DNA of 64,000 nt from an uncultured Gemmatimonadaceae bacterium (GCA_963822945.1 CAWGJO010000020.1:192001-256000); one strand, 5' to 3'; positions 1-64,000 are shown, numbered from the stretch's first letter. Notes: generated by a model from the sequence alone, not told the origin. Numbers and translations are program-made.

Positions 1-1050
1 TTTCTGCAGGAGCTGTTCGCCACGCATCCCGAGTTCCTGCGCCCGGAGACGCGCCGGAACGAGATCCTGTCCCTGATGGAGCAGGGACTGGAAGACATCT
101 CGATCACCCGGTCGCGGCTGGCGTGGGCCATCCCGTTTCCGATTCCGACCAGCGCCGGGGAACACCAGGGCACGTGGGTGTGGTTCGACGCGCTACCCAA
201 CTATCTGACCGCCACCGGCTATCCCGATCCGTCGTTCACGCAACGGTGGCCGGCCCAGTTGCACGTGATCGGCAAGGACATCACCCGCCTGCACTGCGTG
301 ATCTGGCCGGCAATGCTCAAGGCCGCCGACCTGGACCTGCCGGAGTCGGTGTGGGCGCACGGCTTCGTGTCGCTGGGCGGTGAGCGGTTCAGCAAGTCGG
401 CGGGGGTGAAGTTGGAACTCGGGGACGCCATCGACCGGTTCGGCGCCGACGCGTTCCGCTACTTTCTGGCCCGCGAGGTGCCGTTCGACGGTGACGGCAG
501 CTTCTCGTGGGAGCGGTTCGAGGACCGGTACAATGCCGACCTGGCCAATGCCTGGGGCAATCTGGCCAGCCGGACGATCTCGATGGTGGAGCGCTATCGC
601 GGCGGCGTGGTGCCCGCCGCGGCGCGCGGACCGGTGGACGAAGCGGACGCCACCGATTACGCGGCCTATCATGCCTCGATGGACGGGTCGCGGGGATACA
701 TGCTCCACGACGCGCTGCGCCACGTGTGGCTCACCGTGGCCCGCGGCAACGAGTACGTCGACCGTCAGGCGCCGTGGAAGCTGGCCAAGGATCCAGCGCT
801 GGCCGGAGAACTCGACACGACGCTCGGCACGCTCATCCGCCAGCTCGCGCGACAGTGCGTGGCGCTGCAGCCCTTCATGCCCCGCAAGACCCAGGAACTC
901 TGGGAACAGCTCGGAGGCCCGGGCGCCGTGGCCGAGCAGCGTTTCGCCGGCTTCGACGCCCTGGATGCCGCAGGGTGGCGCGTGCAGAAAGGCGCACCCC
1001 TGTTCCCGAAGGAGCAGACACCGGACAAAAAGAAGCCGGCGGCGGAGTGA
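1..1050 (+). CDS. metG: Methionine--tRNA ligase, 5' part outside window; short form without C-terminal tRNA-binding appendix
   Basis: Open frame from base 1. Motifs DISITR..WAIP, WVWFDAL.NY, IGKDI..H, HGF and KMSKS-like RFSKS, then anticodon-domain NADLANAWGNL and NEYVD...PW. Confidence 0.95.
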   Translation, partial: FLQELFATHPEFLRPETRRNEILSLMEQGLEDISITRSRLAWAIPFPIPTSAGEHQGTWVWFDALPNYLTATGYPDPSFTQRWPAQLHVIGKDITRLHCVIWPAMLKAADLDLPESVWAHGFVSLGGERFSKSAGVKLELGDAIDRFGADAFRYFLAREVPFDGDGSFSWERFEDRYNADLANAWGNLASRTISMVERYRGGVVPAAARGPVDEADATDYAAYHASMDGSRGYMLHDALRHVWLTVARGNEYVDRQAPWKLAKDPALAGELDTTLGTLIRQLARQCVALQPFMPRKTQELWEQLGGPGAVAEQRFAGFDALDAAGWRVQKGAPLFPKEQTPDKKKPAAE

Positions 1051-1105
1051 TCTCCGCCGCCGGCCCGGACTCTCCGGCCTCCGGCTATCAGCCGAACGCC
1101 GCCCG
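1051..1105. repeat. Degenerate heptamer tandem tract (CTCCGGC-like) between convergent genes
   Basis: tctccgc cgccggc ccggact ctccggc ctccggc tatcagc cgaacgc; 7-bp periodicity, only two units identical. Confidence 0.4.
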
Positions 1106-1119
1106 ACGTGGCGCGTTGC

Positions 1120-1647
1120 TCAGAACTTGATGCCGAACGTGATCGGCAGCATCTGCGCCGACGAGCCGCTGGTGTTGATGTAGTAGTAGCGGAGCTCGAC
1201 GAACGTCGTCATGTCGTTGAGCTGCCACTCCAGTCCCCCGCCGAAGTTGAGTCCGAAATCGTTCTCGCTGAACCCGCCCTGGCTCAGGTGGTTGAGCCCG
1301 ATGCCGCCGATGAAGTACGGCGCGCCGGTGCCGCTGGCCATCGGATACACCGCGTTGATGTACCCCGACGTGATGCCCATGTTGGGCAGGCCGAACTTGC
1401 CGCTGAATCCTGAATACGACAACTCGCCACGAAGTCCAACCGGCCATCCCTGCGGCGTTCCGGCCACCAACCCGTTGAGGATGTACCCGGTCTGCTGCGT
1501 CTGGCTAAGGTCGCTCAGTGGGATATTGAGACCGGCACTCAACCCGAAGCGGACGGGCGAGGCCTCCTGGGCCCGGGCCGTCCGGCCGGTGAATGCAACC
1601 AGGGCGAGCATCGTCGCCGCGGACGCTGCGTAGCGGGAAAGTCTCAT
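1120..1647 (-). CDS. Outer-membrane beta-barrel protein (8-stranded OmpA/OmpW-like)
   Basis: Signal peptide MRLSRYAASAATMLALVAF...ARA-Q; alternating beta-strand pattern (PYFIGGIG, FGLNFGGG); C-terminal Phe (GIKF). Confidence 0.85.
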   Translation of the reverse strand: MRLSRYAASAATMLALVAFTGRTARAQEASPVRFGLSAGLNIPLSDLSQTQQTGYILNGLVAGTPQGWPVGLRGELSYSGFSGKFGLPNMGITSGYINAVYPMASGTGAPYFIGGIGLNHLSQGGFSENDFGLNFGGGLEWQLNDMTTFVELRYYYINTSGSSAQMLPITFGIKF

Positions 1648-1843
1648 ATTTGGGCTCCTGAGTCTTGGGTTCGCTGTGCGCCGTCGGCGGCGCGAGGTTC
1701 GTCGCATGCGGGCCGGCTCCAGCCGGAACCATACCCGCCTGCAACCTAGTGCAATGTCCCGATCGCGAAAGCGGGCGGCGCTTCGTTCCGCCGCCCGCGT
1801 TCACTACACCACAACCCCGTCGGAGTTACGCCGTCTCGGGGCC

Positions 1844-2443
1844 CTACTTCTTCGGCGTGGTCGTGGTCGCTCCCTTCGCGGGCGCCGGCGTCGAGAAGTC
1901 GACGGTCGGCACCTGCGTCGCGCCCTCGGTCGCCTGGAAGTACTTCCGTTCCTTGGCGCCGGTGACCTTTGCCGTCAGCACCGCCGGAAAGCGCCGGATG
2001 TACGCGTTATACGACTTCACCGCGTCGTTGTAATCGCTCCGCGCCACGGCGATGCGGTTCTCCGTACCCGTGAGTTCGTCCTGCAGCCGCAGGAAATTCT
2101 CGTCGGCCTTGAGGTTCGGATAGTTCTCCGAGATCGCCAACAGCCGACCCAGCGCGCTCGTCATTCCCTGATCGGCGTTCGCCATCTGCTCGGGATCGCC
2201 GCTCTTCACCGAATTGAGCAGGCGCGAGCGGGCCTCGGCCACCGTGTTGAACACCTCTTCCTCGTGCGCCGCGTAGCCCTTCACGGTGCTGACGAGATTC
2301 GGAATCAGGTCGGCGCGCCGCTGCAGTTGAACCTCGATCTGACTCTGCGCCGACGAGGCCTGCTCGTCCAGCGTCTGGATGGTGTTGTAACCGCAACCCG
2401 AGACGAGCACGGCGAGCCCTACCACGAGCCAGCGACGTTTCAT
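1844..2443 (-). CDS. lemA: LemA family protein (lipoprotein-type N-terminus)
   Basis: SGCGYN, QLQRRADLIPNLV.TVKGYA.HE, ENYPNLKADENF, LQDEL.GTENRIAVAR..YN, FP motifs. Confidence 0.95.
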   Translation of the reverse strand: MKRRWLVVGLAVLVSGCGYNTIQTLDEQASSAQSQIEVQLQRRADLIPNLVSTVKGYAAHEEEVFNTVAEARSRLLNSVKSGDPEQMANADQGMTSALGRLLAISENYPNLKADENFLRLQDELTGTENRIAVARSDYNDAVKSYNAYIRRFPAVLTAKVTGAKERKYFQATEGATQVPTVDFSTPAPAKGATTTTPKK

Positions 2444-2571
2444 CGGTTCGTTCCTCGTTCCCAATGTGAACCGGCGCCGGACGGCTTTCGCCAGTCCCCC
2501 GCCGGGCGACGGCCGGAATCGCTTCCGGCCCTCCCTTCCCTACGAACATTCCCCGACCGGAGTTCCGCCGG

Positions 2572-3291
2572 CTACCCCTGCTCGGCGAACCGGTCGAGGT
2601 ATTCCACGATCCCTTCCATGCCCTTGAGAAAGCCGTCGAGCACGGCGGGCGCGTCCACCGGGGCGAGCTTGTTCTCGCCCCGCACGTGGCGCACCACGCG
2701 CACGAACGCGTCGGCATCGACCCGCGCCGCCCCGCTCACCGACCGGCTCAACTCCACGTTGTCGCGCGACGGGATCTCGCCGCGCAGCCGCTCGACCGCG
2801 CGGAAGATCACCATGATCGTGCTCACGCTCGACGACAGGAGTTGCAGTTCCGCCTTCCGATCACCGGCCGACGCCAGCAGGCCCTGCCGGAGCGCCAGCA
2901 GCTTCCCGCGGGCCTGGTGCTCGAGCTGCAGGCGCAGGTCGGCCTTGCTGACCTGTACGCCGTCGAACGGCGACCGTCCGTGCAGCACCCGATGCCGGTC
3001 GATCATGTCGGCGTATTCCATCGGGAACACGTCGGACGAGTCCCGCCACTCCTCCTCCGTGAAGATCAGCGGCGGCGGATTGCCGGCCTCGCCCCAGGCA
3101 CGGGCCGTCGCCGAGAGCGCCCGCAGCCGCTCGGCGTCCAACCGCTTGACGATCACGAGCACGTTGTAGTCGGAGCGATTCGGGATGTGCTCCCCCGCCG
3201 CCGCCGAACCATAGAGCACCACCGAGTCCAGCCCATCCGCGAACGTCGAACTGAGCTGGGCCACCAATTCATCGAGCGTCATCTTTGCCAT
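2572..3291 (-). CDS. Nucleotidyltransferase-fold protein (MNT-like N-domain plus helical C-domain)
   Basis: MAKMTLDELV start 4 bp after the TPM stop. SVVLYGSAAAG...SDYNVLV matches the pol-beta superfamily hG[GS]..DxD motif with D>N; also FPMEY.D and VLHG. Confidence 0.8.
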   Translation of the reverse strand: MAKMTLDELVAQLSSTFADGLDSVVLYGSAAAGEHIPNRSDYNVLVIVKRLDAERLRALSATARAWGEAGNPPPLIFTEEEWRDSSDVFPMEYADMIDRHRVLHGRSPFDGVQVSKADLRLQLEHQARGKLLALRQGLLASAGDRKAELQLLSSSVSTIMVIFRAVERLRGEIPSRDNVELSRSVSGAARVDADAFVRVVRHVRGENKLAPVDAPAVLDGFLKGMEGIVEYLDRFAEQG

Positions 3292-3295
3292 AACG

Positions 3296-4099
3296 TCACC
3301 AGGAAGAGCCTCCGCCGCCGCCACTGAAGCCACCGCCACCGCCGAATCCGCCGAATCCGCCTCCCCCACCGAATCCGCCGCCGAATCCCCCACCGCCCCA
3401 TCCGCCCCGGCCTCCGCCGCCCCCCATTCCCCACGGAATGAAGAAGATCGGGAGGCACCCGCGCCGGCGACCGCCGAGCATGCTGAGGAGAATGAACAGC
3501 AGGAACAGAAAGACAATCGGCGGAATGCCGCCCGATTGTCCGTTGCCGGTCCGAACCGGCGCTCGCACCGCCGTGAGCGCCGAGTCGAGCGAGAAGTGGT
3601 ACTCCCCGGCGATCTTCTGGGCCACGCGAACGGCCACCAGCGACACGCCGTCGCTGTAGTCGCCGGTGCGGAAGTACTTCGAAACCGCCTCCCGACAGAT
3701 GTCCCCGGCATCGGCGTCGGTGATGTACCCTTCGGCGCCCCGTCCCACTTCGATGCGGCACTCCCCGTGCCCGCTCGAATTGGTCTCCTTGGGCACGATC
3801 AGGATCACGATGCCCGCGTTGCGATTCGGGTCGCCCGGCTGCCCGATGTTCCCCACCTTCCACTGCCGGCCGATCTGCAGGCTCACTTCGCTCACCGGCC
3901 GGCCCTTGAGGTCGGGCAGCGTCACGATGGCCATCTCGCCGGGCGAACTGGTCCGCACGGCCTGGGCCAACTGCGTCAGCACGTTCGACGTCTGAGGCGT
4001 CAGGACGTGGGCAAAGTCGTTGACCAACCCGGTCGGCGCGGGAATCTGCAGCGGGCCACCCTGGAGCAGCGCCGCAACGCCCACGAGGAGCGAGAGCAT
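3296..4099 (-). CDS. TPM domain protein (YgcG-like) with Gly-rich C-terminal tail
   Basis: VNDFAHVL, W.VG...N.G.VILI, RIEVG.G.EG.ITD, a TM helix, then GGFGGG...FSGGGGGSSW tail. Confidence 0.92.
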   Translation of the reverse strand: MLSLLVGVAALLQGGPLQIPAPTGLVNDFAHVLTPQTSNVLTQLAQAVRTSSPGEMAIVTLPDLKGRPVSEVSLQIGRQWKVGNIGQPGDPNRNAGIVILIVPKETNSSGHGECRIEVGRGAEGYITDADAGDICREAVSKYFRTGDYSDGVSLVAVRVAQKIAGEYHFSLDSALTAVRAPVRTGNGQSGGIPPIVFLFLLFILLSMLGGRRRGCLPIFFIPWGMGGGGGRGGWGGGGFGGGFGGGGGFGGFGGGGGFSGGGGGSSW

Positions 4100-4275
4100 G
4101 AACACGAGCGTTCGAAGTCGGGTAAGAGAAGTGGTTGGGCCTCTTCGAGTCTAGCCATCCCGCGAGCCCACGGCCAGACGAGGGGAGTCCCTCCGCATGT
4201 CGCTGGCCTGCATTAAGTTAGTACGTAATCCGGAGCACTGTTGTTTCCCCGCCTTCCCTCTCGATCCCAGCAGCC

Positions 4276-4944
4276 ATGCCCCGCACCCGTCTCCTCATCT
4301 CCGCCTCGGTAGCGGTTCTGGCGCTCGCCACGCTCGGCGCCAACGCGCCACGCCCGGGAAGCGACCACGCATCGGCCCGGACCTCCGCCGACAGCATCTC
4401 GACCCGGGCCGATGCCGGCCGCATTCTCGGCTCACCGACGGCCAAGGTGTGGCTCATCGAAGCGAGCGACTTCCAGTGCCCCTTCTGCAAGCAGTGGCAC
4501 GATGAATCGTACGCGACGATCATCAAGGACTACGTGAACACGGGCAAGGTTCGGTACGCGTTTCTGAACGATCCGCTCTCCATGCACCAGTTCTCGATGC
4601 AGGCCGCGGAAGCCGCCATGTGCGCGTCGGTCCAGGACAAGTTCTGGCCGATGCACCAGGCGCTGTTCGCCACGCAACACCAATGGGAAGTGCTGCCCAA
4701 TCCGGCCGCGTATTTCGACTCCCTCGCCGTGAAGGCCGGCGTGAACGCCGACGAATGGCGCACGTGCGTGCGGACGCACGCCACGCGGCCGATCATCGAC
4801 GCCGACCGGTACCGCTTGCGGGCCAGCGGCGTGCAGTCCACGCCAACCTTCTTCGTCGGCAGTCAGCGGCTGGAGGGCGTTCAGCCGCTGGCCGTCATGC
4901 GCCAGGTGCTGGACCAGGCGCTGGCCAAGGCGGGCACCCCGTAG
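4276..4944 (+). CDS. DsbA-family thioredoxin-fold protein
   Basis: Signal peptide; LG.P.A.V.LIE.SDFQCPFC; cis-Pro motif GVQSTPTFFV. Confidence 0.9.
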   Translation: MPRTRLLISASVAVLALATLGANAPRPGSDHASARTSADSISTRADAGRILGSPTAKVWLIEASDFQCPFCKQWHDESYATIIKDYVNTGKVRYAFLNDPLSMHQFSMQAAEAAMCASVQDKFWPMHQALFATQHQWEVLPNPAAYFDSLAVKAGVNADEWRTCVRTHATRPIIDADRYRLRASGVQSTPTFFVGSQRLEGVQPLAVMRQVLDQALAKAGTP

Positions 4945-4972
4945 CCCCGGCGCCACCCGCCAGGCACGCACC

Positions 4973-6259
4973 GTGAACGCCGCCGTCCGCCCGGTGTATG
5001 CCGCGGCTGCGCAACTGGCGCGGCTGGGGGCGGCGTTGGCCCCGGGGGACGGATCGAAACTGGTCCGCACCTTTGCCGCGCGACGCGGCATTCGCGAGCG
5101 CTACGCCGCGTGGGGCCGGCAGGGGCGCCAGGCCGGCCGCACCCTGCTCTGGATGCACGCGCCCTCCGTGGGCGAGGGGCTCCAGGCCCGGCCGGTGCTC
5201 GAGCTGTTGCGAGCGCGGCATCCGGCGCTGCAGCTGGCCTACACCTTCTTCTCGCCGAGTGCCGAGCGGTTCGCGTCGGGGCTGGACGTGGATTTCCGCG
5301 ACTTTCTTCCGTTCGATACCGTTGGGGATGCGCGCGCCGCGCTCGCGGCGTTGACCCCGCGCGCGCTCGTGTTCAGCAAGCTGGACGTGTGGCCCGTGCT
5401 CGCGCGCGAAGCGGCGCGGCAGGGCGTGAAGCTCGGGCTGGTGAGCGCGACCCTCGCCCGCGACTCGTCCCGCGGTCGCGGGCTTGCAGCCATGGTCCTG
5501 CACGACGCGTATGCGCGCCTGGACACCGTTGGCGCCATCGATACCGAAGACGCCGAACGCCTGGTCCGGCTCGGCGTGCGCGAGACGGTGGTCCAGGTCA
5601 CCGGCGACACCCGATTCGACCAGGTGTGGGCACGCGCTGCGAACGCGGGACTCGGCCGCCCGCTCATCGCGCCCCTGGTCTCGGAGCGTCCGACGCTCGT
5701 GGCTGGTTCGACCTGGCCCACCGATGAGACGCACCTGCTCCCGGCGTTCGCGGCCTGCCGCGGCAGCACGCCCGCCGTCCGGCTCATCGTCGCGCCGCAC
5801 GAGCCGTCGCCCGAACACCTGCGGCCCATCGAACGGTGGGCCGCGCAGGAACGAATCCCGTTGGCGCGGCTCGGAACGCCCGAGGCTTCGACCGCCGACG
5901 TCGTACTCGTGGACCGCGTGGGTGTGCTCGGCGATCTCTACGCACTCGCCGATCTCGCATACGTCGGAGGTGCGTTCCACTCGGCCGGCCTGCATTCGGT
6001 ACTCGAGCCGGCGGCATTCGGAGTGCCGGTGCTATTCGGCCCGCGCCACCAGGGGACGCGCGACGCGGGGCTCCTGCTGCGGGCCGACGCGGCGGTGGCC
6101 GTTTCCGGTCGCTCCGATCTGCTGGATGCCGTGAACGCCTGGGTCGGGGACCCGAACGCCCGGCGCGCGGCCGGCGCGCGGGCGCGCGCCGTCATCGAAC
6201 GGGGGCTGGGGGCCGCCGAACGGTCCGCGCGTCTCGTGGAACGCCTCTTGGCCGACTGA
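4973..6259 (+). CDS. waaA: 3-deoxy-D-manno-octulosonic acid (Kdo) transferase
   Basis: LWMHAPSVGE, LPFDT, TGDTRFD, VAGSTW, LIVAPHE, D.VGVL.DLY, YVGG, HSVLEPAAFG.PVLFGP. Confidence 0.9.
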   Translation: MNAAVRPVYAAAAQLARLGAALAPGDGSKLVRTFAARRGIRERYAAWGRQGRQAGRTLLWMHAPSVGEGLQARPVLELLRARHPALQLAYTFFSPSAERFASGLDVDFRDFLPFDTVGDARAALAALTPRALVFSKLDVWPVLAREAARQGVKLGLVSATLARDSSRGRGLAAMVLHDAYARLDTVGAIDTEDAERLVRLGVRETVVQVTGDTRFDQVWARAANAGLGRPLIAPLVSERPTLVAGSTWPTDETHLLPAFAACRGSTPAVRLIVAPHEPSPEHLRPIERWAAQERIPLARLGTPEASTADVVLVDRVGVLGDLYALADLAYVGGAFHSAGLHSVLEPAAFGVPVLFGPRHQGTRDAGLLLRADAAVAVSGRSDLLDAVNAWVGDPNARRAAGARARAVIERGLGAAERSARLVERLLAD

Positions 6260-6357
6260 CCCGTCAGCTTCCGTTTGCCTCAGGCGGAGGGCATCTTTCG
6301 AAGGCAGTCCCCTCGCGGCGTGAGCGCCCGCTGCTCTGCCCCAATCCCGGAGTCCGC

Positions 6358-6870
6358 GTGCGAACAGCCGCCCCGTTGGTCCTGCTGGCCTGGCTTGGCC
6401 TGGCCGGCGCCTGCGCAAGTAGCAAGACGCCGCCGCCGGGCGAGGGCGCGTCGATGTCGCTGACCGGGCCCGCGCCGGCGGTCACCCGGTTTTCTGGCCG
6501 CTTCAGTCCCGTGAGCAACCTCGTCACGGGCACCATCACCACGGGGTCCGTGCGCATCGTGGGCACGGTGCGCCTGCTGAGCGCCCCGGGGAGCGACGAC
6601 CAGTACACCGTACAGTTCGAATTCACCTCCGACCGCGGAGCCGAAGAGCTGTTGTGGAGCGTGGTCGCCGGCCGCTGCGGGAGCGGCAGCTTCCCGCTGA
6701 CGCCTCCCAACCAACTCCGCCCCATCGAGGTCCCGACCAACGGGAGCGTCCGGGTCAGCCGGCACATCGCCGCCGGCCTCACGCCGGGCCTGGACTACCA
6801 CCTGAACCTGTACGCCAACGGGGGCTCGGACCTGTCGTCGGTGGTCGGGTGCGCCAACCTCAAGAGTTGA
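6358..6870 (+). CDS. Lipoprotein, CHRD/Cu-Zn-SOD-like small beta fold (tentative)
   Basis: GTG start; lipobox LAGA-C; W.V..GRCGSG and YHLNLY...VVGCANL motifs. Fold assignment is from recalled family similarity. Confidence 0.65.
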   Translation: MRTAAPLVLLAWLGLAGACASSKTPPPGEGASMSLTGPAPAVTRFSGRFSPVSNLVTGTITTGSVRIVGTVRLLSAPGSDDQYTVQFEFTSDRGAEELLWSVVAGRCGSGSFPLTPPNQLRPIEVPTNGSVRVSRHIAAGLTPGLDYHLNLYANGGSDLSSVVGCANLKS

Positions 6871-6905
6871 TGGGGCGGGCCCCGCGCCGGTGATGCGGGA
6901 AGGCG

Positions 6906-6935
6906 AACGGCCCCGGGCAGCTGCCCGGGGCCGTT
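6906..6935. terminator. Perfect 30-bp palindrome, likely bidirectional terminator between the lipoprotein gene and atpC
   Basis: aacggccccgggcag|ctgcccggggccgtt between convergent stops. Confidence 0.75.
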
Positions 6936-6964
6936 TGCGCCATCGGTCGTCCGCTCCCGCGCGA

Positions 6965-7216
6965 TCAGGCGGCGGTAGCGCTCTCCGTCACGACCCGCAC
7001 GTGGTTCTCCACCACCTGGAGGAAGCCGCCCTCGACCGTGAACCGGCGCTGGGCTGCCCCCCCGTCGAGGCGGAGTTCTCCCTTGCCGAGCAGCGTCATC
7101 ATCGGCGCGTGGCCGGTGAGAATGCCCACCTGGCCGTCGAAGGCCGGCGCGATCACCGACTCGGCGTCGCCTTCGAAGAGCACCGCTCCCGGTGAGATCA
7201 CGGAGACTTTCAGCAC
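6965..7216 (-). CDS. atpC: ATP synthase F1 epsilon subunit (short, 83 aa)
   Basis: G.VGILTGHAP, VEGGFLQV..N.V.V; directly after atpD. Confidence 0.95.
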   Translation of the reverse strand: MLKVSVISPGAVLFEGDAESVIAPAFDGQVGILTGHAPMMTLLGKGELRLDGGAAQRRFTVEGGFLQVVENHVRVVTESATAA

Positions 7217-7227
7217 CGGAGTCGTCC

Positions 7228-9527
<2,300 letters not shown>

Positions 9528-9530
9528 GGG

Positions 9531-11132
<1,602 letters not shown>

Positions 11133-11276
11133 ACGGGATGAGCGAAATGAGGGCGTTGAAAAGTTGATGGGGAGCTTGTGAAAATTATCACAAGGCAGGG
11201 GGGCGTGCAAGCATCGTGGTGCGTTGCCGGAAGGGCTCAGCCGGCGGCTGCGTTCGCTTCACCCGGGGGGATTCTG

Positions 11277-11723
11277 ATGCCGGACATCGGGCCCATCGAC
11301 ACGACTTTAGCCCACATGGCGGGAAGCCTCAAGGACCTCAAAGTGTGGCAGGAGTCCGTCGGCCTGGCGGCCGACGTCATCCGTGCCGTGCGGCACACCA
11401 ACCGCCGCGAGATCAAGACGGTGGCCGAAGCGCTCATGACCACCGGCGTCAGCCTCGCCGACCACATCGCCGATGGGTTCGGCCGCTATTCGGCTCCCGA
11501 GCAGCGCCAGTGCTACCGGGCCGCCCGGCGGGACCTCCTCCGGCTCGAGACCGAACTCACCATCGCGCGGCAGGCCGACCTCGTATCCGCCGCCCACCTC
11601 TCCCAGTTGTCCCACCGGGCTCAGCTCGTGGCGCGGCTCCTGGGCGGCTACCTCGTCTACCTGGACCGCCAGCTCTCGGATCCGGCCAAGTCTACCCGCG
11701 ACTCCGGGCGTGCCCGCGGTTGA
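11277..11723 (+). CDS. Four-helix-bundle protein (23S rRNA IVS protein / TIGR02436-like)
   Basis: KDLKVWQ, S...HIADGFGR, L..LETEL.IA pattern. Alternative start at 11316. Confidence 0.8.
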   Translation: MPDIGPIDTTLAHMAGSLKDLKVWQESVGLAADVIRAVRHTNRREIKTVAEALMTTGVSLADHIADGFGRYSAPEQRQCYRAARRDLLRLETELTIARQADLVSAAHLSQLSHRAQLVARLLGGYLVYLDRQLSDPAKSTRDSGRARG

Positions 11724-12498
11724 ACCGCTCGATCAGGTCGACGGTCCGCAGCCGGGCCAGCGAGGCCGGCCGCGTGGCGGCGATGCGTTGGGCCGTGCTG
11801 GACAGGTGCGAGGACGACGCGAAGCCGAGCACGCGAGCCACGTCCCGGACGTCGTAGCCGGGGTTCTTGGCCAGCTCGGCGGCGCCGATGAGCCGCACGA
11901 GGTCGATGATGCGCTTCAGGTTCGGCGCCCCCTCGGCCGAGAAGGTGCGGCTCAGGTGCTCGCGGGTGACCCCCAGCGCACCGGCCAGGGCGGCGGTGCG
12001 TACGGGACGCCCGGCGTGCCCGACCACGTACTGCCAGGCGCCCACCTGGAGCTGTGTGCTCAGCGCCAGCGGCTTGGGCGGGTTGCCCAGGGCGCGCGTG
12101 AAGCGGGTGCTGTATGCCTGCCGCAGCACCAGTTCCCGCATCGCCTCCTCGTCGATGTCTTCCACCAGGACATCGGCGAAGTCGAGCGCCGCGCATTGGG
12201 CGAGCACCGGCCCGTCGGCCGCGCGGAGGGTGGTGAGGGCGAAGAAGGGAACGCTGGGGTACTCGCGGGCGAGCGCGGCGGCCTGCCAATTCTCCTCCTG
12301 CGCCGACCCGAGATCGACGATGGCGGCGTCGATGAGCTCCTCGTGGAAGCTCCGGCCGAAGTCGTCGACCGAACGGCGCACGACGAGCCGCCACCGCCGG
12401 CGGGGGAAGGTGTCGCGAGCGAGCGTGCGCGTGCGTTCTCGGGGCGCGAAGACGAGGACGGTAGGCGGGGGCCCTGCCGGCGCGACACGTTGGCGCAT
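11692..12498 (-). CDS. AraC-type HTH transcriptional regulator with degenerate receiver-like N-domain
   Basis: LAGALGVTREHLSRTF and VARVLGFASSSHLS HTH motifs; N-terminal DAAIVDL...YPSVPFFALT resembles a REC fold. Confidence 0.8.
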   Translation of the reverse strand: MRQRVAPAGPPPTVLVFAPRERTRTLARDTFPRRRWRLVVRRSVDDFGRSFHEELIDAAIVDLGSAQEENWQAAALAREYPSVPFFALTTLRAADGPVLAQCAALDFADVLVEDIDEEAMRELVLRQAYSTRFTRALGNPPKPLALSTQLQVGAWQYVVGHAGRPVRTAALAGALGVTREHLSRTFSAEGAPNLKRIIDLVRLIGAAELAKNPGYDVRDVARVLGFASSSHLSSTAQRIAATRPASLARLRTVDLIERFNRGHARSRG

Positions 12499-12501
12499 GG
12501 G

Positions 12502-12948
12502 TCAGACGCCGGCGAGGCGCGCCGTTACCTGATCGTTTGCGCGCCGCAGGATCTCGCGCGCGTTGCCGTAGGAGATTCGAGTTTCGGCTTCCGCGAACGG
12601 CAGCCATTTGCAGGCGCTGATGCCCTCGTCCCGCTGCGGGCAGGTGCGCGTGACCGACGTCTCCATCAGGAAGAAGTGGCAGATCTTGTGGATGAGGCGG
12701 CCGCGGAATCGAAAGTACCAATCGATGGTGTCGATGTCCCCCCGCACCTCGACGTCGGCGAGCCCGGTCTCCTCCGCGACTTCCCGGACGGCGGCGGTGG
12801 CCGGGAGTTCCCCCTCCTCGATATGCCCCTTGGGGAAGCCCCAGTTCTTGTAGCTGTCGCGGATCAGCAGGTAGAGCGGACGTCCGTCCTGCAGGCGGTA
12901 GACGACCCCGCCGGCAGAGGTTTCGAGGGCCGCGCGCGGACGGCTCAC
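12502..12948 (-). CDS. NUDIX hydrolase (Ap4A hydrolase-like)
   Basis: SAGGVVYR; WGFPKGHIEEGE....AAVREVAEETGL Nudix box. Confidence 0.93.
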   Translation of the reverse strand: MSRPRAALETSAGGVVYRLQDGRPLYLLIRDSYKNWGFPKGHIEEGELPATAAVREVAEETGLADVEVRGDIDTIDWYFRFRGRLIHKICHFFLMETSVTRTCPQRDEGISACKWLPFAEAETRISYGNAREILRRANDQVTARLAGV

Positions 12949-13712
12949 CGCGCCGCCTCGGCCATGATGTGCGCGTCGGCTTCGAGCGACGGGCGCCCTT
13001 CGATGAACTGGCGGACGATCGGGTCCTCACTGTGCCTGATCTCGTCCACGGTGCCGCACTGGCGCACCTTGCCCTCGTAGAGCATCGCGATGCGCGTCCC
13101 GACGGTGTAGGCGCTCCGCATGTCGTGCGTGATCACGACGCCGGTGACGCCCAGCCGCTCGCGGAGACGCACCATGAGCTGGTCGATCACCGCGCTCGTG
13201 ACGGGATCGAGCCCGGTGGTCGGTTCGTCGTACAGGATGTACTTGGGACGGGTGGCGATGGCGCGGGCAATGCCGACGCGCTTGCGCATGCCGCCGGAGA
13301 GTTCCGCCGGGAACTTCTCGGGCACGTCGGCCAGATCCACCAGATCCAGCGCCTCGTGCACGCGCTCGGCGATCTCCTGGTCGGTGAGTTCGCCCTGCTT
13401 GCGCAGGCCCATGGCGACGTTGTCGGCGACGTTGAACGAGTCGAAGAGCGCCGCGAACTGGAAGACGTAGCCCACCCGGGCGCGGAGCTTGTACAACTCC
13501 TTTCGCGAGAGCTTCGGGACCTCGAGGCCGTCCACCCACACCTCACCCGAATCCGGCTCCAGCAAACCGACGATGTGCTTGATGGCCACCGACTTGCCGC
13601 TGCCCGAATAGCCGATGATGACGACGGTCTCGCCTTCGGGAACGTCGAGGGTGAACCCGTCGAGGACGGTCTTCTGCCCGAAGGACTTGTGGACGTCGAT
13701 GAGGCGAATCAT
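12945..13712 (-). CDS. ABC transporter ATP-binding protein, MlaF/Mkl family
   Basis: GYSGSGKS, FQFAALFDS, ELSGGMRKRVGIARA, ILYDEPTTGLDP, THD, DP.VRQF. Confidence 0.92.
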   Translation of the reverse strand: MIRLIDVHKSFGQKTVLDGFTLDVPEGETVVIIGYSGSGKSVAIKHIVGLLEPDSGEVWVDGLEVPKLSRKELYKLRARVGYVFQFAALFDSFNVADNVAMGLRKQGELTDQEIAERVHEALDLVDLADVPEKFPAELSGGMRKRVGIARAIATRPKYILYDEPTTGLDPVTSAVIDQLMVRLRERLGVTGVVITHDMRSAYTVGTRIAMLYEGKVRQCGTVDEIRHSEDPIVRQFIEGRPSLEADAHIMAEAAR

Positions 13713-13802
13713 GAGCCGGGAAGGAGGCGGGGGAAAGAAATGTGATCAATCAGCCGAATTACTGCAAACTACGAACGGAAGACCAGCGCAACGGAGAAAC
13801 GG

Positions 13803-13874
13803 CGCAGGGCCGAAACCACGCAGGACCGAGACGACGCAGGGCCGAAACCACGCAGGGCCGAAGGGGCGGGGAAA
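13803..13874. repeat. 8/16-bp tandem repeat
   Basis: cgcagggc cgaaacca cgcaggac cgagacga cgcagggc cgaaacca cgcagggc cgaagggg cggggaaa. Confidence 0.85.
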
Positions 13875-13876
13875 CG

Positions 13877-13904
13877 GAAAGGGCCGGCTTGCGCCGGCCC
13901 TTTC
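13877..13904 (-). terminator. Intrinsic terminator downstream of the sigma70 gene
   Basis: 12-bp stem gaaagggccggc / gccggccctttc; GCAA tetraloop on the minus strand; T-rich tail. Confidence 0.8.
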
Positions 13905-13921
13905 GGAAACTGCGGATATGT

Positions 13922-13984
13922 GACTGCCAACTGCGAACTGACAACTGCGAACTGACAACTGCGAACTGCCAACTGCGAATTGCC
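13922..13984. repeat. Heptamer tandem repeat (AACTGCG/AACTGAC/AACTGCC) x9
   Basis: gactgcc aactgcg aactgac aactgcg aactgac aactgcg aactgcc aactgcg aattgcc. Confidence 0.92.
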
Positions 13985-13985
13985 G

Positions 13986-14873
13986 TCAGGCCGCGAAGCT
14001 GCCCAGCGCGCGCCCGACATCGCCTTCGCGCAGGCGCTTGAGCGCGCGATCGCGAAGCTGGCGGACGCGCTCGCGGGTGACGCCGAGCATGGAGCCGATC
14101 TCTTCGAGCGTATGCTCGCGGCCGCCTTCCAGGCCGAAGTAGAGACGCAGCACCTTGGCGTCGCGCGGCGGGAGCGTGCTGAGCGCCTGTTCGATCTCGT
14201 CGGTGAGGAAGCGGTTCATCGCTTCCTCCTCGGTGTCGGGCATCTCGTCGGCGACGAAGCGCTCGATCAGCGAGCGGTCGCCTTCGGGATCCATGGGCGC
14301 GTCGAGGCGCACGTCGCTGGTGTTGAGCGCGGCGAGCGACTGCACGACGTCCACCGAGAGACCCGTGAGGTGCGAGAGTTCTTCGGGGCTCGGCTCGCGG
14401 TTGAGCTTCTGCCGGAGGATTTCGGAGGCCTTGATGATTCTCGAAAGGTCCGCCGTACGGTTGAGCGGCACGCGGACCGTGCGGCCCTGGCGCGCCAGCG
14501 CCGACAGGATGGCCTGCCGGATCCACCAGACGGCGTACGAGATGAACTTGACGCCCTGATCGGGATCGAACTTCCGGGCCGCGGTGAGCAATCCGACGTT
14601 CCCCTCACCGATCAGGTCGATGAGCGGGAGCCCACGGTTCTGGTACTTCTTGGCCACGGAAATCACGAAGCGCAGGTTGCGCTTCACGAGTTCCTGCAGC
14701 GCATCCTGGTCACCCGCGCGGATCTTCCGCGCCAGCTCGATCTCCTCCATGCCCTTGAGCAGGGGATACGTGCTGACCTCGTAGAGGTACTGGTCCAGGA
14801 TGTCGCGCTCGGGCTCGTTGGGCGCGATGCCGGCCGGTGCGGTACGCCGGCGGCGGCGCTTGACTTCGGTCAT
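13986..14873 (-). CDS. RNA polymerase sigma70 factor, RpoD/SigA family, lacking region 1.1
   Basis: Region 1.2 LDQYLYEV...PLL; region 2 NLRFVISVAKKY, DLIGEGNVGL, KFISYAVWWIRQAI; region 4 TLEEIG..LGVTRERVRQ. Confidence 0.95.
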   Translation of the reverse strand: MTEVKRRRRRTAPAGIAPNEPERDILDQYLYEVSTYPLLKGMEEIELARKIRAGDQDALQELVKRNLRFVISVAKKYQNRGLPLIDLIGEGNVGLLTAARKFDPDQGVKFISYAVWWIRQAILSALARQGRTVRVPLNRTADLSRIIKASEILRQKLNREPSPEELSHLTGLSVDVVQSLAALNTSDVRLDAPMDPEGDRSLIERFVADEMPDTEEEAMNRFLTDEIEQALSTLPPRDAKVLRLYFGLEGGREHTLEEIGSMLGVTRERVRQLRDRALKRLREGDVGRALGSFAA

Positions 14874-15051
14874 GTAATGCCTCGAACGGACTGCGTGTTG
14901 AATGATCTATGCGTTGCGACGCCATGCGTCGCGAAGCTGGACTGCCGGAGCGTGCGCGGCGGTCGACGCACGAAATCCCATCTGCCATCTATAGAGACAA
15001 TGGGAGGCGACAAAAAATACCGCTTTGACGGGGAATCGCCAGTCCCCTTCG

Positions 15052-15080
15052 TTGACACCCATTATACGCCTGGATATACT
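15052..15080 (+). promoter_or_regulatory. Sigma70 promoter for the tRNA cluster
   Basis: TTGACA-17 bp-TATACT about 40 bp upstream of tRNA-Ala. Confidence 0.8.
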
Positions 15081-15121
15081 TCGCGGTTCCTGACAACCCG
15101 CATTCTTTGCGGGATGTCCCC

Positions 15122-15194
<73 letters not shown>

Positions 15195-15262
15195 TCGGCA
15201 CCGGGTCACCGGCGCTGACGGCCGGGCCGAAGGACAGCATCCACAACACGACCCGGAGACGC

Positions 15263-15335
15263 GCGGGAATAGCTCAGTTGGTAGAGCACAACCTTGCCAA
15301 GGTTGGGGTCGCGGGTTCGAGTCCCGTTTCCCGCT
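15263..15335 (+). tRNA. tRNA-Gly(GCC)
   Basis: GCGGGAA/TTCCCGC; CAACC-TTGCCAA-GGTTG; T discriminator. Confidence 0.97.
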
Positions 15336-15396
15336 CTCTGTTTTCGACACATGTGATGAACCGCTGAGCGGGCCGAGAAGTTCCCGAGAGCGGTGC

Positions 15397-15470
15397 GGGC
15401 GGTTAGCTCAGTTGGTTAGAGCGCCACGTTGACATCGTGGAGGTCACAAGTTCGAGTCTTGTACCGCCCA
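15397..15470 (+). tRNA. tRNA-Val(GAC)
   Basis: GGGCGGT/ACCGCCC; CCACG-TTGACAT-CGTGG. Confidence 0.97.
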
Positions 15471-15472
15471 TG

Positions 15473-15505
15473 CCCCATGCGTCCGATGAGGAGCATGGGG
15501 TTTTT
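15473..15505 (+). terminator. Intrinsic terminator after tRNA-Val
   Basis: ccccatgc...gcatgggg followed by TTTTT. Confidence 0.8.
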
Positions 15506-15662
15506 CGTCGCCGCGACGTGCCACCGGATGTGGAAGGTGCGCCTCATTGCCTCAGTAATAGACACCTTCACGCGCCACCCCGTTGCCCCACCTGTCGCGC
15601 ACGGATATTTTTGACTGCTACGCCGCTCGGGCGTAGGTAATTGCAGGACAAGCAACTGCGTT

Positions 15663-15736
15663 GCGCCCGTAGCTCAATTGGATAGAGCATCTGACTACGG
15701 ATCAGAAGGTTGGGGGTTCGAGTCCCTCCGGGCGCG
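15663..15736 (+). tRNA. tRNA-Arg(ACG)
   Basis: GCGCCCG/CGGGCGC; TCTGA-CTACGGA-TCAGA. Confidence 0.97.
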
Positions 15737-15767
15737 TAACGCGGGTGCACCGGTACCAGACAGTCGA

Positions 15768-15841
15768 CGGGGCGTAGCTTAGCCCGGTAGAGCGCCTGCT
15801 TCGGGAGCAGGAGGTCGCTGGTTCGAATCCAGTCGCCCCGA
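15768..15841 (+). tRNA. tRNA-Pro(CGG)
   Basis: CGGGGCG/CGCCCCG; CCTGC-TTCGGGA-GCAGG. Confidence 0.97.
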
Positions 15842-15845
15842 CTGA

Positions 15846-15880
15846 ACAAAGCCCCTGCATCGCGGGGGCTTTGTCTGTTT
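15846..15880 (+). terminator. Intrinsic terminator after tRNA-Pro
   Basis: acaaagccc...gggctttgt followed by ctgttt. Confidence 0.75.
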
Positions 15881-15988
15881 CGGGTCTCGCACGATCCGCC
15901 GCAATGGGCGACCTTCTCCCCGGCCGCACCTGTGCCCCCGCCGCTCACCATCCGTCTCAAACAACGGCAAGACCGCAAGGTTCGCTTC

Positions 15989-18859
15989 GTGCTCTTCCGG
16001 CCACTCGCCCCACTCCTCCTGCTCCTCGCCGCGGCACCCACCGTCCGGGCCTCCACCGCGACCATCCGGACGGAGCCGTCGATCTCCAACGGGGCCATCC
16101 GCGCCGAATTCGGGTCGCGCGGCCTCACTCGCTTCCTGGATCTGACGGGGCACGACACTCGTGCCTTTGCCTACGATGATTTCCGGGTCACGATCGACGG
16201 GCGCACCTACGACAGCCGCACGCTCGATGCGCCGGCGCGACAGGCAACGGCCGACAGCGTGTGGTACGTGTGGGCCGCCGGGCCCTACCGGATCCGCGCC
16301 ACCTACGAACTGCGCCCCGGCTGGCGGTTCATCAGCAAGCGCCTCGCCGTCACGAGCGCCGGCTCCGGCTTTCACGTGGACAGCGTGTGCGTGTGGCGGG
16401 ACAGCCTCAGCCGCGCGCCAACGGATGTGTACGTCGTCAGGTCGACGCACGAACGTCTGGGCCCCGCGGACTATGCCGCCGCCCTTCGCTTCGCCGGCAG
16501 CCGCGGCCTCCTGGCCGTCGTCCAGAATCCGTTCCTTCATGTGTCCGCCGCCGGCGGCGCATTCGCCGTTTCGTACGCACCCGACATGGACTGGCGCTCC
16601 AGCTACGGCCCCTTCGAGAGTGACCGCGGGCTGCTCGCCACCTACCGCCTCACCGGACGCCGGCTGCCCGACCGCATGCGGCCGGAGTGGGCGCTGGACA
16701 GCGTGGCCGTGGAGCCTGGACTCGACCTCGCCGAGCGCGACGCTTTCACGAAGATGGTCCGCGCCTTCCTGATCGATCCGCCCTCGAAGCCGATCAACGT
16801 GTTCGTGGGGTGGACGGCCAACGACTACCAGATCGACGTCGCCACGCCGGCGGGCCGCGCCGAGTACGAGCGGCTGCTGCATCGCGCGGCGCAGATGGGC
16901 GCCGAGTACGCGCTGTACGCGCCCTCGAATTCGGCAGTCTCGCGCCGCGATTCGAGCGTGGACGACTGGAGTTGGGAGCACGTGCTCTGGCTGGGCCTCG
17001 GCCAGCAGATCCGCAAGAACCAGTGGCACATCGCGTCCAGCCCGATCCCGCCCTCGGTGCAGGAGATGCTCGACTATGCGAAAACGCAGCACATCAAACT
17101 GCTCGCCTATGTGTACCCCGTGCTGCCCTTCACGCAGGATTCAGGGTGGCTCGTCACGTCGCACGGCAAGCAGTGGGCAAACCTGGGCATTCGCGCCTGG
17201 CAGGACTGGCTCATCAAGGCGCTGATCGCATTCCACGACCGCATGGGACTCGGCGGGTATTCCTTCGACCACACCTTCCTCACCTACCCCGGCGCGAGTG
17301 TCTACGCGCAGTGGTACGGGTGGCGGCGCGTCATGGAGACCATCAAGCGCGCGCGCCCCGATCTGGTGATCGACGGCCGGCAGGCCTATCAGGAGTACGG
17401 GCCGTGGAGCTGGCTCGCCGGCTCGTATCCCCATCCGACGTCCACCGACGAGCAGCCGGAGAGCTTCGCGCCCTTCCCCGACCTGCACTTCGACCGGGTG
17501 TCGGCCGACCGCGAGCGCTACACCGCCTACCGGTATCGCAACTACGAGTTCGCGCCGAGCGAGATCGTGCCCGGCTACATCACGCACCAGACCTCGCGCA
17601 GCGACGCCACGGGCGACATGCCGATGGTGCGCACCGACAGCGGTCCTCAATTGGTGAGCTTCCGCGCCCGCGACTGGGACTACCTCGGGTGGCGCTACTC
17701 GCTCCTGTCCTCGATCGCGGTTGCCGGATGGAACAACGTGATCGACATGATCCCGGCGCGCGACTCGGCGGAATATGCCGACTTCTCGCCGCGGGACGCC
17801 GGCTTCTTCCGCCACTGGCTCGACTGGACCGTGGCCCACCGCGAGCTGCTGCGACACACACGCACGATCATCGGGCAGCCAGCGATGGGTCGCGTGGACG
17901 GCACGGCGGCGATCATGAACGACAGCGGGTACGTCTTCCTGTTCAATCCCAATGCGCGGCGGATGAGCGCCGAATTCACGCTCGATTCCGCACTCGGACT
18001 GGCGGCAGGCCAGGGGCCGGCGCTCGAGCTGCGTGAGGTCTACCCGCGCGAGGGGATGCGCATCGCGAAGCCGGGCGTCGGGCTCTGGCACTATGGCGAC
18101 CGCGTGTCGCTGCCGATGGACGGCGCGTCGGCGGTGGTGCTTCAGGTGCGGCCGTTCGATGCGGCGATGGGCCAGACCGTGCTGTACGGTGCGCCGGGCG
18201 AGGCGTCGTCCAGCGCGTACGGGATCACGCTCCGCGACGTCACCGGGGAACCGGGCACCACCGCCCACCTGCTGGTCAAGCTGCCGGCGGGCGCCGTACC
18301 GGCGCCCGATTCGGCCACGGTGAACGGGGTCCCCGTGCCGGTGCACCGGGTCGCGCCGGATCGCGTCTCGCTCGACGTGACCTTCGCCGGCGCCGAATTC
18401 CGCCGGCTCCAGCCGGTGGGCGCGTACGACTCGACCTTTGCCGGCGGGGCCGTCCGCGGGTCGTTCACGATTCCGCCGCGGATCTTCGATCAGTTGAAGG
18501 CGCGGCAGCAGGCATGGCCCATCCCGTGGACCACCGAGGATTTCCAGACGACATGGCTCGCGCCGCAGCGCCTGCTGTTGTACGTGAACATCGCGCAGCC
18601 CGACGCGAGCTGGGAGGCGCGGATGACGATCGACGGCACGGTGGTCGCCCTGCACAAGGCGTACTCGTCGGTGCGACCGGTGCGCCGCGATTTCGTCGGC
18701 TTCTACGCCGACGTCTCGCTGCTCGCCCCGGGCGTGCCGCACACCGTGGAATTGCACCTGCCCGCCTTGCGACCGGGGCAGTTCCAGGGTCTTTTCTTCG
18801 AGAACGTCGAACCGCAATACACGGACGTCATCGTCCGCGATCACCAGGAGAATAGATGA
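15989..18859 (+). CDS. Large secreted protein, probable unclassified glycoside hydrolase (beta-supersandwich, TIM barrel, beta domains)
   Basis: Signal peptide after GTG 15989 (alternative start 15932); aromatic-rich; GGYSFDHTF and '[17 protein letters not shown]' resemble clan GH-D barrel strands; ATGA overlap with GH27. Confidence 0.7.
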
Positions 18860-20071
18860 ACAGCTTCGTCGCGCTCGTTTCCGGCCTCGCGCTCGCGGGG
18901 TCGGCTGCCGCCTGGAGCGGCGCCACGCCTGCCCCCACCTCCACGCCGGTCCGCCCCGTCTCCAACGGGCTCGCCCTCACCCCGCCCATGGGGTGGAACA
19001 GCTGGAACCGTTTCGGCTGCAACGTCAGCGACAGTCTGATCCGCGGAATGGCCGACGCCATCGTGGCCAGCGGGATGCGCGACGCGGGCTACCAGTACGT
19101 GACGATCGACGACTGCTGGCAGGTGGCGCGCGACGCGAACGGCACGATCGTCCCCGACTCGGCGCGATTCCCGCACGGGATGAAGGCGCTCGCCGACTAC
19201 GTGCACGCCAAGGGGCTCAAGTTCGGCATCTACACCGATGCCGGCCACTTCACCTGCCAGCACCGGCCCGGGTCGTACGGCCACGAGGCGCAGGATGCGA
19301 AGACGTACGCCGGGTGGGGCGTGGACTACGTGAAGGTGGACTGGTGCAACGCCGAGGGGATCAACGCGCCGGCGCAGTACGCCAAGATCAAGGAGGCGCT
19401 GCTGCATTCGGGTCGGCCGATCGTGTTCAGCATCTGCGAGTGGGGGAGCAACCGCCCCTGGGAGTGGGCGGACACGACGGGCAACCTGTGGCGGACGACG
19501 GGCGACATCTGGGACAGCTACCAGAGCATGGTCGCCAACGCCGATCTCAACATGCAGTACTGGCACGCGGCGGGCCCGGGCCACTGGAACGACCCCGACA
19601 TGCTCGAGGTGGGCAACGGTGGCATGACGCGCGACGAGTACCGCGCGCACTTCAGCCTGTGGGCCGATCATGGCAGCGCCCCTGATCGCCGGCAACGACG
19701 TGCGGGCGATGGTCGACACCACGTCGCGCGAAGCGCGGATGACGAGGAGCATCCTGCTCAACAAGGAAGTCATCGCGGTGGATCAGGACTCGCTGGGCGT
19801 GCAGGGCATGGTCGTGCAGGACTATCCGCCGGAGCTGCAGGTGTGGGCCAAGCCGCTGCAGGACGGTTCGGTGGCCGTGGTGCTGTTCAACCGCGCCTCC
19901 GTTCCCTCGCGGATCACCGCGAACTGGGGACGGATCGGGATCCGGACGCGCCGGGCCACGGTGCGCGACCTGTGGGCGCACAAGGACCTCGGCATGGTCG
20001 AGAACCGCTACACCGCCGACGTCCCGTCGCATGGGGTGGTGATGCTACGCGTGACGCCGGTCGGTCAGTAG
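18856..20071 (+). CDS. GH27 alpha-galactosidase, interrupted by a +1 frameshift at ~19665
   Basis: [27 protein letters not shown] (nucleophile), WRTTGDI (acid/base), [11 protein letters not shown]. Removing one base restores [15 protein letters not shown] and the C-terminal beta domain. Confidence 0.93.
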
Positions 20072-20088
20072 GGTTTCCTGCAGCGCGG

Positions 20089-20120
20089 GGCCGGTCGTTC
20101 CCGGAGCGGGACGACCGGCC
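20089..20120. terminator. Hairpin between convergent GH27 and mutarotase genes
   Basis: ggccggtcgt...acgaccggcc. Confidence 0.6.
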
Positions 20121-20133
20121 TTCCCCGCCTCCG

Positions 20134-21327
20134 CTATTTCTCGGCGCCGAACTTGAACACCGTCTCCGAATGGAACTCCTGCCCCGGCCGGAGGACCACG
20201 CTCGGGAAGTTCGCGTGGTTGGGCGAATCGGGATAGTGCTGCGTCTCGAGCGTGAAGCCGTATCGAATCTTGTACACGCCGCCGATGCCGGCGAATGAGC
20301 CGTCCAGGAAGTTGCCGGTGTAGAACTGGATCCCGGGTTCGGTGGTGTACACGTCGAGCGTGCGCCCGGTGGTCGGTTCGACGACGCGCGCCGCGTGCAC
20401 GAGACCGGTGGAATCCTTGCGGTTGAGCACGAAGTTGTGGTCGTACCCCCCCGCGAACGCGAGCTGCTGATTGTCGTCGTGGATGTGGAGGCCGATGGCG
20501 GTCGGGGCGCGGAAGTCGAACGGCGTGCCGGCCACCGCCTCGATCTTGCCCGTGGGGATCATCGTCGAATCGATGGGCGTGATCGAATCGGCGTCGATGG
20601 TGACGATGTGCTTGAGCACGTCGCCGTTGCCGGCCCCCGCCAGATTGAAGTAGCTGTGGTTGGTGAGGTTGATGATCGTCGGCTTGTCGGTGGTCGCCGC
20701 GTAGCCGATGACCAGCTCGTTGCTGTTGTTGAGCGCGTAGGTCACCCGCACCTTGAGCGTGCCCGGATAGCCCTGATCGCCGTCGGGGCTCGTGTGCGTC
20801 AACAGCACACCGACACTCGTCGGATTGGTCAGCGCTTCGGCCTTCCACACCACTTTGTCGAAGCCCACGAGTCCGCCGTGCAGTGCGTTGACGCCGTTAT
20901 TGATGGCGAGGGTGTAGGTCTTGCCGTCGAGCGTGAATTTGCCCCGGGCGATCCGGTTGGCGAAGCGGCCGACGATGGCGCCGAAGTACGGGGAGTCCTT
21001 CACGTATTTGGCCAGCGTGTCGAAGCCGAGCACGACGTCGGCAAACTGCCCATTCCGGTCCGGGGTGCGGATGGACTGGATGATCCCGCCGTAGTCCAGC
21101 ACCCGCACCTCGACGCCATTGGCGTTGCTGAGCGTGAACACGTGCACGGAGTCGCCGTTGGCCAGCACGCCGAACGGCTCGCGCCGGATGCTCAGCGTGC
21201 GGTCGGATTCGGAGGTCTTGGACATGCATCCCGCCTGGAGAATGAGGGCGCCGACCAGCCCGAGCCAGAGCGCTCGGCCGGCCGGGCGTGGTGACGCAGC
21301 GATGCGGCCCGCGCGCGTTGCGATCAT
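20134..21327 (-). CDS. galM: Aldose 1-epimerase (mutarotase), lipoprotein-type signal
   Basis: [57 protein letters not shown] lipobox. Confidence 0.95.
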
Positions 21328-21337
21328 ACGTCGATCC

Positions 21338-23161
21338 TCAATTGATGCCCGCGCGCTGCCTGGCCGCGCGGATGATTGCGACCATGACGTCGCGGTTCTT
21401 CGAGAAAGTATCATCTACGATATTGAGCGTGGGAATCGCGTCGGGGGAGAGGGAGAGCGTCTTCGGATCGAACCGGCCGAAACCGGACTCGTGCACGCCG
21501 CTAGAGCCGCGACCGGGAGCGGGGTGGCTCAGGTGCTGGAAGAAGCGCGCGTAGCGGTGGATGTGCTCCTTGAAAAGGCCCCCGCCCCCGGACTGGTAGA
21601 GCGGGATGAACTGCAGCAGGCCGTCGTAGTGCATCTCGCCGCATGCGAGCAGGCTCGGATATCGCTGCCGGAGTTCGCCGACCATGCGCTGCATCCCGGC
21701 GTGCATGTCGCCCTTGGTGTTGTTGATCCAGCCGCCGGCGATGTCCAGGAAGTACGCGTCCACGCCGTAGCGCTCCACACAGTCGGCGATGCGCCCGGTG
21801 AGCCACCGCCGCCAGGAATCGACGCCGAGGTTCATGTAGCCGAGCCACCCTTCCTGATGCCGGTCGTTGTCCCAATCCACCCAGTTCAGGTCCACCTCGT
21901 CACCGTCGATCTTGTCGGTAACGGCGTCGGCGATCTGCGCGTACATCGGCTGTTTTCGGTTGGCCGCGTTGGCCCCGAACATGGGCATCATCCGGAATCC
22001 CATGGCCTGCGCCTCGTGGATCAGGGTGCGGAACCCGGCCTCGCCCCCCATGCGGTCCGAGGCCCGGTACAGCGGGTAGTCCCAGTAGTAGCGGCCGTCC
22101 CACGCCGACAGAAAGTTGAGCACCCGGTGCGGGTCGATCTGCGTCGCCACCCAGCGCAGAATCTCGAGCTGCCGGGCGTAGTCGTTGAAGATGTAGCCGG
22201 TGTAGTGCTGACCGTGCAGGGTGAGCACGAGCGCCGTATCGCGCAGCCACGCCGGCACGTCGGAACGCGAGTCGAACGGCTGCAGATGATGGGCGCGCTC
22301 CAGGTGCGCGTAGTGCGCGGCGATCACCGGGCCGGGATCCGCCGCGCGCCCCACGCGCCAGGTGGGCACCACGAGCCGGGTCTCGTTCCGCCACCCGTCC
22401 TCCTCGTGGATGGCCTCCACCCGGTAGCCATCGTCGCCGGGCTGGAAATAGAAGCGCTTGGTGCGTACCTGATCATCGAGCGACTGCAGGAAGAAGTATT
22501 CCTGGTCGCTCTTCCGAACAAACGCGAGCGGCGTGACGAGGCCGCCCGCGCCGCCGGGCCCGAACAGGTCGCCCCCGCTGAACGGATAACCGAACAGCAG
22601 TTCGTTGTCGCGCGGGTCGAAGAAGTCGTAGCCGGTGGAGATGTGCCCGCGCGGCACGCCGCGCACGATGGTGGACAGCGTCTTGATCGGCTGGCCCATG
22701 TCGGCGGTCACGTCCACGGTCACCGCGTCGCCGTCGCGGCGCAGCCGGGCGACGAGCGTACCCTCCGCCGGCTCCTGCCCGCCGGCCCACGTGAACCGGT
22801 GGCAGGTGAGCGTCAGCGCGTCGCCGGCCGATTCGGCCCTCATCGCCGCGGGGTCGAGCGCGTACGCATTCTCGCGCGTGAACACGATGAACCCGAAGCG
22901 GAGGCCGGCAAAGGGAACCGACGGCTCGGGAAAGTCGAAGCTGAACTTGTCGTAGCCGCGTCCGCGGGGCGGGATGTACACCTCGCTCGTGGACACCAGC
23001 GGCAGAATCGGCACCGGCGCGCCGCGGTCCGCCGGCGGCAGGATGGTCGGGTCCGCCGCGCCCGTGCCGGTGGCACCCAGTGCGGCGGCGGGCACCAGGC
23101 CCGACGCGCCGGCCGCCCCCAGCGCCTTCAACAGGTCGCGCCGTGAGATCGCGTCGCTCAT
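21338..23161 (-). CDS. Tat-exported protein, probable unclassified glycoside hydrolase (TIM-barrel C-half)
   Basis: SRRDLLK Tat motif; MGGEAGFRTLI.EAQAMG, MNLGVDSWR, YGVDAYFLD and ACGE patterns typical of (beta/alpha)8 glycosidases; lies in the sugar ABC operon. Confidence 0.7.
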   Translation of the reverse strand: MSDAISRRDLLKALGAAGASGLVPAAALGATGTGAADPTILPPADRGAPVPILPLVSTSEVYIPPRGRGYDKFSFDFPEPSVPFAGLRFGFIVFTRENAYALDPAAMRAESAGDALTLTCHRFTWAGGQEPAEGTLVARLRRDGDAVTVDVTADMGQPIKTLSTIVRGVPRGHISTGYDFFDPRDNELLFGYPFSGGDLFGPGGAGGLVTPLAFVRKSDQEYFFLQSLDDQVRTKRFYFQPGDDGYRVEAIHEEDGWRNETRLVVPTWRVGRAADPGPVIAAHYAHLERAHHLQPFDSRSDVPAWLRDTALVLTLHGQHYTGYIFNDYARQLEILRWVATQIDPHRVLNFLSAWDGRYYWDYPLYRASDRMGGEAGFRTLIHEAQAMGFRMMPMFGANAANRKQPMYAQIADAVTDKIDGDEVDLNWVDWDNDRHQEGWLGYMNLGVDSWRRWLTGRIADCVERYGVDAYFLDIAGGWINNTKGDMHAGMQRMVGELRQRYPSLLACGEMHYDGLLQFIPLYQSGGGGLFKEHIHRYARFFQHLSHPAPGRGSSGVHESGFGRFDPKTLSLSPDAIPTLNIVDDTFSKNRDVMVAIIRAARQRAGIN

Positions 23162-24666
23162 GCCACTGCCTCCGTGTTCTCGAGTCCGGTCATCATGCGG
23201 AGCAGCAGGTCCTGGTCGGCACGCTCACGTGACACCTCGCCGGTGATCCGTCCGGCGCGCAGCACGAGGATGCGCGACGACAGGTTCAGCAGCTCGGGCA
23301 GTTCGCTCGAGATGAGGATGATCCCGACGCCGTTGGACGCCAGGCGGTCGATCCAGGCGTGCAACTCCGCCTTGGCCCCGACATCGACGCCGCGGGTCGG
23401 TTCGTCGAGGATCAGCACCCGTGACTCGGCGGCCAGCCACTTGGCGAGCACCAGCTTCTGCTGGTTGCCACCCGAGAGCGACGACGTGCCGGCGTCGACG
23501 AGGTTGGCCCGCACCCCGAGCCGGTCGAAGTACGCGAGCGCGACCTCGCGCTCGCGCCGTCGCTGCACCCAGGTGTATCGCGCAAAGCGCTCGAGCGTGG
23601 GAAGCGTCGCGTTCTCCCGACAGACGAGCGACAACACCAGCCCCTGCCGCTTCCGATCCTCCGGCACGAACCCCAGCCCGAGGGCCATCGCCTGCCGCGG
23701 CGACCGGACCGTCACCGGCCGGCCGTCCACGAACACGCGGCCGGTGGCTTCGGGGTCGAGCCCGAACACCGCCTGCGCCACCTCCGACCGGCCGGCGCCG
23801 ACGAGCCCGGCGAGCCCCACCACCTCGCCCGCGCGCACCGTGAACGACACGTCGTCGAACCGCCCGGGATGCGAGAGCCCCTCCACGCGCAGCAGCTCGG
23901 CGCCCGCCTGCCGTCCCACATGCTCCGGGAAGTACTGGTCGAGCTTGCGGCCGATCATCGACTGGACGACGGCGTCCTCGGTGAGCGACGCGGTGGGCTG
24001 GGTGGACACGTGCCGTCCGTCGCGCAGCACGGTGACGGTGTCGCACAGGCGAAAGATCTCGTGCATGCGGTGCGACACGTAGAGGATGGTCACGCCGCCC
24101 GAGCGCAGCCGCTCGATGAGCGCGTACAACCGCACCGCGTCCGCCTCGGCCAGGCTGCTCGTCGGCTCGTCGAACACGATGACGCGGGCGCCGCTGCCCA
24201 CGGCCGCCGCGATCTGCACGCGCTGCTGCTCGGCCACGGTGAGATCGGCCACGCGCCGCGCCGGGTCGGTGGTGGCGCCGATGGCGGCCAGCAGGTCGCG
24301 GGCGCGCTGGTGCAGCGCCCGCCGCGAAACGAACGTGCGGCGCGCCGGCAGCGCGCTCAGACACAGGTTCTCGGCCACCGACATGTTCTCGCACAGCGCG
24401 AGTTCCTGGTGCACCATCACCACGCCGGCCTGCAACGCCTCGCGCGGGCTGCCGAACCGCACCTCCCGTCCATTCAGGATGATGCGCCCCTCGTCGGGCA
24501 ACATGAGCCCCGAGAGAATCTTGCCGAGCGTGCTCTTCCCCGCCCCGTTCTCGCCGCAGATGGCATGGCAGGACCCCGGGGCGACGTCGAACGAGACGTC
24601 GTCGAGCGCGGTGACGCCGGGAAAGCGCTTGGTGATGCCGGCGAAGCGGACGGCGGGCGTGGTCAT
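23158..24666 (-). CDS. Sugar ABC transporter ATP-binding protein (RbsA/MglA-like, two domains)
   Basis: GENGAGKST, DEPTSSL, VPEDRK..GL, LSGGNQQK, DEPTRGVDVGAK. Confidence 0.96.
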   Translation of the reverse strand: MTTPAVRFAGITKRFPGVTALDDVSFDVAPGSCHAICGENGAGKSTLGKILSGLMLPDEGRIILNGREVRFGSPREALQAGVVMVHQELALCENMSVAENLCLSALPARRTFVSRRALHQRARDLLAAIGATTDPARRVADLTVAEQQRVQIAAAVGSGARVIVFDEPTSSLAEADAVRLYALIERLRSGGVTILYVSHRMHEIFRLCDTVTVLRDGRHVSTQPTASLTEDAVVQSMIGRKLDQYFPEHVGRQAGAELLRVEGLSHPGRFDDVSFTVRAGEVVGLAGLVGAGRSEVAQAVFGLDPEATGRVFVDGRPVTVRSPRQAMALGLGFVPEDRKRQGLVLSLVCRENATLPTLERFARYTWVQRRREREVALAYFDRLGVRANLVDAGTSSLSGGNQQKLVLAKWLAAESRVLILDEPTRGVDVGAKAELHAWIDRLASNGVGIILISSELPELLNLSSRILVLRAGRITGEVSRERADQDLLLRMMTGLENTEAVA

Positions 24667-24672
24667 CGACCG

Positions 24673-25723
24673 CTAGTTCGGCAGCGCCAGGTACGTGGAG
24701 TCGACGTCGGTGAATCCCCACGCCTTCAACTGGCGCGCGTACGTGCCGAGGTTCTCCTTGCTCACGCGGATGAGATTCATCTGCACGTGCGCGGGAACTT
24801 GCTTGTGGAGCAACACGTGATCCACGATCGTGTTCACCGAGACGAACCCCCAGTCGTACGTGGGCTGGGCGAGCAGCACCGGCGCGATTCCCTTCTGGAT
24901 GTAGGCCAGCTGCTGCGGCAGTGCGTCGACCGACACGACCTTCACCTTGGCCGGGTCGAGCGTGGTCAGCAGTGCCTTGGTCCAGAGCGCCCAACCGCCG
25001 ATCATCGCCCATCCCTGGATGTTCGGATACGCGTTCATCGCCCGCATGACCTCGGCGGCCGCGTCCTGCGGCGTCTCCCGATGGTAGAAGGTGTTCAGGA
25101 TGTGGATCTTGGGGTACTTCTTGGCGGCGTCCTTCACTCCCTGCACGCGCATCTGCAGGTTGGGCGCATTCTGGTTCCCGGCCAGGATCGCGATGTCGCC
25201 GGCGCTGTCCATCTGGACGGCCAGTTCGTCCATCACCTGGCGGCCGATCGCCTCGTCGTCGCCGCCGTAGAAGGAGAAGCGCTTCGAGTTCGGCGCGTCG
25301 CTGTCGAACATCATCACGGGCACGCCGCGCGCCACGGCCGCGTTGATGGCGTCGGTCACCTTGTTGGCATCGCTGGTGGACATCAGGATCGCGTTGTCAC
25401 CGGCATCCACCGCCTGCGCCACGCGCTGGGCCTGCACCTGCGCATCCTCCTCGGGCGGCGTGAGCCAATCGATCTTGATCGGTGATGCCGAGCTTCTTGC
25501 TCTGCTCGGCGGCGGCCGCCTCCGCCCCGACGCGCCCCGAGAGGAACACCGGGTTCGTGGAACTCTTGGCGATCATCGCGATGGTGAACGTCTTGGGCAG
25601 CGAGCCACTGGCCGTGGCCGCGCTGGTGCCGCCGGCGGCGGGCTTGCCGGAACCACCGCACGCGGCGGCCCACGCCATCGCGGCCACGGGAGCAAGTCGG
25701 ACAATTCGAGAGAAGCGCGACAT
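24673..25723 (-). CDS. Sugar ABC transporter substrate-binding lipoprotein, interrupted by a +1 frameshift at ~25481
   Basis: Lipobox AAA-C, IAMIAKSSTNPVF, GVPV..FDSD. Removing one base gives ITIKIDWLTPPEEDAQVQAQR and joins the two ORF-track fragments. Confidence 0.9.
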
Positions 25724-25746
25724 CGTGACTCCAGAGGTTGGCGCGG

Positions 25747-26892
25747 CTATGCGGGCCGCGAGGATTCCCGACCGGCACGGCGCGACAACAGCCGCGACCC
25801 GCCCTGGTCGATGACGACGGCGAGGATCATCGCGGTGCCGACGATGATCCATTCATAATTCTGATCCAGGTGGAGCGTGCGAATGGCCTGCCGGATGACG
25901 ACGATCAGCATGGCGCCGAGCATGGCGCTCACCGCGCTGCCCTTGCCGCCGATCAGGCTCGCCCCGCCGACGACGGCCGACGCGATCACGTACAGCTCGT
26001 ACCCACTCGCGTCGGACGACGTCGAGGACCCGTAGTAGCCGGCCCCGAGAAAGGCGGCGATCCCCGCCGTCAGTCCCGAGAGCACGAACACGCCGAGGGT
26101 GACGCGCTTGACGTTGAGGCCCGCGTACCGGCTCGCTTCGGCGTTTCCGCCGATGGCGAACACGTGCCGCCCCATCACCGTCCGCGACAGATACACGGCG
26201 CCCAGAGCCGTGACGACGAACATCACCAGCATCGGCACCGGGTAGAGTCCCTCGGCCAGGCCGAGCGGCGCGCGGACGATGTTCGTGAGCGGACCGGGAA
26301 GGAGGATGCTCTCGGCGTGGCTCGTCACGAAGGCGAGTCCGCGCAGGATCCACATCGTGCCCAACGTGATGATGAACGAATGGACATTGAGCCCGATCAC
26401 CATGAGCCCATTGGCCAGGCCGCAGAGCAGGCTGACGGCCAGGCAGGTGCCGAGTCCCAGCAGCAGCGTCGGCACCGGGCCCATGGGGCCGGCCGCGCGC
26501 AGCACCATGGCCATCGTCACGCCCGAGAGGGCGTAGATCGCGCCCACCGAGAGGTCGATGCCCCCGGCGATGATGACGATCGTCGCGCCGACGGCCATGA
26601 TCGCGAACCCGCTCGCGTCGGTGGCCATCTGCAGAAACGTGTACTTGTTGAGAAAGTTGTTGACCGTCCGTCCGGTCAGCGGATCCACGTGCGAGCCCGC
26701 CGTGAACGTGAGCACGATGCAGAGCGCCAGGAGCACGCCGACCAGGCCCACCTGGGGCGAACGGAGCACGGCGCGCACCCACGGGCGGCCCCTCGTGGAC
26801 GGGGCCGGAACGGCGCTGGTGGAATCGCCGGGTGCAGCGGAGTCGGAAGCGGCGGGGGGTGCGTCGGGTGTCAGTTGGCGATCTGGCGGCAC
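25747..26892 (-). CDS. Sugar ABC transporter permease (RbsC-like)
   Basis: VIIAGGIDLSVG, FIITLGT, GRHVFAIGGN.EASR.AG, YELYVIASAVVGGASL.GGKG. Confidence 0.96.
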   Translation of the reverse strand: MPPDRQLTPDAPPAASDSAAPGDSTSAVPAPSTRGRPWVRAVLRSPQVGLVGVLLALCIVLTFTAGSHVDPLTGRTVNNFLNKYTFLQMATDASGFAIMAVGATIVIIAGGIDLSVGAIYALSGVTMAMVLRAAGPMGPVPTLLLGLGTCLAVSLLCGLANGLMVIGLNVHSFIITLGTMWILRGLAFVTSHAESILLPGPLTNIVRAPLGLAEGLYPVPMLVMFVVTALGAVYLSRTVMGRHVFAIGGNAEASRYAGLNVKRVTLGVFVLSGLTAGIAAFLGAGYYGSSTSSDASGYELYVIASAVVGGASLIGGKGSAVSAMLGAMLIVVIRQAIRTLHLDQNYEWIIVGTAMILAVVIDQGGSRLLSRRAGRESSRPA

Positions 26893-26920
26893 TTCCGGTG
26901 TGGTGAGGGACTGCGCAGAG

Positions 26921-26934
26921 CGTAAACGCTTGCA
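26921..26934. promoter_or_regulatory. LacI-family-type operator
   Basis: CGTAAACGCTTGCA fits TGnAAnCGnTTnCA except at the first base; abuts the -10 of the minus-strand promoter. Confidence 0.65.
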
Positions 26935-26963
26935 ACGTTACGCCCAGCGTGCAGGGGTGTCAA
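26935..26963 (-). promoter_or_regulatory. Sigma70 promoter of the ABC / GH / galM operon
   Basis: Minus strand TTGACA-17 bp-TAACGT. Confidence 0.75.
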
Positions 26964-27041
26964 CGCGATTCGCGACCGCTCTTCCCGGGGGCAACTTCGA
27001 TCCGTAATCTCTACCCGCATTCTCCACTTCCCGAGCCCGTC

Positions 27042-28548
27042 ATGCCTCTCCATCAGATTCAGACCAAGACCACCGCGCGCAACGCCGCCAAGCGCGCCGC
27101 CGCTGCGAAACGTGCCGCCGCCAAGCGCGCCACGCCCCGGCCCAAGCCGCTCACCGTCGGGTTGCTGGTCGGCAACCGCGGATTCTTTCCCGGTCACCTG
27201 GCGCGCGAAGGCCGTGACCAGATGATGGCCGTGCTCAAGGACGAGGGATTCGACGTCGTCGCGCTCGGCGTGAATGCCACTCGGTACGGAGCCGTCGAAA
27301 GCCGCGACGAGGCGAAGGCGTGCGCCGAACTCTTCCGGAAGCACCGCGACACGATTGCCGGCGTGATCGTTACCCTGCCCAACTTCGGCGACGAGCGCGG
27401 CGTGGCCGAGACGCTGCGGATGGCGGGACTCGACGTCCCGGTGCTGATCCACGCCGCCGCCGACGACCCCAAGCGCATGCTCATCGACAACCGGCGCGAC
27501 GCCTTCTGCGGCAAGATGTCGGTGTGCAACGTGCTCACCCAGTACGGCATTCCCTATTCGCTGACCACGCTGCACACCGTGGCGCCGGCCGCCGACAGCT
27601 TTCGCAGGGATCTGCGGCGCTTTGCCGGCGTCTGCCGCGTGGTGAAGGGTCTGCGCACGGCGCGCATCGGCGCCATCGGCGCCCGGCCCGCCGCCTTCAA
27701 GACCGTTCGCTACAGCGAGAAGATCCTCGAGGCGCAGGGCATCGCCGTCGAACCGATCGACCTCTCGGAGATCCTGGGCCGTGTGAACCGGCTGCGCGAC
27801 AGCGACCGGGCCGTGAAGCGCAAGCTGCAGCAGATGCACGCCTACGTGGACACGGCGGGCGTTCCCGACGCGGCGCTGCTCAAGATGGCCAAGCTCGGCG
27901 CCGTGGTGGACGGCTGGATGACGGAGGCCGACGTCACGGTGAGTGCCGTGCAGTGCTGGACGTCGCTCGAGGAATTCTTCGGCGTCGTGCCGTGCACGCT
28001 GATGAGCATGATGAGCGACGACCTGCTGCCCAGCGCCTGCGAGGTGGACGTGTGCGGCACGGTGAGCATGTACGCGCTCGCACTCGCCGTCGCAAACGCC
28101 GGCCGCGCTGCTCGACTGGAACAACAACTACGGCGACGATCCCGACAAGGCGGTGTGCTTCCACTGCAGCAACCTGCCCAAGTCGTTCTTCGAGAGCGAG
28201 CGGATGGACTACCAGGAGATCATCGCCGGCACCGTGGGACGCGAGAATACCTACGGCACCATCGTCGGCAAGGTGAGAGCCGGCCCGATGACGTTCGCGC
28301 GCTTCTCCACCGACGACCGCAGTGGGCGCATGCGCGGCTACGTCGGCGAGGGACGGTTCACCAAAGACCCGCTCAAGACCTTCGGCGGGGCCGGCGTGGT
28401 GGAGATCCCCCAACTGCAACCGCTGCTCCGCTACATCTGCGAGAACGGGTTCGAGCACCACGTCGCCGCGACGTTCGACACCGTCGCGGACGTGCTGCAC
28501 GAAGCCACCACCCGCTACCTGGGGTGGGACACGCTGCGCCACCGGTAG
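27042..28548 (+). CDS. L-fucose/L-arabinose isomerase family protein, interrupted by a +1 frameshift at ~28088
   Basis: GNRGFFP, LPNFGDE, RRDAFCGK, AVQCW, ACEVD. Removing one C restores ALASQTPAALLDWNNNYG...FHCSN...GFEHH, ending at TAG 28548. Confidence 0.9.
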
Positions 28549-28553
28549 CCGCC

Positions 28554-30131
28554 ATGGCACTCGTCGCCGGCGTCGATTTCGGCACGCAGAGCGTCCGCGT
28601 CGCGATCGTCGACAGCGTGAAGGGACCGGTGGGCGCCGGCGTGGCCGAGTACCCGGTGATCCGGAATGCGGCCGACCCCGACTTCGCCACGCAGTCGCAC
28701 GCGGCCCACATGGACGCGCTGGCCACCGCCACGCGCCTCGCCCTCGCCGAGGCGGGCGTCCCGGGCGACGCCATCCGGTCGATCGCGCTCGACACGACGG
28801 GCTCGACGGTGATCCCGGTGGACGATCGGCTGCAGCCGCTGGACGACTACTACCTGTGGTGCGACCACCGTGCCAAGGACGAGGCCGCGCTGATCACCGA
28901 GGTGGCGCACCGCGAGCGCCTGCCGGCCATCGAGTATTGCGGCGGGGTGTATTCGTCGGAGTGGGGATTCGCCAAGCTGCTCCACTGGCTGCGCCACAAC
29001 CCCGACAAGCGTGCCCGGTTCGCGACGGCGCTCGAGCACTGCGACATGGTAGCGGCCACGCTCTGCGGCGAGACCGATCCGCGCCACGTGGCGCGCAGCG
29101 TGTGCGCCATGGGACACAAGTGGCTCTGGAACGCCGAGCTGGGCGGCCTGCCGGGCGAGGAGTTCCTGGTCGCGGTGGACCCGCTGCTCGCCGGCGTGCG
29201 TGACAAGCTCGACGGACGGTATCTCACCTCGGATCAGATCGCCGGACACCTGGCGCCCGAGTGGGCGGCGAAGCTCGGCCTCCGCGCCGGCATCCCGATT
29301 CCGGTCGGCGCGTTCGACGCGCACTGGGACGCGCTGGGCGCCGGCGTGGCCGAGGGCGACGTGGTGAACGTCGTCGGCACCTCAACCTGCATCGTCGCCG
29401 TCGGCCGCGAGACGGGGTGCATTCCCGGTCTGTGCGGCGTGGTGCGCGGATCCGTGGATCCGCAGCTGGTGGGCATTGAGGCTGGACTGTCGGCGGTGGG
29501 CGACGTGTTCGAGGCCATCGCACGGCGTGCCGGCTCGTCCGTGCACGAGCTGTCGGCCGGACTCGACGACTACCGCGCCGGACAGACCGGACTGCTGCGT
29601 CTGGTGTGGGACAACGGCGACCGCACCGTGCTGGTGAACGCCCGGCTGGGCGGGGTGACGCTCGGCTGGAACCTGCAGCACACGCCGGCGGACGAGCTGT
29701 TCGCGGCCATCGAGGGCACGGCGTTCCACACGCGCATCGTGCTCGAACGGATGGCGGAATTCGGCACGCCCATCGAGCGCGTGATTCAGGCGGGTGGCAT
29801 CCCGCAGAAGAATCCGGTGCTCAACCAGGTGTACGCGAACGTGATGGAGAAGCCGATGCTGGTGCCCGAGCGGCCGATCACGAGCCTCGGTTCGGCGCTG
29901 TTCGCGTTCCTGGCGGCCGGCGTCTTCCCGTCGATCGCCGACGCGCAGCGCGCGCTCTGCCCGCCCTATCGCGAGGTGAAACCCGACCCGGCAACGCGCG
30001 AGACGTACGAGCGCCTGTACGCGATGTACCGGTCGTTGTACTTCGGCCTCGGCTCGCCCGACTCGGCGCCGGTGGCGCTGGGCGACGTGCTTCCGGCGCT
30101 ACGCGAGATCGCCGCTCAGCGCTGGCCGTAG
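28554..30131 (+). CDS. araB: Ribulokinase (FGGY family)
   Basis: Own start MALVAGVDFGTQS 5 bp after the isomerase stop; DTTGST, LWCDHRA, GGVYSSEW, AFDAH, GGIPQKN..L.Q.YA. Confidence 0.9.
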   Translation: MALVAGVDFGTQSVRVAIVDSVKGPVGAGVAEYPVIRNAADPDFATQSHAAHMDALATATRLALAEAGVPGDAIRSIALDTTGSTVIPVDDRLQPLDDYYLWCDHRAKDEAALITEVAHRERLPAIEYCGGVYSSEWGFAKLLHWLRHNPDKRARFATALEHCDMVAATLCGETDPRHVARSVCAMGHKWLWNAELGGLPGEEFLVAVDPLLAGVRDKLDGRYLTSDQIAGHLAPEWAAKLGLRAGIPIPVGAFDAHWDALGAGVAEGDVVNVVGTSTCIVAVGRETGCIPGLCGVVRGSVDPQLVGIEAGLSAVGDVFEAIARRAGSSVHELSAGLDDYRAGQTGLLRLVWDNGDRTVLVNARLGGVTLGWNLQHTPADELFAAIEGTAFHTRIVLERMAEFGTPIERVIQAGGIPQKNPVLNQVYANVMEKPMLVPERPITSLGSALFAFLAAGVFPSIADAQRALCPPYREVKPDPATRETYERLYAMYRSLYFGLGSPDSAPVALGDVLPALREIAAQRWP

Positions 30132-30805
30132 TAGGCGTCGGGACCGTGCTTGCGAAGGAAGTGCTTGTCGTGCAGCGCCTGATCGATGGCCTCGGCGCCG
30201 GCCTCGATGGCCAGCGTGTGGTACGCCATGCTCGCCACCTCTTCGAGCACCGACGCCGTGTGCACCGCCGACTCCACCGTCGGCCCCCAGCAGAAGCTCG
30301 CGTGGCTGGCCACCAGCACCGCTGGCATCGCCGTGGGATCGAGCCCCCGGAACCGGCGCACGATCACCTCGCCGGTGTTCGCTTCGTAATCCACCGCGAT
30401 CTCGTGCGGCGTGAGCGGGTCGGTGACGGGGATCGGGCCGTGGAAGTAATCGGCATGCGTGGTACCGAAGCAGGGAATCTCGCGCCGTGCCTGCGCCCAC
30501 GCGGTGGCAAAGTGCGAATGCGTGTGCACGATTCCCCCCACGGCATGGAAAGCGCGGTACAGGACCAGGTGCGTGGGCAGATCGGACGACGGGCGGAGCG
30601 AGCCTTCGACGATCTTCCCCTCGAGATCGGTGACCACCAGGTCGTCGGCGCGCATGGCGTCGTACGCCACGCCGCTCGGTTTGATCACCACCAGCCCGCG
30701 TTCCCGGTCGACGGCGCTGGCGTTGCCGAACGTGAACGGCGCCAGCCCGCGGTCGCCGAGGGCGCGGTTGGCTTCGAGCACGGCGGTACGGAGTGATTCG
30801 AGCAT
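30116..30805 (-). CDS. araD: L-ribulose-5-phosphate 4-epimerase
   Basis: TFGNAS, VIKPSGV.Y, PSSDLPTH..LY, GGIVHTHS, GTTHADYF.G.IP, KHFLRKHG..AYYGQ; 3' end overlaps araB convergently. Confidence 0.95.
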   Translation of the reverse strand: MLESLRTAVLEANRALGDRGLAPFTFGNASAVDRERGLVVIKPSGVAYDAMRADDLVVTDLEGKIVEGSLRPSSDLPTHLVLYRAFHAVGGIVHTHSHFATAWAQARREIPCFGTTHADYFHGPIPVTDPLTPHEIAVDYEANTGEVIVRRFRGLDPTAMPAVLVASHASFCWGPTVESAVHTASVLEEVASMAYHTLAIEAGAEAIDQALHDKHFLRKHGPDAYYGQR

Positions 30806-30874
30806 GATGTGACCGGCGACCGGGTGATGGGACTCTGGGAAATTGGGGACGGCGGCGCCGGACGCAACCCGCGT

Positions 30875-32089
30875 CTACGCTGCGCGCGTCCACCTCGCAA
30901 TCACGGTGGCCACGGCAAGATCCACCGACACGTTGGTCACGGTCCGCAGCGCGTCGGGAATCGCGTCCACGGCGAGCAGGATGCCGATGCCCTCGGCGGG
31001 AATCCCGGCGGCGAGGAATACGGGCAGTTGGGTCCACGCCCCGTTGGGCACGCCCGGCACGCCGAAGCTCGTGAATACCGAGATCGCGATCACCGGAATC
31101 ATGCGCGCCGCGCCGAGATGGATGCCGTACACGCGCGCAATGAAGATCGCCCCGGTCACCGAGGCGATCGGGGCCGCCACCTTGAGCATGGCCGTGGCCA
31201 GCGGCAGTACGAGCCCGCTCACCTCTGCCGGCAGTTCCAGGTCCTCCTCGGCGGCGCGCATGAGCGACGGAAGCGAGGCCAGGGACGATCGCGATCCGAA
31301 CGCGATGGCCTGCGGCGCCGCGAGCGCGCGGGTAAAGCGGCGGATCGGCGTTCCGCCGAGAGCGACGGCGAGCACGTACGCGCCGGCGGTGACGATGGCG
31401 CAGAGCAGCACGACCACGAGCATGTACCCGGCCAGCGACCGCAGCACGTCGATGCCGATGCGGGTGGCCACCGGCAGGATCAGCGCGAACACGCCGATCG
31501 GGCCTACCTTGAGCACCCACTCCACGATCACCAACAGCGCGTCGGACACGGCGCGACAGAACGCCACGATCGACGAGCGCTGATCGGGCTTGATGCGGGT
31601 GGTGGCGAAGCCGAACAGCAGCGAGAAGACGATGAGGCCGAGCATCGCGCCGTCGGCCGCGGCCTTCACCGGATTCTGCGGCACGATGCTGACCACCAGC
31701 GACGTCAGCGACGGCTGCTGCGCCGCGGCCGCAGCCGCGGCCGGCGGCACGGGAATTCCACCCTTCGACACGATGAGCGCGAGCAGGCCGGGACTGAGCA
31801 GCGCGCAGAGCACCGCGCTGGCCGTCACCACGCCGATGAACATGCCGAAGGTGCCGGTGGCGCCGCGCACGGCGTTCTGCTGCTCCGCCGACGATGCGGC
31901 GGCCACGATCACGTTGACCACCACGAGCGGCACGACCGTCATCAGAATGGCGTTCACCCAGATGGTGCCGAGCGGCGCGACGATCGAGACGGCCCGGTCG
32001 GCGGCCGGACTGCGCACGGCGGCCACGATCAAGCCGGCGATCGTGCCCAGCAGGACCGCGATCACCATTTGGACGGGCAGCTTCTTCAT
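30875..32089 (-). CDS. Dicarboxylate/amino acid:cation symporter (DAACS/SDF family)
   Basis: M.VVPLV, IVPQNP, AF.SRSSLASLP, VLPLA, GIP.EGIGILLAVD.IPD..RTVTNV. Confidence 0.9.
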   Translation of the reverse strand: MKKLPVQMVIAVLLGTIAGLIVAAVRSPAADRAVSIVAPLGTIWVNAILMTVVPLVVVNVIVAAASSAEQQNAVRGATGTFGMFIGVVTASAVLCALLSPGLLALIVSKGGIPVPPAAAAAAAQQPSLTSLVVSIVPQNPVKAAADGAMLGLIVFSLLFGFATTRIKPDQRSSIVAFCRAVSDALLVIVEWVLKVGPIGVFALILPVATRIGIDVLRSLAGYMLVVVLLCAIVTAGAYVLAVALGGTPIRRFTRALAAPQAIAFGSRSSLASLPSLMRAAEEDLELPAEVSGLVLPLATAMLKVAAPIASVTGAIFIARVYGIHLGAARMIPVIAISVFTSFGVPGVPNGAWTQLPVFLAAGIPAEGIGILLAVDAIPDALRTVTNVSVDLAVATVIARWTRAA

Positions 32090-32100
32090 GCGCGGGAGGG

Positions 32101-34314
32101 TCAGAAGGTGGCGCCGAAGTTGATCTCGATCACCGGTCGTTGATGCAGCGATCGCGAACCGAAGGTAATCGACACCGGCCCGGGCGCCAGCATCGTGCCG
32201 ATCGTCAGGCCGCCGCCCCGCAGGTACGAGCGCCAGCCGACGGGAGCCGGCCAGGTGTCGAACACGTTCCCGACGTTCCCGCGCAGGCTCACGAAGATGT
32301 TGTCGCGCACCTCCGCCTGGATCCCCGCCTGCGCGACGTGCACCACCGTCCCCTCCGCGGACTGCGCATCAATGCCCAGGAAGGGCACGAATTGCGACGG
32401 CCACACCGACGACGGAACGCTCCCGCCCAGAAAGAACCGGTCGTGCAGCGGCAGCGTACTCCCCGAGGCGTATCCCACGTCGACCCGACCGAGCAGCGAC
32501 ACGTGGCTGCCCACCGGCAGCGCGCCCTGCAGATCCGCGAACCGCCGCCCGAACGACCGGCCGTGTCCGAGATCCCCGTTCCAGACCATCAGCGCCGAGG
32601 TGCCCGTCGTGGGCGCGAACACCCGGTCGTAGGTATCGAGCGAGAGGATGCCGCCGATCGTCGTGTAGCTCTGTGACCGCAGGACCAGCAGGCTGTCGCC
32701 ACCGCGCACGCCGTCGCTCGATCGCGCGTGCGTGAGCTCCACGCCGATGTATCCGGCGTGGCCGAGCACGCGCGCGACCTGCGCCGACACCTCGTGCACG
32801 TCGAGCACCGGCGCCGACCCCACGCCCGGCGGCCGGATGTGCGGCAGCGACGTGCGGGTGAAGGTGGCACGGAAGGTCTGCAGGAAGCGGGCCTCGGGGC
32901 CGGCGCCGAGCAGGAACCGCCCGTCGAACTGGAGCTCATCACCCAACCGCGCGCTCAGGGCAACCTTCGACCCCGGCGTCAGCCAGTCGTTCACCGTCGC
33001 GCCCACGAGCAACGCGGCGCCGCGCGGGGTGCCGTAGCGGACCCCCACGCCCACCACGTCCCGATCGCCCTCGGTGAGGTCGAACAACAGATTGTCGCCG
33101 CCGGGACGCGGTTGCACGCGGTAGCTCACCTGATCGAACCGCCCGGCGGAGTAGATCCGTTCCACCGCATCCGCCACCTGGGATTCGGTGACCCAGGTGC
33201 TGTCGCGAAGTCCGACGGCGGCACGCGCGAGTGCGTCGGCGCCCGGGCTCACCGTGCTCCAACTCACCTGGAGCAGGAAGATGGAGTCGTCGGGCGCGAG
33301 GGCGGGCCGCGGCGGAATGGCGCCTCGCACGGCATGCTCCGAATCGGCGATCGCCATGAGCGCCTGCCGCTGGGCGAGCGCCGCGGCGCGGCCGCGGTCG
33401 ATCCAGACCTGCGCGCGGCTGAAGTCGAGCGAGGGAATTCCGTTGACGTCGGGATCGATCACCACGTTGCACAACGGCCGCTCGATCTTGTTGGACGCCT
33501 GCACGCGGAACGACACCGCCTGCTGCATGACGTCGATGAGCGAGTGCAGGCTGTCGGCCGGCGACGGGCGTTCGGACACGTCCACGCAGATCACCAGGTC
33601 CGCGCCCATCGCCCGCGCGTCCTCGGCGGGGAGATTGCGCACCACGGCGCCGTCCACCACCCGCCGGCCGTCGGGGAGCGTGACCGGGGCAAAGGCGCCG
33701 GGCACCGCGGCGCTCGCCTCGATGGCCTGGGCCAGCGATCCGTGCTGGAGGAGGATCGGATCCCCGGTGTTGAGGTCCGTCACGAGCGCCCCGAACGCCG
33801 TCGGGAGCTTGTTGAAGTCGGTGATGTCGTGGACGGGCCAGGTGTAGCGCTCCAGGTGCTCGGCGATCGCCTGGCGGGGCACCACCCCCTGCGGCAGCGC
33901 GATGCGTGCGTGCTCGAGCGGGAAGGTGATCATGTACTTCTCGCTCGCCGCCTTCTCGGCCGGGCTCTGCTGCCGGCGGTCGGTGGGCCGGCGGAACAGT
34001 TTTCCCCAGTCCTCGCTCGTCACCAGCGTGTCGAGCTGCGCCGGGGAGTAGCCGGCGGCGTACAGGCCGCCGATGATGGCGCCCATGCTCGTGCCGGTGA
34101 CCAGATCCACGTGGATGCCGAGTTGGTGGAGCACCTGGAGCACGCCGATATGGGCGAAACCCTTGGCGCTCCCCCCGCTGAGCACCAGGCCCACAATGGG
34201 ATGGGGTACGCCGGTCACGGGGACGGCGGGAGCGGCCTGCGCCGCACCCTCCGCGGCGCAGAACGCGAGGAGTGCCGACGCGACGGCGCAGCGGAGGGTG
34301 TGGCGAGTGTGCAC
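32101..34314 (-). CDS. Patatin-like phospholipase fused to POTRA and outer-membrane beta-barrel (PlpD / type Vd-like)
   Basis: Signal peptide; LVLSGGSAKGFAHIGVL, GTSMG, DGA; C-terminal beta-strands ending NFGATF. Confidence 0.88.
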   Translation of the reverse strand: MHTRHTLRCAVASALLAFCAAEGAAQAAPAVPVTGVPHPIVGLVLSGGSAKGFAHIGVLQVLHQLGIHVDLVTGTSMGAIIGGLYAAGYSPAQLDTLVTSEDWGKLFRRPTDRRQQSPAEKAASEKYMITFPLEHARIALPQGVVPRQAIAEHLERYTWPVHDITDFNKLPTAFGALVTDLNTGDPILLQHGSLAQAIEASAAVPGAFAPVTLPDGRRVVDGAVVRNLPAEDARAMGADLVICVDVSERPSPADSLHSLIDVMQQAVSFRVQASNKIERPLCNVVIDPDVNGIPSLDFSRAQVWIDRGRAAALAQRQALMAIADSEHAVRGAIPPRPALAPDDSIFLLQVSWSTVSPGADALARAAVGLRDSTWVTESQVADAVERIYSAGRFDQVSYRVQPRPGGDNLLFDLTEGDRDVVGVGVRYGTPRGAALLVGATVNDWLTPGSKVALSARLGDELQFDGRFLLGAGPEARFLQTFRATFTRTSLPHIRPPGVGSAPVLDVHEVSAQVARVLGHAGYIGVELTHARSSDGVRGGDSLLVLRSQSYTTIGGILSLDTYDRVFAPTTGTSALMVWNGDLGHGRSFGRRFADLQGALPVGSHVSLLGRVDVGYASGSTLPLHDRFFLGGSVPSSVWPSQFVPFLGIDAQSAEGTVVHVAQAGIQAEVRDNIFVSLRGNVGNVFDTWPAPVGWRSYLRGGGLTIGTMLAPGPVSITFGSRSLHQRPVIEINFGATF

Positions 34315-34322
34315 GAACAGAG

Positions 34323-35798
34323 CTACGGACTACCGTTTGGTATCGGGTGGCCTTCGATGTCGAGATGAACGATCGGCGCGATCCCCGTGGCCCGCAACGG
34401 CTGTTCGATCTCCGACCGGTCGCCCACGATCACGATGTTCAGGTGATCGAGGTCGATGTACTTCCTTGCGACCCTCACCAGGTCGTCTTTGGTCACCGCG
34501 TTGATGCGATCGGCGAGCGTCTGATAGTAATCGGGCGCGAGCCCCTCCACATAGAGGGCCGAGATCGCGGCCGAGGTGGCGTTCACCGACGCAAAGATCT
34601 GCGGCAGGCGCTGGATGAGGGCGGCCTTGCCCTGCGCCATCTCGTCGTCGGTGAAGGGTACGCCGCCCTGCACCCCCTTCAGGTGCGCCATGAAGGCAAT
34701 GAGCGCGCTGTCCGTCTTGGCACTGACGATCGACCCGCCGGCGTAGAAGCTGCCGGGACCCTTCCCGTACGCGAACCGCGAACCGACGCCGTAGCTGTAC
34801 CCCTTCACCTCGCGGATGTCGTGGTTCAGCCGCGACTGGAAGAGCCCGCCGAGGATCGTATTCATGACCTGGAGGGCGTCGTAGTCCGGCGTGGTGCGCG
34901 GGGGACCCGGAATGCCGATGGCGAACACCGACTGTGGCGCCTTGGGCTTGTCCACGAGGTAGATGGTGGTGGGCCGGGCCGCCGGCACCGCCGGATAGTC
35001 GAACGACGGCATTTTGCCCCCGGCCGTCCAGCCGGCCAGCGCCTGCTCTACCGTCGCTTTCACCGCGGCGGGGTCGACATCGCCCACCACCGTGATCAGG
35101 GCATGTCCCGGCGTGAAGTACTGGTCGTGGAACGCGATGACGTCGGCGCGCGTGACGGCGTTGACGCTCCCCTCGGTCTCGAACCGGCCGTACGGGTGAT
35201 CGGCGCCGTAGAGCACGCGATCGAAGACGTTCGACGCGATCGCCGTCGGCTGGTCCTTGGCCTGCACCAGGCCCACGAGCGTGCGAGCCCTCAGCCGCTC
35301 GAGCGCGGAGTCGGGGAACGCGGGATGTTCCAGCATGTCGGCCATGACGGCCAGCACCTGCGGGTACTTGGCCCGGGTGGCCAGGAAGCTCATGGTGCCG
35401 GTCTCGCCGCCGATGCGGGTGTTCACGTTCGTACCCAGCAGTTCGAGGGCGTCGGAGAGCTGGTCGCCGGTGCGCGTGGCGGTGCCCTCGCTCAACATCG
35501 CCGCCGTCATGCCGGCGAGCCCGGTCTTGGCCGCCGGCTCGTACTGGTCGGCGCCGCCCACCCAGGTGATCGTGAACGAAACGAGCGGCAGGTCGTGCTT
35601 GGGCGACACCACCAACTGGGCGCCATTGGCGAGGGTGGTGTGCGTCCACGCCGGCACGTGGAGCGCGCGGGGCGCCGTCGGTGCGGGTGGGGTGCTGCGG
35701 TCGATCTTGCTGGGCCCGGCCTGCGCCGGCACCACGGACGGCGCGGCAAGCAGGAGCGTCGAGGCGAGCGCGAGTACGCGCGTGCGCATGGGGTTCAT
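34323..35798 (-). CDS. M16 (pitrilysin) family peptidase, non-catalytic subunit
   Basis: TLANG, GLA..TA.ML.EGT (no HxxEH), ILGG.F.SRL...IRE.KGYSYG. Confidence 0.92.
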   Translation of the reverse strand: MNPMRTRVLALASTLLLAAPSVVPAQAGPSKIDRSTPPAPTAPRALHVPAWTHTTLANGAQLVVSPKHDLPLVSFTITWVGGADQYEPAAKTGLAGMTAAMLSEGTATRTGDQLSDALELLGTNVNTRIGGETGTMSFLATRAKYPQVLAVMADMLEHPAFPDSALERLRARTLVGLVQAKDQPTAIASNVFDRVLYGADHPYGRFETEGSVNAVTRADVIAFHDQYFTPGHALITVVGDVDPAAVKATVEQALAGWTAGGKMPSFDYPAVPAARPTTIYLVDKPKAPQSVFAIGIPGPPRTTPDYDALQVMNTILGGLFQSRLNHDIREVKGYSYGVGSRFAYGKGPGSFYAGGSIVSAKTDSALIAFMAHLKGVQGGVPFTDDEMAQGKAALIQRLPQIFASVNATSAAISALYVEGLAPDYYQTLADRINAVTKDDLVRVARKYIDLDHLNIVIVGDRSEIEQPLRATGIAPIVHLDIEGHPIPNGSP

Positions 35799-37255
35799 CG
35801 CTGGCCCTCCGCGTTCGTGGGCATGGTGGGTGTCGGGCGCGCACTCACGCGCGTGCTGGCTTCGGGCTTGGACGCCTCGTCGAGCTTGCCCACGGGCACG
35901 ATGCTCAACACCACGCGCCCGCTGGTCAGGTACCGGTTGGCCACGCGCCGCACGTCGGCGGCGGTCACCGCCTGGGTGTTGGCGAGGTCCGTCTGAAACT
36001 GGTTGGGATCGTCATGGAAGACGCTCCCCTCGTTGAGCATGTCGGCCTTGGCGAGGTTCGACTGGAGGTTGCTGATGGCGCGCAGTTCCAGGCCGGCCTT
36101 CACCTTCTGGAGTTCCTGCGCCGTGGGCCCCTCGCGCTTGAGCCGGTCGATGATCGAGTCGGCGCTCAGTTCCAGGCTGGTGAGCGAGTGGCCGGGACGC
36201 GGGATGACGATCACCTGGAACTGTCCCACCAGTTCGTCCTCGTTCTGGTACGCGACCGCGTTGGCGGCCGATTGCCGGTCGTACACCAACCCCTTCGTGA
36301 GGCGCGCGGTTCGCGATCCGGAGAGGATGTCGCCGAGTACGTCCAGGGCGTACTGGTCGCGGCTGATCACTCCGACCGTGGGCCAGGTGATGTAGAGTCG
36401 CGGGATCTGGACACGGTCCTCATACACCAGCCGCTTCTCAGCGGCCAGGGTGACCGTCGGCGCCTGGGGACGGACGATCGGTTGGCCACGCGGGATCTCG
36501 CCGAAGTACTTGGTCACCCACGCTCTGGTCTGGCCGGGGTCGAAATCTCCGACGATCGCGACCGTGGCGTTGTTGGGAGCGTAGTAGAGGCGGAAGAAGT
36601 TCTTCACGTCCTCGGCTGAGGCGGCTGAGAGGTCGGCCATGCTGCCGATGACGGGCCAGTGGTACGGGTGGTCGTCGGGGTACATGGCGCCACTGATGAT
36701 CTCGCTGGCGCGGCCATAGGGGCGATTGTCGTAACTCTGGCGCCGCTCGTTCTTCACGATGTCGCGCTGCGCGTTGAGCTTGTCGATGTCCAGCGCGTCG
36801 AGCAGCCAACCCATGCGGTCGGACTCGAGCCAGAGTTCGTCCTCGAGGTAGTTCGAGGGCACCGTCTCGTAGTAGTTGGTCCGGTCGTTGGTGGTGGAGC
36901 CGTTGTTGTTGCCGCCCACACCCTCCGTGTACCGGTCGTGCATGCCGTAGGGCACGTGGCCGGAGCCCGTGAACATCACGTGCTCGAACAGGTGCGCGAA
37001 GCCGGTGCGGCCGGGCTTCTCGTTCTTCGAGCCGACGTGGTACCAGACGTCCACGGCGACCGTGGGCGTCGTGTGGTCCTCGGCGAGGATCACCGTGAGC
37101 CCGTTGGGGAGCGTGTAGCGCTCGAAGGGGATATGGATGGACGCCGAGGCGGCGGGCGTTGCCTGGGCCCATGCCGGTGGGGCGAGCGTGGCGGCGGCGA
37201 TGATGAGCGCGGCAGCGGCGAGCGTCCGCCGCGCGAACATGGGGGGAGTTCGCAT
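35795..37255 (-). CDS. M16 (pitrilysin) family peptidase, catalytic subunit
   Basis: WYHVGSKNE, GFAHLFEHVMF, NGST..DRTNYYE, LWLESDRM, VKNERRQ. Confidence 0.96.
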   Translation of the reverse strand: MRTPPMFARRTLAAAALIIAAATLAPPAWAQATPAASASIHIPFERYTLPNGLTVILAEDHTTPTVAVDVWYHVGSKNEKPGRTGFAHLFEHVMFTGSGHVPYGMHDRYTEGVGGNNNGSTTNDRTNYYETVPSNYLEDELWLESDRMGWLLDALDIDKLNAQRDIVKNERRQSYDNRPYGRASEIISGAMYPDDHPYHWPVIGSMADLSAASAEDVKNFFRLYYAPNNATVAIVGDFDPGQTRAWVTKYFGEIPRGQPIVRPQAPTVTLAAEKRLVYEDRVQIPRLYITWPTVGVISRDQYALDVLGDILSGSRTARLTKGLVYDRQSAANAVAYQNEDELVGQFQVIVIPRPGHSLTSLELSADSIIDRLKREGPTAQELQKVKAGLELRAISNLQSNLAKADMLNEGSVFHDDPNQFQTDLANTQAVTAADVRRVANRYLTSGRVVLSIVPVGKLDEASKPEASTRVSARPTPTMPTNAEGQR

Positions 37256-37345
37256 GGGATATTCGGGTTGGGGAATGAACGGACCGACGGATGAAGCATC
37301 GGTTGGACACCCGCCGGAAGCAAGCGGTTGATCGTATGCGATCCG

Positions 37346-39781
37346 TCAGGTCGAGCGGAGGAGCTCCACCGGATCGGCGCGCACGGCACGGCGGATCGGG
37401 ACGATGCAGGCGGTGAGGGAGGCGATCACGACGACGGCCTCGGCGACGACGAGCGCCACCGCGCCCTCGACGCCGTGGGCGTTCTCGAACGCGGGGAAAG
37501 CCACGATCAGCGCTCCCGTCGCGCCCAGTGCCGTCCCCCCGAGCACCATCTCCATCGCCTCGCGCACCACGATGTGGGCGATGTCGGGAGTTCGGGCACC
37601 GAGCGCCGTCCGCATCGCGAACTCCCGCAGCCGTTGTCCTACCGCGTAGCCGAGAACGCCGTAGACGCCGACCGCCGATAGCAGCACCGCAAAGGCACCG
37701 AAGGCCACGAACAGGAGGGTGGTGAGACGCGCGACCCGCAACCCTTCGTCGTACTCGGCCTGCGGTGATCGGAATTCCGTGACCACGCCGCCCGCCGGCA
37801 CGGCGGCCCGGACCACCCGGTAGACCGCACCCGACGCCCGCGCGGGCGGAATCGTGGTACGCGCCGCCACGGTTGCGGCCCGACAGTCCAGGTGGCGGAC
37901 GACCGTCAGAAACGGCGTGCCGTCCCACGTGGAGTCGGCGTCGGCGACCTCCGGCCCGACGACACCCACCACCTCGACCCACGGGGCGCTCGATGCCGCC
38001 GGACCGAGCTTGAGCAACCGGCCGACCGGCGACATGAAGGGCCACAACTTCGCGGCGAGGGCACGGTTGACGATCGCAACTCCAGGGCCGTGGGCATCGC
38101 CGGCTTCGAAGTCGCGGCCGGCCACGATCGGAAATCCGTACACGCGGAAGTAGTCCGGTGTGGTCGCGGTGTAGCCAAGCGACATTCCGCGACCGAGCAC
38201 GATCTGGATTGGCGAGCCCGGTTGGTCGGACGTGATCTGGTTGGCCATCGGAAATTCGGTAGAGAACGCGGCGGCGTACCGAACGCCGCCGACCGCCGCC
38301 ACGCGATGCGACATATCGAGCCAGAACTGCTGACGGCCATTCAGGCTGTCGCACGACCGCCGGGGCTGGACCCTCGCCGACAGTACGTGTTCGGCATCGT
38401 AGGGGAATATCGGGTGCGAGTCGTGCCGCCAGACATTCAGCGCGAAGGTCGCCGCGATCATGACGACGAGCGCCACCGCGATTTCGCCAACGGTCACGAG
38501 CCGGTACACGCGGCCCCGCCGCCCCGTGCTCGCCCCGCCGCCGTCTTTCATCGCATCGCTCACGTTGGCCCTCGACCCGTGAAGCGCCGGCGCGAGCCCG
38601 GCCGCGATCATGGTCGCCGCCGTCACGACCACGCCCACCGCCACCACGCGCCAGCTCACATGGGGCGTGACGAAGCCCAGCTGGCGAATCATCGTCGGCA
38701 TGTGCGACTCGGTGAGCTTCACGCCCCAGACGGAGAGCAGCACCCCCCAGAGCCCGCCGACCACGGCCAGCAATCCGGCCTCCGCGAACACGTGGCGCAT
38801 GATCGCACCGCGACTCGCCCCGAGTGCGAGGCGCACCGCCAGCTCCCGGCGGCGCGCGAGGCCGCGCACGAGCATCAGGTTGGCCAGATTGAGGCAGGCC
38901 ACGAGGAGCACGAGCACCGAGATCACCGCGGTGGCGATCGCCCCGCCATCCGGCCGGCCGTGACCGGGCAAGAGCGGATCGAGTCGATAGGCCACCATCG
39001 TCGGGTCCGCCGAGTACTGACGTGCAATCTGGCCGGCAATCCCGCCGAGTTGCGGCAGGATCCGGGACCGCGTATCGCCGGGTTTGAGACGCACCAGCGC
39101 ATGAACCCAGTCGGCCCCGTCCCTCGATGTCTCGCGCGCACGAGGCATGGCGAGCCAGAAGTCCGCGCTCGCCGGGTAGTGCATCGCCGGTGGCATGACG
39201 CCGATGACCGAGTAGGTGCGGCCGTTGAACGCGAAGTGAAGCTTGGCGAGATCCGGCGCACCGCCGAAATCCTCCTCCCAGAGCTGGTAACTGATCACCG
39301 CCGCCCCGGCATCGGCCGGGTCGTCGCGCGTGGTGTCGAACACGCGCCCGACGACCGGTTTCACGCCGAGCACGTTGAACAGCCGGGTTCCGGTAGTGAT
39401 CGCGAAGGTCGACACCAGATGCCCATTGGCCTCGGTCACCCCGCGCGTGAAATCGTAGGGCACGATGTCGGCGTACAGATCCTTTCGCGCGCGGACCGCC
39501 AGGTACATGGGCCGCTGCAGGAAGACCTTGCGGGGCGTCATGCCGTATGGATCCAGGTCGAAGAGCCGCTGCGGCTGCGCATACGGCACGTACGGGTCGA
39601 TGATCGCCTCGATCATCGAGAGCATCGTCGTATTGAGCCCGATCGCCAACCCCAGCGACAGCACCGCGATGGCCACGAACCCCGGACTCCGCCGGAGCGA
39701 TCGCAGTGCGGCCAGCACATCGTGGTGACCGGTGAAGAGGCGTTCGAGGATCGGCGCGCGATGTCGTTCTCCGTCCGTCAC
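37346..39781 (-). CDS. Duplicated MacB/FtsX-like ABC permease (ADOP-type), no ATPase gene adjacent
   Basis: LRSLRRSPGF..IAVLSLGLAIG.NT, LLVACLNLANL...R..EL.VRLALGASR, GVYGVL.YAV.QR.REF..R.ALGA, RADPVELLR; GTG start with upstream GAGGT. Confidence 0.9.
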   Translation of the reverse strand: MTDGERHRAPILERLFTGHHDVLAALRSLRRSPGFVAIAVLSLGLAIGLNTTMLSMIEAIIDPYVPYAQPQRLFDLDPYGMTPRKVFLQRPMYLAVRARKDLYADIVPYDFTRGVTEANGHLVSTFAITTGTRLFNVLGVKPVVGRVFDTTRDDPADAGAAVISYQLWEEDFGGAPDLAKLHFAFNGRTYSVIGVMPPAMHYPASADFWLAMPRARETSRDGADWVHALVRLKPGDTRSRILPQLGGIAGQIARQYSADPTMVAYRLDPLLPGHGRPDGGAIATAVISVLVLLVACLNLANLMLVRGLARRRELAVRLALGASRGAIMRHVFAEAGLLAVVGGLWGVLLSVWGVKLTESHMPTMIRQLGFVTPHVSWRVVAVGVVVTAATMIAAGLAPALHGSRANVSDAMKDGGGASTGRRGRVYRLVTVGEIAVALVVMIAATFALNVWRHDSHPIFPYDAEHVLSARVQPRRSCDSLNGRQQFWLDMSHRVAAVGGVRYAAAFSTEFPMANQITSDQPGSPIQIVLGRGMSLGYTATTPDYFRVYGFPIVAGRDFEAGDAHGPGVAIVNRALAAKLWPFMSPVGRLLKLGPAASSAPWVEVVGVVGPEVADADSTWDGTPFLTVVRHLDCRAATVAARTTIPPARASGAVYRVVRAAVPAGGVVTEFRSPQAEYDEGLRVARLTTLLFVAFGAFAVLLSAVGVYGVLGYAVGQRLREFAMRTALGARTPDIAHIVVREAMEMVLGGTALGATGALIVAFPAFENAHGVEGAVALVVAEAVVVIASLTACIVPIRRAVRADPVELLRST

Positions 39782-40044
39782 GTAGACCTCAGGAGGTCGA
39801 CAGGATCGGCGCGGGTCGCACGAATCGCCGGCCCCATGGCCGCCAGCAGCGACACGCCGATCAGGATGGCCTCGGCGGATACGGGCGCCGGCGCGTCTAT
39901 CGGGTCGACGCGGCACAGCCGCCGCCTGATGCTCTGCGCACCGAGTGCAATGCGCATGGCGAATTCGCGCGTGCGCCGCGCGCCACTGAATCCGGGACTC
40001 TTGAGCACCGCGCGATAGGTCGCGCGCTCGGGCAGGAATCGCAT
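39778..40044 (-). pseudogene. Internally deleted, in-frame remnant of an ADOP-type permease (88 aa)
   Basis: N-terminal RAVLKSPGFS fused to C-terminal RRTREFAMRIALGA and ...AEAILIGVSLLAAMGPAIRATRADPVDLLRST; stop overlaps the next start (GTGA). Confidence 0.8.
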
Positions 40045-40082
40045 GCGTCCCCCGGGACGGCCACGGGGAGGATGGTCGCGGG

Positions 40083-40130
40083 ACTGTATTGGAATAGCGA
40101 TACAGTACGGCGACGTCCGGTAAACGTCAA
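40083..40130 (-). promoter_or_regulatory. Sigma70 promoter with overlapping palindromic operator
   Basis: Minus strand TTGACG-17 bp-TACTGT; inverted repeat ACTGTAT-N10-ATACAGT at 40083-40106 overlaps the -10/+1 region. Confidence 0.7.
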
Positions 40131-40208
40131 GCACGGATTGTAGAGAACTCGAAACTGGCGGTCAGCCGGTCGCGGCCACCGACGGTCAGCGGAGATTCGT
40201 GATCCGGC

Positions 40209-42057
40209 TCACCGGGTCAGCCCCAGCGCCTTCAACCAGCCCGCCAGCCCCGGGTAGTTCGGCGCCAGGCGCGCCACCCCCATCGCCGCCGCCCGCGCCC
40301 CTTCGATGTCGCGGGCAACCGCCAGCACCAGAGAAAGCTGATACAGCGGCTGGGGGTCGTTGGGACTCAGTTGCACGGCCTGCCGCAGATAGCCCACGGC
40401 GTTCTGCAGGTCCTTGGCCTTCGCCGCAATCTCGCCCAACTCGAACGCCGTGTACTTCGACGGTTGGATGGAGTACGCGCGTTTGAGATACGCCACCGCG
40501 CGCGTCGTGTCCTTCATCTCCATCAGCGCGTGCCCGGCCAACTCGTACGGCGGCCCGGCCAGGGGTTGCTCGCGAATCAATCCCTGGTACTCCGCGAATG
40601 CCGAGTCGGGAAATCCGCGCATCTCGTAGCTTCGTCCCGACGTCGAGCTTGGCCTGCCGCCAGGGCAGCCCCGCCGACGCCAGGAAGGCGAGACTGTCCA
40701 CCGGTCCCTTCGGGCGGTACGTGCCGCGATAGTCGCTGTCCTGCGCCGCGGGCACGAACGGCCACCGCGTGGTGAGCGTGGTCACCGTGTGCTGCACCAT
40801 CCGCCGGTCGAACGGCGTGATATCCATCCCGGCCACGTACGTCGACCACGGCTTCAGACGGCTGAGTTGCACCGGCCGGCCGAGGAACTTCGCGCTGTCG
40901 AGCGCGTCGAAGAACTCGTGCCCGATGAGCGCCACGCCGGCCTGGTTGGGATGCAGGTGCTCGAGGATCAGGTTGTGCCCGATGATGCCCCCGGGCGACG
41001 CCGCCCGGAACGCCTCGACCACCGGCACGTAGGTAGCGCCTTCCTGCTTCGCCACTTCGCGGATCACGGTGTTGAATTCGCTCGGCGCCCGGAACCGGAT
41101 GACGTCCAGATCGCGGGCTCTGACGAACAGCCGTTCCGCATCGGCGGTGTCACCGCGCGCCTCGGTGGCCTGCGCCGAATCGAAGACGGCGTCGGCCCCG
41201 CCCGGCTCGGCGTTCACCGGCGACGCGAAGGGATGCATGCCACCCTCATTGCTGGCCAGGCTGGCGATGAACACCGGCACGTGCGCGGCGCGGAACTCTC
41301 CCAGGATCCGCTGGAGATTGCTGCGGAACTGGCGCACGCCCGCCTCGTACGCCGGCCCCCCGAGCGTGATCTGCTGGTTGCCCGCCACCACTTCCATGAA
41401 GCTCGCCGCCTGCTGCGCGTTGGCGGCCCGCTTGGTGAAGGCGCGGCGCAGTTTCGCAATCCCGTCGCGCAGCAGCATGAAGGTCCGGAACCGCTCCAGC
41501 CACAGATACGCGCGCACCGCGCCGGGCGACGATCCCACGCTCTCGGTGGACCCCACGCCGAGCGCGCCGTAGTACTCATTGTGGCCCGAGTAGATGAGCA
41601 CGGCGTCGGGATGCTGGGCGATCACGGCGCGGGTCTGATCGAGCACCGCGTACGTGTTGGTGGCCGGGATCGCCAGGTTGATCACTTCGACGGAATCGCC
41701 CGGCATCACGTCGCGCAGCGCGTCCTGCAACAAGTGCGAGAAGGTCCCGGTGGGCGGCCACGGAAACCCGGCGGCGGACGACGCGCCGAGCACGAAGACC
41801 CGGAATGCCTTGGCCGGTTTGTGCGCGGCAAAGGCATCCATCAGCGGCGCCGGCGGATGCTCCTGCAGCGTGAAGTAGCGGCGGCCCAGCTCCGGATTCG
41901 GCATCAGGTAGTCGCCCATGGCTGCCGGCGCGTGCACGAACACGGGAACGGCTCCCGCCGGCCAGGCTACGCGCAGCACGACTTCCACGGCACCCAGCAG
42001 CAGGAAGGGCGTGAGCAGCGTGATTGCCATGAACAGCCAGTAGCGGCCGCGCGTCAT
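40209..42057 (-). CDS. Membrane-anchored SGNH/GDSL-fold protein with C-terminal TPRs, interrupted by a +1 frameshift at ~40630
   Basis: N-terminal TM; block I FVLGASS, block II VINLAIP, block III YSGHNEYYG, block V LEHLHPN. TPR tail (AVAYLKRAYSIQP, AVQLSPND, ARLAPNY) continues in the shifted frame. Confidence 0.85.
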
Positions 42058-42215
42058 CAGAAGATGGAGTAGATGAAGGGCGCCAACGCCGACCCCTGCA
42101 CCAGCAACAGCAACGCACTGGCCAGAATCAGCAGGACGATGATGGGAAGCAGCCAGAGCTTCTTCCGCTGGCGCATGAACGCCCACAATTGCCGCAGCAC
42201 ACTCCACGTGGCCAT
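42057..42215 (-). CDS. Small single-TM protein, DUF5989/SxtK-like (52 aa)
   Basis: MATWSVLRQLWAFMRQRKKLWLLPIIVLLILASALLLLVQGSALAPFIYSIF; stop overlaps the SGNH start. Confidence 0.88.
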   Translation of the reverse strand: MATWSVLRQLWAFMRQRKKLWLLPIIVLLILASALLLLVQGSALAPFIYSIF

Positions 42216-42228
42216 CAACGACTCCGCG

Positions 42229-42642
42229 TCAGAACTGGCGCTCCAGCGCCCGATGCCGCTCGTCGGCATCGCGTGGTGCACGCGGAATCCAGCAGGTGGG
42301 GGAATCCGGATTCCGCGCCAGCGGGCTGCGGCCGAACGTCCGCCGCAGGTACCCGATGGGTGTCAACGCTACGTAATAAATGATCGCCAGCGCAATCGGA
42401 CCGGTCACGCGGCCGATCGCGTGGCCCAACGCCATCCACCCCCGCTCTACCGGCCCCAGCCGGGTCGGCACGAGCACGCCCAGCAGCAAGAGCAGGACGC
42501 CGAGAGCGAACGCCACCTCGGCCCCCAGCGTGCGGTGCCGGAACGCGAGCAGCGCCGAGAGCACGGAGAAGGCCGCGCCGAGCGTGAACGCGAACTTCAT
42601 CCCTTCGCGCCGGGTCAGTCGAGTGGGAGCGGGCGCTGCCAT
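42229..42642 (-). CDS. SxtJ-family membrane protein
   Basis: Two TM helices then P..L.P....WM.LG..IG.V....L...YY..LTP.G...R..G..PL and a terminal ERQF. Confidence 0.85.
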   Translation of the reverse strand: MAAPAPTRLTRREGMKFAFTLGAAFSVLSALLAFRHRTLGAEVAFALGVLLLLLGVLVPTRLGPVERGWMALGHAIGRVTGPIALAIIYYVALTPIGYLRRTFGRSPLARNPDSPTCWIPRAPRDADERHRALERQF

Positions 42643-44435
42643 TTCGCGGGATCCTGGGTGGGTTGGTCGCGCTTCATCAGGACGAACGGCGGCATGACGA
42701 GCGCATCGAGGTTGGTACGCATGAAACAGTCGTAGGCGTCGGCGGGCGTGCAGACGATCGGTTCCCCACGCACGTTGAATGACGTGTTCACGAGCAGCGG
42801 ACAGCCGGTGCGCGCGTCGAACGCGCGCAGCAACGCGTGCAGACCGGGGCTCCGGTCGGCGGTGACGGTCTGGAGGCGCGCCGAGTAGTCCAGATGCGTG
42901 ACGGCCGGGATGTCGGAACGCGGAACGTGCAGCCGGTCGATTCCCCACCGCGTGTCGCCCTCCACCGGCGCCAACCGCCGGTCCTCGCGCACCGGCGCCA
43001 CGAACAGCATGTACGGCGAGTCGCCGTCGATCTCGAAGTATTCGGCCGCGCGTTCGGCGAGCACGCTCGGCGCGAACGGCCGGAATCCCTCGCGGAACTT
43101 CACCTTGAGGTTGATGCGCGCCTGCATGTCCGGGACGCGGGCGTCGGCCAGAATGCTGCGCGCGCCGAGCGCGCGGGGGCCGAACTCCATGGCGCCGTCG
43201 AACCAGCCGACCACGTTGCCGTCGGCCAGCAGATCCGCCGCGCGCGCCACCGCGCCATCGCGGTCCAGTCGCTCCCACACGGCGCCCGATTCGGCGAGAC
43301 CGGCCTCGATCTCCTGGGCGGTGAACGACGGGCCGAGCAGCGCGCCGCGCATTCCGTCGTGGACGCCGTCGGCGGCGCGTGGCTGGTCGAAGTACTGGTG
43401 CCAGGCCACGAGCGCGGCGCCAAGCGCGCCGCCCGCGTCGCCGGCCGCGGGCTGCACCCAGATGCGGTCGAACAGGCCGGCGCGGAGCAGTTTGCCGTTG
43501 GCCACGGCATTGAGCGCCACGCCGCCGGCCAGGCAGAGGTTCGGCTGTCCGGTCTCGCGCCGGGCCGTCCTCGCCATCCGGAGCACCACCTCCTCGCACA
43601 CGTCCTGTACCGAACGCGCGAGGTCCATCTCCCGCTGGGTGAGCGCCGACTCCGGGACGCGTGGGGGGCCGCCGAACAGCGCCGAAAAGGCGTCGTTGGT
43701 CATCGTCAGCCCGCCCAGATAGTTGAAGTAGCGCTGATTCAGCGTGAACGAGCCGTCGTCCCGGAGGTTGAGCAACTCCTGATGGATGGCGTTTACGTAC
43801 TTCGGCTCGCCGTAAGGGGCGAGTCCCATCAGTTTGTACTCGCCCGAGTTCACCTTGAAGCCCGCATGGTACGTGAAGGCCGAGTACAGCAGCCCCAGCG
43901 AATCGGGCCAGTGCAGTTCCTGCACGAGCTCGAGGTCGCGACCGTGGCCGGTGCCGATGGACGCCGTCGCCCACTCGCCCACGCCATCGATGGTCAGAAC
44001 GGCGGCGGCGTCGAACGGCGATGGGTAGAACGCGCTGCCGGCGTGCGATTCGTGGTGTTCCGTGAACAGCACGCGTCCCTGGTAATCGTCGAGGCCGCGA
44101 CGGACGGTGCGCTCGATGTCCAGCCGGTCGCGCGCCCAGAGCGGCGCGCCGTGGCGGAATGACGCGAACCCGGAGGGCGCCATCCAGAGAAAGGTCTCGA
44201 ACACCCGGTCGAGCTTGAGCAGCGGCTTGTCGTAGAAGGCGACCGCCTCGAGTTCGGACGACCGGATGCCGGCCGCCGCCAGACAGAAGGCGATGGCGCG
44301 CGACGGGAAGTGCTCGTCGCCCTTGTTCCGCGAGAATCGTTCTTCCTGCGCAGCCGCGACCACGACGCCGTCGCGGAGGACGCACGCGGCGCTGTCGTGA
44401 TAGAACGCGGAAATGCCGAGGATGTATCGCGGCAA
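42615..44435 (-). CDS. O-carbamoyltransferase, NodU/CmcH (TobZ/SxtI-like) family
   Basis: ILGISAFYHDSAA, QEERFSR.K, HHESH, DGVGE, EYKLMGLAPYG, CLAGGVALN, QPAAGDAG, EFGPRALG.RSIL, KFRE.FRPFAP, NTSFN; TTG start inferred. Confidence 0.96.
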   Translation of the reverse strand: MPRYILGISAFYHDSAACVLRDGVVVAAAQEERFSRNKGDEHFPSRAIAFCLAAAGIRSSELEAVAFYDKPLLKLDRVFETFLWMAPSGFASFRHGAPLWARDRLDIERTVRRGLDDYQGRVLFTEHHESHAGSAFYPSPFDAAAVLTIDGVGEWATASIGTGHGRDLELVQELHWPDSLGLLYSAFTYHAGFKVNSGEYKLMGLAPYGEPKYVNAIHQELLNLRDDGSFTLNQRYFNYLGGLTMTNDAFSALFGGPPRVPESALTQREMDLARSVQDVCEEVVLRMARTARRETGQPNLCLAGGVALNAVANGKLLRAGLFDRIWVQPAAGDAGGALGAALVAWHQYFDQPRAADGVHDGMRGALLGPSFTAQEIEAGLAESGAVWERLDRDGAVARAADLLADGNVVGWFDGAMEFGPRALGARSILADARVPDMQARINLKVKFREGFRPFAPSVLAERAAEYFEIDGDSPYMLFVAPVREDRRLAPVEGDTRWGIDRLHVPRSDIPAVTHLDYSARLQTVTADRSPGLHALLRAFDARTGCPLLVNTSFNVRGEPIVCTPADAYDCFMRTNLDALVMPPFVLMKRDQPTQDPAKWQRPLPLD

Positions 44436-44572
44436 GGGCGGTACGGTGGGCCGGCGCGGCGGCAGGTAAATCAACGACGCGACCCGCCGGGGGCGGGGTA
44501 CCGCGCAGGTCGTGGGCCGATTGCCAAGATAGATTGCCCCGGTCGCGCCCGAAAGCCGCCAAACGTCTGTGC

Positions 44573-44601
44573 TTGAACCGCACCGACGCATCCGATAGGT
44601 T
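44573..44601 (+). promoter_or_regulatory. Putative sigma70 promoter for tRNA-Arg / rho
   Basis: TTGAAC-17 bp-TAGGTT, 12 bp upstream of the tRNA. Confidence 0.5.
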
Positions 44602-44613
44602 ACGCCTCTACCC

Positions 44614-44687
44614 GCGCGCGTAGCTCAGCTGGATAGAGCGTCGGCCTCCGGAGCCGAAGGTCACAGGTTCGAATCCTGTCGCGCGCG
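44614..44687 (+). tRNA. tRNA-Arg(CCG)
   Basis: GCGCGCG/CGCGCGC; TCGGC-CTCCGGA-GCCGA; GTTCGAATC. Confidence 0.97.
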
Positions 44688-44840
44688 TCATACCTTCTCA
44701 ATCGCACGATCGCGCGCCCGGCGGGTCCCGGGCGCATCCGCTCCGAGGTTCCCTCCCCCCAGCGGCCACTCCAGTCGATTCAGAATCGACGCCGACCCTC
44801 CCGTTCCCGCAGTCGTCCGCCGCCAGCCGCCAGCCGTTTC

Positions 44841-46124
44841 ATGTCATCGCCGTCATCCGCACCGGCCGTCGTCAGCATCGCTGAACTCAAGCGCAAGCCG
44901 CTCCCCGCCCTCCTCGAGATGGCGCAGGAGCTGGAGCTGACGGACGTCGAGACGCTCCAGCGCCACGATCTGACCTTCCGGATCGAACAGGGCATGCTGG
45001 CCAACGGCACCGTGCTCACGGGCCAGGGCGTGCTCGAGGTGCTGCCCGAAGGGTACGGGTTCCTCCGGAGCCAGGATTACAATTATCTGAACGGCCCCGA
45101 CGACATCTACGTCTCCCCGTCGCAGGTCAAGCGGTTCGGCCTCCAGACCGGCGACACGGTGCAGGGGCAGGTCCGGCCGCCCAAGGAGTGGGAGCGCTAC
45201 CTGGCCCTGCTCAAGGTGGAGTCGGTCAATGGCGACGATCCCGAACTCGCCAAGGAGCGGACGCCGTTCGACAACCTCCGGCCGCGCTATCCCGAGGGAC
45301 GGTTGCGCCTGGAAGTCGCGAGCGGCGACATCAGCATGCGGGTGATGGACCTGATCGCGCCCATCGGAAAGGGCCAGCGCGGACTCATCGTTTCCCCACC
45401 CCGCGCCGGCAAGACGATCCTCCTGCAGAAGATCGCCAACGCCATCGCCGAGAATTATCCGGAGGTCGTGCTCATCGTGCTGCTCATCGACGAGCGGCCC
45501 GAGGAAGTGACCGACATGCGGTTCACGGTGCGCGGCGAGGTGATCAGCTCCACCTTCGACGAGGCGCCGCAACGGCACGTGCAGGTGGCCGACATGGTGA
45601 TCGAGAAGGCCAAGCGGCTGGTGGAGAGCAAGAAGGACGTGGTCATCCTGCTCGACTCGATCACCCGCCTGGGACGCGCGCACAACGCCGTGGTGCCGCA
45701 TTCGGGCAAGATCATGTCGGGCGGCGTGGACGCCAAGGCCCTCGAGAAGCCCAAGAAGTTCTTCGGCGCCGCGCGCAACATCGAGGGCGGAGGCTCGCTC
45801 ACGATCATCGGCACGGCGCTCGTCGAGACCGGTTCCCGCATGGACGAGGTGATCTTCGAGGAATTCAAGGGCACCGGCAACATGGAGCTGATTCTCGACC
45901 GCAAGATCGCCGAGCGCCGCATCTATCCCGCCATCGACATCAATCGCTCGGGCACCCGCAAGGAAGAATTGCTGTTCACCACGGAAGAACTGAACCGGGT
46001 GACCCTCCTGCGCACCTTCCTGGGCGACATGCCGGATACCGAAGCGATCGAGTTCCTGCTCAAGCAGATGGCGCGATCGAAGAACAACAAGGAATTCTTC
46101 GCGCAGATGGCGCAGGGCGGATGA
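44841..46124 (+). CDS. rho: Transcription termination factor Rho
   Basis: [68 protein letters not shown]. Confidence 0.99.
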
Positions 46125-46558
46125 CCGTGGCGGCGCTGGATCGGGGCCGGTGGCTCGCCGTGGACTGGGGCGAGCGGCGCATCGGGCTCGCCATCAGCGA
46201 TCCCACCGGCACCATCGCGTCTCCGGCCGGATACATCCAGCGGCGCGCCGGCAAACGCCCGCCCATTGCCGAACTCATGCGGCGCGCCGAAGCCCTGCAG
46301 GCACGGGCGTTCGTGCTCGGCCTCCCGCTGGACGGCCAGGGCGACGATACGCCGCGCGCCGTCGAGGTGCGGCACGTGGCGGCCGAACTCGAGAAGCGCA
46401 CCGGACTGCCCGTCCGCCTGCTCGACGAGCGGTTCACCACCGCCGCCGCGCTCCGGGCCGTGCACGAGATGGGCGGCTCGCCCCGCGACCGCAAGGGCGA
46501 CGTCGATGCCCTCTCCGCCACCGTGCTGCTCCAGCACGCCCTCCGCCACGATGCGTAG
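46121..46558 (+). CDS. ruvX: YqgF/RuvX family RNase H-fold nuclease
   Basis: ATG overlaps the rho stop; [37 protein letters not shown]. Confidence 0.93.
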
Positions 46559-47591
46559 CCGCCTCGTCCTCGCCGCCCTGCTGCTGCCGTCGATGCTCGC
46601 GCTCTCCGCGTGCGCCACGGACGATGCCACGACGGCGCGGGTGGTCGTGCCCGCCGGCGCCTCGTTGCGCGTGGCCGCCGATTCGTTGGCCAAAGCGGGG
46701 GTCGTACGCGCTCCCCGTCTGTTCCGGACCTACGCCTGGCTGCGCGGCGGAGACCGGCGGATCCGCGCCGGAACCTACGAGTTCCGCGTCGGCGACAGTT
46801 GGAGCACCGTGCTGGGCATGCTGCGCGCCGGGCGCGGCATCGTGGTCACCGTCACGGTGCCTGAAGGATTCGCGCTCAGCCAGATCGAACCCCTCCTCGC
46901 CGAGAAGCTCGGCGTGCCCGAAGACTCCGTGAGGGCCGCCGCGTCCGACACCGCGCTGCTGGCGCGGCTCAACCTGCCGACGCCGACGCTCGAGGGCTAC
47001 CTGTTTCCCGACACGTACACCTTTCCCGAAGGCACCACCGCCCGCCAGGCCGTGACCGACATGGAACGTCGGTTCGAGCAGGTGTGGAAGCCGGCCTGGA
47101 CGGCGCGGCTGGACACCATCGGGATGTCGCGCAACGACGTGATGACCCTGGCGTCGATCGTCGAGAAGGAAGCCAAGCTGCCCGAGGAACGGCCCGTCAT
47201 CGCCGCCGTGTACATGAACCGGCTCAAAGCCGGCATGCTGCTGCAGGCCGATCCCACCGTGCAGTACTCGCTGCCGGCGCACGAGGCGCGAGTGCTGTAC
47301 AAGGACCTCAAGGTCAAGTCGCCGTACAACACGTACCGCCACCCGGGACTTCCACCGGGGCCCATCGCCTCGCCGGGCGTGGCGAGCATCGAGGCCGCGC
47401 TCTACCCGGCCAACGTGCCGTACAAGTACTTCGTGGCGGCGCCCGACGGCCACCACGAATTCCGCGTGGACTTCAAGGGACACGAGGCCGCGGTCCGGCA
47501 AATGCGGCGTGAGCGCGCCGCCCAGGAGCGGAAGGCCAAAGCCGCGCGCGACACCGGTTCCACGCGCGGATCGCGGCACACGCCGCGCTGA
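46551..47591 (+). CDS. mltG: Endolytic transglycosylase MltG
   Basis: VTVPEG, LEGYLFPDTY, LASIVEKE, LQADPTVQY, SPYNTY..PGLPPGPIASPG. Confidence 0.96.
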   Translation: MRSRLVLAALLLPSMLALSACATDDATTARVVVPAGASLRVAADSLAKAGVVRAPRLFRTYAWLRGGDRRIRAGTYEFRVGDSWSTVLGMLRAGRGIVVTVTVPEGFALSQIEPLLAEKLGVPEDSVRAAASDTALLARLNLPTPTLEGYLFPDTYTFPEGTTARQAVTDMERRFEQVWKPAWTARLDTIGMSRNDVMTLASIVEKEAKLPEERPVIAAVYMNRLKAGMLLQADPTVQYSLPAHEARVLYKDLKVKSPYNTYRHPGLPPGPIASPGVASIEAALYPANVPYKYFVAAPDGHHEFRVDFKGHEAAVRQMRRERAAQERKAKAARDTGSTRGSRHTPR

Positions 47592-47599
47592 GCCCCGGC

Positions 47600-48767
47600 A
47601 TGCCGGCACACGCGGTGGTCTCGGCCAAGGGCGCGCGGCGGTGGGCGCACGGCCATCCCTGGATCTACCGAAGCGACGTCACGGAGCGCCCGGACCAGCC
47701 GGCCGGCATCGTCGCCGTGCGCGATGCGCGCGGAAAGTCCATCGGTTGGGCGCTGTGGAGCCCGCGATCCGAGATCTCGCTGCGCCTGCTCGACCGCGAT
47801 CCCGGCGCCACGATCGACGGCGGGTGGTGGCGCGACCGACTGGCCGCGGCCATCGCGCGTCGCGACGTGCTTCGCCCGCAGGCCACGGCCTACCGGCTGG
47901 TGCACGGCGAGGGCGACGGCCTGCCATCGCTGGTGCTGCGACCGCTACGACCGGTGGCTCGTGGTGCAGTTCATGAGTGCCGGACTCGAGCCGTCGCGCC
48001 CGGCGATCGTCGAGGCGCTCGAGACGCTGGTGCACCCGGCCGGTATCCTGGCGCGCAACGACGTGTCGCTTCGCGACAAGGAGGGCCTGCCCCGCACGGT
48101 GGAATTGCTGGCCGGCGACGTCCCGCGCGAGATCGAGGTAGAGGAGCACGGCGTGCGCTACCTGGCCGCGCCCTGGGACGGCCAGAAGACCGGCGCGTTC
48201 CTGGATCAGCGTGAGAACCGGGCCCGCATCGGCGCCCTCGCGCGCGGGCGCGCGCTCGACTGCTTCAGCTACCACGGGTCGTTTGCCCTGCACCTGGCGC
48301 GGAAGGCCGACCGCGTGATCGCGTTGGACAGTTCGGCCGCCGCGCTGCAGCGCGCCGCCGACAACTGCGCCCGCAACGGTCTCTCCAACGTCGAGTTGGT
48401 GGAGGCCAACGCCTTCGACTTTCTCAAGAACGCGGACCGCGAGGGCGCACGGTTCGACACCATCGTCCTCGACCCACCGGCCTTCGCCAAAACCAAGAAC
48501 GCGCTGGCCGCCGCCATCCGCGGCTACAAGGAGATCAACCTCCGCGCCATGCGGCTGCTCTCGCCGGGCGGCGTGCTGTTCACCGCGAGTTGCAGCTTTC
48601 ATCTCACGAAGCCCCGCTTTCTGGAGATGCTGGTGGCGGCGGCCGCCGACTCCGGCCGCCGCCTCGCGCTGCGCGAGGTGCTCGGGCAGCCGCTGGACCA
48701 CCCGGAAATCCTGACCATCCCGGAAACGGGGTACATCAAGGGCGCGATCGTCGAAGCCATGGATTGA
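47600..48767 (+). CDS. RlmI-like class I SAM-dependent rRNA methyltransferase, interrupted by a +1 frameshift at ~47936
   Basis: PUA-like GHPWIYRSD, YRLVHGEGDGLP; after removing one base, V.DRY, GQKTG.FLDQRENR, LDCFSYHGSF, IVLDPPAF. Confidence 0.92.
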
Positions 48768-48843
48768 TGACCGCCGGCCTCTGGCGCTCGCGTCCGGATC
48801 GCCCCATGCTATCGGCTCTCCTTCCACCCGCATACCTCCGATC

Positions 48844-50379
48844 ATGAACGTCATCCGTCTCCTCCGCCCGTCCGCGGCGGCCGCCCTCGCCGTGCTCGGC
48901 GCTGCCGCGCCGGCCAGCCTCGCCGCGCAACAGCAGCCCGTGCCGACGCCTCCGCCGGGTATGGCTCTCATCAAGCAGTCCGACCTCAAGGCCGATCTGT
49001 ACTACCTGGCGAGCGATGCGATGCGCGGACGCGAGGCGGGGACGATCGACGAACTCCACGGTGCCATGTGGGAGGCCAAGCGGGCGCGCGAGGCCGGCCT
49101 CATTCCGGCCGGTGACGACGGCACGTTCTTCCAGTGGTGGAACATGAAGCGCACGCGGCTGTCCCCGGCCAGCACGATCACCGTCGGCGATCACCGGCTC
49201 GTGCTCTGGAAGGACGTCGCCGCCATGACCACGCTGGACCTGGATGTTCAGGCGCCCACGGTGTGGGCCGGCGACGGCAGCGACACCACGATCGACGTCA
49301 GCGGCAAGATCGCCGTGGCCCAACTCGTGAAGCCGCCGGCCAACGCCCGCAAGTTCGAGGGCGTCTACTCGCCGGAGTGGCACTACGCCACGGCGTCGAT
49401 CGGCGCCCAGGGTCGCGAGCTGGCGCGGCGAGGCGCCGTGGCCGTGATCCTGGTTGCCGACTCGATCGGCGACGTGGCCTTCGACGCCGTGAGGGCCGTG
49501 TCGTCGCGCGGATACTACGACGTGGACGACTCGGCCACGAACGCCGCCGGCGGCCGGTACGGACGCACGCCGTCGGGGCCGCCCATCCTGCTCGCCCATC
49601 GCGATCTGCGCGCCATGCTCGCCCCGTCGGGCCAGCAGGCGCGCGTCCACCTGGTCACCGAGAGCTTCGACTACCCGTCGGTGAACGTCGTCGGCATCGC
49701 GCGCGGCACCGACCCCAAGCTCCGCAACGAGTACGTGATGTTCAGCAGCCACACCGACCACGACGGCGTGCGCTTTCCGATGGCCGGCGATTCCATCTGG
49801 AACGGAGCCGACGACAACGGTTCCACGAGCGTCGCGATCCTGGCGATCGCCCGCGCGTTCGTGAAGCACCCGGCCAAGCGGTCGGCGCTGTTCATCTGGC
49901 ACGGCGCCGAGGAGCGCGGCCTGCTCGGCTCCCGCTACCACGCCGCGCACCCGGTGGTGCCGCTGCACGACATCGTCGCCGTGCTCAACGGTGACCTGAT
50001 CGGCCGCAACAACCCCGACACGGCCTCGCTGCTCGGCGTGCAGCCCCCGCACCGCAATTCCACCGACCTGGTGCGCATGGCGCTCGAAGCCAACGCCGCC
50101 ACCGGGAAGTTCGTGCTCGATTCCACGTGGGACCGCCCCACGCACCCCGAGGGCTGGTACTTCCGCAGCGACCACGTGCCCTACGTCCGGCGCGGCATTC
50201 CGGCGCTGATGTACTCCACGAACCTCCATCCCGACTACCACACGCCGCGCGATGAAGCGTCGCGAATCGACTACGCCAAGCTCACGCGCATGACCGACTG
50301 GATCTACGAGACCGGATGGCTGGTGGCCAACGCGCCCAAGCGGCCGGCGCTCGACCCGGGGTTCAAGCTGGAGCGATAG
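48844..50379 (+). CDS. M28 family metallopeptidase (secreted)
   Basis: Signal peptide; LASDAMRGR, SHTDHDG, NGADDNGS, AEERGLLGS, RSDH, DYHTP.D. Confidence 0.93.
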   Translation: MNVIRLLRPSAAAALAVLGAAAPASLAAQQQPVPTPPPGMALIKQSDLKADLYYLASDAMRGREAGTIDELHGAMWEAKRAREAGLIPAGDDGTFFQWWNMKRTRLSPASTITVGDHRLVLWKDVAAMTTLDLDVQAPTVWAGDGSDTTIDVSGKIAVAQLVKPPANARKFEGVYSPEWHYATASIGAQGRELARRGAVAVILVADSIGDVAFDAVRAVSSRGYYDVDDSATNAAGGRYGRTPSGPPILLAHRDLRAMLAPSGQQARVHLVTESFDYPSVNVVGIARGTDPKLRNEYVMFSSHTDHDGVRFPMAGDSIWNGADDNGSTSVAILAIARAFVKHPAKRSALFIWHGAEERGLLGSRYHAAHPVVPLHDIVAVLNGDLIGRNNPDTASLLGVQPPHRNSTDLVRMALEANAATGKFVLDSTWDRPTHPEGWYFRSDHVPYVRRGIPALMYSTNLHPDYHTPRDEASRIDYAKLTRMTDWIYETGWLVANAPKRPALDPGFKLER

Positions 50380-50449
50380 CGGTTCCCGAAGATCCGGCGC
50401 GCTCGCCTCACCACCGGGCGGGCGCGCGGATTGCCGGGGAAGCGGCCCC

Positions 50450-51223
50450 TCACCGCTGGCAGCGTGGGCAGTAGTACGTGGAACGCCCGGCCTGCACGAT
50501 GCGGCGGATCGGGGCGCCGCACCGACGACACTTCAGCCCTTCGCGATCGTACACATTGAGCCGCGCCGCGCCGATCTCCGAATATCGCGCCCCGGTGGCG
50601 CGGGTGATCACCGCCCGCACCGCGCCGATGAGCGCGGCCAGCCTCGGCCGCGACAGCGACGACGCGCGCGCGCGCGGACTGATCTTCGCGCGCCACAGCG
50701 CCTCGGCCGCGTAGATGTTGCCCAGCCCTGCGATCACGCGCTGGTCGAGCAGCACCGGCTTGACCGGACCGCGCCGCCGCGCGAGGAGCGCGCGCAGATG
50801 GTCCGGCGTGAGCGCCGCGTCCATCGGTTCGACGCCGAGCGCCAGGTCGGGCGGCGCGCCGGCGGGATGCACGTCGAGCGTGGCCAGGGCGCGCGAATCC
50901 TCGAGCACCAGCCGCCGGCCGTCGTCCAGCGTGAAGACCGCGCGGGCGAAGCGCGGCAGCGGTGCGCCGCGCCGCGCCACCACCCAGTCGCCGGTCATGC
51001 GAAAGTGCGCGTGCAACACCCGCCCGTCGGCCAGGCGCAGGAGTTGATGCTTGCCGCGGCGTTCGACCTCGGCAATGCGGGCCCCGGCCAGCGCGCGGGC
51101 CGCGGCCTCCGGCAGGCGCCGGCGGAGGCTCGGGTGCAGCAGTTCCACCTGCGTGATGGTGCGCCCGCGGACCGCGCGGCGGAGCAGACGGACCGCATGT
51201 TCGACTTCCGGCAGTTCCGGCAT
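50450..51223 (-). CDS. mutM: Formamidopyrimidine-DNA glycosylase
   Basis: MPELPEVE, RRGK, HFRMTG, LLDQ..IAGLGNIYA.E.L; zinc finger C..CG...GRST.YCPRCQ. Confidence 0.97.
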   Translation of the reverse strand: MPELPEVEHAVRLLRRAVRGRTITQVELLHPSLRRRLPEAAARALAGARIAEVERRGKHQLLRLADGRVLHAHFRMTGDWVVARRGAPLPRFARAVFTLDDGRRLVLEDSRALATLDVHPAGAPPDLALGVEPMDAALTPDHLRALLARRRGPVKPVLLDQRVIAGLGNIYAAEALWRAKISPRARASSLSRPRLAALIGAVRAVITRATGARYSEIGAARLNVYDREGLKCRRCGAPIRRIVQAGRSTYYCPRCQR

Positions 51224-51252
51224 CTTGCTGGTTCCCCGTTGACGGAGGGGCA

Positions 51253-52176
51253 ATGACCGGGCAAGATGCGCGCGTGACCTCCGGAACTCAATCGGCGGAC
51301 GATCCCTTGCGCGGCGGCGACGCCCGGAGCCTGGACGTGCGGCGCGTGCTGCGCCAGGTCCTGGTGCTCAATGCGCTCGTCCTCGCCGTGAAGCTCGGCA
51401 TCGGCGTGCATACGCGCGCCCTCGCCGTGCTCGGCGCCGCGTTCGAGTCGGGGCTCGATCTACTCAACAACGTCATCGGCATGACCCTGGTCTCGATCGC
51501 CGCGCTGGGGCCGGACGAGGATCACCCCTACGGCCACGCGAAGTTCGAGACCCTCGGGACCATGGGTATCGTCATGTTCCTGTCGATCTCGTGCTTCGAG
51601 TTGCTTCGGGAATCGATCGGCGGGTTGATGCGGAACCGGACCCCCCATCCGGCCACGCCGGTGGAGGTGGCCGTGATGGCGCTGACGCTCGTCGTGAACT
51701 TCGGCATCGTGTGGTTCGAACGGCGGCGCGGCCGATCGCTGCAGAGCGCGTTCCTGCTTGCCGACTCGGCGCACACCGCCACGGACATCTTCGTGACCCT
51801 GCTCGCCCTGGCGTCGCTGGTGCTCACCCGGGCCGGCGCGCCGCGCGCCGATGCCTTCCTCGGGATCGCCGTAGCCCTGAGCATCGCATGGACCGGGTGG
51901 CAGATCCTGCGAGAGTCGGTCCCGATTCTGGTGGACGCGCGCGGGATGGACGCGGCGGAACTTCGACGGTTGGCGACGAGTATTCCAGGCATCCTCGGCG
52001 TGCGGACCGTGCGTTCGCGGTCCACGGCGTCGGGCCAGTTGTTCGTCGAGATGACCATCGTGGTCGCCGGCAGTTCCTCGGTGCGGGAGGCGCATGCGTT
52101 GGCCGATGCCGTGGAGCGGGAAGTCGAACGCAGTGCCGGAAGCGCCGAAGTCGTCGTGCACGTCGAGCCCGCCTAG
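51253..52176 (+). CDS. Cation diffusion facilitator family transporter
   Basis: PDEDHPYGHAKFE, LADSAHT.TD, C-terminal AH.LAD.VE...VVVHVEP. Confidence 0.93.
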   Translation: MTGQDARVTSGTQSADDPLRGGDARSLDVRRVLRQVLVLNALVLAVKLGIGVHTRALAVLGAAFESGLDLLNNVIGMTLVSIAALGPDEDHPYGHAKFETLGTMGIVMFLSISCFELLRESIGGLMRNRTPHPATPVEVAVMALTLVVNFGIVWFERRRGRSLQSAFLLADSAHTATDIFVTLLALASLVLTRAGAPRADAFLGIAVALSIAWTGWQILRESVPILVDARGMDAAELRRLATSIPGILGVRTVRSRSTASGQLFVEMTIVVAGSSSVREAHALADAVEREVERSAGSAEVVVHVEPA

Positions 52177-52240
52177 GCAAAGCCCCGCTTGCGCGGCGCT
52201 CGGCGCGATACAACATTTGTGAGTCCACACCCGAGTGCGC

Positions 52241-53032
52241 ATGGCTCCGCGACCGCAGCGGTCCCTTCGACACGAGTACGAACTGTACGTCGAAGAGGAA
52301 ATCGAGAACTACAAGGAATCGATCCCGCGCTCGGCGTTGCTGAGTATCGGTGACGAGGCGGTGTCGCGTCTGGGTGCGGGCGACCAGATCCTGCTCACCG
52401 AACTGCTGCTCTGCGACGAGGTGAACCGGATCATCTTCAAGCGGCTGCGCCTGCCGGGCTACGACACGTGGCGCCGCAAGCGGATCAAGCTCGCCAAGGA
52501 GTTGCGCCGTCCGGATCACTGGGGGCTGACCGCCGACCACGTGGCGGTGCGCGCGATGTCGCAGACGGCCGAGGGCCGGGTGCTGGTGGCCGGCGACGCC
52601 GAGGAAGGCTCTGCGCTCTTCCTGGCCGCGAACGGATGTCAGGTCACCTCGGTGCATCGCGAGCCCCACAGCCTGGAGCGCGTGCGCCGGGCCGCCGACG
52701 ACGCCGGACTCGCCGAGCGCGTGCGCGCCGTGGCCGCCGATCTCAACACCTGGGAACCAGACGATGCGCCGCTCACGGCGGTCATCTGCACGCCGGCCGC
52801 GTTTGCGGGGCTGAACATGAAAGCGCGGCGCCGCGTGATCGAGTTGCTCAAGTCGGCCACCGCCGATGGCGGGGTGCACCTGGTGCAGACCATGGCCGCC
52901 ACCACGGGTCGCCGGAAGTCGCCATCGCTCGATGAGCTACGCACGCGCTATCGAGGGTGGGCGATTACGGTGGACGAGGACCCGGCAGGCGGCGGACTGA
53001 ACACGCTGATGGCACGAAAGGAGATCGCCTGA
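52241..53032 (+). CDS. Hypothetical protein: acidic helical N-domain plus degenerate class I methyltransferase fold
   Basis: GRVLVAGDAEEGSALFLAANGCQVT...ADL..W...ATADGGVHLV parallels TehB-like MTases with a degenerate motif I. Confidence 0.75.
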   Translation: MAPRPQRSLRHEYELYVEEEIENYKESIPRSALLSIGDEAVSRLGAGDQILLTELLLCDEVNRIIFKRLRLPGYDTWRRKRIKLAKELRRPDHWGLTADHVAVRAMSQTAEGRVLVAGDAEEGSALFLAANGCQVTSVHREPHSLERVRRAADDAGLAERVRAVAADLNTWEPDDAPLTAVICTPAAFAGLNMKARRRVIELLKSATADGGVHLVQTMAATTGRRKSPSLDELRTRYRGWAITVDEDPAGGGLNTLMARKEIA

Positions 53033-53285
53033 CCCGTATCAAAGCGACACGGTGTTATCAGTCTTGTATGTGTCATCGAGCGACAGGTTGCTGGAAACAG
53101 CTATAACCGGTGGCTCGTTTGTCGTTTTTGGACAACGACTTACCTACTGACCCGTGTTGGCACCGAGTGTGCTTAGAGGGTGATGTCCGCGCGGCCGCTG
53201 TGGCCGCGCCACCGGGGCGGGCGGCGACCCGTTCTCGTCGCCCCGTCCCGAGTTCCCCGAGTGAGCGGCAGTGGTGAGTCATATA

Positions 53286-53441
53286 ATGAAGGCAGAGCGC
53301 AAGACCCCCAAAGAGACCGAGCCGGTGGGCATCGTGATTTCCCACGAATGGCCAGACGAGAAGCCGACGGTGTTCAGCGCCTACGTTTGGGGCCCGGCGC
53401 CGGACGACCCGGCGGGAAGCGGCAAGCCGGTCGCGGCGTAG
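53286..53441 (+). CDS. Small hypothetical protein (51 aa), below the ORF-track cutoff
   Basis: MKAERKTPKETEPVGIVISHEWPDEKPTVFSAYVWGPAPDDPAGSGKPVAA; most third positions G/C; followed by a terminator. Confidence 0.55.
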   Translation: MKAERKTPKETEPVGIVISHEWPDEKPTVFSAYVWGPAPDDPAGSGKPVAA

Positions 53442-53545
53442 CACGCGACGGCGCATCGATGCGAGGCACCGGCGATGATGATCGCCGGTGTTTTTGCGTT
53501 TGGGGATGCGAGGGCGCGGGCGCTCCGATCGGTGATCCCGAACGC

Positions 53546-53577
53546 GAGAAAGCCGGCGCGATGGCGCCGGCTTTCTC
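53546..53577. terminator. Bidirectional terminator
   Basis: 14-bp stem gagaaagccggcgc-gatg-gcgccggctttctc between convergent small ORFs. Confidence 0.8.
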
Positions 53578-53599
53578 AATAACAACGACGAAGAGTGTA

Positions 53600-53788
53600 C
53601 TACTTTCTCTTCTTGCGGGTGGCCTTCTTGGCCGCCTTTTTTGCCGGGCGACGCTTCGTCGCCTTCTTGGCTGTGCGACGCTTGGTCGCCTTCTTGGCCG
53701 GGCGACGCTTCGTCGCCTTCTTGGCGGTCTTGCGGCCCTTCTTCGCCGCTTTCTTGGCGCCCTTACGGGCCTTCTTTGCAGCTGCCAT
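53600..53788 (-). CDS. Histone H1-like / protamine-like basic protein (62 aa)
   Basis: 34 of 62 residues are K/R with no acidic residue; AKKATKRR(P/T) x3 encoded by ~27-bp repeats; GGAG 8 nt before ATG; terminator downstream. Confidence 0.85.
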   Translation of the reverse strand: MAAAKKARKGAKKAAKKGRKTAKKATKRRPAKKATKRRTAKKATKRRPAKKAAKKATRKKRK

Positions 53789-54390
53789 GGTCAAATCTCC
53801 AATATTGGAGGTTGATCTACTCGACCGATCCCCCGGTGGATCAGCGAGTCGGCGACCGAGAGCCGAAGCCTTCGTCCGCCGCTACACCCGCCTCCGCGGA
53901 GACAGGTGAAGCTCGAACCCACCACACGATGTGCTGTGACGGGCCAAATGCCAGAACGTGGACCAGGTGATGCTACCTGAACCCAACGACGACTGACAAA
54001 TAAAAACGCCACGGGCAGGGTTGCTCGCGGCGCAGAAGATCGAACGATACGGCGTGGTGTGCAGGGAGCGCGAAACGTGGTGACGCGTGATACTCAACGA
54101 CAACGAACCGAACGAGGGGACGACGAACGCGCCGACGACATTGGTCGCGGCTTGCGACTGCTGCAGTTGGAGAAACGGTCGTCGCGATGAGTTCACCGAC
54201 TATCCTCGAGTTCGCGTCAATAGTTACTCCGCGCGAATATAGGAACGCGCCAAATCGAACGCAATAGCGAATTTACGGCGCGCACACCGCATCGCGACGG
54301 ACTTTCGCCGCTCGGTTCACCATGCGAGTTTCCATTCGCGCCACGCGTCGTGGCGCGACACACAACACCAATAAGAGAAGCGAGGAACAC

Positions 54391-55416
54391 GTGAGAGCGC
54401 TGGTCAAGGAAACTGCGGCTCCCGGATTCACTCTGAAGGACGTACCCCAGCCGACCATCCGAGACGACGAAGTGCTGATTCGTGTGCGACGCGCCGGTGT
54501 GTGCGGCACCGACGTACACATCTACGACTGGGATGCGTGGGCGCAGGGACGCTGCAAGCCGCCGTTCGTGGTCGGGCATGAATTTGCGGGAGAAGTCGCG
54601 CAGGTCGGCAAGCTGGTGACCGACGTGCATGAGGGCGACCGTGTCACCGCCGAAGGGCATATCGTGGACGGCCGCTGCCTGCTCTGCCGCACGGGAAATT
54701 CCCACGTCTGCCCGCACACCCGGATCATCGGCGTCGACCGCGATGGCTGCTTCGCCGATTACATCGCGATGCCGGCCACCAACGTCTGGCACCTGGACGA
54801 CAACATCTCGTACGACGTGGGCGGCATCCATGATCCCATGGGGAACGCGTTCCACACCGCGCTCACGGCCGACATCCCGGGCGCGACCGTGCTCATCACC
54901 GGCTGCGGCCCGATCGGTCTGTTCGCCGTCGGCATCTGCAAAGCCGCGGGCGCGTCACGCATCATCGCGTCCGACGTCAACGAGACGCGCCTCGAACTCG
55001 CGCGCCGCATGGGCGCACACGACGTCACCCATCCCGACGAGGCGGCGACCGCGGTCTACCAGGCCACCGACGGCCTCGGCGTGGACGTCGTGCTCGAGAT
55101 GTCCGGCGTGCCGTCGGCCATCCACCAGGCCTTCGAACTCGTCCGGGTCGGCGGACGCGTCCAGATGCTCGGTATCCCATCCAAGCCGATCGAGATAAAT
55201 CTCGCCACCGAGGTCATCTTCAAGGGCATCACGATCTATGGTGTGGTGGGCCGCCGGATGTACGAGACCTGGCACCAGGTGACGCGCTTCCTGCGGTCGG
55301 GTATGTTCGATCCGACCCCGGTGATCACCCACCGCTTCCCGCTCGAGCGAGCCGACGAGGCGATCCACGCCATCAAGTCGGGGGCAGCGGGGAAGGTGAT
55401 TTTCGAGATTGCGTGA
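54391..55416 (+). CDS. tdh: L-threonine 3-dehydrogenase
   Basis: GTG start after GAGGAA; CGTDVHIYDWD.WA, GHEFAG, EGHIV, GCGPIGL, GRRMYETW; paired with kbl. Confidence 0.96.
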   Translation: MRALVKETAAPGFTLKDVPQPTIRDDEVLIRVRRAGVCGTDVHIYDWDAWAQGRCKPPFVVGHEFAGEVAQVGKLVTDVHEGDRVTAEGHIVDGRCLLCRTGNSHVCPHTRIIGVDRDGCFADYIAMPATNVWHLDDNISYDVGGIHDPMGNAFHTALTADIPGATVLITGCGPIGLFAVGICKAAGASRIIASDVNETRLELARRMGAHDVTHPDEAATAVYQATDGLGVDVVLEMSGVPSAIHQAFELVRVGGRVQMLGIPSKPIEINLATEVIFKGITIYGVVGRRMYETWHQVTRFLRSGMFDPTPVITHRFPLERADEAIHAIKSGAAGKVIFEIA

Positions 55417-55434
55417 CTTGGAGGCAATTGGATC

Positions 55435-56640
55435 ATGGCCGTGAATCAGAACTTCGTTCGCGAGTTGAACGCCACCCTCGACCAGTTGAAGGCCGAGCGC
55501 GTCTATAAGAAGCTCAACCACCTCGAATCGCCCCAGGCGGCGCGCGTCCATATGGAAGGGCGCGGCGAGGTGATCATCCTCTCGTCCAACAACTACCTCG
55601 GGCTGTGCAACGAGCCCGCCGTGGTGCAGGCCGGCATCCGCGGCCTCGAGACGTTCGGGGCCGGCACGGGAAGCGTCCGCTTCATCTGCGGCACGTTCAC
55701 CGTGCACCGCGACCTCGAGGCGGCCCTCGCCCGGTTCGTCGGATGCGAGGCATCGATGAGCTATGTGAGCGCCTGGAATGCCAACGAGGGACTCACCGCC
55801 ACCATCGTCCAGGAGGGCGACTTCGTGGTGAGCGACGCCCTCAACCACGCCTCGATCATCGACTCCATTCGCCTCGCCAAGGCGATCACCAAGTGCACCA
55901 CCGCCGTCTACAAGCACAACGACCTGGACGACCTCCGCGCCAAGCTCGAGAGCGCGAAGTCGGCGAAGCGCCGCCTGATCTGGACCGATGGCGTGTTCTC
56001 CATGGAAGGGTCGATCGCCAAACTGCCCGAGCTCGTCCAGATGGCGCGGGATTACGATGCCGTCCTCATCGTCGACGACTCGCACGCCACCGGCGTGCTC
56101 GGCAAATCCGGACGCGGCACCGCCGAGCACTTCGGACTGCTCGGAGAGATCGACGTCATCACCTCGACGCTCGGCAAGGCGCTGGGCGGCGCGGCGGGCG
56201 GCTTCACCGCGGGCCCGTTGGCGCTCACCGACTACCTGATCCAGCGCTCCCGTCCCCAACTCTTTTCCAACGCGCTGCCCCCCACCGTGGCGGCCAGCGC
56301 GCTGGCCGCCGTGGAGTTCATCGAGCAGCACCCCGACCGGGTGCAGACGCTGCGCGACAACGCGGCGTACTTCCGCCAACAGATCATCGAGGCCGGGTTC
56401 AAGCCCCTGGCCGGAGAAACGCCCATCGTCCCGATCATCGTTGGCGAGACCGCCGCGGCGATTCAGATGTCCGACATGCTGCTGGACGCGGGTGTGTTCG
56501 TGACCGGATTCGGATTCCCGGTCGTGCCGAAGGGGGAGGCCCGGGTCCGCTGTCAGATCTCGGCTGCCCACACCAGAGCCGACCTCGACGCCGCGATCGA
56601 CGCGTTCAAACGGGTGGGGAAGAAGTTGGGACTGGTATAA
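55435..56640 (+). CDS. kbl: Glycine C-acetyltransferase (2-amino-3-ketobutyrate CoA ligase)
   Basis: SNNYLGL, SVRFICGT, SDALNHASIID, TDGVFSMEG, DDSH, TLGKALGG, RSRP.LFS. Confidence 0.96.
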   Translation: MAVNQNFVRELNATLDQLKAERVYKKLNHLESPQAARVHMEGRGEVIILSSNNYLGLCNEPAVVQAGIRGLETFGAGTGSVRFICGTFTVHRDLEAALARFVGCEASMSYVSAWNANEGLTATIVQEGDFVVSDALNHASIIDSIRLAKAITKCTTAVYKHNDLDDLRAKLESAKSAKRRLIWTDGVFSMEGSIAKLPELVQMARDYDAVLIVDDSHATGVLGKSGRGTAEHFGLLGEIDVITSTLGKALGGAAGGFTAGPLALTDYLIQRSRPQLFSNALPPTVAASALAAVEFIEQHPDRVQTLRDNAAYFRQQIIEAGFKPLAGETPIVPIIVGETAAAIQMSDMLLDAGVFVTGFGFPVVPKGEARVRCQISAAHTRADLDAAIDAFKRVGKKLGLV

Positions 56641-56814
56641 GGGGAGAGGCCAAAGGGGGAAACGACGGGGCCCCGCTCTACCCGTTCACCCCCGCAAACG
56701 GACGGGCCGGGCGGGGGTGGGCGCCGGGGGCCTTGTGACCCCACCCCCCCTGCCCTCGTCCCTCTGTCGGGGCATCAGTGACTGCAGGCCCCAGACTTCA
56801 CCCCGAGGATTCGT

Positions 56815-57480
56815 ATGAAAGCGATCCGTACGCTGGCGGCTGCCCTGGCGGTATTCATGCTCTTGCCGGCCGCCGGAATGGCTCAGACCGCCCGGCCGTT
56901 CCAGAACTCCTGGTTCTGGGGCGTCAAGGCCGGCGGCACGTTCATCTCGGCGCCGAGCAACTCCAATGTGACGTCGGGCATGGCGGGCATCGATTGGCTC
57001 ATCACACGCAAGCGGGGCGGCGTGTACATGTCGCTCGACCAGTCGTTCCTGTCCCAGAATGCGGTGCTGGCCGATGCGGTGAACCCCGGCGAAACACCGA
57101 CCGTCGTGAACCTCAAGGACATGCGCCGGCTCACGGTTGCCATCATGGGGTATCCCGGTGACTGGGTGCGCTTCCATCCCTATGTGGGACTCGGCATGAC
57201 GTACAGCTCCGTCACGCAGGTCGTGCCGCAGACTGCATATGCGTCGACGGACCAGTACACGCTGGCCCAAACGATCATCCAGCAATACAAGTCGGTGTTT
57301 TCGCCGACGTTGCTGCTGGGTGCTCAGATGCAGTACCGCAACGCGGCGGTCTTCGTACAGGCCATGGGCTGGCAGGCCAACCAGAACTTCTTCCTGTCGT
57401 CGAACAGCCGCGGCTACAACGCGTCGCTGGAAGCCGGCGTCCGGTACAACTTCGGCAGCTCGATCCAACCGGATCGCTGA
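56815..57480 (+). CDS. Secreted outer-membrane beta-barrel-like protein
   Basis: Signal peptide AMA-like cleavage (GMA-Q); WFWGVKAG, HPYVGLG and EAGVRYNFG strands. Confidence 0.75.
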   Translation: MKAIRTLAAALAVFMLLPAAGMAQTARPFQNSWFWGVKAGGTFISAPSNSNVTSGMAGIDWLITRKRGGVYMSLDQSFLSQNAVLADAVNPGETPTVVNLKDMRRLTVAIMGYPGDWVRFHPYVGLGMTYSSVTQVVPQTAYASTDQYTLAQTIIQQYKSVFSPTLLLGAQMQYRNAAVFVQAMGWQANQNFFLSSNSRGYNASLEAGVRYNFGSSIQPDR

Positions 57481-57501
57481 GCGGTTCCGATTCTCACGCG
57501 A

Positions 57502-57530
57502 CGGGCGCGGATCCGACGGATCCGCGCCCG
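57502..57530. terminator. Hairpin between convergent genes
   Basis: cgggcgcggatcc-gac-ggatccgcgcccg. Confidence 0.65.
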
Positions 57531-57552
57531 CTCGCCGTTCAGTGACCCGGGG

Positions 57553-58743
57553 TCAGGTCTCCGACGCGGGCCGGTCGAGCACCGTGCGTATGACCCGGAG
57601 CATGTTGCCACCCAGTACCTTGGCCACGTCGGCGGCACGGTAGCCACGGTCGAGCAGCGCCTGCGCGATGTTCGGGAGGTACGTCACGTCGAGCATGCCG
57701 GCGGGAAGCAGTTGGTCGACGCCGTCGAAGTCACTGCCCAGCCCCACGTGGTCCACGCCGGCCACCCGGGCCACGTGATCGATATGGTCGATGAGCAGTG
57801 AGAGCGGAGGACGCGGAATGGCGTGGAGGCGCTCGCGCAACATCCGCGCGTGCTCGGCTTGCACGGTGGCCCGATCGGCGCCGGGCCGGGCCGCCGCCGC
57901 CTCCTCCTCGGCTGCGATCGCCAGCCGCAACCGGTCCGCAACCGCCGCGATGGCGGGATCGAGAAACACGGAGAAGAAGTTGGCGTTGACCACTCCGCCG
58001 GTGCGGGCCACGGCGCGCAGCATGTCGTCCGACAGATTCCGGGGATGGGCTGAGATCGCGCGCGCGCCCGAGTGCGAGGCGATGATCGGGGCCCGGGAAG
58101 TCGCCACCACGTCGTCGAACGTCGCGTCCGATACGTGCGACACGTCCACCATCATGCCGAGCCGGTTCATCTCCCGTACGACGTCCTTGCCGAAGTCGGT
58201 GAGCCCGCCCGTGCGGGTCCCGTGTTCCCCGATCGACGACCCGGCCCAGTCGTTGCCGTTGTTCCAGGTGAGGGTCAGGTAGCGCGCTCCCCGGCGGTAC
58301 AACTCCCGTAGCCGGTCCAGCGAGTTCTCGATGGCGTGCCCGCCCTCGACGCCGATGAAGATGGCCACCGTTCCCTCGCGCTTGGCACGGAGCACATCGT
58401 GCGACGTGGTCGCGAGATGCAACCGTTTCGGATGCCGGCTCACGAACGCGTGGATGGTGTCGAGACACGCCTGGACGCGCGACCACGACTGCTCGGGCCG
58501 GACCTCGGCGTACCGCGCGTGCACGAACGCCGCGAGGAACTGGGCGGTGATCCCCGACTCCACCAGGCGCGGCAGATCGGTCTCGCCGCGGTCGCTGCCG
58601 TATCCCGCGGCATGGCGGACGTCGGCATCGTAGCCGTCCTCGAGGATCCGGTTCGGCAGATCGTTGTGCATGTCGATCACGATCGACCGGCGGTAGAGTT
58701 CGGCCGCCTGCGCCGAGAGCGGGGCCGCGTCGGGGGCGTTCAC
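57553..58743 (-). CDS. Membrane dipeptidase (M19) family
   Basis: IDMHND, GVEGGH, YLTLTW, MNRLGM.VDVSH, IASHS, HPRN, HVGLGSDFDG. Confidence 0.95.
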   Translation of the reverse strand: MNAPDAAPLSAQAAELYRRSIVIDMHNDLPNRILEDGYDADVRHAAGYGSDRGETDLPRLVESGITAQFLAAFVHARYAEVRPEQSWSRVQACLDTIHAFVSRHPKRLHLATTSHDVLRAKREGTVAIFIGVEGGHAIENSLDRLRELYRRGARYLTLTWNNGNDWAGSSIGEHGTRTGGLTDFGKDVVREMNRLGMMVDVSHVSDATFDDVVATSRAPIIASHSGARAISAHPRNLSDDMLRAVARTGGVVNANFFSVFLDPAIAAVADRLRLAIAAEEEAAAARPGADRATVQAEHARMLRERLHAIPRPPLSLLIDHIDHVARVAGVDHVGLGSDFDGVDQLLPAGMLDVTYLPNIAQALLDRGYRAADVAKVLGGNMLRVIRTVLDRPASET

Positions 58744-59396
58744 CGGAGATACGGCTGGCGCGCGAAGCTCGATGGAGTGCGCGATACATAGGGAGAGCCG
58801 GCGACGGCGAACCGCAGGGGCCAGTCGGCGGCCCGGCGGATGCCGATGCGCGGCGTCACGACGACGTCGGCGTCAGACACCGGCGTGCCGGCGCGGATGA
58901 GGAGCGGCGCGCGTTGCAGGGAACGCGTATTGTGTCGGGCGTCGATGCCCAACGCCTCGCAGAGTTTGGCCGGTCCATTGGTGAGGTCGGGATCGCGTCG
59001 CACGGCGCCGCGGCGGCGGCGCATGAGCTCGAGGCCCTCCAGCGGCTCGACGGCCCGGATCAACACCGCGCTGGGCTCGCCGCGGAGGCGCGTGACGGCA
59101 TTCACACACCAGTGCATGCCGTAGATGAAATACACGTACGCAGTGCCGGGCGGTCCGTACAGCGGCGCCGTGCGCGCGGTCAGCCCGGCGGCCGCGTGAC
59201 AGGCCGCGTCGTGCTCGCCGAGATAGGCTTCGGTCTCCACGATGCGGCCGCCCGCCACGCCCTGGGGCGTGCGGCATTCGAGCACCGCCCCCAGCAATTC
59301 GCGCGCGACCGTTTCCGTATCGCGCGCGTAGAACCGAGCCGGGAGAACGGTGCGCCGGCCCGGGCGCCGCGCGTGCTGCGCGGCGCTCGAGGTCAC
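58740..59396 (-). CDS. DNA-3-methyladenine glycosylase (MPG/AAG family)
   Basis: VARELLG, GRIVETEAY.G..D.ACH, AYVYFIYGMH.C.N, AVLIRA.EP, NGPAKLC.ALGI, PRIGI. Confidence 0.95.
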   Translation of the reverse strand: MTSSAAQHARRPGRRTVLPARFYARDTETVARELLGAVLECRTPQGVAGGRIVETEAYLGEHDAACHAAAGLTARTAPLYGPPGTAYVYFIYGMHWCVNAVTRLRGEPSAVLIRAVEPLEGLELMRRRRGAVRRDPDLTNGPAKLCEALGIDARHNTRSLQRAPLLIRAGTPVSDADVVVTPRIGIRRAADWPLRFAVAGSPYVSRTPSSFARQPYLR

Positions 59397-61099
59397 GACT
59401 CGGACTTCGCCGAATCCGCGGGTTTCGCCGTCTTCTTGGTGGCGCGGCGCTTGCGCGGCTTCTTCGCGGCGGCGGGCGCTTCGCCCGCCGCACTCTCGGC
59501 GGTCTTGGTCGTCGTCTTCGCGGTCGCGCGCTTCCGGGCGCGCTTCCGCGGCGCCGGCTTCTCCTCGGCCGCGGGCTCCGCCGGCACCGCGGCAGCGGGA
59601 CTCACCGTCCCCACCACCCCCACCGAGAGCAACTCCGGCGGCGGTGCACCCGGTTTGCCGCCACGTCCCCGTGCTCCGCCTCCGCGCGGCCCCATCCCGA
59701 TCCGCGGGGCCGCCGCGGCCGGCGCTGCCGGAGGCGCCGCTGCCGACGCGGCGGCCGCCAGCTGGTCGGCCACCGGCGGTGCGCTCACGGCGCGCGAGAC
59801 GTCGAAATCGTCGCCATGGCGCCGGAGATCGACGACGTCGGCATCGTGCGCGTCCTGGAGAATGCGCGTGAAGTTGCGCTCGCTCAGGCTCTCGCTGTCG
59901 CGGCCCAACAGCTCGTGGGCGCGCTGGCGAACCGCGCTGGCGGTGACGGACTCGTCGCCCGGGGCGAGCGTCTCGATGGCCCGGCGCACGAGGTCGAAGG
60001 CCTCGCTGCGGGTCAGGCGCTCACCACTGGCGCCGATGCCGCCCGCAGGCTTGGCGGACGGCACGGCCGGCGCTTCGCCCGCCGGCGTACCGGAGGCTTC
60101 GAGTTCGAGCTGGGGCGCTTCGCCGCCACGACCGCCGCGTCCGCGTCCACGCCCGCCGCGGCGTCCGCGACGGCCGGCGCGCTCTTCCGCGCCGGCTTCG
60201 GTCCGCTCGGGCCGCTCGGCCGGCGCCGCCGGGGCGCTCTCGGTCGGTTTGGCCGCCGGTTTGGCGCCGGCCGTCGGCATGCCGACTTCGAGCTGGCCGT
60301 TCTCGAGCTTGGTCAGCGTCACCAGCCCACGGGCGGCGGCGTCCTGCACGAACTTCGAGAACTTGGAGTGGCCCGTGTTCTTCTCATCGAACGTGCTGTC
60401 GATGTCCTGCATCACCTGCTTCAGCCGGTCGGAGCGCATGACGTCGCCGTTCCGCTTCATGCGGCCGATGGCTTCGGTGACGAGTTCCCACGGATCGTAC
60501 TTCCGCGTCGTGTCTTCCTCGCCCGCCTTCATCAGGCCGGCGAGCGCGTTGTAGCTGTAGTACTCGTCGCAGTTCATGACGAGCAGATCGCTCGACGATT
60601 CCCGGATGCCGACGCCGATCACGTACTTGCCGTACTCCTTGAGCTTGATCACCAGGCTCGAGAAGTCGGAGTCGCCGGAGAGGAGAATGAAGGTGCCGAT
60701 CTCGGGCCGCGTGAACACCAGTTCGAGCGCATCGATGGCGAGGCGGATGTCGGTGGCGTTCTTCTTCGACGATCCGTAGGCCGGCGCGAAGATCAGGTCG
60801 ATCGAGGCTTCCGTGAGCGGGACGATGTACTGCGGATACCGGCGCCAGTCGGCGTAGGCGCGTTGGACGGCGACCTTGCCCTTGATGATGTCGGAGCCGA
60901 GCAGGTTCCGCAGTTCGTGCCCGAGGTCGGAACGAATCCCCATCGTGACGTTGTCGAAGTCGATGAGGAGCGCCGCGTTGGGCGCGTGCAGCGGGACGGC
61001 GGTGACTGGATGGGTCTGTGCGACCGCGGCCTGCGGGCCACGGTGGACGAGTGCGCCGTGCGAGCGCGTGGGCTCGCGGCGCTGATTACGAGGGTTCAT
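59393..61099 (-). CDS. NYN (LabA/DUF88 PIN-fold) protein with two LOTUS/OST-HTH-like domains and basic disordered tail
   Basis: ALLIDFDN, RAYADW, KNATDIRLAIDA, LSGDSDF, VIGVG; FDEK..G.SKFSKF LOTUS-like segment; RGG tracts; K/R/A-rich C-terminus. True start may lie downstream of 61099. Confidence 0.9.
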   Translation of the reverse strand: MNPRNQRREPTRSHGALVHRGPQAAVAQTHPVTAVPLHAPNAALLIDFDNVTMGIRSDLGHELRNLLGSDIIKGKVAVQRAYADWRRYPQYIVPLTEASIDLIFAPAYGSSKKNATDIRLAIDALELVFTRPEIGTFILLSGDSDFSSLVIKLKEYGKYVIGVGIRESSSDLLVMNCDEYYSYNALAGLMKAGEEDTTRKYDPWELVTEAIGRMKRNGDVMRSDRLKQVMQDIDSTFDEKNTGHSKFSKFVQDAAARGLVTLTKLENGQLEVGMPTAGAKPAAKPTESAPAAPAERPERTEAGAEERAGRRGRRGGRGRGRGGRGGEAPQLELEASGTPAGEAPAVPSAKPAGGIGASGERLTRSEAFDLVRRAIETLAPGDESVTASAVRQRAHELLGRDSESLSERNFTRILQDAHDADVVDLRRHGDDFDVSRAVSAPPVADQLAAAASAAAPPAAPAAAAPRIGMGPRGGGARGRGGKPGAPPPELLSVGVVGTVSPAAAVPAEPAAEEKPAPRKRARKRATAKTTTKTAESAAGEAPAAAKKPRKRRATKKTAKPADSAKSES

Positions 61100-61516
61100 G
61101 CCCTTCCCTGTGTCGAGTCCGGACGGACTCTTGGCGGTTGTCAGTTCGACCGCCAGGCGCGAGGGGCAGATCGTCCGTGAAAAGGATCGCAGACGATCGT
61201 CACCGAGCAGCGCCCGTCGATCGGCACGCGACCCACATGACGGCCCGCTTCAACAGCGGCGCCGCAGCGGATCTCGCTTCGGAGGACGCGCATCGAGCGG
61301 CGTCCTCCCGGCAAGCGTGCAGTTGCCGTGTTGGCATCCGGTCCGCGAACCGCGCCACCGCTCTGACGGTGGTGTGTGCGGAGGACCGAATGCCAGCCGT
61401 GAAATGTATCGCGTAACCGGATGGGGGGAAAGAGCGTGCGGGTGGTTGGCCGTGCGCCGCCCCTGTATGTTAGGAGCGAAACCGCCGCGACGTGTTCGCG
61501 TACGGAGGGAGGGCAT

Positions 61517-62770
61517 GTGAAGCGTATCGGGTTTCGCAGCCGGCTGTTTGTCATCCTCCTGTCGTTCGCCCTCGTACCCTCCGCGGTGCTGGCGACCGGC
61601 TGGTTCGCCACGAGCCGGTACGCCTTCTCGCTGGTCGGCGCCACGGCGGCGTGGGACAGCGTCGCGGCCAGCGGCGCGCGGGCCATCGATGCCATGCGGT
61701 CGGCACCCCTCACCGCGGCCCAGCGGCGGGCCATCAACGCGCACGAGCAGCGGCTCCACGACAGCCTGGTGCAGTCCAAGCGCGCCGGGTTCGTGTTCCA
61801 GCGGGCCGTCTACCTGGCCGGCGCCGTGATCCTCCTGTTCTCGTTGGGCGTGGTCGGGCTCGGCGCCTCCCGCGTCGCCGGCCACCTGAGCCGCCAGTTG
61901 AGCCGGCCGCTCATGGAGTTGATGGGGTGGACGGAGCGCATTGGGCGCGGTGAGATCCTGCCGCCGGAGTCGACCACGCGCGGCGCGCCGGAGTTCGAGG
62001 TCCTCCGGGGCCGGATGCGGACGATGGCCGACGAGATCGCGCTCGGACGCACGCGGGCCATCGAAGCCGAGCGGGCCGCCGCGCTCCGCGAGGCGGCCCG
62101 CCAGGCGGCGCACGAACTCAAGAACCCGCTCACGCCCATCCGATTCGCCGTCGCCCGACTGCGCCGGGATGCCCCGCCGGAGCTCGAGGAGACCGTGGAG
62201 GTGCTCGCCACGGAAACGGCCCGGCTGGAGACACTGGCCCGGAACTTCTCGCAATTCGGCAAACTGCCCGAAGGCCCCCGCTCGCCGGTGGACCTTGGGG
62301 AGATGGTGCGGTATACGGCGCGCGCCTCGGTGCCCGACGGCATGCCGCTCACGCTCGAGGTGGACGCGGCGGCTCCGATGGTGCTGGGCCACCACGATGC
62401 ACTGCAGCGAGCGCTGAGCAACGTGGTGCTGAACGCGGTGGATGCCTGCCGCGAGGCGGGGGGCGGGGCGATCACGGTACGCGTGGCGCCCGCCGGCTGC
62501 AGAGGGCGGGACGCGGTGGCGGTCGAGGTGCACGATACGGGACCGGGGATCCCGCCCGACCGGCTGGCCCGCATGTGGGATCCGTACGTGACGTTCAAAC
62601 CGGGCGGGACCGGCCTGGGGCTGGCCATCGCACGGCAGGCCATGTTGGCGCACGACGGCGAGGTGACGGCCGAGAGCGCGCCGGGCGAGGGGACGACCAT
62701 CCGGATGGTGATCCCGGTGGGCGCCGAGCAGCCGGTGGAGGACAGCGCAACCACAAGGAGTGAGGCATGA
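61517..62770 (+). CDS. HAMP-domain sensor histidine kinase (NtrY-like H-box)
   Basis: GTG after GGAGGGAGGG; two TMs; AHELKNPLTPI, N-box NVVLNA, DTGPGI, GGTGLGLAI. Confidence 0.94.
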   Translation: MKRIGFRSRLFVILLSFALVPSAVLATGWFATSRYAFSLVGATAAWDSVAASGARAIDAMRSAPLTAAQRRAINAHEQRLHDSLVQSKRAGFVFQRAVYLAGAVILLFSLGVVGLGASRVAGHLSRQLSRPLMELMGWTERIGRGEILPPESTTRGAPEFEVLRGRMRTMADEIALGRTRAIEAERAAALREAARQAAHELKNPLTPIRFAVARLRRDAPPELEETVEVLATETARLETLARNFSQFGKLPEGPRSPVDLGEMVRYTARASVPDGMPLTLEVDAAAPMVLGHHDALQRALSNVVLNAVDACREAGGGAITVRVAPAGCRGRDAVAVEVHDTGPGIPPDRLARMWDPYVTFKPGGTGLGLAIARQAMLAHDGEVTAESAPGEGTTIRMVIPVGAEQPVEDSATTRSEA

Positions 62771-63048
62771 GAGGGGAAGACATGATCGTCGCCGTCACCG
62801 GACTCGTCGTGGTGGCGTACATCTTTCGCAGCATCATCGGGCTGATCGGGCGGCGGCTCGACGCCAGGTCACGTCCGGCGTTCAACCCCGAGGCCGACCA
62901 GCGCCTGGCACGCATCGAGCAGGCCGTCGACGCAATTGCCGTCGAGGTCGAGCGTATTTCCGAAGGCCAACGCTTCACTACCCGCCTGCTGTCCGACCGC
63001 GGACAGGGCCAACCCGTTCCCGCATCCAAGCCTCCGGTGCAATCATGA
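62767..63048 (+). CDS. Small membrane protein with coiled-coil motif (paralog 1)
   Basis: TM, then [29 protein letters not shown] overlap with the kinase stop. Confidence 0.85.
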
Positions 63049-63377
63049 CGACCGCAATGCTGCTGCAGCAGGTCATTCTGCCCCCCGGCATCCCCGACAA
63101 TGCCGTCCCCGTGGTCGGCATCGTGTTCGGCACGATCATGATCATGGTGATCGTGACGCCGATCATCCGTGCGATCATCCGGGCCGTGGAACGGCGGCAC
63201 CAGCCGGCACCGGCCACGGCGCTGCCCGCCGACCTCGGGGCCCGGCTCGACCGCATCGAACAGACGGTGGATTCGATCGCCGTCGAGATCGAGCGGGTGT
63301 CCGAAGCCCAGCGATTCCTCACCCGCCTGCAGACCGAGCAACGCGCCATTCCCGGTGCCCAGCAACCGCCGCGCTGA
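63045..63377 (+). CDS. Small membrane protein with coiled-coil motif (paralog 2)
   Basis: TM, then [29 protein letters not shown] overlap with paralog 1. Confidence 0.85.
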
Positions 63378-63397
63378 CCACCGCCATCGGCCCGGCC

Positions 63398-64000
63398 ATG
63401 CCCAGCGTTCTGATCATCGACGATGAGCCCAACATCCGGCGGATGGTGGGCGCGCTGCTCGCCGCCGAGGGATTCGAGGTGCGCGACGCGGCCGACGGCG
63501 CCAGCGGCGTGATGCGCGCCGCCGAATCGGAGCCCGACGCGGTGCTGCTGGACCTGATGATGCCCGGAGAGTTGGACGGCATGGCCACGCTTCACAAGCT
63601 CCGCGAGACGGCGCCCGACACGCCGGTGGTGATGATGAGCGGCAAGGCGGGGCTGAGCGATGCCGTGAAGGCCACGAAGCACGGCGCGTTCAACTTTCTC
63701 GAAAAGCCGCTGAGCCCCGAAGGCGTGCTCCTGGCCCTCTCGTCGGCCATCGAACTGCGGCGGGCGCGCCGCGAAGCCAAGGCGTTGCGCGCCGAGGTGG
63801 GGCTGAGCGGAGAGATGGTGGGCACGAGTCCGGCCCTGGCGCGCGTGCGGGAGATGATCGCCCGGGTGGCGGCGTCCGACGCCCGGGTACTCATCAGCGG
63901 GGAATCGGGCACCGGCAAGGAACTGGTGGCGGCGGCGATCCACAACGCGAGTCCGCGACGCGACCGGCCGTTCGTGCGCGTCAACTGCGCCGCCATTCCG
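63398..64000 (+). CDS. NtrC/NtrX-family response regulator (REC + AAA+), truncated by the window end
   Basis: [50 protein letters not shown]. Confidence 0.95.

Follow-up and report, generated by a model that had tools for sequence, protein, structure and literature searches.

A 52-residue membrane peptide that ends like an acyl shuttle, encoded beside a carbamoyltransferase in an operon without an MBOAT gene, raises the question of which group such a peptide could carry and to what acceptor. The first-pass annotation answered with a relay that passes carbamoyl groups from the cytoplasm to an envelope glycan. That reading is examined here in the window, i.e. the whole stretch of 64,000 nucleotides analysed from an uncultured Gemmatimonadaceae bacterium, and in related loci.

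Organisation of the operon

The four tightly coupled minus-strand genes of the annotation are all present, and the ATG of the last one overlaps the stop codon of the peptide gene (TGATG). The first gene (42615..44435, minus strand) encodes an O-carbamoyltransferase (CT) of 606 aa from a peptide-linked clade of the NodU/CmcH/TobZ family. It matches PF02543 (E 3e-87) and PF16861 (E 1e-70), with Carbam_trans_N and Carbam_trans_C both present, and its start codon is presumably TTG. The N-terminus is the catalytic domain and contains no signal-like segment, in agreement with the annotated lack of a signal peptide. The second gene (42229..42642, minus strand) encodes an SxtJ-family membrane protein of 137 aa (PF19588, E 2e-9). 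Translation probably begins at the ATG at 42642, which overlaps the end of the CT gene, because most close SxtJ homologues have 137 aa. The third gene (42057..42215, minus strand) encodes a DUF5989 (SxtK-like) membrane peptide of 52 aa, for which PF19451 (E 1e-21) is the sole Pfam family matched. The peptide has the features first described for it: it contains RQRKK and a single hydrophobic helix, and APFIYSIF precedes the stop codon. The hexapeptide FIYSIF (42060..42077, minus strand), with Tyr49 at 42071-42069, fits the FXYXXF acyl-shuttle motif. The last gene encodes an SGNH domain with an N-terminal membrane anchor (40636..42057, minus strand; PF13472, E 1e-12, and alignments) and a C-terminal part with TPR Pfam matches (40209..40635, minus strand). 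A promoter and terminator scan of the operon gave results at chance level. The flanks contain an ABC permease, M16 peptidases, Rho, RuvX, YceG and tRNA-Arg.

The gene order resembles that of sxtI-sxtJ-sxtK-sxtL in the saxitoxin cluster, where the genes measure 1839, 405, 165 and 1281 bp (PMC2679770). In both cases a CT, two small proteins and a GDSL/SGNH protein follow in order, matched by gene name and size, and from size and position alone we infer that sxtK encodes DUF5989. The saxitoxin-cluster papers list sxtJ and sxtK without known function (PMC2679770, PMC12300590). The window differs in that its SGNH protein carries TPRs and in that a scan of 22 ORFs in and near the operon found no further sxt-type gene of the kind that makes up the core of a saxitoxin cluster.

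The terminal hexapeptide of DUF5989 peptides

Among the 110,487 stops in six frames of the genome, the pattern F.Y..F precedes only this one and one other, which closes a 28-residue segment. Peptides in other genomes were searched for without regard to the motif, using an HMM that lacks the last 10 residues. Of 80 CT-anchored loci, 58 yielded peptides, 59 in total, and each of these has the ending F-[IV]-Y-x-x-[FW]-stop. In 40 SxtJ-anchored regions the ending F-x-Y-x-x-[FW] was found in 28 of 28 peptides. The tyrosine is thus conserved across homologues. When only distinct peptides are counted, 130 of 131 have Tyr, and none has Phe, at position -4 from the free C-terminus.

Lysine and arginine charges average 3.6 before the helix and 0.13 after it. 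Because the charges are concentrated ahead of the helix, the predicted topology that is favoured is N-in/C-out, which would place the motif outside the cytoplasm. The peptide profile gave four matches in PDB at E<=10, none of them a DltX chain, and the likeness to DltX appears to be a shared motif rather than shown homology. A tblastn search with the peptide on plasmids and phages gave no match, which reflects a limit of sensitivity because the CT query found plasmid loci that carry the peptide.

Co-distribution of the four genes

The distribution was compared in 251 Bacteroidota genomes, 100 peptide-positive and 151 peptide-negative, which are related and not independent, so that the counts overstate significance. 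CT is present in 99 of the 100 peptide-positive genomes and SxtJ in 76 of the 251, every one of them peptide-positive. The SGNH-TPR family was found in 87 of the peptide-positive genomes compared to 1 of the 151 peptide-negative, and in none of 19 genomes with CT but without peptide. In 48 of these 87 genomes, 10 kb or less separates it from the peptide. The window's own genome (3.97 Mb) has just two such SGNH matches at E<1e-5. Around the CT genes, an SGNH gene is located within 3 kb in 32 of 80 loci (21 of the 46 with full flanks) at varying positions, and together with the co-distribution this agrees with the linkage anticipated in other genomes. Two counts speak against the relay: 13 of the 100 peptide-positive genomes lack this SGNH family, and no SGNH gene was found in the DNA examined at 48 of the 80 CT loci.

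A possible carbamoyl-tyrosine relay

We somewhat favour reading the four-gene operon as an MBOAT-free carbamoyl-tyrosine relay to an envelope glycan. The cytoplasmic CT would load carbamoyl onto the tyrosine of the peptide tail, probably helped by SxtJ, on which it might dock at the membrane through a clade-specific amphipathic segment. An assembly of SxtJ and peptide may take the place of the MBOAT funnel and allow the hydrophobic tail to reach down to the CT site. Next, the serine of the anchored SGNH enzyme would receive carbamoyl from the tail, with carbamoyl-Tyr on the peptide and carbamoyl-Ser on the SGNH protein as putative intermediates. The enzyme would finally pass carbamoyl on to a glycan, presumably in the periplasm or at the surface. 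One donor module may serve several SGNH paralogues. It counts against the relay that we know of no catalytic or channel protein that brings the cytoplasmic donor to an outward-facing tyrosine. Of the mechanism first proposed, the motif, the linkage and the independence of MBOAT are supported, while carbamoyl-Tyr, carbamoyl-Ser, the glycan acceptor and SxtJ as conduit are parts that we infer.

FXYXXF is described as the acyl-shuttle motif of DltX and PatA, with FIYANF as the terminal hexapeptide of NgPatA, in PMC12148441. DltX of L. plantarum ends in FIYNEF and its tail binds DltD, according to PMC13653941. The operon and the DltB-DltX-DltD system both have a single-pass microprotein of about 50 aa with a C-terminal FXYXXF and an N-anchored SGNH protein, but the operon has neither MBOAT nor carrier protein, has a cytoplasmic CT and SxtJ instead, and belongs to diderm hosts. 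PatA-PatB and AlgI-AlgJ/AlgX have the same terminal hexapeptide and an SGNH partner, and the SGNH protein of the operon type has a non-Gly block II as in PatB. Those systems use acetyl-CoA as donor and carry the motif as part of the MBOAT, whereas the operon type has it on a free peptide or on an SxtJ fusion, with carbamoyl-AMP as the likely donor. Among the marks of shuttle systems, the FXYXXF tail and an anchored SGNH protein with a Ser-His-acid triad are thus present, and no MBOAT that would load the tyrosine was found.

The SGNH protein as transferase or hydrolase

Alignments identify Ser93, Asn160, Glu366-x-x-His369 and block II Ala132 in the SGNH protein of the window. The domains and the anchor that had been annotated are confirmed, but the gene is not continuous in the assembly since SGNH and TPR are in different frames. 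Contigs from two of four runs (X1 and X2) have one base fewer at about 40635, where the window carries an extra base, and in the relatives L161-L163 SGNH and TPR form one intact ORF of 615-617 aa. The frame break near 40635 is either an assembly error or a strain-level frameshift.

Within the SGNH-TPR family (n=150), Ser, His and D/E are found in all 150 sequences, Asn in 149 and block II Ala in 145. Loss of the block II Gly is a mark of the transferases PatB and OatA. In the broader set of linked SGNH proteins, 18 of 33 have a block II Gly and the triad acid varies, which counts against the relay. AlgJ, AlgX and PatB are weak PDB matches of the linked-SGNH profile. Another PDB match, crocagin CgnD, is a leader-removing hydrolase, and was set aside; the main text of the crocagin paper mentions neither CgnJ nor CgnK.

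Docking of FIYSIF at the SGNH Ser/His site had been suggested. The predicted complex of the peptide and SGNH residues 1-389 has a score of 0.42 (best control 0.00), with run agreement of at least 72% and partner pLDDT of at least 69. Of the calibration pairs, 116 of 157 solved and 2 of 215 mismatched ones passed; passes at <=0.60, where this score falls, comprise 18 solved pairs and both mismatches and are often wrong. The pairing is thereby weakly supported above controls, without an interface that locates the tail at the site, and the modelled score could reflect helix packing alone.

An unlikely alternative is that the operon adds and removes carbamoyl: CT would itself modify an acceptor in the cytoplasm or on a lipid, while SxtJ and the peptide would be no more than an anchor. 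The tail would recruit or regulate the SGNH protein, which would act as a decarbamoylase on the outer side, and no covalent carbamoyl-Tyr would form. No membrane crossing is then needed. This corresponds to the published model for sxtI/J/K plus SxtL (PMC2679770, PMC12300590), in which SxtI has a small molecule as acceptor and SxtL is the decarbamoylase, although that hydrolase role is only a proposal in the source paper itself (PMC2679770). The proposed role of SxtL and the small-molecule acceptor of SxtI also weigh against the relay. Most characterised SGNH proteins are hydrolases, and the solved CT relatives are annotated as small-molecule enzymes. PMC13653941 adds that the DltX tail also binds an esterase, DltE. 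However, this explanation leaves the near-invariant tyrosine, never replaced by Phe, unexplained, and the non-Gly block II of the SGNH-TPR family is transferase-like.

The carbamoyltransferase and SxtJ

CTs of the TobZ family convert carbamoyl phosphate and ATP to carbamoyl-AMP. GdmN, a novobiocin carbamoyltransferase and TobZ are the PDB relatives of the CT, which falls far below the cut-off of the NodU equivalog NF041651 in NCBIfam (149.6 bits, cut-off 1000). It has both catalytic domains of TobZ, GdmN and NodU but belongs to the peptide-linked clade, which has extra segments. In a FastTree phylogeny, from which L254 and L040 were left out, the peptide-linked CTs form one side of a single branch (41 versus 18 rows, SH support 100). 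They share a conserved amphipathic segment and a C-terminal extension, both missing from peptide-less CTs. The amphipathic segment lies over the acceptor region, with a hydrophobic fraction of 0.46 versus 0.33. Some loci adjoin genes for carbamoyl phosphate: CarB in L106, CarAB in L152, and carbamate kinase with OTCase in L214.

SxtJ has a basic C-terminal tail, an invariant Trp118 in the alignment and just three hydrophobic helices. The small number of helices and the lack of an invariant polar residue within the membrane count against the relay. Tyr117 was rejected as a second carrier, being kept in only 49 of 54 sequences and replaced by Cys in the window's SxtJ. The AF2 model (pLDDT 88, pTM 0.60) gave nothing at E<=0.001 in Foldseek, and its best match in VIA (Z 7.8) is a helical hairpin. 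All matches in ESM Atlas were below 0.9, and two of them are clusters of 185-187 aa, partly with DUF5989. Natural SxtJ-peptide fusions of 195-199 aa end in FIYTLF, and one cluster has 36 members. The AF2 model of such a fusion is of low confidence (pTM 0.42, tail pLDDT <50), comes from an input alignment with about 10 misplaced columns and is uninformative about docking. The misaligned alignments A4 and A6 were left out. Most other peptide homologues of greater length seem to be read-throughs of frameshifts and were left uncounted, and the CT-SxtJ read-through in L089 was handled in the same way. L150 is a single candidate fusion.

A hidden carrier is quite unlikely. CT would carbamoylate a flippable lipid or membrane carrier held by SxtJ, from which the tail tyrosine collects outside, or a fifth, unlinked membrane protein would do the loading. 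This solves the topology problem and is consistent with the hydrophobic segment of the CT clade and with genomes where CT+SxtJ and peptide+SGNH are at separate loci. On the other hand, no recurrent fifth gene was found among 135 neighbour representatives and 70 further neighbours, and the SxtJ-peptide fusions suggest direct coupling.

The acceptor

The glycan acceptor of the favoured relay is suggested by the many loci situated among genes for Wzy/Wzx, Wzm/Wzt, GT2/4/9/87, LpxB, AT3 and exosortase. Many others are found among housekeeping genes, and a Pfam scan of the neighbouring ORFs found no glycan gene beside the window's operon; both observations count against a relay to a glycan. It is very unlikely, yet conceivable, that the relay is real and ends on an exported small molecule, a peptide or a periplasmic protein. 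The TPRs of the window's SGNH family could select a protein target, and the saxitoxin cluster has genes that share these names and are of similar size. The envelope-gene neighbourhoods speak against such an acceptor, as does the fact that the known FxYxxF systems work on envelope polymers (PMC12148441).

Independence of MBOAT

No MBOAT was found in the window's genome (88% complete), and 19 of 21 peptide-positive relatives were without a match (2 had one). There is no association in Bacteroidota, with MBOAT in 43 of 100 peptide-positive and 59 of 151 peptide-negative genomes. MBOATs are located near the peptide in two loci, L149 and L175; the two that are complete each have an FxYxxF tail themselves, and a third is cut by the region end. 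The annotated absence of MBOAT thus holds for this genome and as lack of association, but not as an absolute rule. That the peptide is an ordinary DltX-like acyl shuttle for an unlinked MBOAT, with CT as bystander, is highly improbable and largely refuted by co-occurrence, since 57 of the 100 peptide-positive Bacteroidota lack an MBOAT match while 99 have CT, and the complete ones among the neighbouring MBOATs that favour it end in their own motif.

Implications

In the literature searched, which mostly did not cover subscription journals, no paper names DUF5989, none joins an acyl shuttle with carbamoyl, and no earlier proposal of a carbamoyl-tyrosine relay was found. The module is present in Sinorhizobium meliloti 1021 (SM_b20469-72, pSymB), where all four genes are non-essential in LB, which makes the question directly testable. 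SM_b20469 encodes the SGNH protein, SM_b20470 SxtJ, SM_b20471 the peptide and SM_b20472 the CT. SM_b20472 is called ornithine carbamoyltransferase (arcB2) in PMC7268258 but is a CT of this type, which would correct the arcB2 label. Its symbiosis call (59 nodule insertions versus 44.6 expected) was given no weight; in Dataset EV2 the column of lengths is seemingly one row off.

More tentatively, SxtJ and the 50-residue peptide may constitute a third, minimal trans-membrane group-transfer device beside MBOAT and AT3, in which a cytoplasmic CT charges a tyrosine arm and this arm supplies one SGNH carbamoyltransferase, or many, in the periplasm. Diderm phyla would then commonly carry out O-carbamoylation of the envelope outside the cytoplasm, and sxtJ, sxtK and sxtL might be reinterpreted as components of the transfer. 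If the relay is true, the recently described acyl-tyrosine shuttle would also cover a group that is not an acyl and a system without MBOAT or AT3, and DUF5989 and SxtJ would gain roles. An envelope modification would be predicted in many diderm phyla, given the peptide in 100 of 251 sampled Bacteroidota and on Sinorhizobium pSymB, and a widespread set of unexplained genes would be assigned a job.

Results

The four coupled minus-strand genes reported by the first-pass annotation are present in the window, each with matching Pfam domains: an O-carbamoyltransferase (CT, 44435-42615; PF02543 and PF16861), the small membrane protein SxtJ (42642-42229; PF19588), a 52-aa membrane peptide (42215-42057; PF19451, DUF5989) whose C-terminus, given as FIYSIF, reads APFIYSIF-stop, and an SGNH gene whose start is at 42057 (PF13472 plus TPRs). 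The last had been described as an SGNH protein with TPRs; both domains are there, but in the window one extra base at about 40635 breaks the reading frame between them. Contigs from two of four runs have one base absent at about that position, and SGNH-TPR is a single ORF in the three relatives printed. All four genes are single-copy by tblastn, and the nearest named homologues are from Gemmatimonadaceae. The operon is flanked by transport and housekeeping genes and a divergent tRNA-Arg(CCG) (44613-44689, opposite strand, just upstream); a five-tRNA cluster lies at 15122-15842.

The available text of PMC12148441 defines FXYXXF as the motif with which DltX and MBOAT C-termini shuttle acyl groups, and demonstrates acetylation of its Tyr in PatA; DltX of L. 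plantarum ends in FIYNEF with a Kd for DltD of 2.4 uM (PMC13653941, excerpt). APFIY[ST][ILV]F terminates all of the best 120 of 963 peptide homologues. Because a search with the full peptide is biased toward the motif, a motif-blind HMM was built from the peptide profile minus its last 10 residues. It found 59 peptides in 58 of 80 CT-anchored loci (best 80 of 593 CT matches), all 59 with F-[IV]-Y-x-x-[FW]-stop at the C-terminus (last residue F in 58, W in 1), and 28 in 40 SxtJ-anchored regions (40 of 76 SxtJ matches), all 28 ending PFIYxxF, so that the Tyr proposed for an invariance check is kept throughout and the terminal Phe in all but one. The wider set of loci, some of which were retrieved by full-peptide searches and two of which come from unpublished genomes (G022, G080), holds 131 distinct peptides; 130 keep the motif, and the sole exception appears frameshifted. 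K/R residues average 3.6 ahead of the helix and 0.13 behind it (125 peptides), a distribution favouring a predicted N-in/C-out orientation.

The CT, whose family acts through carbamoyl-AMP, has relatives in the PDB in GdmN, a novobiocin carbamoyltransferase and TobZ. The CTs of peptide-positive genomes lie on the same side of one branch (41 versus 18 rows, SH 100; FastTree, midpoint root, loci L254 and L040 left out). Peptide-linked CTs share an amphipathic segment following YDK/YEK/YDR, an insertion of about 20 aa (which L219 lacks) and a C-terminal extension with Asp as last residue, all absent from the aligned peptide-less CTs. Some loci are adjoined by CarB, CarAB, or carbamate kinase and OTCase, which fits carbamoyl phosphate as donor.

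The peptide occurs in 30/61 genomes of relatives (G022 among them) and in 47/50 genomes picked from CT loci (G080 among them), frequently unlinked. Among 251 Bacteroidota genomes, the phylum of a Chitinophagales record, there were matches to SxtJ in 76, the peptide in 100, CT in 118, the SGNH-TPR family in 88 (profile from 15 sequences, none from Bacteroidota) and MBOAT in 102. The peptide is present in 76/76 SxtJ and 87/88 SGNH-TPR genomes, CT in 99/100 peptide genomes and the SGNH-TPR family in 0/19 genomes with CT but without peptide; related genomes are not independent and few candidates were scored in each, and the counts are therefore descriptive. SGNH lies within 3 kb in 32/80 CT loci (21/46 with full flanks), ahead of CT, between SxtJ and peptide, or behind the peptide, a linkage that is partly circular because the SGNH profile was built from those same loci. 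As an independent check, among the matches listed, SGNH-TPR and the peptide lie 10 kb or less apart in 48/87 Bacteroidota genomes and on different contigs in 27/87. Twenty regions from relatives hold CT-SxtJ-peptide in 19 and SGNH in 17.

Split operons tend to keep CT beside SxtJ (L214, L215) and the peptide beside SGNH (L152, L159, L170, L270). At L214:5991-11551 and L215, CT and SxtJ are flanked by carbamate kinase and ornithine carbamoyltransferase genes, with peptide and SGNH genes elsewhere in these genomes (contigs G302:C176, G166:C29). SxtJ-peptide fusions form a real family (195-199 aa, SxtJ intact, ending FIYTLF; one cluster has 36 members). A candidate natural CT-SxtJ fusion was seen in one genome (L150:656-2857, G069), and CT genes in many fragments, probably assembly errors, at L175 and L176 (G058, G012). 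In Acidobacteriota, a protein of about 750 aa with 8-11 hydrophobic segments and without Pfam match (L041:5429-7705; also L042, L044, L062, L083) is preceded by an ATP-grasp protein and has SGNH-CT-SxtJ-peptide directly downstream.

Discussion

The reading we somewhat favour is a carbamoyl-tyrosine relay. CT, docked on SxtJ, would form carbamoyl-AMP, an SxtJ/peptide assembly would let the hydrophobic tail of the peptide reach the CT site, and carbamoyl-Tyr would charge the SGNH Ser, from which the carbamoyl group would move to an envelope glycan. Carbamoyl-Tyr is an aryl carbamate and thus a plausible serine-carbamoylating donor. The relay would operate like DltX-DltD, and the cassette is similar to sxtIJKL of saxitoxin clusters; the idea was not found in the literature searched.

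A less probable explanation is that CT carbamoylates directly and is paired with an outer decarbamoylase. In the accessible portions of PMC2679770, PMC2684587 and PMC12300590, SxtL is a proposed decarbamoylase and sxtJ/K are listed as unknown or CT partners. Among 150 SGNH-TPR sequences Ser93, His369 and an acid at 366 are invariant, Asn160 is kept in 149, and block II has Ala in 145; in PatB and OatA, loss of the block II Gly is linked with activity as a transferase (PMC12148441, available text). The broader linked SGNH set is mixed (block II Gly in 18/33). An N-terminal hydrophobic helix is present in 145/145 SGNH-TPR proteins scored, with net positive charge ahead in 92%. The expected co-occurrence with SGNH was borne out in many loci and in 87/100 peptide-positive Bacteroidota; the other 13 lack the window's SGNH-TPR family, which speaks against the relay, and of those fetched, G230, G233 and G281 have a different SGNH nearby. 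An SGNH match exists somewhere in 39/40 CT genomes searched, some having 10-25. Four genomes (G146, G162, G254, G338) combine a single peptide gene with 6-10 SGNH-TPR profile matches each, some being two stretches of one gene, which suggests that one donor module may serve several SGNH transferases.

The weakest step of the relay is loading across the membrane, and participation of a hidden carrier is an improbable though not negligible variant. The SxtJ model has three helices and a tail, with K/R in every loop between segments, a pattern that gives no clear topology; in the natural fusions its C-terminus and the peptide N-terminus share one side. Predicted as a complex, the peptide and SGNH residues 1-389 gave a score of 0.42, against 0.00 for the best control, with run agreement of at least 72%, partner pLDDT of at least 69 and no interface given. 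The score mark was reached by 116/157 solved complexes and 2/215 mismatched pairs; 18 of these solved complexes and both mismatches scored no higher than 0.60. The prediction weakly supports a peptide-SGNH pairing, and DltX-DltD likeness or helix packing could yield such a score.

An acceptor other than a glycan is slightly more doubtful still. As a descriptive observation, many loci have Wzy, Wzx, Wzm/Wzt, GT2/4/9/87, LpxB, AT3, pyruvyl transferase and exosortase genes as neighbours, and many others, the window included, do not. At L050:5645-6886 and L052, an AT3 acyltransferase follows CT-SxtJ-SGNH-peptide within a polysaccharide cluster.

On the MBOAT criterion the operon is outside the MBOAT-SGNH systems. 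The claimed absence of MBOAT held for its own genome (88% complete) and for 135 neighbour representatives, and MBOAT is unrelated to the peptide in Bacteroidota (43/100 peptide-positive versus 59/151 peptide-negative). It did not hold everywhere: MBOAT occurs in 2/21 peptide-positive relatives, and 70 further neighbours include three, at L149 and L175, where MBOAT-SGNH pairs cluster beside the module (L149:4484-5881, L175). The two complete MBOATs have DFIYMRF and PFLYFQF as their C-termini and therefore carry their own shuttle, and loading by an unlinked MBOAT is very unlikely.

Plasmids of S. fredii NGR234 and Gemmatirosa kalamazoonensis also carry the module, and pSymB of Sinorhizobium meliloti 1021 has a divergent SGNH, SxtJ, the peptide (ending APFIYTLF) and CT. 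A glycosyltransferase, DUF995 and GH26 cluster (L276:1-3830) lies some 6 kb away from this S. meliloti module; it is putatively the arabinose-containing polysaccharide locus, and its polysaccharide is a candidate acceptor. By coordinates, the module (L275/L276:9634-13836) corresponds to SM_b20469-SM_b20472 in the supplement tables of PMC7268258, where, in the portions available, all four are non-essential in LB and SM_b20472 is listed as a symbiosis gene under the label arcB2 (ornithine carbamoyltransferase); the length column of its Dataset EV2 is apparently off by one row. The arcB2 label is not supported by the domain content of the protein (PF02543 and PF16861). With its complete module, S. 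meliloti 1021 is a tractable model organism.
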